Origin: a bacterium
GTDB lineage: Bacteria; Patescibacteriota; Minisyncoccia; Minisyncoccales; CG1-02-41-26
Assembly (NCBI GenBank): GCA_021163625.1
Contig: JAGGTS010000031.1
Span: 1-29,057, forward strand
DNA length: 29,057 nucleotides
Direction of reading: 5' to 3'
Shown here: piece by piece, positions 1 to 29,057 of the stretch
Layout: each line of letters opens with the position of its first letter
How positions within the stretch are numbered: position 1 is the first letter of the stretch
Notes under the pieces: generated by a model
The model's input: only the letters and a program-made list of their open reading frames with translations
The model's database searches: none
Told to the model about the DNA's origin: nothing
Made by a program: the position numbers and the translations under genes

Positions 1-40
1 AGGTTATGAGCCTGGCAAGATACTACTTCTCCACCCCGCG
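1..40 (-). tRNA. tRNA-Met(CAT), initiator type, 5' part only (cut by window edge)
   Basis: Reverse complement reads CGCGGGG-TG-GAGA-AGTAGTA-TCTT-G-CCAGG-CTCATAA-CCT; CGCGGGG 5' end and CTCATAA loop match bacterial tRNA-fMet. Confidence 0.85.
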
Positions 41-98
41 ATAAGATAATTCGATAAGATAATTTTACCCAAAATAAAAAAATTATCAATACCTACCC

Positions 99-385
99 TG
101 TGCTTACCCATGGCAAGTATAACCAAAAGCACAAAAATTCTAAATCCTAAATCCTAAATTCTAAACAAATTCTAAATTACAAATTACAAATCAAAATAGT
201 TTGTAAATGACGAAACCCGAATGACGAATGACGAAAAAATGACCAATGACTAATAATAAAGATATTTAGTCATTGGGAATTTGGTATTTTTTCGGGTTTC
301 GGATTTAGGAATTCGGGTTTTTCCCAGCGACTCCATCTCTGAAAAATAAGTTGCTCAGGATGTGTGCTTACCGATGGTAAGCACA
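99..385. repeat. Palindrome-bounded heptamer-repeat element, copy A (no ORF)
   Basis: Degenerate TGTGCTTACC-CAT-GGCAAGTATA at 99-121 and perfect TGTGCTTACC-GAT-GGTAAGCACA at 363-385; CTAAATY and ATGACSA heptamers; inverted homology to 21785-21931 and 28900-29057. Confidence 0.9.
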
Positions 386-397
386 AGCAAATATTAG

Positions 398-468
398 TCG
401 GGCTGCCGAGATTTGAACTCGGGCTAAATCCACCCCATGGACTCGTGCTACCGTTACACTACAGCCCG
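398..468 (-). tRNA. tRNA-Pro(GGG), CCA not encoded
   Basis: Minus strand CGGGCTG...AGTCC-ATGGGGT-GGATT...CCGAG-TTCAAAT-CTCGG-CAGCCCG-A; C1:G72 and A73 as in bacterial tRNA-Pro. Confidence 0.95.
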
Positions 469-538
469 AAAATCTTAATTTTGATATGGAATTGCGCCTG
501 ATGCTTATATGCCGGCTGTAGTAAGCAGTGAACTAATT

Positions 539-769
539 TTATTTGTTGGTAGTCTTTTTATGGAGAGTTTTAATGCATTGAGTGCAAGCTAAAACTCTTT
601 TGCCTGCGAATGGCTTGAATTTTTTTAGTTTGACATCTTCTGGAATTCTAACCCATTGAAGATTTGGATATTTCCTTTTTTTTGTGGTAGGATTATATTT
701 GCCTCTGAGTTTTTTTCTCGTATAGGACATTATAGAACCCTTTCCGCAAATTGCGCATACTTTAGCCAT
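539..769 (-). CDS. rpmB: 50S ribosomal protein L28
   Basis: MAKVCAICGKG...KRKYPNLQW...CTQCIK pattern of bL28. Confidence 0.88.
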   Translation of the reverse strand: MAKVCAICGKGSIMSYTRKKLRGKYNPTTKKRKYPNLQWVRIPEDVKLKKFKPFAGKRVLACTQCIKTLHKKTTNK

Positions 770-821
770 AAATTTTGAAAAGTTATAACAAACTGTTATG
801 CTTTATAATGTAATATAATGT

Positions 822-850
822 AATATAAAACAAATTGAAACAGATTTCAA
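822..850 (-). promoter_or_regulatory. Putative sigma70 promoter for rpmB/tRNAs
   Basis: Minus strand TTGAAA-N17-TATATT upstream of rpmB. Confidence 0.5.
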
Positions 851-914
851 CCCGTTTCATTTTCAGCCATATTTTATTTGCCAGAGAATCTAATTTTTTG
901 CAATCATCAAAACT

Positions 915-1556
915 ATGCTCGAATTTATTATTGTAATTATCATTCTTCTTTTTTCAATTATAATCCATGAAATCGCCCATGGCGCTGCAGCAAACTTTTT
1001 AGGCGACCCGACCGCAAGGGACGCGGGCAGGCTTACTTTAAACCCAATGAAGCATTTAGACCCAATAGGTTCTATCATTGTTCCATTAACAATGATATTC
1101 ATTTCAATGGCAAGCAATCTGCCTGCTGTTATCATCGGTTGGGCAAAGCCGGTGCCAATAAATCCATTGAATTTTAGAGACAAAAAATATGGCCAAGCCA
1201 AAGTTGCCTTGGCAGGACCGGGGGCGAATCTTGCCATTGCTGTTGTTTTTGGGATTATTATAAGGTTTTTTCCCGCAACAAATTCTTTGTTTCTCCAGAA
1301 CCTTGAATTAATTTTTGGCTATATCGTTTGGCTTAATTTGCTTTTGGCAATATTTAATTTAATCCCAATTCCTCCACTGGATGGTTCACACATTCTTTTT
1401 ACTTTTTTGCCAAGAGCTTTTGACGGTTTTAAGGTGTTTTTATATCGCTATGGGTTTATTATCCTAATTCTTTTCATTTTTCTGTTTTTTAACCTTCTTA
1501 TTCCGATAATAAGTTTCTTTTACAAACTAATAGTTGGCATTCCATTTATTTATTAA
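915..1556 (+). CDS. Site-2 protease family (M50) membrane metalloprotease
   Basis: HEIAH zinc motif, AGPGAN, NLIPIPPLDG motif, multiple hydrophobic segments. Confidence 0.93.
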   Translation: MLEFIIVIIILLFSIIIHEIAHGAAANFLGDPTARDAGRLTLNPMKHLDPIGSIIVPLTMIFISMASNLPAVIIGWAKPVPINPLNFRDKKYGQAKVALAGPGANLAIAVVFGIIIRFFPATNSLFLQNLELIFGYIVWLNLLLAIFNLIPIPPLDGSHILFTFLPRAFDGFKVFLYRYGFIILILFIFLFFNLLIPIISFFYKLIVGIPFIY

Positions 1557-1559
1557 ATG

Positions 1560-1587
1560 TTGACTAATATTTTTTTTATGCTAATAT
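1560..1587 (+). promoter_or_regulatory. Putative sigma70 promoter of str operon
   Basis: TTGACT-N16-TAATAT with TGn extended -10, 47 nt before rpsL ATG. Confidence 0.6.
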
Positions 1588-1634
1588 TCTAAATTGAAGC
1601 AGAAAGTGCTTTAAATTTTTAATTATTTTTTAAT

Positions 1635-2048
1635 ATGCCAACATTACATCAGCTTATAAAAAAGCCAAGAAGAAAAGTTAAAAAAGCGTCAGAGATGAAG
1701 GCTTTGTCTTTTGGATTTAACGCCTTGAAAAATAAGCCTGTTTCTTATCCCTCTCCGTTTAAGAGGGGAATTTGCGTTAAAGTTTTTACGACTACGCCAA
1801 AAAAGCCTAATTCTGCTTTGCGCAAAGTGGCCCGTGTTCGCCTTTCAAATGGGAAAGAAATAACTGCTTATATCCCTGGTGAAGGGCACAATCTTCAGGA
1901 ACACTCAATGGTTCTTGTCAGAGGCGGAAAAGTGAAAGATTTAGCCGGTGTCCGTTATCATATTGTTAGAGGCGCTCTTGACGCGGGAGGAGTTGAGAAT
2001 AGAAAGAGAAAGAGATCAAAGTATGGCACTAAAAAAGAAAAGAAATAG
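1635..2048 (+). CDS. rpsL: 30S ribosomal protein S12
   Basis: [32 protein letters not shown]. Confidence 0.99.
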
Positions 2049-2091
2049 AGGCTTTTAAGATTTAGGGAATAAATTTTAGATTAGTTAAAAT

Positions 2092-2556
2092 ATGCCAAAG
2101 AAATACAAGAAACAAGATATTTTGCCAGACCCTGTTTACAATAATTTGATTGTCGCAAGTTTTATTAACCATTTAATGAAGAATGGCAAAAAGTCTGTTG
2201 CAAGGAAAATTCTTTATGGCGCGTTTGAGATAATCAAGTCTAAAACAAAAGAGGACCCTATGGAAGTTTTTGATAAAGCGATAGAAGCGGTTTCACCGTC
2301 GGTTGAAGTGAGGCCTCAACGCGTTGGCGGAGCAACATATCAGGTGCCAAGGGAGGTGAACAGCAAAAGAAGGCTTAGTTTGGCTATGAGATGGATAATT
2401 AATGCGGCAAGGGCGAAAAAAGGAAAGCCAATGCAGGAAAAGTTAGCCCAAGAGCTGATTCTGGCTTCAAAAAACGAAGGCGATGCCATAAAGAAAAAAA
2501 TTAATGTTCATAAAATGGCAGAGGCCAACAAAGCTTTTGCTCATTTAGCCCATTGA
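2092..2556 (+). CDS. rpsG: 30S ribosomal protein S7
   Basis: [20 protein letters not shown]; position after rpsL. Confidence 0.99.
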
Positions 2557-2608
2557 TTTGTTTGTTATTTGGCATTAACATTTTTATATTTATTAACACA
2601 ACTTTGAT

Positions 2609-4717
2609 ATGCCAAGAGATTATCCAATAGAAAAAACGAGGAACATAGGCATTATTGCCCATATTGACGCTGGAAAAACCACTGTAACCGAGAGGGTTCT
2701 TTTTTATACTGGAATTAGCCATAAAATTGGGGAAGTCCATAACGGACAGGCGATTATGGATTGGATGGCCCAGGAGAAAGAAAGAGGAATAACAATTACT
2801 TCAGCTTCAACAACCTGCCGTTGGACTCCGCTTGGCGAAGATAGCAGAGAAAAAGAAAATCAGTATTGGATAAATATTATTGATACGCCGGGCCATATTG
2901 ATTTTACAGCAGAGGTTCAACGGTCTTTAAGGGTTTTAGATAGCGCTATAGTTGTTTTTGACGGCGTGGCTGGCGTTGAAGCTCAATCAGAAACTGTCTG
3001 GCGCCAGGCAGACGCTTACAATGTTCCAAGAATTTGCTTTATTAATAAATTAGACAGGATGGGGGCAAGTTTTGAGAAAAGCGTTGAAAGCATATATGAA
3101 AAGCTTACAAAAAATGCTGTTCCTATCCAGATTCCAATAGGAATAGAAGATAAATTAGAGGGAGTAATTGACCTTATTTCAGAAAAAGCCCTTTATTTTG
3201 AAGGCGATTTTGGCCAAAATGTTGTCGTAAAAGAAATTCCGGACGAGCTTAAAGAAAAAGCAAACAAAGCGCGGCAGGAAATGCTTGAGAAAATAGCTGC
3301 CGAAGACCAAACTTTGCTTGAGAAATTTTTGGATGGAAAGGAAATATCAAAAGAAGAAATAATAAAAGTATTGCGGGAAGCGGTTTTAAATTATAAAATT
3401 GTTCCAATTCTCTGCGGCAGCGCCCTGAAAGATAAAGGAATACAGCCTATTCTTGACGCTGTCTGCCTCTATTTGCCAAGCCCTGTTGATCTTCCTCCTG
3501 TTAGGGGGATAGACCCTAAAACAGGCCAAGAAATTACGAGGAAAGCAAGCGATTCAGAGCCTTTTTCCGCTCTTGTTTTTAAGATTGCTTCAGACCCTTA
3601 TGTTGGAAGTTTGAGTTATTTTAGAGTTTATTCTGGCTCTTTAAAGAAAGGTTCTTATGTTTTGAATTCTGTCTCCGGAGTAAAAGAAAGGATTGGAAGG
3701 ATTTTGAGAATGCATGCAAATTCGAGAAAAGAGCTTGATGAGGTTTTTGCCGGAGATATTGTTGCGACTGTTGGATTAAAGAAAACAAGCACTGGCCACA
3801 CTTTTTGCGACCAGTCCCACCCGATTATTCTTGAACAGCTTGTTTTCCCTGAACCGGTTATATCTATAAGGATTGAACCGAAAACAAAGGCAGACCAGGA
3901 AAAACTTGGCTTGGCTCTAAAAAAATTAGCTGAAGAAGACCCGACATTTAGAGTGAAGGAAGATTTAGAAACAGGAGAAACTATTATTTCCGGGATGGGG
4001 GAACTGCATTTAGATGTTTTGTGCGACAGGATGAAGAGGGAATTTAATGTTGAAGCAAATGTTGGCAGACCGCAAGTTGCCTACAAAGAAACGATTTTAG
4101 GAAAGGCAAAGGCAGAAGGGAAATACATCCGGCAGTCTGGCGGCAGGGGGCAATACGGCCATGTTTGGTTGGAAATTGAACCATTGGAAAGAGGCAAGGG
4201 TTTCAAATTTATTAACCAAATAAAAGGCGGAATAATCCCGCAAGAATTCATCCCTTCCATTGAAAAGGGCGTGAAGGAAGCCATGGAGAAGGGCGTGCTT
4301 GCCGGATATCCAATGGTTGATATGCAGGTTGTTTTGTACGATGGCTCTTTCCACGAGGTAGACTCTTCGGAAATTGCGTTTAAAATTGCAAGTTCTGAAG
4401 CGCTTCAACGGGCTTCCAAAGAAGCAGGCCTTGTTTTGCTTGAACCAATTATGAAGGTTGAAGCAGTTGTCCCAAATGATTTTTTTGGCGATGTCATAGG
4501 CGATTTAAACAGAAGACGCGGTGTAATTGAAGAGACGAAAGACAGGTTGGGGCTTAAGGTTATAGAAAGCAAGGTTCCATTGGCTGAAATGTTTGGTTAT
4601 GCGACAGGGTTGAGGTCGTTGACGCAGGGGAGAGGAACTTTCACAATGGAATTTGACCACTATGAAAAAGTTCCCCAAAACATTGCGCAGGAAATTATTG
4701 AGGGCAAAAGAAAATAG
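2609..4717 (+). CDS. fusA: Elongation factor G
   Basis: [30 protein letters not shown]. Confidence 0.99.
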
Positions 4718-4744
4718 GATTATCATTAAGTTAAATTTACTATT

Positions 4745-5065
4745 ATGGATATTGAAGATATAAAACAATTCATACCAAGAAAAGGAGAAAGGATTATTTT
4801 AATGGAGAAAGGTAAACCAATTTTTGTTTTAATTTCTTTTGATGATTATAAGGAATTGAATAAAGCTGTTGGCCAGGAAAATCAAGCAAAACTTTTGTCT
4901 GGACACTCAAATTTCCAAGAGAGTGGCAGTCGTTTTGAGGAAGGAGCTGAAGAAAACGGGCAGAAAGAAGAAATAGAATTTCAAATGCCTGAATCAGCGG
5001 AAAGCTTTGGCTTTGAAGAGACAAAAGCAGAGGATGAATTAACATTAGACGACTTGCCCTTTTAA
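4745..5065 (+). CDS. Hypothetical protein: Phd/YefM-like N-terminus, acidic linker, C-terminal DDLPF
   Basis: RIILMEKGKPIFVLISFDDYKEL resembles the Phd/YefM pattern; ORF fills the fusA-tuf gap on the coding strand. Confidence 0.7.
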   Translation: MDIEDIKQFIPRKGERIILMEKGKPIFVLISFDDYKELNKAVGQENQAKLLSGHSNFQESGSRFEEGAEENGQKEEIEFQMPESAESFGFEETKAEDELTLDDLPF

Positions 5066-5069
5066 GGTG

Positions 5070-5098
5070 TTGACTTTTCTTTTTATATCTTTTAATAT
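5070..5098 (+). promoter_or_regulatory. Putative sigma70 promoter for tuf
   Basis: TTGACT-N17-TAATAT right after the 4745-5065 stop; same hexamers as the rpsL promoter. Confidence 0.6.
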
Positions 5099-5212
5099 TA
5101 TTGTATAATTACAAAATTAAATTAAACGAATTTACGAGCTAATCTTGCCTACGATTGTTAATCTAAAGATTGTAGGCTTGTGTTAAGCTGGTATATTTGT
5201 ACATTTAGCATT

Positions 5213-6412
5213 ATGGCTGAAAAATCAAAATTTGAGAGGACAAAGCCTCATTTAAATATTGGAACCATCGGTCATGTAGACCATGGCAAGACAACTTTAA
5301 CAGCTGCCATTTTAAAATACTCAAAAATGAAGGGATTTTTGAGTTCAGAAAAAACGGTTGAAGAAATTGATTCCGCGCCGGAAGAAAAGGCTCGCGGTTT
5401 GACCATAAACATTTCCCACAGCGAGTTTGAAACGGAAAAAAGGCATTATGCTCTTATAGATTGCCCAGGCCATGCAGATTATATAAAGAATATGATAACA
5501 GGGGCCGCCCAAATGGACGGAGCAATTTTAGTTGTTTCTGCCAGCGATGGACCTATGCCCCAAACAAGGGAACATGTGTTGCTCGCAAGGCAAGTTGGCT
5601 TGCCGTCAATAGTAGTTTTCTTAAATAAAGTTGACCAAGTTGACGATCCTGAAATGATAGAGCTCGTTGAGTCGGAGATAAGAGAGCTTTTGAAAAAATA
5701 CGAATTCCCGGGTGACGATGTCCCTATAATCAAAGGTTCTGCCTTAAAAGCTCTTGACGCGAAATCTCCAGACGATGAGGCAATGAAGCCTATTGCCCAG
5801 CTTATAGAAAAAGTAGATGAATACATCCCGGAACCGTCAAGAGATTTAGATAAGCCATTTTTAATGGCCGTTGAAGACGTTTTTTCAATCGCAGGCAGGG
5901 GCACCGTAGCTACAGGAAGAATAGAAAGGGGAATAATCAAGCCGGGAGATGAAGTGGAAATTGTTGGAATTCGTCCTACTCAAAAAACAGTTGCTATTAG
6001 CGTTGAGATGTTTAATAAAACATTAGATGAGGGCAGGGCAGGAGACAATGTTGGAATTTTACTTAGAGGTTTCAAAAAAGAAGATATAGAAAGAGGTCAG
6101 GTTATAGCAAAAGTTGGCAGTATTACTCCGCATTCAGAATTTGAAGCAGAAGTTTACATTTTAACAAAAGAAGAAGGAGGAAGACATACGCCGTTTTTTG
6201 CCGGCTATAAACCGCAGTTTTATATCAGAACTTGCGATATAACTGGCGATGTAACCTTGCCCGAGGGAACTGAAATGGTTATGCCCGGAGACACTGTAAC
6301 CCTTAAAATTAAGCTTATTAGTTCAGTTGCTTTAGAGGAAAAACAAAGGTTTGCTATTAGAGAGGGAGGAAAAACAGTTGGGGCAGGATTAGTGACAAAA
6401 ATAATAAAGTAA
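5213..6412 (+). CDS. tuf: Elongation factor Tu (start moved to ATG 5213)
   Basis: [40 protein letters not shown]. Confidence 0.99.
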
Positions 6413-6434
6413 AATAAATTTAATAAGGAAGAGA

Positions 6435-6788
6435 ATGGAGCCTAATAAAGAAAAAACAAAACAGGAGGCGGAGGTTAAAGCAATACCGAAAGTAAGAATT
6501 AAAATTCGTTCTTATGATAGTAAAGTCCTTGATAACAGCTGTCGCCAGATTGTTGAAATTGCCGGCAGAACAGGCGTTGATTTAATCGGTCCGATTCCTT
6601 TGCCTACAGAAATTCACCGTTACACTGTTAATCGTTCGACTTTTGTCCATAAAGATGCAAGAGAGCAGTTTGAAATGCGGATACATAAGCGCTTGATTGA
6701 AGTTAAAAAGTTGAATCCTGTTTTTATAGAAACATTGCGGGATTTAACATTACCCGCTGGCGTTGAGATTGAAATCAAGACTGTTTAG
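6435..6788 (+). CDS. rpsJ: 30S ribosomal protein S10
   Basis: RIKIRSYD, GPIPLPT, REQFEMRIHKRLI. Confidence 0.98.
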   Translation: MEPNKEKTKQEAEVKAIPKVRIKIRSYDSKVLDNSCRQIVEIAGRTGVDLIGPIPLPTEIHRYTVNRSTFVHKDAREQFEMRIHKRLIEVKKLNPVFIETLRDLTLPAGVEIEIKTV

Positions 6789-6924
6789 GTAATCGTTTCA
6801 GAATAGCTGCAATTGGCATTGTTATAATTTTATTTTTATGGCAATTAACTTTTATTTTTTAAATAGAATTAAAATATTGGAATTCAAATTTAAAAAGTAA
6901 AGCCAAATTTGAATAGCCAAGGGG

Positions 6925-6946
6925 AAACCGGGCTATGCCCGGTTTT
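6925..6946 (+). terminator. Hairpin in rpsJ-rplC spacer (terminator/attenuator-like)
   Basis: AAACCGGGC-TAT-GCCCGGTTT-T, perfect 9-bp stem, only a short T run. Confidence 0.4.
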
Positions 6947-6985
6947 AAATTATAATTTACCAATTAGTAAAGGAATAGAAGAATT

Positions 6986-7579
6986 ATGAGTTTTATTTTA
7001 GGAAAAAAGATAGAAATGTCCCAAATTTTTGACGATAACGGAAATGTAGTGCCGATAACTTTAATTGAGGCAGGGCCTTGTATTGTTTTGCAAATCAAGA
7101 GCAAAGAGAAAGACGGTTATGATGCTATCCAGATTGGCTTTGAAAAAATGGATAATTCAAAATTAAAAAAAACAATGAAAGGCAAGCCATTCCGTTATAT
7201 TAGAGAGTTTAGGGGTGATATTAAAAAATATAAGACAGGGCAAAAGATTGATGTTTCTGTTTTTAAGGAGTCAGATAAAGTTAAAATTTCAGGCATTTCA
7301 AAAGGAAAAGGTTTTCAGGGTGTAGTAAAAAGATGGGGTTTCGCTGGAAAAAATGCCACTCATGGCGTTAAACACGAACACAGGACAATGGGATCGGCTG
7401 GGGCCACAGGACCCGCAAGAGTTTTTAAGGGCAAGAAGATGCCCGGCAGAATGGGTTCGGAAAGAGTGACAATAAGGAATTTAGAAATTGTAAAGGTTGA
7501 CAAAGACAATAATTTATTGGCAGTAAAAGGAGCAGTGCCAGGGAGAAGAAAGTCGTTGCTGGAAATTTCTAGTTTATAA
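6986..7579 (+). CDS. rplC: 50S ribosomal protein L3
   Basis: SKGKGFQGVVKRWGF, GKKMPGRMG. Confidence 0.98.
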   Translation: MSFILGKKIEMSQIFDDNGNVVPITLIEAGPCIVLQIKSKEKDGYDAIQIGFEKMDNSKLKKTMKGKPFRYIREFRGDIKKYKTGQKIDVSVFKESDKVKISGISKGKGFQGVVKRWGFAGKNATHGVKHEHRTMGSAGATGPARVFKGKKMPGRMGSERVTIRNLEIVKVDKDNNLLAVKGAVPGRRKSLLEISSL

Positions 7580-7613
7580 AGCATAATTGAATTTTGCAAA
7601 AAAGGAGATAAAT

Positions 7614-8276
7614 ATGAAAGCAAAGGTTTACAATCAAAATGGAAAGGAAGTAGAAGAGATAGATTTGCCAAAACAGATTTTTGGGGTCAAAATGAACCAG
7701 GATTTAGTGCATCAGGTTTTGGTTTCCCAGATGGCAAATAAAAGGCAGCCTATTGCCCACACTAAAGACAGGTCAGAAGTTAGCGGCGGAGGGAAAAAAC
7801 CATGGAGGCAGAAAGGAACAGGCAGGGCAAGGCATGGCTCGATTCGTTCTCCGATATGGAAGGGGGGAGGAGTGGCGTTTGGCCCGACAAAAGAACGTAA
7901 TTTTAAGAAAATAATTCCAAAGAAAATGAACAAGAAAGCGATTGCGATGGCTTTATCTGAAAAGGCGAAAGATGGTTTATTAATTTTGGTGGACAAGGTG
8001 GAGCTTAAAAATTTTAAAACAAACGAGGTTGCTAAATTAGTGAGCACCCAAGCAGAAAAGATAGTGAAAGAAAAGATAAAGCCAAAAGAAAATAAGAATA
8101 AATTTTTGATTGTCGTCCCGAAATATGATAAAAACTTTTACAGAGCCTCAAGGAATATTCCTTACATTGGCATGGTTGAAGCGGTAAAATTAAGTTTACT
8201 TGATATAGTTTCTTATAAATATTTATTTTTTTTGAAGGATTCATTAAATGTGATAAAAGAAAGGCTTTTAAAGTGA
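7614..8276 (+). CDS. rplD: 50S ribosomal protein L4 (start at ATG 7614 after AAGGAG)
   Basis: TKDRSEVSGGGKKPWRQKGTGRARHGSIRSP. Confidence 0.98.
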   Translation: MKAKVYNQNGKEVEEIDLPKQIFGVKMNQDLVHQVLVSQMANKRQPIAHTKDRSEVSGGGKKPWRQKGTGRARHGSIRSPIWKGGGVAFGPTKERNFKKIIPKKMNKKAIAMALSEKAKDGLLILVDKVELKNFKTNEVAKLVSTQAEKIVKEKIKPKENKNKFLIVVPKYDKNFYRASRNIPYIGMVEAVKLSLLDIVSYKYLFFLKDSLNVIKERLLK

Positions 8277-8288
8277 TAATAAGGGATT

Positions 8289-8807
8289 ATGAAAATTAGT
8301 TTTTTTAAAAAAAAGGATACAAAGGATAAAAAGGATAAAGAGGTAAAGGAAAAAGAAAAAGAAAAAGAAAAAGATAAGGAAAAAATTGGCAAGCCAGAGA
8401 AAAAAGAGACAAAAAAAGAGGTAAAATCTGCCAGAAAGGCTTCGGAAAAAGAAAAGGACGCGGAAGAATTAACAAAAGAAGTTGAAACTGGAAATGAAGC
8501 GCCAAAAAGGATGAAGAAAACAGTTATCTTGGCGCCATTAGTTTTGAAGTCTCCCCATATAAGCGAGAAAGCTGTTTCCCTTAGCCAAATTGGCCAGTAT
8601 GTTTTTAAAGTTTTGCCCGGCGCCAACAAGCAAAAAATAAAGAGAGCAATAGAGGAGATATATAAAGTTGATGTTTTGTCGGTAAGGATAGTTAAAATTC
8701 CAAGAAAGAAAAGACGCCTCGGCAGGACAACCGGTTGGAAAAGAGGTTATAAAAAGGCAATTGTGAGAATTAAAGAAGGACAGGAGATAGAGATATTGCC
8801 AAGATAA
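8289..8807 (+). CDS. rplW: 50S ribosomal protein L23 with long K/E-rich N-terminal extension
   Basis: Core SPHISEKA...YVFKV...KKAIVRIKEG in the C-terminal ~90 aa; position between rplD and rplB. Confidence 0.95.
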   Translation: MKISFFKKKDTKDKKDKEVKEKEKEKEKDKEKIGKPEKKETKKEVKSARKASEKEKDAEELTKEVETGNEAPKRMKKTVILAPLVLKSPHISEKAVSLSQIGQYVFKVLPGANKQKIKRAIEEIYKVDVLSVRIVKIPRKKRRLGRTTGWKRGYKKAIVRIKEGQEIEILPR

Positions 8808-8855
8808 TTATTTATTTAAAATGCAAATTAAGCGGTTCACTTTTTAAATGAAGAT

Positions 8856-9644
8856 ATGAAAAAAGAGAAAGACGTATTAACAAAAAAGAAACCAGAGAAG
8901 AGTTTGCTAGCGCCGTTAAAAAAGAGGGGTGGCAGGAATAGGGCTGGCAGAATTACGGTTCGGCACAGGGGAGGCGGAGCAAAAAGGCGTTATAGGCTGA
9001 TAGAATTTGGTCAAGAAAAGCAGGACCAGCCGGCAAAAGTAAAAGCTATAGAATACGACCCAAACAGAACAAGCTATATTGCCTTGATTTCTTATAACGA
9101 CGGGACAAAGAAATATATATTAGCGCCCCTCGGTTTAAAGCCGGGAGATGAAGTAGTTTTTTCCGAAAAAACGCCTGTTTCGCTCGGCAATAGGATGCGT
9201 TTGGAAAATATAGAACCGGGAACATTTATCCATAATATTGAACTTTTTCCGGATACGGGAGGAAAGTTGGCGAGAAGCGCAGGGACATACGCTCAGGTTT
9301 TAGCCCACGAAGGAAAATATACCCAGTTAAAGATGCCGTCAGGAGAGATAAGAAAAGTCCTTGGCAAATGCTTTGCTTCTATTGGCCAGCTTTCAAGGGC
9401 AGAGCATCGCTTTCAGAAAGACAGAAAAGCTGGCAATTCAAGGATGAAAGGCAGGAGGCCAAAGGTTAGAGGCTCCGCAATGAACCCTGTTGACCACCCG
9501 CATGGAGGAGGAGAAGGCAAAGCCCCGATTGGGTTAAAACATCCAAAAACCCCATGGGGGAAACCAGCTTTAGGCGTTAAAACAAGGAAGAAAAAGTGGA
9601 CAGATAAATTAATTATAAAAAGAAGAAAAAAGAAAAGAAGATAA
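8856..9644 (+). CDS. rplB: 50S ribosomal protein L2
   Basis: GRITVRHRGGG, IEYDPNR, MNPVDHPHGGGEG. Confidence 0.99.
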   Translation: MKKEKDVLTKKKPEKSLLAPLKKRGGRNRAGRITVRHRGGGAKRRYRLIEFGQEKQDQPAKVKAIEYDPNRTSYIALISYNDGTKKYILAPLGLKPGDEVVFSEKTPVSLGNRMRLENIEPGTFIHNIELFPDTGGKLARSAGTYAQVLAHEGKYTQLKMPSGEIRKVLGKCFASIGQLSRAEHRFQKDRKAGNSRMKGRRPKVRGSAMNPVDHPHGGGEGKAPIGLKHPKTPWGKPALGVKTRKKKWTDKLIIKRRKKKRR

Positions 9645-9713
9645 TAAAACAGCGGTATCAAAAGGCAATAAATAAGCATTTAATTTATTGCCCAATTTAC
9701 TGCTTTTAAAAAA

Positions 9714-10007
9714 ATGGCAAGAAGTTTAAAAAAAGGTCCATACGTTGATAAAAAATTGTTAAAAAAGATTGCAAAGATAAAAAAGGATGAAGCGACTATT
9801 ATCAAAACTTGGAGTAGGGATTGCACTATTACCCCTGAAATGATTGGGTTTACCTTTGGCGTTTATAACGGAAAAGAGCATATTCCTGTTTATGTTACCG
9901 AAGATATGGTTGGGCATAAACTTGGCGAGTTTTCTCCAACAACAAAGTTTGTCAAACATGGCGGAAAAATGCAGAAACAACTTGAAAGAAAGGGCGCAAA
10001 AAGTTAA
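9714..10007 (+). CDS. rpsS: 30S ribosomal protein S19
   Basis: [24 protein letters not shown]. Confidence 0.99.
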
Positions 10008-10049
10008 TATATTTTTGTCTAAAACTAATTCCTTGAATTAAATAAATTT

Positions 10050-10532
10050 ATGAGCGTTTCTGTTAAATTAAAGCATTTAAGAATTTCTCCGAGGAAGGTA
10101 AGGCTCGTTGCGGATTTGATAAGGGGGAAAGATGTTAGCCAGGCAAAAAGCGTTTTGGATTTTACTGTTAAAAAATCGTCGCTTCACCTTAAAAAACTTT
10201 TGAATTCAGCCATTGCCGCGGCAAAAAACGACTTTTCTTTAGATGAAAAAGACCTTTATATTTCAAAAATTACTGTTGACGAAGGCCCAAGGCTTAAGAG
10301 ATGGAGAGCAAGGGCTAGGGGGAGAGCTGCAGAGATATTAAAGAGGACTTCCCACATCACTCTTGTTTTAGATAAAAAAGAAAAAGCGGATAAAAAAACT
10401 AAAAAGCATAAGAAGATGGAGCCAAGCCATAGGCAAGAAATCAGACAGAAAGAAAAGCTAAAGGAAAAAGCCGAACAAAAAAGCAGTAAATTGGTTGCCA
10501 GAAAAACTGGCAAGAAAGATAAAATTAGCTAA
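10050..10532 (+). CDS. rplV: 50S ribosomal protein L22 with basic C-terminal extension
   Basis: RISPRKVRLVADLIRGK, RARGRA, TSHITLVL. Confidence 0.98.
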   Translation: MSVSVKLKHLRISPRKVRLVADLIRGKDVSQAKSVLDFTVKKSSLHLKKLLNSAIAAAKNDFSLDEKDLYISKITVDEGPRLKRWRARARGRAAEILKRTSHITLVLDKKEKADKKTKKHKKMEPSHRQEIRQKEKLKEKAEQKSSKLVARKTGKKDKIS

Positions 10533-10560
10533 ATAATTTTTAAAAGACAAATCGTTTAAT

Positions 10561-11217
10561 ATGTCACATAAAGTCCATCCTAAAATTTTCAGAGTAAAAG
10601 GCCCAGAAGACTGGCTTTCAAGAGGATTTTACCAGAAAAATCTTTCCAAATACTTGAAAGAGGATTTTTTAATAAGAAGCGTTTTAAAAAATAAGCTGAA
10701 GCAGGCATTAACCGAAGACATAGAAATTGAAAGGAACTCGTCAACTATAAAAATTATTATAAAAACGGCAAGGCCTGCCTTGGTAATTGGTCGTGGAGGC
10801 CAGGAAGTTGAAAAGCTAAAAAAAGAGATAGAAAAAGTTATTGAAAAAGCAAATCCGGAATTTAAGAAGGAGGGAAAGGATATAAAAATAGAAATACTGG
10901 AGATTAAAGCTCCATGGGCCAGCGCAAATCTTGCTGCCCAATGGGTTGCCTCCCAAATTGAGAAGAAAGTTCCCTATAGAAGAGTGCTAAAGATGGCTTT
11001 AAGGAAAATTATGGACCAGAAAGAGGTTAAAGGGGCAAGAATTGAGGTTTCGGGAAGGTTAAACGGCATTGAAATTGCAAGGAGTGAATGGTTAAGAGAG
11101 GGCAAGCTTCCAAGGCAGACGATGAGAGCAGTAATTGATTATGGGTTTTGCCAAGCCCATTGCACCTATGGGGTTATTGGCGTAAAGGTTTGGATTTACA
11201 AAGGCGAGAAATTTTAA
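10561..11217 (+). CDS. rpsC: 30S ribosomal protein S3
   Basis: ARPALVIGRGG, SGRLNGIEIARSE, YGVIGVKVWIY. Confidence 0.99.
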   Translation: MSHKVHPKIFRVKGPEDWLSRGFYQKNLSKYLKEDFLIRSVLKNKLKQALTEDIEIERNSSTIKIIIKTARPALVIGRGGQEVEKLKKEIEKVIEKANPEFKKEGKDIKIEILEIKAPWASANLAAQWVASQIEKKVPYRRVLKMALRKIMDQKEVKGARIEVSGRLNGIEIARSEWLREGKLPRQTMRAVIDYGFCQAHCTYGVIGVKVWIYKGEKF

Positions 11218-11241
11218 ATAAAAAATAACGATTAATTATAT

Positions 11242-11646
11242 ATGCTTGAGCCAAAGAAAATGAAATATCGCAAATGGCGTAAACAGCCAAGCAAAGGAGT
11301 TGAATCAAGAGGGGCAAGAATTGCTTTTGGCAGTTTTGGATTAAAATCGCTTGGCACGAGATGGATTAAGGCTTCCCAAATTGAAGCTGCAAGAAGAGTA
11401 ATAGTGAGAACTTTAAAAAGGAAGGGAAAGCTTTGGATTAGAATTTTCCCTTATAAGCCGATTACTTCTAAGGGGAGCGAAGTTCCTATGGGCGGAGGCA
11501 AAGGAAGCGTTTCTTATTATGTTTTTCCGATAAGGCCGGGCAGAATTATCTTTGAACTTGATGGAGTTGCCGAAGATATAGCCAAAAAAGCGCTCGAAAA
11601 AGCTTCTGACAAATTGCCGATTAAAACAAAGTTTGTTAAAAAATAG
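11242..11646 (+). CDS. rplP: 50S ribosomal protein L16
   Basis: QIEAARR, WIRIFP, MGGGKG, PGRIIFE. Confidence 0.98.
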   Translation: MLEPKKMKYRKWRKQPSKGVESRGARIAFGSFGLKSLGTRWIKASQIEAARRVIVRTLKRKGKLWIRIFPYKPITSKGSEVPMGGGKGSVSYYVFPIRPGRIIFELDGVAEDIAKKALEKASDKLPIKTKFVKK

Positions 11647-11679
11647 GACTATAATTTATTATATTATTTTGCATTGCAT

Positions 11680-11916
11680 ATGAAAAAGAGAGATAAAATT
11701 AAAGATTTTTTCCAAATGACGCCGGGTGAACTTGAAATCTTATTGAGAGAGAAACGGGAAAAATTGAGGCAGTTTAGGTTTGATTTAGCCTCTGGCAAGG
11801 TTAAGGATGTAAGCCAGATTAGGGAAGCAAGAAAGGATATTGCAAGAATAATTACAATTTTAAAAGCTAAAAAGAGCCAAAATTCTTTAAAGGAAAAGGC
11901 GGGAAAAAAAGATTAA
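11680..11916 (+). CDS. rpmC: 50S ribosomal protein L29
   Basis: LRQFRF, IREARKDIARIIT; position after rplP. Confidence 0.93.
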   Translation: MKKRDKIKDFFQMTPGELEILLREKREKLRQFRFDLASGKVKDVSQIREARKDIARIITILKAKKSQNSLKEKAGKKD

Positions 11917-11933
11917 ATATAAATTAAAAGACT

Positions 11934-12167
11934 ATGCCAAAAAAACAGCTAATAGGAGAAGTGGTTTCAAATAAAATGCAAAAAACAGTTGTTGTTAGGG
12001 TTGCGAGAATAAAGGAACACAAGAAATACAAGAAGCGATATAAAGTTTACAAAAAATACAAAGCCCATACAGGCGACCAAAGCTATAGTTTGGGTGACAA
12101 GGTTTTGATTATGGAACATAGGCCAATTTCAAAAGAAAAACGCTGGATAGTTGTTAAAAAAATTTAG
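11934..12167 (+). CDS. rpsQ: 30S ribosomal protein S17
   Basis: GEVVSNKMQKTVVV, RPISKEKRW. Confidence 0.98.
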   Translation: MPKKQLIGEVVSNKMQKTVVVRVARIKEHKKYKKRYKVYKKYKAHTGDQSYSLGDKVLIMEHRPISKEKRWIVVKKI

Positions 12168-12205
12168 GCAATTAGCAAAATAAAGTTAAGGCAATAAAAG
12201 GAAAT

Positions 12206-12577
12206 ATGATTCAAAGGCAAACAATGTTAAATGTTGCAGATAACAGCGGGGCAAAAGTTGTCCAATGCATAAATATTCTTGGAGGCACTAAAAAACATTA
12301 TGCTAGAATTGGCGATATTATTGTTGTTGCTGTCAAAAAAGCAAGGCCCAGAAAAGACATCAAACTGCATGATGTTGTTAAAGCAGTAGTAGTTAGGCAA
12401 AAACAGCCATACAGAAGAAAAGACGGAACTTATATTAGGTTTGACGACAACGCTTGTTGCATTTTAGTTCAAGACAAGAAGCTTCCGAAAGGGAACAGGA
12501 TTTTAGGCCCTATTCCGCGTGAGCTTAAAGAAAAAGGATTTGAAAAAATAGTGACTTTGGCAAAAGACATAGTTTAA
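12206..12577 (+). CDS. rplN: 50S ribosomal protein L14
   Basis: VADNSGAK, IRFDDNA, GPIPREL. Confidence 0.99.
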   Translation: MIQRQTMLNVADNSGAKVVQCINILGGTKKHYARIGDIIVVAVKKARPRKDIKLHDVVKAVVVRQKQPYRRKDGTYIRFDDNACCILVQDKKLPKGNRILGPIPRELKEKGFEKIVTLAKDIV

Positions 12578-12602
12578 TATAGTTTATAATTTTGCAATAT
12601 TT

Positions 12603-12935
12603 ATGAAGATAAAAAAAGGCGACCAAGTTTTAGTGATAAAGGGAAAAGACAGAGGCAAGAAAGGAAAAGTTTTGCGGAGTTTTCCAAAGGAAAACCGTGT
12701 TTTGGTTGAGGGAATAAATATTAGAAAGGTGCATAAGAAGCCAAAAAGGGAGGGGGAAAAGGGTCAGATTGTTGAAGTTGCTTTGCCTATTTATGTTTCA
12801 AAGGTAAAGCTGATTTGTCCGAGATGCGGACAGCCGGCGAGAGTTGGGTTTAAAGATTTTTCAAAGACGAAAGCAAAAGAAAAAATGCCAAGGTCAAAGG
12901 TCAGAGTTTGCAAAAAATGCGGCCAGGAAATTTAA
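12603..12935 (+). CDS. rplX: 50S ribosomal protein L24
   Basis: KKGDQVLVIKGKDRGKKGKV KOW motif, VEGIN; two CxxC pairs. Confidence 0.98.
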   Translation: MKIKKGDQVLVIKGKDRGKKGKVLRSFPKENRVLVEGINIRKVHKKPKREGEKGQIVEVALPIYVSKVKLICPRCGQPARVGFKDFSKTKAKEKMPRSKVRVCKKCGQEI

Positions 12936-12950
12936 AGTATTTGTGCTTTT

Positions 12951-13505
12951 ATGTTAAGACTTAAAGAAAAATATAAGAATGAAGTAGCTAAAAAACTGCA
13001 GGAAAAATTTGGCTATAAAAACAAAGCAGCTGTCCCTTTCGTGGAGAAGGTTGTGGTAAATAGCGGTTTTGGCAAAATAGTAGCCGGCAAAGATTCTTCA
13101 GAGAGAAAGAAAATTATAGACAACATTATGAACTCTTTAAGTTTAATTACCGGCCAAAAACCTTCTTTGAGGAAAGCAAGAAAATCGATTTCCAGTTTTA
13201 AATTAAGGAAAGGCCTGCCAATAGGGGCAAAGGTTACTTTAAGGGGACAAAGGATGTATGATTTTATGGAAAAGCTTATTTTGCTTGTTTTGCCCAGAGT
13301 GAGGGATTTTAGGGGAATTGAGCCAGGCAAAGTGGATGAAAATGGGAATTTGACAATAGGCTTTAGGGAGTCTATGCCGTTCCCAGAGTTGAGTTTTGAA
13401 AAAGAAAAGAGTATTTTTAGTTTGGAGGTGACTGTTGTTACAAAAGCAAGAACAAGGGAAGAGGCTTTAGCTTTGCTAAGGTTGCTTGGTTTTCCAATAA
13501 AATAA
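12951..13505 (+). CDS. rplE: 50S ribosomal protein L5
   Basis: ITGQKP, ARKSISSFKLRKG, LPRVRDFRGI. Confidence 0.98.
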   Translation: MLRLKEKYKNEVAKKLQEKFGYKNKAAVPFVEKVVVNSGFGKIVAGKDSSERKKIIDNIMNSLSLITGQKPSLRKARKSISSFKLRKGLPIGAKVTLRGQRMYDFMEKLILLVLPRVRDFRGIEPGKVDENGNLTIGFRESMPFPELSFEKEKSIFSLEVTVVTKARTREEALALLRLLGFPIK

Positions 13506-13516
13506 TAAAGTAGAAA

Positions 13517-13702
13517 ATGGCAAAAAAATCACAAATTGCAAAATCACAAAAAAAGCAAAAGTACAGCACCAGAAAGGTGAATAGATGTTTTAGGTGCGGT
13601 CGGAGCAAGGGTTATTTAAGCAAATTTGGCTTATGTAGAATATGTTTTCGGGAGATGGCAAATAAAGGGGAAATCCCCGGCGTTAAAAAGTCTTCGTGGT
13701 AA
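13517..13702 (+). CDS. rpsN: 30S ribosomal protein S14, zinc-binding (type Z)
   Basis: RCFRCGR...[12 protein letters not shown], 61 aa. Confidence 0.98.
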
Positions 13703-13740
13703 TTTTGAAAATAAAGCTAAAAATTTGAAATTTTAAATCT

Positions 13741-14133
13741 ATGTCAGACCCAATCGCGGATATGTTAAACAGGATAATAAACGCCCAAGCTGTTTCAAAG
13801 CCGATAGTTGAAATTCCTTTTTCTATTGTTAAATTTAGGATAGCGGAGATTTTGAACGAAAAAGGTTTTATATTGGATTTTAAGAAAAGAATAAAGAAAA
13901 GGAAAAAATATTTGATTGTTATTTTAAAATACTTAGAAGGCAATAGGCCAGCCATATCAGGATTTAAAAGAGTTTCAAAACCGGGGCAGAGGATTTATAA
14001 GAAAGCAAAGGAAATAAAGCCGGTAAAAAACGGCTACGGATTATCTATAATCTCTACCTCAAAAGGGATTGTGGATGACAGCTTGGCAAGGAAGCAAAAA
14101 CTTGGCGGGGAAGTGATTTGTGAAGTTTGGTGA
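13741..14133 (+). CDS. rpsH: 30S ribosomal protein S8
   Basis: DPIADMLNRI, SKPGQRIY, ISTSKG, GGEVIC. Confidence 0.99.
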   Translation: MSDPIADMLNRIINAQAVSKPIVEIPFSIVKFRIAEILNEKGFILDFKKRIKKRKKYLIVILKYLEGNRPAISGFKRVSKPGQRIYKKAKEIKPVKNGYGLSIISTSKGIVDDSLARKQKLGGEVICEVW

Positions 14134-14186
14134 TTAAATATTGGTCGGACAGCAAAAAATATTTTTAGAAATAGCTTTAATTTTTT

Positions 14187-14735
14187 ATGTCAAGAATAGG
14201 GAAAAAGCCAATTTTAATTCCAGAAGGGACAGAGGTTGAGATAAAAGACAGAGTTGTCTTTTTTAAGGGGCCAAAAGGAAATTTGTCTCAATCTATCCCA
14301 GAAGGCATCGGCGTAAAAAAGGAAGAGGCAAAGCTTTTGGTGTTTTTAGAAAGGAAAAACAAAAACACGCCGGCTCTTTGGGGCCTTACAAGAGCGCTTT
14401 TGCAGAATTGTGTTGATGGGGTGAACAAAGGCTTTGAAAAAAAACTTGAAATGGTCGGTATTGGCTACAGGGCAAAAAAAGAGGGCGAGAATATTTTAAA
14501 TTTGGAAGTTGGTTTTTCTCACCCAATCAAGCTTGAAATACCAAAAGGGCTGGATGTTTCTTTAGAAAAAAATATTATTGCTATTTTTGGCATAGACAAG
14601 CAGAAAGTTGGAGAGTTTGCCGCAAAGATAAGGAAAATAAGGCCGCCAGAGCCGTATAAGGGAAAGGGAATCAGGTATTTGGGCGAAAGAATAAGAAGAA
14701 AGGAAGGGAAGAAGGCGGCAGGAGCAACAACTTAA
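14187..14735 (+). CDS. rplF: 50S ribosomal protein L6
   Basis: MSRIGKKPI, RPPEPYKGKGIRY. Confidence 0.99.
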   Translation: MSRIGKKPILIPEGTEVEIKDRVVFFKGPKGNLSQSIPEGIGVKKEEAKLLVFLERKNKNTPALWGLTRALLQNCVDGVNKGFEKKLEMVGIGYRAKKEGENILNLEVGFSHPIKLEIPKGLDVSLEKNIIAIFGIDKQKVGEFAAKIRKIRPPEPYKGKGIRYLGERIRRKEGKKAAGATT

Positions 14736-14758
14736 CTTTATAAATAAACTCAAAAGTT

Positions 14759-15187
14759 ATGACAAAAGCAACAAGAAAACAGGCAAGAGCTATAAGGCAT
14801 AAGAGAATAAGGGCAAGAATTTATGGCAGGCCGAATGTCCCGAGGCTTTGCGTTTTTAGGTCTTTAAAGCACATTTATGCCCAAATTATAGATGATGAAA
14901 ATAATGCAGTTTTGCTGGCAGCAAGTGACTTTGAGATAAAAGAGAAACCAAAATCTGCCAAGCAGCCCTTAAAGCAAGGCGTTAAAGCAGAAAAGCGCCC
15001 TAAAAAGGTCGATTCAAAAGCGCTTGCTTCAAAAACCGGTGTTTCTTTTCAAGTCGGTAAGCTTATTGCTAAAAAGGCGGCTGCAAAAAAAATAACCAAA
15101 GTAGTTTTTGATAGGGCTGGCTATAAATACCATGGCAGGGTAAAAGCATTAGCCCAAGGGGCGAGGGAAGGCGGTTTAATTTTTTAA
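14759..15187 (+). CDS. rplR: 50S ribosomal protein L18 with internal basic insertion
   Basis: [35 protein letters not shown]. Confidence 0.97.
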
Positions 15188-15191
15188 AAAT

Positions 15192-15737
15192 ATGTTAAGA
15201 AAAAACAGAAATTTCAAAAGGAACGAAAAAAAAGAGTTTGATTCAAGGCTTTTGGATTTGGCAAGGGTGACAAGGGTAACTGCGGGAGGGAAAAGGCTTA
15301 GCTTCAGGGCAGTTATCGTTTCTGGAAATAAAAAAGGGAAGATAGGCGTTGGCGTTGCAAAAGGGAGAGATGTTGCAATTGCCATTGAAAAAGCGACAAG
15401 GGCAGCTCAAAAAAATATGATAGAGGTTCCTGTTTTACAAGAAACAATACCTCACCAAGTAGATGCAAAGTATAGCTCTGCCTATCTTATTTTAAGGCCT
15501 CAAGCAAAAGGCAGAGGGCTGGTTGCAGGCGGCGCAGTGAGGACGATTTGCGAACTGGCTGGCATTAAAAATATTTCTTCTAAATTGATATCAAAATCAA
15601 GAAATAAGCTTAACATAGCCAGAGCGACGATAAAAGCTTTATTGAAATTAAGGCCTGCTGTTGATAAAAAGAAAGAAGATTTGCCAAAAAAAGAAACAAA
15701 AGAAGAAAAGGTGCAAAAAAGCAAAGACGCATCATAA
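15192..15737 (+). CDS. rpsE: 30S ribosomal protein S5
   Basis: RVTRVTAGGKRLSFRAVIVSG, VAGGAVR. Confidence 0.98.
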   Translation: MLRKNRNFKRNEKKEFDSRLLDLARVTRVTAGGKRLSFRAVIVSGNKKGKIGVGVAKGRDVAIAIEKATRAAQKNMIEVPVLQETIPHQVDAKYSSAYLILRPQAKGRGLVAGGAVRTICELAGIKNISSKLISKSRNKLNIARATIKALLKLRPAVDKKKEDLPKKETKEEKVQKSKDAS

Positions 15738-15755
15738 ATATTTTTAATTTTTAAA

Positions 15756-16187
15756 ATGCAGATTCATCAAATAAAACCATTTCATAAATTAAAGAAAAAA
15801 AAGCGCATTGGAAGAGGAGGCAAGCGGGGCACTTATTCCGGCAGGGGAATTAAGGGCCAGAAATCTAGGAGCGGCGCAAAGTTCCAGCCAATCATACGGG
15901 AACTTATTAAGAAGTACCACAAGCTGAAAGGCTACCGCTATTCTGGTCGTAAGTTGAACCTTGCGGCAGTAAATCTTTCCCTGCTTGAAAAAAAGTTTAA
16001 GGATAATGAAACCGTTACCCCAAAGGTTTTAGTTGAGAAAAAAATGGTAAGGAAAATTAAAGGCAGAGTTCCAATGGTTAAAATTTTAGCCAATGGCCAG
16101 TTAACGAAAAAGCTTACAATAAAGAATTGTTTGCTTTCAAAAAACGCAAAAGATAAAATAGAAAAAGCAGGAGGAAAAATAATTTAA
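15756..16187 (+). CDS. rplO: 50S ribosomal protein L15
   Basis: KRIGRGGKRGTYSGRGIKGQKSRSG, KIEKAGG. Confidence 0.97.
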   Translation: MQIHQIKPFHKLKKKKRIGRGGKRGTYSGRGIKGQKSRSGAKFQPIIRELIKKYHKLKGYRYSGRKLNLAAVNLSLLEKKFKDNETVTPKVLVEKKMVRKIKGRVPMVKILANGQLTKKLTIKNCLLSKNAKDKIEKAGGKII

Positions 16188-16212
16188 TTTTATTATTGTT
16201 TATAATTTCATT

Positions 16213-17493
16213 ATGTGGTATCAAAAGTTAGCTTTAATATTCAAAGACCGCCAGCTCCGCAACAAAATTTTATTTGTTTTATTTGTTCTTGCTGTTTTTA
16301 GGCTTGCGGCAAATATTCCAATACCGGGCATAGACTTGACAAAGATTAAAGAATTTTTCGCCCAAAACCAATTTTTTGGCTTGCTAAATCTTTTTGTCGG
16401 AGGCACGATGAGCAGGCTTTCAATTGTTATGCTCGGCCTTGGCCCATATATTACGGCGATTATTGTCATCCAGCTTTTGACAATGGTTTTCCCAAAACTG
16501 GAAAAGATGTACAAAGAAGAAGGCGAAGAAGGGAGACGGAGATTTAACCAATACGGCAGAATTCTAACCGTTCCATTAGCCGCCCTTCAAGCTTACGCGA
16601 TGCTTACTCTTTTCAGGAAACAAGGCCTTATCTCCGGATTGAGCCCTATCCAGCTTACAGCTTCCATAATAACTATCACTGGCGGCGCTTTGTTTTTAAT
16701 GTGGCTTGGGGAATTGATTTCAGAGAAAGGGATTGGCAATGGGGTTTCTATTTTGATTTTTGCGGGCATTGTCGCGAGAACCCCTTCCGAAATTTTTAGA
16801 ATAGCCGCCAACTGGGATCCGTCGCAGATTCCTTCTATTGTTGCCTTTTTTGCCGTGAGTTTCGTTATTATTTATTCTGTTGTTTTGGTAAACGAAGGAA
16901 AAAGAAATATTCCTGTTTCTTTTGCAAAAAGGGTTAAGGGAAACAAAGTTTACGGCGGGACATCAACATCCCTGCCAATAATGATAAATCCTGCGGGAGT
17001 TATGCCAATCATCTTTGCTTTAAGCATTATTTTATTTCCGCAAATGATTTCAAACTATTTTGCCCACAGCTCGAATTCTTTTATTGCAAAACTATCGCTG
17101 CAAATATCAAATTTTTTCCAAAATGGATGGGCTTACGGAATAACATATTTTATTTTAGTTTTCCTTTTTACTTATTTCTACACAGCTGTAACCTTTGACC
17201 CAAAGGCTATTTCAAACAACCTTCAAAAAATGGGCGGTTTTGTTCCCGGAATTAGGCCCGGCGAGTCAACAAGAATTTTTATCCATAAAATTCTTTATAG
17301 GATTCTTTTTATAGGGGCAACTTTTTTAGGCGGCGTGGCTATTATGCCAAATATTGTCCAAGGGATAACCGGGATCCAGACGTTTAGCTTCATAGTCGGC
17401 GGCACAGCCCTCTTGATTATTGTTAGCGTTGTTTTGGATACATGGAGGCAGATAAAGGCCCAGATGGAGATGCGCGAATATGAGACATTTTAA
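16213..17493 (+). CDS. secY: Preprotein translocase subunit SecY
   Basis: LGLGPYITA, GIGNGVSILIF, GVMPIIFA, GGFVPGIRPG; many TM segments. Confidence 0.99.
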   Translation: MWYQKLALIFKDRQLRNKILFVLFVLAVFRLAANIPIPGIDLTKIKEFFAQNQFFGLLNLFVGGTMSRLSIVMLGLGPYITAIIVIQLLTMVFPKLEKMYKEEGEEGRRRFNQYGRILTVPLAALQAYAMLTLFRKQGLISGLSPIQLTASIITITGGALFLMWLGELISEKGIGNGVSILIFAGIVARTPSEIFRIAANWDPSQIPSIVAFFAVSFVIIYSVVLVNEGKRNIPVSFAKRVKGNKVYGGTSTSLPIMINPAGVMPIIFALSIILFPQMISNYFAHSSNSFIAKLSLQISNFFQNGWAYGITYFILVFLFTYFYTAVTFDPKAISNNLQKMGGFVPGIRPGESTRIFIHKILYRILFIGATFLGGVAIMPNIVQGITGIQTFSFIVGGTALLIIVSVVLDTWRQIKAQMEMREYETF

Positions 17494-17521
17494 CCAAAAA
17501 TTTTAAATTGCCGTTAAGCTT

Positions 17522-18217
17522 ATGAATAAAAAATTAGTTGTAATTTTAATGGGAGCGCCCGGCGCTGGCAAGGGAACCCAAGGGAAACTTTTGTCTGAAA
17601 AACTAAATTTGTATTATTTTGAAACAAGCAATGTCATAGAGCAGGCTTTCAATTCTGCAAAGGAAACAGACTATGTTTCAATAAAAGGGAAGAAATATTT
17701 TTTTGGCAAAGAAAAAGAACTTTGGCTTGGAGGCGCTTTATGCGACCCGCTATTTGTTTCTTATTTAGTAAAGGGCAAAATAAAGGAATTATATGGAATG
17801 GGCAAGAATTTGCTTCTTTCCGGGTCGCCAAGGACGCTTGGCGAAGCAAAAGAAATAATGCCGTTGCTTGAAAAGTTATATGGCAAAAAGAATATAAAAA
17901 TTATTTTATTGGAAATATCAGCAAAAGAGTCAATTTTTAGGAATTCTCACCGTAGAATTTGCGAGCTAATGCGCCATCCAATTTTATATTCAGAAGAAAC
18001 AAAAAAGCTTAAAATATGCCCGCTTGACGGCTCAAAACTCATTAAAAGAAAAGGATTGGACAATCCAAAAATAATTAAAACAAGGTTAAAAGAGTACAGC
18101 AAAAGGACTCTCCCTTTGGTTGATTTTTTAAAAACCAGAGGCTTAAAAGTGGAAAAAATTAATGGCAAGGGTACGGTTGCTCAAGTTTTTAAAAGAGCTC
18201 TTAAGGTTTTAAAATGA
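17522..18217 (+). CDS. adk: Adenylate kinase family nucleoside monophosphate kinase (divergent)
   Basis: P-loop GAPGAGKGTQ, GSPRT, LID-like RRIC...CPLDG; position secY-adk-map. Confidence 0.8.
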   Translation: MNKKLVVILMGAPGAGKGTQGKLLSEKLNLYYFETSNVIEQAFNSAKETDYVSIKGKKYFFGKEKELWLGGALCDPLFVSYLVKGKIKELYGMGKNLLLSGSPRTLGEAKEIMPLLEKLYGKKNIKIILLEISAKESIFRNSHRRICELMRHPILYSEETKKLKICPLDGSKLIKRKGLDNPKIIKTRLKEYSKRTLPLVDFLKTRGLKVEKINGKGTVAQVFKRALKVLK

Positions 18218-18972
18218 TTACGGTAAAGACAGAAAAGGAAATAGAGATAATGAGAGAAGGCGGACAATTGCTGGCTGATATTTTAGAAGAGGTCAGCAAA
18301 AAGGTTGCCCCTGGCGTAACTACAAAAGAGCTTGATGCCCTTGCAGAAAATCTTATTTTAAGGAATAAAGCAAAACCAGCCTTTAAGGGTTATGGAGGCT
18401 TTCCGGCTACTTTATGCACTTCTGTAAACAATGTTGTTGTCCATGGAGTTCCATCAGACAGGCGGCTTGAAGAAGGCGATATTATATCATTGGACATTGG
18501 CCTCGTCTACAAAGGCTTTTTTGCTGATATGGCTAAAACAGTTGCTGTCGGTTCTGTTAATCCAGAAGCGATGCGCCTTATTAGGGTAACCAAGAAAGCC
18601 TTAAAGCTTGCGATTAAAAAGTCAAAACCCGGCAACACTTTTGGAGACATAGGCAATACTATTCAGCGTTATGTTGAATATCAGGGATTTGGCGTTGTCA
18701 GAGACCTTTGCGGGCACGGCATTGGCACAGAGCTTCATGAGGAGCCCGAAATTTTAAATTACGGAAAACGGCATTCTGGTCCGAAAATAAAAGAAGGAAT
18801 GGTTTTTTGCATAGAACCGATGGTTGCAATGGGAGATTGGCATATCAAAAAATCAGCCGACAAATTTGGCTATGAAACAAAAGATGGCTCTCTCTCGGCT
18901 CACTTTGAGCATATGGTAGCTGTTAAAAAAGACGGCCCTCATATTTTAAGCCTTCCAACGCTGACATCGTAG
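18214..18972 (+). CDS. map: Methionine aminopeptidase type I
   Basis: VVHGVP, GDIISLDIG, GHGIG, HEEP, EPMV, SAHFEH. Confidence 0.98.
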   Translation: MITVKTEKEIEIMREGGQLLADILEEVSKKVAPGVTTKELDALAENLILRNKAKPAFKGYGGFPATLCTSVNNVVVHGVPSDRRLEEGDIISLDIGLVYKGFFADMAKTVAVGSVNPEAMRLIRVTKKALKLAIKKSKPGNTFGDIGNTIQRYVEYQGFGVVRDLCGHGIGTELHEEPEILNYGKRHSGPKIKEGMVFCIEPMVAMGDWHIKKSADKFGYETKDGSLSAHFEHMVAVKKDGPHILSLPTLTS

Positions 18973-19046
18973 TTTTTCTGGTAATAACTAATAAAGAATT
19001 TTCTCCTATATTTTTTCATTCTGTTGTTTCTTAAAAAATAAAAATT

Positions 19047-19055
19047 TGTTATAAT
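19047..19055 (+). promoter_or_regulatory. Putative extended -10 promoter for GT2-galT-tpiA
   Basis: TGTTATAAT 55 nt upstream of the GT2 ATG. Confidence 0.4.
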
Positions 19056-19110
19056 TTATTAAATCTGCCCGTGAGCAAAAGGTTATTTTTGTCTTAACCT
19101 AAAAATAAAA

Positions 19111-19833
19111 ATGAAACTATCCGTAATTGTCCCAGCATATAATGAAGAAAAGCGTTTGCCATACACATTAAGGGAAATTGATAAATATTTGTCAAAACAG
19201 AATTATGATTACGAAATTATTGTTGCAAACGACGGCTCAACAGACAGGACAGCTTTGGTTGTTAAAGATATGGCCAGTGAAATAAAAGGCTTAAGGCTGA
19301 TTGACAACAGCGAGAACCATGGCAAGGGATATGTGGTTTATAAGGGCCTTTTAGAGGCAAAAGGGGATTTCCGGATTTTTACTGATTCTGACAATTCAAC
19401 TTCTATCGACCAGATTGAGAAAATGTGGCCCGAGTTTGATAATGGTTGTGATATAGTTATTGGCTCAAGAGACATAAAAGGGGCAAAGCTTGTTCCTCCC
19501 CAGCCTTGGTATAGGGAGATGCTTGGAAAGGTATTTTGCATTTTAGTAAAAATAATAGTGGGCTTAAAGCATATAAGTGACAGCCAATGCGGATTTAAGG
19601 CCTTTAAAAAAGAAGTGGTAGAGGAGATTGTTCCCAGATGCAAAATTGAAGGTTTTGGCTTTGACCCGGAAATATTAGTTCTTGCCCAAAAAATGCACTA
19701 TAAAATTAAGGAAATTCCAGTTGTCTGGAAAAACGATGCCCATAGCAAGGTGAGCGTAAAAAGCATGGCAGTTGCCGTTTTTGAGCTTCTAAAAATTAGG
19801 TGGAATTTAATAACAGGCAAATATGGGATATAA
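19111..19833 (+). CDS. Glycosyltransferase family 2 (polyprenol-phosphate glycosyltransferase-like)
   Basis: VIVPAYNEE, DGSTD, NHGKG, DSD (DxD), DSQCGFKAF. Confidence 0.92.
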   Translation: MKLSVIVPAYNEEKRLPYTLREIDKYLSKQNYDYEIIVANDGSTDRTALVVKDMASEIKGLRLIDNSENHGKGYVVYKGLLEAKGDFRIFTDSDNSTSIDQIEKMWPEFDNGCDIVIGSRDIKGAKLVPPQPWYREMLGKVFCILVKIIVGLKHISDSQCGFKAFKKEVVEEIVPRCKIEGFGFDPEILVLAQKMHYKIKEIPVVWKNDAHSKVSVKSMAVAVFELLKIRWNLITGKYGI

Positions 19834-20917
19834 AGCAAAAAGGAGAGACAATAAATTATTTCAGAAAAAAAGCTATTTTGGCGAAAGCAAGTTTCCGTCC
19901 GAACTGCGCTTGGATAGGGTGAGCGGCGATTGGGTTGTTATTGCAACTGGCCGGGCAAGGAGGCCGGAAACTTTTAAGAAAGAAAAACGCTATAAAGAAA
20001 AGATTTCGCCTTCTCTTTGCCCTTTTTGCAATATTGAAACCCAAGAAAAGCCTGTTCTTATTTTTTCAAATGGCAAAGAAATCCAGCTAAAACCCTCTGG
20101 CAAGGTTCCAAAGAATTGGACAACCATTGTTATCCCAAATAAATATCCGGCTGTTATCCCTTATCCAAATCTAAACGAAAGGACAGAAGGGCAGCTTTAC
20201 AAGAGGATGAATGCTGTTGGTTTTCACGAAGTAGTGGTTACCAAAAGCCATTATAAGCAAATTGCGCAATTTGATGTCCAAAGAATTAAAGAACTTATAG
20301 ATGTTTTCCAAAAAAGATATCTTTCTTTAATGAAAGAGAATTTTGTAAATTACATTTCTATTTTCCATAACCATGGCGCAGAAGCGGGAGCGTCAATTGC
20401 TCATCCCCATTCGCAAATAATAACCACCCCGTTGATTGATGTTGATTTGAAAAAAGCGCTTTTTAGGGCAAAAACTTATTACAAGAAAAACAAGAAGTGC
20501 ATTTATTGCCAGATGAACCAATGGGAGAAGAAATCAAATAAAAGGATTGTCTTTGAGAACAAAGACTTTTTGGCTGTTTGTCCATTTGCTTCAAAATCTG
20601 CCTTTCAGGTTATAATTTCTCCAAAAAAGCATCTTCCTTATTTTGAAAAGGCGACAGAAAGCGAAAAAATTGGTTTAGCCAAAGCTTTTAAAGCGGTTCT
20701 TGGTATGCTTTACAAGGCGCTTGGCGATCCTGCTTATAACTTTTACCTCCATACTGCTCCTTCTGATGGGAAGAAATACGATTATTATCATTGGCATTGG
20801 ACAATTGTGCCAAAGACATCTGTTTGGGCAGGCTTTGAGATAGGGACAAAAATGGAAATATCAACCATTGAACCAGAAAGAGCAGCTCTTTATTTGCGCA
20901 AGCAGAAGCTTAAATGA
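19823..20917 (+). CDS. galT: Galactose-1-phosphate uridylyltransferase (HIT-like)
   Basis: ELRLD..SGDWVVIA..RARRP, CPFC, PNKYP, GASIAHPHSQ. Confidence 0.9.
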   Translation: MGYKAKRRDNKLFQKKSYFGESKFPSELRLDRVSGDWVVIATGRARRPETFKKEKRYKEKISPSLCPFCNIETQEKPVLIFSNGKEIQLKPSGKVPKNWTTIVIPNKYPAVIPYPNLNERTEGQLYKRMNAVGFHEVVVTKSHYKQIAQFDVQRIKELIDVFQKRYLSLMKENFVNYISIFHNHGAEAGASIAHPHSQIITTPLIDVDLKKALFRAKTYYKKNKKCIYCQMNQWEKKSNKRIVFENKDFLAVCPFASKSAFQVIISPKKHLPYFEKATESEKIGLAKAFKAVLGMLYKALGDPAYNFYLHTAPSDGKKYDYYHWHWTIVPKTSVWAGFEIGTKMEISTIEPERAALYLRKQKLK

Positions 20918-20933
20918 ATTTTTATTATTTGCT

Positions 20934-21695
20934 ATGAAAAAAATTATTGTTGCGAATTGGAAAATGAACCCGCAAAAGCCAAAAGAGGCTGAGAGAATTT
21001 TTAATTATTTGCTGAAAAATCTGAAAACAAAAACAAAGGCTTTGGTTGTTGTTTGCCCGCCGTTTTTGTATATAGAAAAACTGCTTAATATAAAAAAGAA
21101 AAGCAGGAGTAAAGCCGTTAAGTTGGGCGCTCAAAATTGTTTCTGGGAAGAAAAGGGGGCATATACGGGAGAAGTTTCTCCAAATATGCTCAAAGCTTTT
21201 GGAATTGATTATGTAATTTTGGGCCATTCAGAAAGAAGATTTATTTTAGGCGAAAACAGCCAAACAATTTCAAGAAAAATAAAGCAGGCTATAAAAGCCG
21301 GCTTAACTCCAATTCTTTGTATCGGCGAGCCAAGAGAAGAGCGAAAAAAAGGAAAAGCTTTTCAGTTTTTAGAAAAAGAAATTAAATCATCGCTAAAAGG
21401 GATATCTTTGCAAGAAGCAAAAAAAGTGATTATAGCCTACGAGCCGATTTGGGCGATTGGCACGGGCAATTTTTGCCCAGCTGACGACGCTTTAACTGTT
21501 GCTTTATTTATTAAAAAAGTTGTTTCCAAAAGGTTTGGCGCCAAAACTGCTAAATCTCTTAAAGTCCTTTATGGCGGAAGCATTGACGCTAATAATGCAA
21601 AAAGTTACCTTAAACAAGAGGCAATTAGCGGATTACTCGTAGGCAGTAGCTCGCTTAAGCCAAAAGAGTTTTTAAAGATTATCAAAACAGCTTAA
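20934..21695 (+). CDS. tpiA: Triosephosphate isomerase (start at ATG 20934)
   Basis: ANWKMN, GHSERR, AYEPIWAIGTG, LYGGS. Confidence 0.98.
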   Translation: MKKIIVANWKMNPQKPKEAERIFNYLLKNLKTKTKALVVVCPPFLYIEKLLNIKKKSRSKAVKLGAQNCFWEEKGAYTGEVSPNMLKAFGIDYVILGHSERRFILGENSQTISRKIKQAIKAGLTPILCIGEPREERKKGKAFQFLEKEIKSSLKGISLQEAKKVIIAYEPIWAIGTGNFCPADDALTVALFIKKVVSKRFGAKTAKSLKVLYGGSIDANNAKSYLKQEAISGLLVGSSSLKPKEFLKIIKTA

Positions 21696-21935
21696 AAAAT
21701 TGTGCTCGCCAAGCAATATCTTGGGCTTGTGCTTACCCTTAAACCAAACTCTAAACTCTAATATCCAAATCCTAAACAAACCACAAATTCCAATGACCAA
21801 ATGTTTTTATTATTGGTCATTGGTCATTTTTTCGTCATTCGTCATTCGGGTTTCGTCATTTACAAACTATTTTGATTTGTGATTTGTAATTTAGAATTTG
21901 TTTAGAATTTAGAATTTAGGATTTAGGATTTCTAC

Positions 21936-21956
21936 CAACGAGTCCGGGTCTCGTTG
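21936..21956. repeat. CAACGAG-N7-CTCGTTG hairpin, copy without RT
   Basis: CAACGAG-TCCGGGT-CTCGTTG; same 21-mer at 27531-27551 (inverted) and 28807-28827. Confidence 0.95.
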
Positions 21957-21970
21957 ATAGACCTTCCCCC

Positions 21971-22050
21971 TGTCATTGCGAGGAACGAAGTGACGAAGCA
22001 ATCCCAGATTGCCGCGTCGTCCCGCTGAAAGCGGGGCTCCTCGCAAGGCA
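21971..22050. repeat. REP-like palindrome of TGTC/CGTC-ATTGCGAG type
   Basis: TGTCATTGCGAGGA...GAAGCAATC-CCA-GATTGC...CCCGCTGAAAGCGGG...TCCTCGCAAGGCA; inverted copy at 27437-27516. Confidence 0.8.
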
Positions 22051-22300
22051 GCGAAAAATGAAAAACTAAAAATGAAAAACTAAAATGCAAAATTAAAAGA
22101 GATTTTGAATTTTTAATCATTAATAATTTTCTTTGAAATAAAAGCCATGGCAGTTATTTCAAAGAAATTAAATTGGATGAAAAATCAAAAAAAGGGAAAT
22201 TTAGGATTTGTTTAGAATTTAGAATTTAGGATTTTTGTGCTTACCAAGGGTAAGCACAACTTTGTTTTGCGCAATTTTTTACGCCACATAAGGCCAAGCC

Positions 22301-22328
22301 TTGATTTTAGAAGGATAAATTTTATAAT
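22301..22328 (+). promoter_or_regulatory. Putative sigma70 promoter for ykuK-like/alaS cluster
   Basis: TTGATT-N16-TATAAT ending 5 nt before ATG 22334 (near-leaderless). Confidence 0.45.
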
Positions 22329-22333
22329 CAAAG

Positions 22334-22852
22334 ATGACCGATATAAAAAAACTTTCTTTTTACAACCCGAATTTGGGAGGAGTTAGTTTCAATGGAGTAG
22401 TAGAGCATGTTGTTGGCTACTTAAAAGAAGCGCCCGGGGAATTTTACGAGATTGTGGTTGGTTGCGATTCTTCTTCTGAAAAGGAGCCGGTTTTTCCAGT
22501 TGTTTTGGTTGTTTTGAGGGCAGGCAAAGGCGGAAGGTTTTTCATATCAAAAATTAGATTTAACCAGTCAAAGGAAAAAAAGTTTCATAATTTTCACCAA
22601 AGGATACTTCAAGAGGTTTTAATTTCCTGCGATGTCGCCTTAAATTTTAGAGAATCAATAGAAAAATCAGTTAAGAAGCTTAGCTTTCCTGTAAACTATA
22701 GGTTCCAATATATTCATGCAGATGTTGGCGCAGAAGGAAGGACAAAAGATATGATAAAAGAGGTAAGCGGATTGATTGAGAGCAACGGCTTTAAAGCAAA
22801 AATAAAGCCCGAATCATTTGCCGCTTCCATTGTCGCTGATAGGTTTACTTAA
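22334..22852 (+). CDS. RNase H-like YkuK/DUF458 family protein
   Basis: IVVGCDS, IHADVG, KIKPESFAASIVAD pattern recalled for this family. Confidence 0.8.
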   Translation: MTDIKKLSFYNPNLGGVSFNGVVEHVVGYLKEAPGEFYEIVVGCDSSSEKEPVFPVVLVVLRAGKGGRFFISKIRFNQSKEKKFHNFHQRILQEVLISCDVALNFRESIEKSVKKLSFPVNYRFQYIHADVGAEGRTKDMIKEVSGLIESNGFKAKIKPESFAASIVADRFT

Positions 22853-22872
22853 ATTGCCTTTGCTAAAAATAT

Positions 22873-24732
22873 ATGTTGCCTTCAGAAGAAATAAGAAAAA
22901 GTTTTTTGGATTTTTTCAAAGAAAAAGGGCATAAAATTGTTCCTTCTTCTTCCATTATTCCGGCAGACCCAACCTCTCTTTTTACTTCTGCGGGTATGCA
23001 ACAATTTGTTTTATACTTAAACGGGAGCAGAGATGTTTTAAGGGAGTTTGCGACAAGGCAGTTAGCTTCTTGCCAAAAGTGCGTCAGGACAGTTGACATA
23101 GAGGAAGTGGGCGATGATACTCACCATACTCTTTTTGAGATGCTTGGCAACTGGTCTATTGGCCAAGACCGAAATTCAGGTTATTTTAAAGAAAAAGCGA
23201 TTGAATATGCGCTTGAATTTTTTTGCGATAGATTAAAGTTTGATAAAAATAAACTGTGGATAACTTTTTTTAAAGGGGAAAAGGAAATACCCGCTGACAA
23301 GGAGGCTGTTCGTATATGGGAGAAAAACGGCATTCCAAAAGAAAGGATAAAAGGGTTTGGTTCCTCTGATAATTTTTGGGGGCCTGTTTCTGAAACAGGA
23401 CCCTGCGGCCCTTGTTCTGAAATACACTATGACAGGGGTGAGAAGTTTGGTTGCTCAAAACCCGGTTGCGGCCCAAATTGTCCCGATTGCAGCCGTTTTG
23501 TAGAGCTATGGAATCTTGTTTTTATGGAATACAATAAAGTTCACAGCAGCGCAAGTGGCAAGTTTTATTACGAGAAACTGCCTCAAAAAAGCATAGATAC
23601 AGGAATCGGTTTTGAGAGAATTGTCAGCATTATCCAAGAAAAAGACTCAGCTTATGAAACAGACCTTTTCTATCCATTGATAAAAATTATAGAAAAGATT
23701 TCGCAAAAGCCCTATGAAGACAACAAGAAAAATTTTAGGATATTAGCCGACCATCTAAGGGCAGTTTCTTTTATGATAGCCCAAGGCATTTTGCCAAACA
23801 ATTTAGGCAGGGGATATATATTAAGAAGGCTTTTAAGGAGAATTTACAGGACTGCGAATGTTTTAAGCCTTCCGTCTGGTTGGGAAAGAGAATGTATTGA
23901 TTGGATAGTTAAAAAATACAGCGGCGTTTACCCCGAGCTTTTGTCAGAAACAAATGATATTGTGATTGTCAGCAGCAAAGAATACGAAAAGTTTGGCAAG
24001 GCAATTAGGGAAGGAATGAAGTTCTTTGAAAAGTTGGTATCAGATAAATTAAAGAAAAAACTGCCAAAAGTTATTAAGGGCGAAGAAGCATTTTCCCTTT
24101 ATGAAACATACGGATTTCCTTTTGAATTTATCTTGCAATTAGCGGAGGAAAAAGGCTTTAAAGTGGACAAAGAAGGCTTTTTGAAGTGGTCTGGCAGGCA
24201 CCGTGAAATTTCCCGCAAGGGGGCAAAGAAAAAATTCGGAGGGCTTGGCATAGAAGAAATTACAAAAGAAGGCGATAGGATAAAAGTTACAAGGCTCCAT
24301 ACAGCGACGCATCTTCTTCAAGCAGCTTTGAGAAAAGTTTTAGGCAGCCAAGTTAAACAAATGGGTTCTGACATAAACCCCAAAAGGCTTCGTTTTGATT
24401 TTTCTTTCAGCAGGAAAATGACCCCCGAAGAAATTAAAAAAACTGAAGATTTGGTTAACAAAAAAATAAAACAGGCCCTAAAAGTAAAAGAGGAAAAAAT
24501 GCCCTTTAAAGAAGCAATAAATCAGGGGGCGCTTGCTTTCTTCAAGGAAAAGTATCCGGAAGTTGTAAGCGTTTATTCTATTTTTGACCAAAAGACAGGA
24601 GAAGTTTTTTCAAAAGAAGTTTGCGCTGGGCCCCATGCAAAAAGCACAAAGGAGCTTGGAAAATTCAAGATTATTAAAGAAGAGTCATCTTCGCGGGGCG
24701 TAAGGAGAATCCGCGCAGTTTTAGAACAATAA
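22873..24732 (+). CDS. alaS: Alanine--tRNA ligase, short form (619 aa)
   Basis: LFTSAGMQQF, QKCVR, HHTLFEMLGNWS, DTGIGFERI, editing HTATH and CAGPH. Confidence 0.97.
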   Translation: MLPSEEIRKSFLDFFKEKGHKIVPSSSIIPADPTSLFTSAGMQQFVLYLNGSRDVLREFATRQLASCQKCVRTVDIEEVGDDTHHTLFEMLGNWSIGQDRNSGYFKEKAIEYALEFFCDRLKFDKNKLWITFFKGEKEIPADKEAVRIWEKNGIPKERIKGFGSSDNFWGPVSETGPCGPCSEIHYDRGEKFGCSKPGCGPNCPDCSRFVELWNLVFMEYNKVHSSASGKFYYEKLPQKSIDTGIGFERIVSIIQEKDSAYETDLFYPLIKIIEKISQKPYEDNKKNFRILADHLRAVSFMIAQGILPNNLGRGYILRRLLRRIYRTANVLSLPSGWERECIDWIVKKYSGVYPELLSETNDIVIVSSKEYEKFGKAIREGMKFFEKLVSDKLKKKLPKVIKGEEAFSLYETYGFPFEFILQLAEEKGFKVDKEGFLKWSGRHREISRKGAKKKFGGLGIEEITKEGDRIKVTRLHTATHLLQAALRKVLGSQVKQMGSDINPKRLRFDFSFSRKMTPEEIKKTEDLVNKKIKQALKVKEEKMPFKEAINQGALAFFKEKYPEVVSVYSIFDQKTGEVFSKEVCAGPHAKSTKELGKFKIIKEESSSRGVRRIRAVLEQ

Positions 24733-24744
24733 AACTTAGCCAAA

Positions 24745-25917
24745 ATGAAATTTCCATTTGTTAAAAAAACAAAAGAAGAAAAGTTTTTAGCCTTGGATTT
24801 TAGCTACGAATATGTTTTTGCTGCGCTTTTTAGCAAGCGGAAAGGCGAAAAAGTAATAGAAAAGGTTGCTGTCCAGCCGATAGAGAAAATTGGCGTTTTT
24901 GAATACAGAGATTTTAATTTTGAGGTTGTAAAATCCGCTGTTGATAAAATTATCGCAAAATTTAAAATCAAAAAAAAGCTTCCAAAAATCAATGTAATTG
25001 CCAGTTTTCCTTCAGACGAACTTTTGCTTGAAACCGTTGATGTTTCCGTCAAAAGGGATAAGAGTGTTGAAAACGAAAAAATATCCGAGTCGCAGGCAAG
25101 CCAGATATACGAGCAGGTAAAACAAAAAGTAAGGGAAAAAGTTCTTGACAAGGCAAGGAGAATAAAAAGCGGATTTTATTCCGAAGATATAAGGATTATA
25201 AAAGAAAAGATATTGGAAGAAAAAATTTTAGGGTATAATGTTTCATCAATTGTGGGCTTTAGGGGAGGGAGTTTGAACTTTAAAGTTTTAGTTGTTTTCT
25301 GTTCTGCCTATCATTTTAATTTTATTGAAAAATTAAAAAATGCCCTTTTTATTAAAAAAATTGGAATTTACCACAAAGTTGAGGGCCTCTCTAATTTTGT
25401 AAAAGCTTATTCTGATTCGCCAGAAATTTTTATTGAAGTAGAGGAAAAGAACACTAATGTATTTTTGTTCAAAAAAAATTTGCAGTCTATTCTCTCTTTT
25501 AATCTCGGGACATTTGCCTTTTCAGACGCTCTTTCAAAGAATCTTAATCTTACAACAAAGGAAAGGCAGGAAATTGAACAAAGGTTTTTTTTGAAAGATT
25601 TAAGCGAAAGCAGTTTAGAAAGGATACGGGATATTATTTCTCTTCCCCTAAAAGAGTGGAGCGGAAAGCTTTCATCGTTGGTATTGAAAAATGCGCAAAG
25701 CTTTAATTTTTCCTGCAGGAAAATTTTTCTTTTTAGCGAACAAAATTATTTAGAAGAAGTCAAAAATTCCATTGAAAAGTCTGATTTGGTTTCAAAGCTG
25801 AGCCAGCTTGAAAAAATTTTTTACCTTTTGCCAAATGATTTGAAAATTAAAGTTAAGGGGAAAAACAATCTTGCGGCAAACTTTACGCCATTATTTTTGT
25901 TAGTTCTCGTTGTTTAA
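24745..25917 (+). CDS. FtsA/PilM-like actin-fold protein with degenerate ATP motifs
   Basis: FLALDFS at the phosphate-1 position, IFIEVEEKNT at phosphate-2, IFLFSE at the adenosine motif; length and synteny. Confidence 0.55.
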   Translation: MKFPFVKKTKEEKFLALDFSYEYVFAALFSKRKGEKVIEKVAVQPIEKIGVFEYRDFNFEVVKSAVDKIIAKFKIKKKLPKINVIASFPSDELLLETVDVSVKRDKSVENEKISESQASQIYEQVKQKVREKVLDKARRIKSGFYSEDIRIIKEKILEEKILGYNVSSIVGFRGGSLNFKVLVVFCSAYHFNFIEKLKNALFIKKIGIYHKVEGLSNFVKAYSDSPEIFIEVEEKNTNVFLFKKNLQSILSFNLGTFAFSDALSKNLNLTTKERQEIEQRFFLKDLSESSLERIRDIISLPLKEWSGKLSSLVLKNAQSFNFSCRKIFLFSEQNYLEEVKNSIEKSDLVSKLSQLEKIFYLLPNDLKIKVKGKNNLAANFTPLFLLVLVV

Positions 25918-25935
25918 TTTTAAAACCATAAAAAT

Positions 25936-27183
25936 ATGCAAGATAAAGTCATTGACATTTTGCCTCCCGAGGAAAGCAACCAGGAAAAGCGTTTAGAAAA
26001 GCACATTGAAATCAAAAAGAAAAAAGGGCATCGTTTTTTCGTTGTTATTTTGGTTTTATTGGCGCTTTCTTTTTCTGTTGTTTTCTTTTCTACCGCCTAT
26101 TCAAGCCTTAATATAAAACTTCAGATAGCCCAGAGGGAAGTTAGCATTCAAGACGAAATTGAAGCGGATGTCAGCCAGCTTTCAGTTGATTTTGACAAAA
26201 AGATAATACCAGCAAGGATTTTTAAATCAGAAAAAAAGGCGGTTAAAACATTCAAATCAACAGGCGAAAAAGAAGAACAGGGAAGGGCAGAGGGATTTAT
26301 CAGGATTTACAATAATAGCCGTTCCGGTTCGGTTGCCTTAAGGGCAAATACGCGGTTTCTTTCATCAAAAGGAGCAAAAATATTTACGATTCAAGACAAG
26401 GTAGTTATACCCCCCGCGCGCGTTGAAAACGGAAAAACAGTTGCCGGCTTTGTTGACGCGAAAGTTGTTGCCCAAAATCCGGGGCCTGATTACAACATAG
26501 GCCCGTCAAAGTTTTCTGTTCCGGGGTTAGTCGGCACTAATTATTATTATACTATTTGGGCAGAGTCAAAGAGCGATATGAAAGGCGGTTTTGCCAATAA
26601 AATTAGCATTGTTTCGCAAAATGATTTAGATAACGCAAAGAATAAACTGCAGGAAGAGTTAAGAGAAGAAGCAATCAGCCAGATAAAAAATGCGCTTGCC
26701 TCAAAATTTATTGTCCCAAAAGAAGCGTTTTCTGTTGATAATTTCCAATTTTCTTGCAACAAAGATGTCGGCGAACCAGCAGCAGAGTTTGAGTGCAGCG
26801 GCGACCTTTTAATGAAGGGAATAGGGTTTAAGCTTTCTGATATAAAAGACCTTGCTTCTTATCTTATCAAAAGCAATTATAAAAGTTTATCCGAAAAGCT
26901 TAGGGAAGAAACCGTTGTCCTTGATTATTATCCAAAAACTATTCTTCTAAAACAAGGAAAAGTTATTTTGTCTCTATCAGCAAAAGGCGACCTGTACAAA
27001 GCGATTGAAAAAGAAATACTTTTGTCGCAGATTATCGGCAAAGAAAGCAGCCAAATAGAAAGGGCTATTTTAAAAAGCTGTCCGCAGGCAGAGGGCGTAA
27101 AGCTTGAATTCCGGCCGTTCTGGGTTAAAAAGGCTCCAAAAAATCCCGAAAGAATTAAAATCCAGCCGGAATTTGCAGACTAA
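25936..27183 (+). CDS. Single-pass membrane protein with baseplate J/gp47-like domain
   Basis: TM helix at ~aa 34-54; GFIRIYN...LRANTRF...VIPPA...VVAQNPGPDYNIGP pattern. Confidence 0.65.
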   Translation: MQDKVIDILPPEESNQEKRLEKHIEIKKKKGHRFFVVILVLLALSFSVVFFSTAYSSLNIKLQIAQREVSIQDEIEADVSQLSVDFDKKIIPARIFKSEKKAVKTFKSTGEKEEQGRAEGFIRIYNNSRSGSVALRANTRFLSSKGAKIFTIQDKVVIPPARVENGKTVAGFVDAKVVAQNPGPDYNIGPSKFSVPGLVGTNYYYTIWAESKSDMKGGFANKISIVSQNDLDNAKNKLQEELREEAISQIKNALASKFIVPKEAFSVDNFQFSCNKDVGEPAAEFECSGDLLMKGIGFKLSDIKDLASYLIKSNYKSLSEKLREETVVLDYYPKTILLKQGKVILSLSAKGDLYKAIEKEILLSQIIGKESSQIERAILKSCPQAEGVKLEFRPFWVKKAPKNPERIKIQPEFAD

Positions 27184-27436
27184 ATTAAAAGTTGTGCTTA
27201 CCCTTTTTGTACTTGCCAAAGGCAAGCACAAAAATCCTAAATCCTAAATCCTAAATTCTAAACAAATTCTAAATTTCCCTTTTTTTGATTTTTCATCCAA
27301 TTTAATTTCTTTGAAATAACTGCCATGGCTTTTATTTCAAAGAAAATTATTAATGATTAAAAATTCAAAATCTCTTTTAATTTTGCATTTTCATTTTTCA
27401 TTTTTCATTTTTCATTTTTCGTTTTTCGTTTTTCGC

Positions 27437-27516
27437 TGCCTTGCGAGGAGCCCCGCTTTCAGCGGGACGACGCGGCAATCTGGGATTGCTTCGTCACTTC
27501 GTTCCTCGCAATGACA
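27437..27516. repeat. REP-like palindrome, second copy
   Basis: Reverse complement of 21971-22050. Confidence 0.8.
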
Positions 27517-27530
27517 GGGGGAAGGTTTAT

Positions 27531-27551
27531 CAACGAGACCCGGACTCGTTG
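27531..27551. repeat. CAACGAG-N7-CTCGTTG hairpin downstream of RT
   Basis: CAACGAG-ACCCGGA-CTCGTTG, 71 nt beyond the RT stop. Confidence 0.95.
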
Positions 27552-27622
27552 GTAGAATTCCAATAGTTTAGTAATTTGAATTTGGATGTTAGCTGACAGG
27601 TAGCGGATTTTAGATTGAATGT

Positions 27623-28795
27623 TTAAGTTTTGCGCCTGTTTTCTTTTTCCAGTTTTCTCTCAATTTTCCCGATTCTTCTTTCCAGTTTTTTCAGCAAACC
27701 AGTCAATTTTTTCAACTCCTCCAGAATTAATTTTTGTTCGTATTTGTAGCCTTTTTCCTCTAATTCCAGTTGGAAGTGTAAGGTTTGCTCGTCTGCCAGT
27801 TTTCGCGCCTTTTTAGCCATTTTCCGAAAAATATGCTTTTTTTTACAAGTATATTTTTCTTTTATTCCCAGAAGTGATTTTAAGCCGAGATTTTTTAGTA
27901 TTTTATTTGTCAGGAAAAGATTCCCTTCTTTGTTCCTGCTGTCTTTGTTCCGGCTTAAATAACGGCGTAATCTCATCCTGATAAAGCCATCAAGTTTTTC
28001 AAAAGTTCTTTTACAATGAGCGAATTTATAGTAGTGGCCAAAGCCCAAAATTTGGTTGTTTAAAGATTTGATGATTGCTTTTTGAGGTTTTTTTCTTGTT
28101 AAACGGGTTAATTTAATAATTTTCTTTTTAAAATTTTCAATTTTTTCTTCCTGAATCGTGAAATAACCGGCAAAAAAATAAAAACCGATAAAATTAACCT
28201 TATCTTGATGAAATTTTCCAGATTTTAATTTCTTTTCGTTTATTTCTAGATTTAATTCTGTTAATTTTGGCAAAATTAAGTTTTTGAGCAGAAATTCCGG
28301 CTCTTTCTTGTTTTTGCAAAAAACTAAATAATCATCCATCTGCCGAAGAAAAGGGTTTTTAAGGTTTAAGTCTAAATCCAAAAGAAAAACACTTGCTAAA
28401 ACCCAAGAAAGACGAGAACCGATTGATAGCCCTTTGCCATAGGGTGATTGAGATAAAAAGATTGGAATTTCATTTTTCAGATATTTTTTAAATCTTCTTG
28501 AGGGTTGCTTATGCTGGATTTTTTGATAAATCTCAGACATTTTTTTCAGGAGAATTTGATGATTGATGGAGGGATAATAAAGCCGAATATCAAAACGCAA
28601 AAAATAGGGATATTTTTTGGAAGTTTCTTTGACAAAGTTCAGGGCTTTGGACGGAATCGGCTGAATTAAAAAATGCTGAGGAAATTTTTCTTTTATTCTT
28701 GGCCTGAATTTCCGCAATAAAAAATCAGCCAGAAGTTTTTCCTCGGGTTTTTTGCGGGCTTTAAAATAAGGAAGATTATTTGTATTTTTAGGCAT
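27623..28795 (-). CDS. Reverse transcriptase with group II intron maturase-like thumb, N-terminally short
   Basis: RT3 FLRFDIRLYYPSINH, RT4 GLSIGSRLSWVLASVFL, RT5 FLRQMDDYLVF, RT7 VNFIGF, thumb LNNQILGFGHYYK...LDGFIRMRLRRYL. Confidence 0.9.
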   Translation of the reverse strand: MPKNTNNLPYFKARKKPEEKLLADFLLRKFRPRIKEKFPQHFLIQPIPSKALNFVKETSKKYPYFLRFDIRLYYPSINHQILLKKMSEIYQKIQHKQPSRRFKKYLKNEIPIFLSQSPYGKGLSIGSRLSWVLASVFLLDLDLNLKNPFLRQMDDYLVFCKNKKEPEFLLKNLILPKLTELNLEINEKKLKSGKFHQDKVNFIGFYFFAGYFTIQEEKIENFKKKIIKLTRLTRKKPQKAIIKSLNNQILGFGHYYKFAHCKRTFEKLDGFIRMRLRRYLSRNKDSRNKEGNLFLTNKILKNLGLKSLLGIKEKYTCKKKHIFRKMAKKARKLADEQTLHFQLELEEKGYKYEQKLILEELKKLTGLLKKLERRIGKIERKLEKENRRKT

Positions 28796-28806
28796 ATAAC
28801 GTTTAT

Positions 28807-28827
28807 CAACGAGTCCGGGTCTCGTTG
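28807..28827. repeat. CAACGAG-N7-CTCGTTG hairpin upstream of RT
   Basis: CAACGAG-TCCGGGT-CTCGTTG, 11 nt from the RT start codon. Confidence 0.95.
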
Positions 28828-28899
28828 GTTAATTTGTTTGTAATTTGTAATTTAGGATTTGTTTAGAATTTAGGATTTAGGATTTGAGATTTAACATTT

Positions 28900-29057
28900 T
28901 GTGTTTACCCTTGGCAAGCGCACATCCTGAGCAACTTATTTTTCAGAGATTGGGTCGCTGGGAAAAACCCGAATTCCTAAATCCGAAACCCGAAAAAATA
29001 CCAAATTCCCAATGACCAAATGTTTTTATTATTGGTCATTGGTCATTTTTTCGTCAT
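28900..29057. repeat. Palindrome-bounded element, copy D (inverted copy of A, runs off window)
   Basis: Reverse complement of ~232-385 with a few substitutions; shares the 28900-28922 palindrome with copy C. Confidence 0.92.

Follow-up and report, generated by a model that had tools for sequence, protein, structure and literature searches.

A UG38 reverse transcriptase in the putative cargo slot of a DNA repeat cassette in a Patescibacteria genome

UG38 is a small group of class 2 UG/Abi reverse transcriptases (RTs), described only from CPR metagenomes and without an extra domain, whose association with defence has been called inconclusive (Mestre et al. 2022, PMC9226505). GTAG-tagged REPs are short imperfect palindromes, multicopy and extragenic, one end of which carries a GTAG tag, and they often occur in inverted pairs able to form larger structures (Di Nocera et al. 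2013, PMC3733652). Here, we present the case of a UG38 RT gene set amongst repeats in a stretch of 29,057 bp (the window), which is the entire contig C57 of a genome of 579 kb (68 contigs, 93% complete). The RT has in common with UG38 a full-length HMM match, a CPR/Patescibacteria host, its occurrence as a solo RT and a sporadic distribution. In this genome, it is embedded in repeat cassettes, and it lacks both the palindromic motif of approximately 23 nt at the 3’ side and the convergent pilin/lectin-like gene of most of the other UG38 loci examined. The hairpins that accompany it are similar to GTAG-tagged REPs and to MITE-like repeats, being short imperfect palindromes, multicopy, extragenic and GTAG-tagged, but they differ from REPs in that they are one module of larger mosaics with heptamer arrays, in a genome without RAYT/Y1. 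In the reading that we prefer, and that we consider likely, an intact UG38 RT sits where a DNA repeat cassette carries its cargo, and the repeats spread without the RT.

The 390-aa ORF of the RT is the only credible gene of its unit, as a preliminary description of this DNA had proposed. The PADLOC RT_UG38 profile matches residues 1-313 of the protein over the whole of the model (1-309/309) with E=5.5e-159, and the next-best PADLOC match is UG17 at 1e-26. The Pfam domains are RVT_1 and GIIM (E=7.9e-14 for GIIM), with no further known domain. In an alignment of 32 homologues, 44 positions are invariant in addition to the catalytic DD, and judging by its residues the enzyme looks catalytically intact. 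A profile search of the PDB places group IIC intron RTs first, with 7uim and 6ar1 amongst the matches, and Foldseek with the AlphaFold model (pLDDT 84) gives GsI-IIC as the best match (TM 0.63); G2L4, DRT9 and DRT2 come after the group IIC intron RTs in these searches. The fingers, palm and thumb (X) fold is common to this protein, to the group II intron RTs (GsI-IIC and E. rectale IIC) and to G2L4. Relative to group II RTs, the protein has 17-20% identity, an N-terminus that is shorter (residue ~120 of the intron RTs is where the profile begins), a coiled-coil helix at the C-terminus in place of a DNA-binding domain (the final ~55 residues are predicted to be one long helix), and no intron RNA. 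Given the full-length UG38 match, the invariant DD and the group-II-like fold, we conclude that the RT is an intact member of an already known family, with a group-II-intron-like fold and a coiled-coil tail. It is single-copy in this genome.

A protein search finds at least 120 clusters of UG38 homologues (at 90% identity), which makes the family far larger than at its first description. The homologues are 49-74% identical and approximately 380-400 aa long, and their records are named Patescibacteria, Paceibacterota, Nealsonbacteria or Colwellbacteria, in agreement with the CPR-only range given in PMC9226505. The idea that homologues carry the hairpin, heptamer arms and terminal palindrome in their flanks does not hold. 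Heptamer arrays of at least three units lie no farther than 200 nt from the gene at 2 of 34 distinct UG38 loci, and in the closest homologues the upstream spacers measure 23-30 nt. At L088, 23 nt separate the RT start from an S26 peptidase gene, which is divergent, and the start of the next gene lies 110 nt downstream; at L089, the spacers are 30 nt upstream and 91 nt downstream. In the closest loci (L111, L113, L115, L130 and L131; 73-83% identity), the RT tightly adjoins a divergent S26 peptidase gene. An all-against-all BLAST identifies no universal UG38 neighbour gene; many of the loci have a convergent pilin/lectin-like neighbour.

The 3’ motif of other UG38 loci lies 35-180 nt past the stop in 12 of the first 20 checked (allowing up to 5 mismatches), with a consensus close to CCAAGGGTTRACCCTTGGGCAAG, and there are further instances in metagenome UG38 loci. 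As a candidate RNA hairpin the motif was rejected: 81% of the cells pair, and covariation is no higher than in shuffles, so we take it as a conserved palindromic sequence and not as a proven RNA helix. Rfam has no family that corresponds to it. Amongst relatives of this genome (61 genomes from its own family and order), 7 have the motif, against 3 that have a reversed control pattern, and by eye it looks real in two genomes only: G019, which has the RT, and G000 on contig C3. In the genome studied here, the motif is found on C3 without an RT, beside an Lcl_C lectin-like gene and an X element (see Table 1).

The arrangement of the RT unit and of the related elements in the window is given in Table 1. 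The flank features of the preliminary description are all there, at the exact positions or a few bases off: the terminal palindromes at both ends, the reverse-complementary heptamer arms, the same hairpin on both sides of the ORF, and the three RT-less copies within the 29 kb. The symmetry and repeat features are far beyond chance. The two arms, 27232-27275 and 28849-28892, are 93% complementary over 44 nt. The three RT-less copies are the complete X element, the composite copy, to whose right part the segment 27239-27561 is 94-97% complementary, and a partial copy (28899-29057) that matches 228-386 at 93%. The hairpin, CAACGAG[A/T]CC[C/G]GG[A/T]CTCGTTG (21 nt), occurs at 27531-27551 and at 28807-28827; its outer stems are direct in the two copies and its three asymmetric core positions are reverse-complemented, a difference that may come from a small inversion between the stem arms. 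The DNA that is unique to the RT amounts to approximately the ORF alone. Upstream, modules start 8 nt from the ATG with the RT-proximal hairpin. Downstream, the segment between the stop and the distal hairpin looks by eye like a degenerate arm, as its positions ~27562-27600 pair with the far heptamer arm in the predicted fold, which suggests repeat-derived sequence from about 20-60 nt after the stop.

Table 1. Positions of the RT unit, its modules and the related RT-less elements in the window
Feature	Position	Strand	Remarks
RT gene, UG38 family, 390 aa	27623-28795	minus	ORF call with domain and profile searches
Composite terminal palindrome, left end of unit	27193-27230		same composite form at C62:104-143
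A-rich heptamer arm (TAAATCC/TAAATTC units)	27232-27275		inverted partner at 28849-28892
Module C, AT-rich, with a long internal hairpin (~27292-27360)	27276-27386		repeated at 22103-22190, on C66 and on C65
Run of seven TTTTTCA/TTTTTCG heptamers	27387-27435
Module D, GC-rich branched-hairpin segment	27436-27521		three copies in this genome
GTAG-tagged 21-nt hairpin, distal copy, A-type core	27528-27553		hairpin proper 27531-27551
RT 3’ flank	27554-27622		single occurrence in genome
RT-proximal hairpin	28804-28829		hairpin proper 28807-28827; tag GTTA, not GTAG
T-rich heptamer arm (arm’)	28831-28892		common to the four-helix-bundle (4HB) cassette of C62
Terminal palindrome, right end of unit, degenerate copy	28897-28922
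Partial X element	28923-29057		ends at contig end
Complete X element	99-391		palindrome, arm, central hairpin, arm, palindrome
Composite RT-less copy	21729-22264		X(rc), arm, hairpin, D, heptamer run, C, arm, palindrome

In this genome, there are four PF05635 four-helix-bundle (4HB; 23S-IVS/Avd-like) genes, all of them on contigs other than that of the RT. The PF05635 genes of C50 and C62 lie exactly between inverted heptamer arrays, and that of C16 lies within an X element, in its apical loop (C16:10290-10832), so the complete X element of the window looks like an emptied 4HB cassette. Cassettes of this kind, IVS-like and with a 23S_rRNA_IVP (PF05635) gene, share with the RT unit the inverted heptamer arms around one gene whose start is against an arm. 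The RT unit differs from those of C62, C50 and C16 in its cargo, an RT together with modules C, D and hairpins, and, for the IVS comparison, the RT cassette is not in rRNA. The C62 cassette and the RT unit agree over the left composite palindrome and arm (82% mean column identity) and over the right arm/palindrome/X (95% over 221 nt), and in each the minus-strand cargo gene has the common arm directly at its start codon. Since both ends of the unit are common to a cassette with 4HB cargo, the RT sits, as read from these alignments, in the cargo slot of a repeat cassette. The proposal that the RT is exchangeable cargo of a hairpin-delimited cassette thus survives in part: C62 has the same ends with a PF05635 gene in the RT’s place, and the arrival of the RT in such a slot is something that we infer.

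An alternative is that two independent repeats colonised by chance the surroundings of an RT gene, itself an ordinary accessory gene, and that neither cassette logic nor exchange of cargo is involved. In its favour, many intergenic regions of the genome hold modules, MurB and an HDAC-like gene have modules on both sides, arm-hairpin ends adjoin ordinary, unrelated DNA on C23, C54 and C66, and an RT-less paralogue of the upstream hairpin-arm-palindrome block is found at C67:13616-13793. Such colonisation does not, however, explain that the left palindrome in its derived composite form and the right arm/palindrome/X are both those of the C62 4HB cassette, that the start codon is against the same arm in the two units, or that repeat DNA comes to within 8 nt of the ATG. 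The modules around the RT lie between a few bases and a few tens of bases away from it, with a hairpin on each side, a tighter arrangement than at MurB and the HDAC-like gene, and junctions this tight could mean more than passive enclosure. We regard colonisation by chance as unlikely, though it is the alternative that fares best.

The distribution of the modules, which we counted by BLAST, separates them from the RT. In this genome, the flanking modules are present on 17-21 contigs, often at contig ends, with 80-99% identity among the matches listed; the exact hairpin occurs at seven sites, six of which have CTAC/GTAG beside the stem. A 375-nt RT-less unit has matches in 48 of the 61 relatives, and UG38 is present in 2 of the 61. 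Ten genomes in which we find no RVT_1 (G004, G008, G038, G016, G010, G033, G034, G036, G048 and G051) carry 10-27 module matches. Matches to D and the hairpin amount to 28 in G004 and 11 in G033, both RT-less relatives, and to 5 in G022. Over the 61 genomes, module counts correlate with counts of PF05635 genes (Spearman rho 0.59, kinship uncorrected), and PF05635 genes are found in 17 of 21 module-rich genomes versus 16 of 40 module-poor ones (also uncorrected for kinship). Because module-rich relatives exist without any RT domain, and because one RT here compares with about 20 contigs with modules, we conclude that the repeats spread at the DNA level and that the RT is not required. A RAYT transposase as mobiliser of the hairpins is rejected, as RAYT/Y1 (PF01797) is absent from the 93% complete genome.

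These counts bear directly on the autonomous retroelement of the preliminary description, in which the RT would reverse-transcribe and spread the hairpin and heptamer RNAs and the RT-less copies would be its non-autonomous partners. Several features of the window fit such an element: the RT-less copy 21926-22279 corresponds to the whole unit without the RT and without one of its hairpins, the 444-nt 3’ flank has a strong predicted fold (z = -8), and the RT looks catalytically intact. Yet the modules abound in genomes that have no RT domain, UG38 homologues elsewhere are without modules, the module counts follow the 4HB genes and not the RTs, and we noticed neither poly-A tails nor a pattern of 5’ truncation. 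The copying of these structured RNAs by the RT is largely refuted as an account of the repeats, and we give an autonomous element very little credence. As the RT is of a known family, UG38, and single-copy, and as the genome-wide repeats spread without it, this is not a new retroelement system. What is removed is a tempting false lead, a “new retroelement” drawn from symmetry alone. The RT may still have a recent, lineage-specific role in moving modules.

Two further alternatives, both with next to no probability in our estimate, derive the RT from known RT systems. In one, a group II (class C-like) intron would have inserted behind a DNA hairpin and then decayed, losing its ribozyme. Stem-loops precede the target sites of class C introns, and group IIC intron RTs are the best matches of this RT in sequence and in fold, with GIIM present. 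However, no group II intron RNA and no other Rfam family is found in 26800-29057, at the gathering threshold or at E<=10, in line with the preliminary description, which had noted no intron domain V; TIGR04416, the group II equivalog, scores 104 bits against a cut-off of 300; the 8 nt between hairpin and ATG leave no room for domains I-III; and the entire UG38 family is intron-less, with tiny flanks. In the other, a split DGR-like system, the RT works with the four Avd-like 4HB proteins of the sister cassettes. The Avd protein of DGRs has the same four-helix-bundle fold, and one 4HB cassette (C62) has both ends of the RT unit, but a TR/VR pair is absent from the window and from 20 homologue loci compared with themselves, 4HB genes occur in 33 of the 61 relatives, mostly without an RT, and the pairs of a weak 4HB gene with an RT in relatives look like true DGRs with a different RT. 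For the same lack of a TR/VR pair in the window and in those 20 loci, and with no Avd gene adjoining the RT, we reject a DGR identity; a retron identity is rejected as well, there being no retron RNA family in 26800-29057 (Rfam, E<=10) and a score of the retron RT model NF038233 (23.9 bits) far below its cut-off of 235.

The genomic setting of the unit is consistent with an insertion. The convergent neighbour of the RT (25936-27183, 415 aa) is a core gene, present in 35 of 37 relatives, and infA-rpmJ-rpsM come next to it in 9 of the 11 relatives inspected (with rpsM and rpsK within 330-700 nt). The protein of this neighbour is at most 42% identical in the relatives, which are distant. Here, infA, rpmJ and rpsM are at the tip of C11, a tip that also ends in modules. 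Based on the order conserved in the relatives and on this module-ended tip, C57 and C11 are probably genomic neighbours, which suggests that the RT and the repeats, more than 2 kb long together, were inserted between the core gene and infA-rpmJ-rpsM, where the intergenic site is conserved. Since the C57-C11 join is unassembled, we infer both this insertion and its full structure. A join of the C57 end to C3 via their X elements was also considered, and it is rejected by incompatible orientations.

Taken together, our preferred reading of an RT in a cassette slot runs as follows. Long hairpin cassettes, in which GC-rich modules and GTAG-tagged hairpins are combined with inverted heptamer arms and terminal palindromes, colonise the intergenic DNA of this bacterium and its relatives, and elsewhere they hold a 4HB (23S-IVS/Avd-like) gene or no gene. 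The RT most likely entered one such cassette, or became enclosed by it, through recombination at common arms or hairpins, an event that would have taken place inside the insertion between the core gene and infA-rpmJ-rpsM. Transcription of the RT would presumably start in the arm/palindrome/X region; a promoter and terminator scan of the unit gives a number of sites not above that of shuffles. Judging from the solo enzymes of other UG/Abi and G2L groups, the UG38 RT probably makes cDNA from cellular RNA or from RNA of its own locus, in an accessory and possibly defensive role.

A more far-reaching proposal, which we consider improbable, is that the heptamer-armed cassettes of CPR bacteria are a gene-shuffling vehicle with a swappable slot for an Avd-like 4HB gene or an RT, and that the RT acts in trans together with the 4HB proteins on the abundant hairpin RNAs, forming a dispersed retro-system that is DGR-like or IVS-like. 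For the heptamer-armed cassettes of these genomes, the finding means that ends of one kind can enclose different genes. If the X element is, as it looks, an emptied 4HB cassette, this would tie the heptamer repeats to one protein family and not to reverse transcription.

In most loci of UG38, a known class 2 UG/Abi reverse transcriptase (RT) group of CPR bacteria to which the RT of the window belongs, a palindromic motif of about 23 nt, with a sequence near CCAAGGGTTRACCCTTGGGCAAG, is conserved 35-180 nt 3' of the RT stop codon, as a rule in one copy per locus. The motif has no Rfam family and no covariation. The largest ORF immediately 3' of the RT is convergent with it in 15/17 UG38 loci compared; most of these convergent ORFs appear pilin- or lectin-like (N_methyl, Fib_succ_major, Cys-rich C-termini), and it is between them and the RT that the motif lies.

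On three metagenome contigs (L129, L130, L131), visual inspection suggests that the RT gene is split, about 465 nt in, by a small putative ORF of the other strand that resembles GIY-YIG; a similar putative ORF stands directly 3' of the RT in L013 and L016. On the Colwellbacteria contig L003, the 5' end of the UG38 gene recurs three more times in incomplete form, at ~80% identity.

Coordinates of features in UG38 loci, in the window and its genome (G000), and in relatives (L, extracted locus; C, contig)
Feature	Location	Remark
UG38 3' motif	L015:5094-5116; L008:2137-2163; L014:5255-5278	plus about 20 further UG38 loci
Convergent ORF downstream of UG38 RT	L002:2653-3501; L081:4298-6421; L009:5191-6198; L089:4273-5136
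UG38 5'-end partial copies	L003:7-97, 983-1135, 2897-3100	versus 3964-4225
Weak PF05635 + RT pair	G005:C17:1904-3619; G022:C10:2414-3631; G009:C6:257-1483
X element with PF05635 gene	G000:C16:10290-10832	L141:1392-1934
X elements	window 99-391
D module	window 27436-27521
Hairpins	window 28804-28829, 27528-27553
infA, rpmJ, rpsM	G000:C11:13528-14714
3' motif without RT	L107:1499-1521	G000 C3
Lcl_C lectin-like gene	L107:1676-2332	G000 C3

An X element (a central hairpin between heptamer arms and palindromes) on G000 contig C16 holds a PF05635 four-helix-bundle gene in its apical loop, and therefore X elements (window 99-391) look like cargo-less derivatives. In the relatives G005, G022 and G009, a weak PF05635 match adjoins an RT with only 24-33% identity to that of the window, and such pairs resemble ordinary DGR cores. 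Folding of the GC-rich D module gives a branched hairpin, and the module is far commoner in the RT-less relative G004 (28 matches) than in the window genome; if translated, it would give a DCFV..LAMT-like peptide of the kind known from spurious ORFs in many phyla. The two hairpins flanking the window RT have the outer stem in the same orientation and three asymmetric core positions inverted, from which we infer a small loop/core inversion.

The repeat modules of the window also build an end of G000 contig C11, and infA, rpmJ and rpsM lie just inward of it, so that C11 likely continues the window. A further G000 contig, C3, retains the UG38-type 3' motif beside a convergent Lcl_C lectin-like gene. 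In the place expected for the RT lies an X element, together with a heptamer arm; this suggests that in G000 a repeat-mediated rearrangement parted the RT from its usual partner.

Follow-up and report, generated by a model that had tools for sequence, protein, structure and literature searches.

A putative REP-like palindrome family in Patescibacteria and the probable chance position of a UG38 reverse transcriptase gene between two of its copies

Introduction

The REP/REPIN–RAYT systems of Proteobacteria are the closest known counterpart of the repeat analysed here. Like these, it is a short imperfect palindrome with many dispersed copies, which lie mostly just after genes and occur as singles and doublets; at some metagenome loci inverted copies of it stand on both sides of a gene for an IS200-related Y1/HUH transposase, and chimeric forms are seen that point to recombination between copies. 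It differs from them in its patescibacterial host, in a transposase that is distantly related, in a host genome where no RAYT was found, in a low copy number (4 to 19), and in copies that stand in frame, both inside some of the RAYT-like genes and in housekeeping genes. REP elements of the E. coli type have a conserved GTAG tetranucleotide 5' of the hairpin, whereas the present repeat has no conserved 5' GTAG; here a GTAG stands 3' of the hairpin, in the host genome only, and is absent in two genomes of sister genera (G004 and G022). The Rickettsia palindromic elements (RPE), which are palindromic selfish DNA of about 100 to 150 nt, are inserted in frame in essential protein genes. The hairpin described here is likewise palindromic DNA tolerated in frame in essential genes, but it measures 21 nt (7 codons), reads T(R/S)PGLV on either strand, and is linked to a Y1 transposase.

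In the REPIN systems, REPINs are inverted REP doublets, RAYT genes are flanked by REPs, and chimeric REP forms are known (PMC3337134). Small hairpin-loop inversions have been described in plastids, where the loop is reverse-complemented between short inverted repeats while stem and flanks stay in place (PMC9887819). [quoted passage not shown] 2022, PMC9226505).

Results

The window, by which we mean the whole stretch of 29,057 nt that was analysed, is contig C57 of a genome of 579 kb (68 contigs, 93% complete), and the homologs of its proteins come from named Patescibacteria. Towards its right end an RT gene of 390 aa on the minus strand (27623..28795) stands between two hairpin units. The left unit (27525..27553, plus strand) reads GTTTAT-CAACGAG-ACCCGGA-CTCGTTG-GT and is a canonical REP-like copy, laid out as the copies on contig C11 and at 21936; its core (27531-27551) has the loop ACCCGGA on the plus strand, is followed by GTAGAA, and forms the outer end of a repeat module, Y'. 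The right unit (28801..28829, minus strand), GTTTAT-CAACGAG-TCCGGGT-CTCGTTG-GT, is the odd copy, in that its immediate flanks are direct repeats of the left unit's, while the loop of its core (28807-28827), TCCGGGT on the plus strand, is ACCCGGA on the RT strand. The two 7-nt loops are exact reverse complements, and flanks and 7-bp stems are common to both units, just as a preliminary description of this DNA had it. A third core (21936..21956, minus strand), at the outer end of module Y, is the mirror image of the left unit; it had been described as the left isomer, which holds once it and its flanking module are reverse-complemented. In the window, CAACGAG-N7-CTCGTTG matches three times, against 0.00 expected (100 shuffles).

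Between the RT open reading frame and the two hairpins there are 11 and 71 nt. The ATG at 28795, said earlier to be 5 nt from the hairpin, is at that distance from the end of the right unit and 11 nt from the stem proper. On the RT strand the left and right cores are perfect 21-nt reverse complements, where shuffled flanks give 7.2 nt on average and 11 nt at most. Folding predictions for single-stranded DNA give each unit a stem of 7 to 10 bp that closes a 7-nt loop, with an energy of about -6 to -7 kcal/mol and a z of about -2.5; for the left unit the energy is -6.4 kcal/mol. An intrinsic terminator was considered and rejected, as a T-rich tail follows the right unit alone (plus strand) and most copies have none.

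The element as a whole is a near-perfect palindrome of about 27 bp around a central C/G, TAT-CAACGAG-ACC C GGA-CTCGTTG-GTA, whose direction is set only by loop positions 1, 4 and 7 and by the T/G pair that adjoins the stem. Aligned with direct flanks and a flipped loop, the two window units agree at 26/29 positions, and in a plain inverted alignment at 25/29; with an element so nearly palindromic, a flip of the loop is convincing only together with the population variant that is described below.

Two loop isomers bear a formal likeness to the flip and flop of parvovirus ITRs, and hairpin-primed or rolling-hairpin replication of a linear element had been suggested as their source. That likeness is the one argument for it, and we give the idea almost no credence: unlike parvovirus ITRs or poxvirus telomeres, the hairpins lie within a 29-kb chromosomal contig with translation genes (a ribosomal-protein operon and alaS) and are not replicon ends, each site has one isomer, no Rep or nickase gene was found, and the copies are dispersed over seven contigs.

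The 21-bp core CAACGAG-ACCCGGA-CTCGTTG occurs nine times in the 579 kb of the host genome (0 times for a reversed control pattern), spread over those seven contigs, and five of the copies lie within about 220 nt of a contig end. All nine are intergenic and mostly single, and in most cases the copy follows a gene and points the same way as that gene; the layout xTAT-core(ACCCGGA)-GTAGAA, continued by heptamer arrays of the AAATCCT type, is common to eight. Further copies, which the preliminary description had counted on for its own reading, thus do exist, yet they point to a REP-type repeat and away from the RT. The hairpin is one module of a mosaic intergenic repeat family, together with a 23-bp palindrome, an X module (about 175 nt, at least 15 genomic copies) and the Y module. 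In the window, Y (21926..22279) and Y' (27187..27561, ending in the left hairpin) are the left and right arms of an inverted repeat of about 350 bp, 94-97% complementary over most of the arm and 75% in the innermost 69 nt, which encloses an RNaseH-like gene, alaS and two unknown genes. Further modules occupy 28837..29057: positions 28837-28892 are a heptamer array, a 23-bp palindrome in degenerate form lies at about 28899-28922, and the X module fills 28965-29057, up to the end of the contig. The repeat explains why the MAG breaks into contigs at repeat modules.

The identical 21-nt core, loop included, is present 19 times in G004, from another genus of the same family, and four times in G022; such identity of a 21-bp core across genera is an unusual trait. 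In G004, 19/19 copies have one polarity when referred to a short motif that directly precedes the core, and a long flank downstream is common to 14 of them. The copies in G022 have TAT-core-ATA flanks. When 300 genomes were sampled evenly from the class, only one more had the exact core, so that its distribution is patchy. A scan of metagenomes with the core, loop ends left free, gave more than 120 stretches. Among the matches listed, the oriented loops were ACCCGGC (66), ACCCGGA (26) and GCCCGGC (7), which is far from random, and the flanks often extend the palindrome with locus-specific sequence. Inverted doublets were seen at loci L081, L086 and L139, and direct doublets at L083, L095 and L112. 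Of 104 metagenome copies, 38 lie inside open frames of 150 codons or more, among them those for LepA, TsaD and Mur ligases; in-frame copies are tolerated in essential genes, since T(R/S)PGLV is read from either strand and none of the frames contains a stop. No relevant known RNA family was found by Rfam in 20 hairpin-bearing loci.

Among the 80 metagenome loci that were fetched, 15 encode a Y1_Tnp protein of about 235 aa with an HUH motif (NHFHLL) and a Y motif (YxHxNP). Three of these proteins were tested against Pfam and scored above the cut-off (PF01797); for two that were tested, the best NCBIfam model was 'REP-associated tyrosine transposase' at an E-value of 1e-8, which is below the cut-off (35 bits for NF047646, against a cut-off of 80). 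A sequence search of the PDB with the RAYT-like protein gave no match. Repeats flank the Y1 transposase gene at five loci (L106, L150, L121, L095 and L087). At the first four, one hairpin lies 3 to 15 nt past the transposase stop codon, a second in the opposite orientation upstream, and a third in frame inside the gene, where it codes for QRDPASL. This internal copy is 21/21 identical in the four genes, without a synonymous change, while the proteins are about 58 to 76% identical (tblastn) and the neighbouring codons differ, which implies constraint at the DNA level. The loop of the copies next to the RAYT-like genes is ACCCGGC, not ACCCGGA.

Since this layout is like that of RAYT genes flanked by REPs (PMC3337134), we take the hairpin to be a REP-type element that belongs to a RAYT-like family in the CPR. 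For the host organism itself, the link to a transposase would run through homology of the repeat: a RAYT-like gene was not found in the host assembly (93% complete, 68 contigs) with PF01797, a RAYT-like protein query or tblastn, nor a Y1_Tnp gene in the assembly of G004, so that the copies in both would be either orphans or partners of a transposase gene that went unassembled. In G022 and in G019, four RAYT-like genes are present, from a subfamily that lacks the internal copy. A literature search found no paper that links RAYT or REPIN with Patescibacteria, and the REP-like palindrome family, with its unusual in-frame copies, looks new to CPR bacteria.

The RT gene is intact and single-copy in the assembly (tblastn). 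Its product matches the PADLOC model RT_UG38 with an E-value of 5.5e-159 over profile positions 1-309 of 309, contains the Pfam domains RVT_1 and GIIM (E 7.9e-14 for GIIM), and has the catalytic residues D69, D154 and D155, which are invariant in alignment A1. In this full-length match, in its CPR host and in having no fused known domain it is like other UG38 RTs (PMC9226505). The GIIM maturase (X) domain is shared with group II intron RTs; unlike these, the locus has no ribozyme domains by Rfam. A group II intron was rejected, as no Rfam intron family was found in the window at the gathering score or at E up to 5; the model TIGR04416 (group II intron RT/maturase) gave 104 bits, far below its cut-off of 300.

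More than 190 homologs of the RT were found, from named Patescibacteria. The hairpin motif, with up to 3 mismatches, is absent from the 18 homolog loci that were examined, and the longest 5'/3' inverted repeat at these loci is 6 to 11 nt, like shuffles, against 21 nt here; around some homologs the intergenic DNA measures just 15 to 20 nt per side. Flanking hairpins are thus peculiar to the RT locus of the window, while the RT itself is no different from the UG38 group, and the hairpin as a feature of UG38 RTs was ruled out. RT and repeat also occur independently of each other in the opposite direction of search. No RT was found in any of the 80 hairpin-bearing metagenome loci, and of the two sister genera with the core, one has no UG38-type RT that we could find (G004) and the other a distant RT only; the hairpin is absent in G019, which has a 59%-identical RT. 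The special tie between hairpins and RT, a clamp on the gene as the preliminary description had put it, is contradicted by these findings, both by the homologs without such flanks and by the 19 cores of G004.

Some other features of the RT loci may be mentioned. RT homologs often have a different downstream motif, GGTTGACCCTTGGGCAAGG, which is single-copy in G019 and has its host copy on contig C3, away from the RT; no tie of this motif to the hairpin was established. The lepB synteny of close RT homologs is not conserved at the window's locus. Several homologs have a TATAAT at 8 to 10 nt from the ATG, on its 5' side, and their mRNAs may thus be leaderless.

Other class 2 UG/Abi RTs work with adjacent ncRNAs, and an RNA role could be imagined here, in which the 5' hairpin (loop ACCCGGA) and the 3' hairpin (loop UCCGGGU) pair through a kissing contact or as a 21-bp panhandle, and so control translation or supply the RT with a template or primer. 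The cores are indeed fully complementary over their 21 nt, and the hairpin is 11 nt from the ATG with no Shine-Dalgarno sequence between. We nevertheless hold such a role to be very unlikely, because the RT homologs do without the element and the hairpin is abundant in G004, where a UG38 RT was not found; if the mRNA is leaderless here as well, the 5' hairpin would lie outside the transcript.

A further reading makes the RT the cargo of a REP-bounded unit, in effect a REPIN with a 1.25-kb spacer, mobilised now or once by a RAYT-like transposase acting in trans. The perfect 21-nt inverted repeat around the RT fits it, as does the bracketing of RAYT-like genes themselves by inverted copies, in keeping with REPINs as inverted REP doublets (PMC3337134). 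The depth of the RT gene is about a quarter to a third of that of the neighbouring gene in metagenome runs X1 and X3, which hints at a presence/absence polymorphism. However, the polarity of the copies is (+,-) around the RT and (-,+) around the RAYT-like genes; the 5.6-kb alaS segment (21936-27551) has the (-,+) arrangement. No RAYT was found in the host genome, the RT is single-copy, no examined RT homolog is bounded in this way, and the spacers of REPINs are short. We regard the cargo reading as improbable, and we think just as little of the chance that the RT is a REP-bounded cassette that a Y1/HUH transposase or the lone Xer-like recombinase of the host could move, excise or invert. If it were true, such a cassette would let a defence-type RT spread among ultra-small CPR genomes, carried by a REP system.

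The evidence on the flipped loop itself comes from a 420-nt contig of run X1, which equals 28516-28827 without a difference and then continues with ATAGAATTCCAATAA, eleven more bases, and the start of a second hairpin. Directly 3' of the left hairpin in the window stands the 15-mer GTAGAATTCCAATAG (27552..27566, plus strand), and ATAGAATTCCAATAA, which follows the RT-proximal hairpin in the variant, is identical to it at 13/15 positions in direct order; the 13-mer core of this 15-mer is unique in the genome. On the other side of the flipped loop, AACGTTTAT and AAGGTTTAT are 8/9 identical. The flipped loop of the variant is thus surrounded by direct-order repeats of 6 to 9 nt on one side and 15 nt on the other, and GTTTAT is the end of the non-palindromic Y module, whose same end occurs without a hairpin at C65:14167. 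Altogether a block of about 45 nt is directly repeated on both sides of the RT in the variant with about six differences, three of which exactly reverse-complement the loop, so that random substitution is a very unlikely source. An independent contig, from run X2, spans 28547-28896 and has the single hairpin upstream of the RT that the window has; this form looks like a deletion between the two tandem hairpins of the variant.

Against a flip it can be held that the right unit is a normal copy in the opposite orientation, and that its palindromic AT-rich flanks (TAT...ATA/GTA) mimic direct repeats. The near tie of 26/29 and 25/29 would agree with this, as would the TAT-core-ATA flanks in G022; moreover, the array side of the right copy matches the copy on C67 in the orientation given by the loop, and the outer 12 nt of the flanks are unmatched between the two window units. 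The 13/15 direct match of ATAGAATTCCAATAA, with a core that is unique in the genome, the 8/9 match on the other side, and the origin of GTTTAT in a non-palindromic module speak against it, and we regard it as unlikely. From these sequence comparisons, the inversion of the loop relative to both flanks is probably real.

An inversion that once took place is not the same as a working switch. The preliminary description had proposed that a tyrosine recombinase inverts the RT, and a switch of this kind, in which an Xer-like enzyme acts at sites with opposed 7-bp spacers and turns RT expression on or off, is formally attractive: like loxP/FRT-type sites and invertible promoters, the two units have inverted arms (10 bp) and an asymmetric 7-bp spacer, and they lie around a gene with their spacers opposed. 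Inversion would yield a GTAGAA-flanked site like the other copies together with a perfect 13-7-13 site, and each of three hairpin-carrying genomes has one tyrosine recombinase. In the host this single Xer-like enzyme is encoded on contig C37; no recombinase gene is in the window, so that unlike loxP/FRT-type systems none adjoins the locus, and no serine recombinase or resolvase was found in the host genome. The sites are also multicopy, and nine to nineteen active ones per 0.6-Mb genome would scramble the chromosome.

Active flipping was looked for in the assembled contigs of four vent metagenome runs; as contigs drop rare variants, flipped loops or inverted RTs at low frequency would be missed in these data. 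At both sites the contigs gave no alternative letters at the loop positions. RT inversion should create the junction Y'-GTTTAT-core-ATAAACGTTAT-ATG, and neither this junction nor an opposite-strand joint linking both hairpins was present in the contigs of the four runs. Opposite-strand joints from 27531 to 28896 and from 27000 to 27188 were considered as signs of RT inversion and rejected, the explanation being other repeat copies and the 350-bp inverted repeat. A metagenome scan for the 5' junction of the RT, CTCGTTGATAAACGTTATATG, gave no match and says nothing on either state. Three genomes and the metagenome loci supplied 140 copies with full flanks; among these, 63 pairs whose flanks match on both sides and 165 pairs that match on one side could be compared, and in every pair the polarity is the same. 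At contig level in four runs, orientation is therefore fixed, with one isomer per site; the loop flip looks static, a single fixed mini-inversion and not a working gene switch. Neither the recombinase switch, which we take to be most improbable, nor the coexistence of both isomers at a locus finds a trace here, and of the flip/flop that had been claimed, what stands is a probably real inversion.

Discussion

We favour, with some confidence, the reading that the hairpins belong to a REP-like family of mobile palindromes, that the RT is unrelated to them and lies between copies of opposite polarity by chance, and that the loop was inverted in a single event and then fixed. The hairpins would be copies of a mobile palindrome with the core CAACGAG-ACCCGG(A/C)-CTCGTTG that has populated the intergenic regions of the host, and elsewhere the same repeat would serve as the recognition hairpin of an IS200-related Y1 (HUH) 'RAYT-like' transposase. 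The UG38-class RT would be a single-copy gene that happens to sit between two such copies. At the RT-proximal copy, the loop would have inverted once relative to its flanks, through template switching or recombination across the 7-bp stem as in the plastid hairpin-loop inversions, or else by gene conversion from one of the many inverted copies, and would have remained so since. Unlike the plastid case, it concerns a multicopy repeat on a bacterial chromosome, and it is a single case among about 140 copies. What the data show is the repeat family, its association with a transposase elsewhere, its independence of the RT and the uniform polarity of every other copy; the mechanism of the flip and its lack of function are matters that we infer.

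Chance placement leaves unexplained why, in the variant, about 45 nt are directly repeated around the RT. It is also worth mentioning that exactly the three asymmetric loop positions differ (27538, 27541 and 27544 on the left, 28814, 28817 and 28820 on the right), which makes the inverted repeats at the two ends of the gene perfect over 21 nt, and this could be a result of selection. The 45-nt repeat, the low depth of the RT gene and the perfect ends leave room for a cassette-like history, with gain or loss by recombination at the hairpin, or for an RNA panhandle, each of which we would rate as improbable at best.

With hairpins that stand outside any retroelement, the locus offers no basis for inferring how UG38 RTs are primed or how they move. 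Its interest lies little in the RT locus and mainly in the repeat family, which has the look of a REP/RAYT-type system among bacteria of the Candidate Phyla Radiation.

Downstream motif, neighbours and depth of the UG38 reverse transcriptase

Homologs of the UG38-class reverse transcriptase (RT) share a motif of ~25 nt, with the consensus CCAAGGGTTGACCCTTGGGCAAGGA, located 35 to 190 nt 3' of the stop codon; the motif was found downstream of the RT at loci L010, L012, L013, L015, L016, L017, L021, L022, L028, L032, L035, L050, L076, and L077, and the hairpin within it is broken at some homolog loci. Genome G019 carries one copy, and the sole copy in the genome containing the window is on another contig (C3:2637-2655), away from the RT. 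It may represent an element, RNA or DNA, that is associated with the RT.

Close RT homologs lie at seven loci (L032, L033, L034, L075, L076, L077, and L035). A divergent Peptidase_S26 (signal-peptidase) gene adjoins the RT at a distance of 20 to 50 nt in five of them, a synteny that is not kept in the window. All seven have a TATAAT-like box ~5 to 10 nt upstream of the ATG, suggesting that the mRNAs of these homologs are leaderless.

In hydrothermal-vent metagenome run X1, contig depth was 6 to 9 over the RT (window 27621-28793) as compared to 25.6 over a neighbouring gene (27000-27137); the corresponding values in run X3 were 3 and 10. Either a presence/absence polymorphism of the gene or the splitting of strains may lie behind the low RT depth.

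Hairpins in and around RAYT-like transposase genes

We found the 21-nt hairpin core in frame inside four RAYT-like Y1 transposase genes, L106:3226-3927 (-), L121:296-1003 (+), L095:1473-2036 (+), and L087:1866-2570 (-), where it encodes QRDPASL near residue 60. The internal hairpin is identical (21/21) among the four, whose proteins share ~58 to 76% identity (tblastn). Additional hairpin copies are present at both ends of these genes. The 11,444-nt metagenome contig L150 bears at its two ends inverted copies of one ~1-kb block, each with the RAYT-like gene and three hairpins; the arrangement may represent an element bounded by long terminal inverted repeats, or else an assembly artefact.

In the window, ~350-bp inverted repeats enclose a 5.6-kb segment (21926-27561) with an RNaseH-like gene, alaS, and two unknown genes. 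A hairpin lies at the end of each repeat, and the pair has the (-,+) polarity also seen around RAYT-like genes. At 27440-27524 and 21957-22050, the Y module of the repeat arms holds CATTGCGAGGAACGAAGTGACGAAGCAATC as a motif together with a hairpin capped by GAAA, CCCGCTGAAAGCGGG; no match to an Rfam family was obtained.

Hairpin cores in coding sequences and a possible transposase origin of G004 repeats

The core has no stop codon in any frame, and frame 2 on both strands reads T(R/S)PGLV. In-frame copies occur in genes for LepA (two), TsaD (two), Mur ligases (two), a TPP enzyme, a DegT aminotransferase, PPDK, and an O-antigen ligase (L148:664-2589, L160:2-1099, L130:5892-7238, L142:333-1574, L089:23-1417, L136:8289-9644, L147, L116, L082, and L086). 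Such copies in housekeeping genes resemble Rickettsia palindromic elements, although the hairpin core spans only 7 codons.

Several copies in the related genome G004 (L059, L060, L062, L064, L066, and L069) have the left flank ...TTTTGGCATTCTTGT-core. Its translation, FWHSCQRDPDSLLF-stop, is similar to RAFWxQRDPASL, a stretch within the RAYT-like protein. The G004 repeats may be descendants of a transposase gene fragment.

Follow-up and report, generated by a model that had tools for sequence, protein, structure and literature searches.

The reverse transcriptase (RT) described here, an intact open reading frame of 390 aa on the minus strand at 27623-28795 of the window (the whole 29,057-nucleotide stretch of DNA that was analysed), is a member of UG38, an RT family that is already named and uncharacterised. 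UG38 might represent a novel type of targeted diversifier of genes. At UG38 loci we report a short site, a convergent neighbouring gene and a variable zone on one side of the site, all of them new here. Our leading reading, put forward tentatively, is that UG38 is a domesticated group II-derived polymerase that diversifies the tip domain of a neighbouring adhesin with neither a template repeat (TR) nor Avd. To our knowledge, targeted hypermutation driven by an RT is known in prokaryotes from DGRs.

The RT matches the PADLOC profile RT_UG38 over its full length (E 5.5e-159, profile positions 1-309 of 309), while the runner-up profile reached 1e-26. It also has the host and domain content of UG38, with a CPR host and RVT_1 and GIIM as its only domains. 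Mestre et al. 2022 named UG38 as a class 2 UG/Abi group with CPR hosts; they described it as small, left its validity open, considered the defence prediction inconclusive, and gave no function, site or neighbour for it (PMC9226505). The RTs of that study show no protein-level difference from the present one (PMC9226505), and we found no literature on UG38 besides it. The host genome (G000) is 579 kb and 93% complete, the RT homologues carry Patescibacteria names, the window is a stretch of ribosomal-protein and housekeeping genes, and the public runs that match best are hydrothermal vent metagenomes.

The initial annotation had allowed for this gene being a 5'-truncated pseudogene of full-length homologues. 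We retrieved ~190 homologues, the majority 365-415 aa long, and because the first catalytic Asp lies at residue 63-75 in nearly all of them, the short N-terminus is a family trait. The gene is under purifying selection, with a dN/dS of 0.21 overall, 0.11 in the thumb and 0.38-0.46 in the tail across five independent homologue pairs, and truncation was rejected on both grounds. As annotated, the DNA upstream is a hairpin rather than coding sequence: an in-frame stop lies 11 codons 5' of the ATG, and a 29-nt palindrome stands directly ahead of that ATG, which leaves no room for an overlooked N-terminal extension. UG38 was single copy in each genome searched, and neither UG38 nor the exact family site described below was found in the viral contigs searched. 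Copies with stops or frameshifts occur in G777, G559 and G550 (L190, L197 and L198), which indicates that the gene is often lost or decaying.

Table 1. Features of the RT gene and its flanks, in window coordinates
Feature	Position	Strand	Remark
N-terminus, residues 1-62	28610..28795	-	Conserved LPY(F) strand, RT2 helix, RT2a-like loop and helix
RT3	28574..28591	-	Catalytic D69 to Y74
RT4 GLSIGSRLSW, residues 122-131	28403..28432	-	Gln of PQG lost
QMDD, residues 152-155	28331..28342	-	Both Asp invariant
Group II-type thumb/domain X, C-terminal LGLKSL motif	27860..28150	-	Pfam GIIM, hhalign, omega 0.11
Basic linker and heptad helix, residues 313-390	27626..27859	-	Family-wide addition; omega 0.38-0.46
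CAACGAG hairpin	28804..28832		Directly upstream of the RT ATG
Second CAACGAG hairpin, loop inverted	27526..27554		~70 nt after the RT stop
Repeat mosaic (heptamers, palindromes)	27193..27525		Between the RT and a convergent conserved 415-aa gene
Repeat mosaic upstream of the RT	28833..29057		Extends to the contig end

The catalytic Asp trio recognised in the initial annotation is confirmed, with FDI at residues 68-70, and is invariant in 40 sequences. Position Y74, the steric-gate aromatic, is Y or F in 40/40 aligned sequences. The same annotation considered RT0, RT1 and the start of RT2 to be absent, and this held for RT0 only. Because the structure model (pLDDT 84) aligns from residue 4 to residue 66 of GsI-IIC, RT0/NTE is missing, while RT1 survives as a remnant; the RT2 helix (H17-37) is present in the model. 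The thumb does resemble maturase domain X, as proposed (Pfam GIIM at residues 220-286, E 8e-14, after RVT_1 at 55-206), and the predicted basic region and heptad C-terminus correspond to one long modelled helix (residues 308-389) with hydrophobic residues at 10/15 a/d positions. QMDD and the W that replaces Q in RT4 are both found in this copy, as annotated, but neither is constant in the family. QMDD occurs in 1/120 homologues, position 1 being Q/I/F/Y/V/H and the first two YxDD positions varying freely. The family RT4 pattern is G(L/I)(P/S/A)(I/L)G(S/N)xLS, in which (P/S/A)(I/L)G replaces PQG, and the residue after LS is Y/W/H/F.

Positioning of the dNTP and substrate in G2L4 and GsI-IIC falls to three elements, namely an arginine in RT1, the XQG motif and the tyrosine of YxDD (PMC11761039). 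The RT1 remnant of UG38 lacks a conserved Lys/Arg. Loss or relaxation of all three elements with retention of the steric gate suggests a DNA polymerase of low fidelity or low processivity, and the earlier suggestion of altered fidelity or template use fits the bare RT1, the replaced PQG and the relaxed first YxDD position. The RT1 remnant might leave little polymerase activity.

The initial annotation also saw in this protein a hybrid of DGR and group II RTs. In hhalign comparisons, residues 49-317 matched group II RTs (E 5e-39), while residues 61-227 matched DGR RTs (E 1e-15, with only three DGR sequences in that profile). The best structural match is GsI-IIC, a group IIC intron RT (PDB 6AR1/7K9Y; Z 24 over 305 residues, RT 4-324 on 66-426), ahead of G2L4 (Z 19.9) and a DGR RT (Z 18). 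These matches favour group II over DGR RTs; the hybrid was rejected, and UG38 is instead derived from a group II intron RT. It is not an ordinary group II IEP either, a placement that the annotation had named as the alternative. In a quick tree with three DGR rows, UG38 was separate from both group II and DGR RTs, forming with a distant branch one side of a split with an SH-aLRT of 99. The TIGR04416 (group II IEP) score was 104 bits against a cut-off of 300, no RT0-RT7 set with PQG and YADD is present, and an Rfam search for DV/DVI at 20 UG38 loci (E<=1) found no flanking intron RNA. UG38 shares with GsI-IIC the fold, domain X and the C-terminal LGLxSL, but it lacks RT0, PQG, YADD and intron RNA, has a degenerate RT1, has gained a coiled tail and is single copy. 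Like G2L4 it is a group II-like RT that stands alone and whose YxDD is altered, whereas G2L4 keeps NTE/RT0 and RT1 and a fixed YIDD, neither of which is true of UG38, and descriptions of G2L4 mention neither a linked site nor a target gene (PMC11761039). By the features that define each class, the RT thus falls outside DGRs and group II introns and within UG38.

In homologue loci, the RT stop is followed by a 22-bp pseudo-palindrome, CCAAGGGT-NN-ACCCTTGG-GCAA. It lies less than 200 nt from the RT stop in 37/51 non-redundant loci, as compared with 0/41 upstream of the RT and 2/135 other gene ends; the 37/51 figure is in part circular, because the consensus had been drawn up by eye from the earliest loci. 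Nine further GTDB genomes served as an independent check, and the site was recovered at 3-5 mismatches in all 5 informative new loci. A hairpin with a U-tract was found at the site in 17/41 cases. Pairing in the site showed no compensatory changes, the pairs simply being broken, so a structured RNA was rejected and sequence recognition is more likely. At L051, the last ~70 nt of the RT are duplicated downstream (5094-5164 and 5354-5424) and the site is shifted to +322.

The RT runs antisense to its neighbours almost without exception across ~80 homologue loci (28/30 upstream, 27/28 downstream), an SD precedes it in 1/53, and its start is often near a divergent promoter. Past the site lies a convergent Cys-rich gene of secreted or pilin type in 21/27 loci, compared with 14/135 other genes, and the site follows the stop of that gene by about 20-50 nt, mostly 21-49 nt. 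Pfam domains in these convergent genes include Fib_succ_major, Lcl_C, Shufflon_N and PTL_trimer. On the divergent side, the commonest neighbour is a signal peptidase S26 gene (~24 loci, e.g. L059:407-994), within pilin clusters. Avd or another accessory gene is not a constant partner, four-helix genes being present in few loci only.

A stand-alone role in anti-phage defence as a DRT, which the class 2 UG/Abi label of UG38 would suggest, is very improbable. UG38 does group with UG/Abi RTs, is included in PADLOC and sometimes has small toxin-antitoxin genes nearby, but a signal peptidase and pilin/adhesin genes are what most often flank it, Mestre et al. 2022 reached no conclusive prediction of a defence role (PMC9226505), and the UG38 loci showed no constant partner gene, conserved upstream RNA or defence-island context of the kind expected for such a system.

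Comparison of near-identical locus pairs showed that the ~300 nt next to the site in the direction of the gene are hyperdivergent, while the RT side remains near 100% identical. Pairs that are 90-100% identical over the RT and flanks drop to 45-85% within 50-250 nt on the gene side, and identity recovers in those cases in which the convergent gene extends past the variable zone. Substitutions in the zone versus elsewhere were 24/276 vs 0/1435, 84/274 vs 18/2634 and 28/279 vs 6/3419 in three pairs, and 41/134 vs 18/1996, 85/214 vs 17/2139 and 88/241 vs 139/2135 in further pairs; the pair L226/L227 had no variation in the zone. Within the loci concerned, other genes with a lectin fold show no such hyperdivergence (L001/L031, L002/L004). 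Alleles differ in dense patches on a fixed Cys/Trp scaffold, with small indels and sometimes whole-domain swaps, and the changes extend to synonymous sites, indels and columns without A (37%). A is present in 100/158 variable columns (63%; 48-100% by allele set), with 35/47 and 6/6 in two sets that are enriched in A; these proportions are compatible with a DGR adenine rule and also with its absence. In L091-L096, a run of 8 or 9 G (1449-1458), immediately 5' of the variable zone, toggles the adhesin C-terminal domain in and out of frame, a form of phase variation.

Shufflons swap PilV tips and thereby vary the C-terminus of a pilus-associated adhesin. The UG38 loci share with them a varying adhesin C-terminus and weak Shufflon_N matches in the targets, but differ in having no recombinase or invertible cassettes and only one site per locus. 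In an unlikely account, alleles of adhesin tips would be exchanged while diversifying selection acts on them, and UG38 would be a G2L4-like repair or template-switching polymerase, or simply a conserved homology arm beside the site. This account draws on whole-domain swaps bounded by a DAATKGYVD block and the site, on a second Lcl copy or strain variant in this assembly (the C16 end), and on the close structural match to G2L4 (Z 19.9), the precedent for a group II-like RT in end joining (PMC11761039). For L146 and L153, where the differences are whole-domain swaps, recombination is the simpler account. However, dense patchy changes, identical spacers and the frameshifted fresh allele of L096 fit an error-prone tract better, a silent cassette library was not found, and the RT0 loop required by G2L4 is missing from UG38 (PMC11761039).

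The pattern resembles that of DGRs of the BPP-1 type and CPR clade 2, which likewise limit variation to the 3' end of ligand-binding genes, have a hairpin-like site after the target and IG in RT4, and share target folds. In contrast to DGRs, UG38 loci show no TR or Avd, their RT is antisense to the target and has a group II-type thumb, and their variation appears to go beyond adenines, includes indels and covers a zone of up to 300-400 nt. A template repeat was found neither in 70 loci nor in six draft genomes, which may be incomplete, and MAGs can miss DGR cassettes. UG38 is the sole RVT_1 match in 9/13 UG38 genomes checked (G000, G034, G313, G487, G510, G550, G559, G707 and G777); G436 and G718 carry other, DGR-type RTs.

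Given these likenesses, canonical DGRs that act in trans, or that were inserted and then lost, might mutate the neighbouring genes with UG38 as a mere co-resident of the hotspot; we regard this as improbable, though it is the foremost of the alternatives. Known DGR target folds (Lcl_C, Fib_succ_major) are among the targets, two sets of alleles are enriched in A, variable end, short invariant end and hairpin are arranged as in DGR targets (PMC8632793), and remote DGR targets are known and hard to detect (PMC8144416). In addition, L216 (G578:C2:1-2900) and L039 carry a canonical DGR (Avd, Fib_succ-type TR and RT) at the orthologous site, at a tRNA-Arg locus, where it is convergent with the UG38 gene and truncates it. 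Against this account, no TR was found in six genomes and no second RT in nine, and the saturated synonymous sites, the indels and an identity of ~50% go beyond the reach of a single fixed TR. It also leaves the association of UG38 with the site unaccounted for. In G436 (L117, L120) two canonical DGRs are found beside UG38, but these act on other targets and are without the site. The DGR that truncates UG38 would fit functional replacement, and equally DGRs that come and go; under our leading reading such an event at one orthologous site would be expected, because the two systems would be alternatives.

That leading reading, of UG38 as a TR-less diversifier of adhesin tips, is correlational throughout, and its steps are as follows. 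The target mRNA would end at the site, as the hairpin with U-tract in 17/41 cases may suggest, or read-through RNA from the RT gene would cross it, and the RT, stripped of nucleotide-positioning elements, would recognise the site. It would then make a short, error-prone copy, a few hundred bases long, of the gene's own 3' end, and this copy would replace the chromosomal gene end. With no fixed template, changes would accumulate round after round. UG38 could, with a similar degree of doubt, be a second and independently evolved diversity generator that consists of one group II-derived RT and one short site and works, in cis or in trans, by iteratively mutating the 3' end of the adhesin gene itself, without a template repeat, an accessory protein or a strict adenine rule. 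The system seems to be DGR-like in its working and seemingly undescribed. DGRs are found by their TR/VR pair, so a system without a TR would be missed by any search that relies on this pair.

In the window itself, the RT copy has neither the family site nor an adjacent surface gene. The second CAACGAG hairpin occupies the position where homologues have the site. The initial candidates for element ends, the two CAACGAG hairpins, were rejected as features of the family: the hairpin is a genome-wide repeat (9 copies on 7 contigs) that is not RT-specific and was not seen beside homologue RTs. The mosaic between the RT and the 415-aa gene is ~90% identical to 21926-22259, and that gene is conserved and unchanged on 14 contigs. 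RT-less mosaics at 21701-22258 and 99-385 share their modules with the RT flanks; mosaics of this type are found throughout the genome, and many contigs break at them. Vent metagenome contigs across the RT have lower depth than flanking contigs and end at repeats, and no inversion or excision joint was seen. Since depth does not measure a share of cells, we base no conclusion on this.

The sole good copy of the site in this genome is at C3:2632, behind an Lcl_C gene (C3:2809-3465). P0270, a vent relative of this gene, differs from it at 10/80 of the first codons and at nearly all of the last 40, where synonymous sites are saturated, while the site itself is identical. P0270 is either an allele or a paralogue of the C3 gene, and both are kept because the C16 end resembles P0270. 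In G313 the RT and the site-plus-target are likewise on separate contigs. Under our leading reading, repeat shuffling would have separated the RT from the site in this genome, and the RT would act in trans on the Lcl-domain gene.

In the class sample the site was found in 5/401 genomes, both UG38 genomes among them. In the order sample UG38 occurs in 10/401 genomes and the strict site pattern in 12/401, that is, in 2/10 UG38 genomes and 10/391 UG38-negative ones; in several of the UG38 genomes that do not match, the site is too degenerate for this pattern or the RT is cut by the contig end. Among five UG38-negative site matches examined, 2/5 hold UG38 relics. One of these, L204 (G689:C43, around 7070-7260), is internally deleted, with LPYF joined to the YF of RT3, and lies between a signal peptidase and the site-plus-target, the site and surface gene being kept. 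Other UG38-negative copies of the site were by RAYT transposases, in coding DNA or between housekeeping genes. RAYT as an obligatory partner was rejected, as G000, G559 and G718 have no Y1_Tnp.

The patchy distribution (10/401) and the G689 relic that retains its site can also be read as signs of a selfish retro-mobile cassette, with UG38 and the site as a ribozyme-less group II remnant inserted antisense between a host promoter and the end of the upstream gene. Close homologues do diverge right at the ATG (L063/L070, L026/L028), which lies near a divergent promoter and is missing an SD. We consider this account quite improbable, as UG38 is single copy in each genome searched, has no intron RNA and yielded no clean empty site, and the one-sided hypervariation is unexplained by it.

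If UG38 is indeed a diversifier, an orphan RT group filed under defence would gain a function, episymbiotic CPR bacteria would have a mechanism to vary their host-binding tips, and one protein with one site would make a compact mutator. UG38 can be put to a direct test even under the rival accounts, thanks to its site, its neighbour and a variable zone on one side only.

A distant branch (L187 and proteins P0148-P0170, P0184 and P0205) has the same short N-terminus and coil tail as UG38, with an Atlas cluster that is mostly Bacteroidota. At L187, the only long locus of this branch, a DUF6261 gene lies on the same strand and the CPR-type site is missing. A further branch of group II-like RTs (P0226, P0227, P0230, P0254, P0258 and P0260) has GNPLG in RT4, (Y/F)IDD and a degenerate N-terminus.
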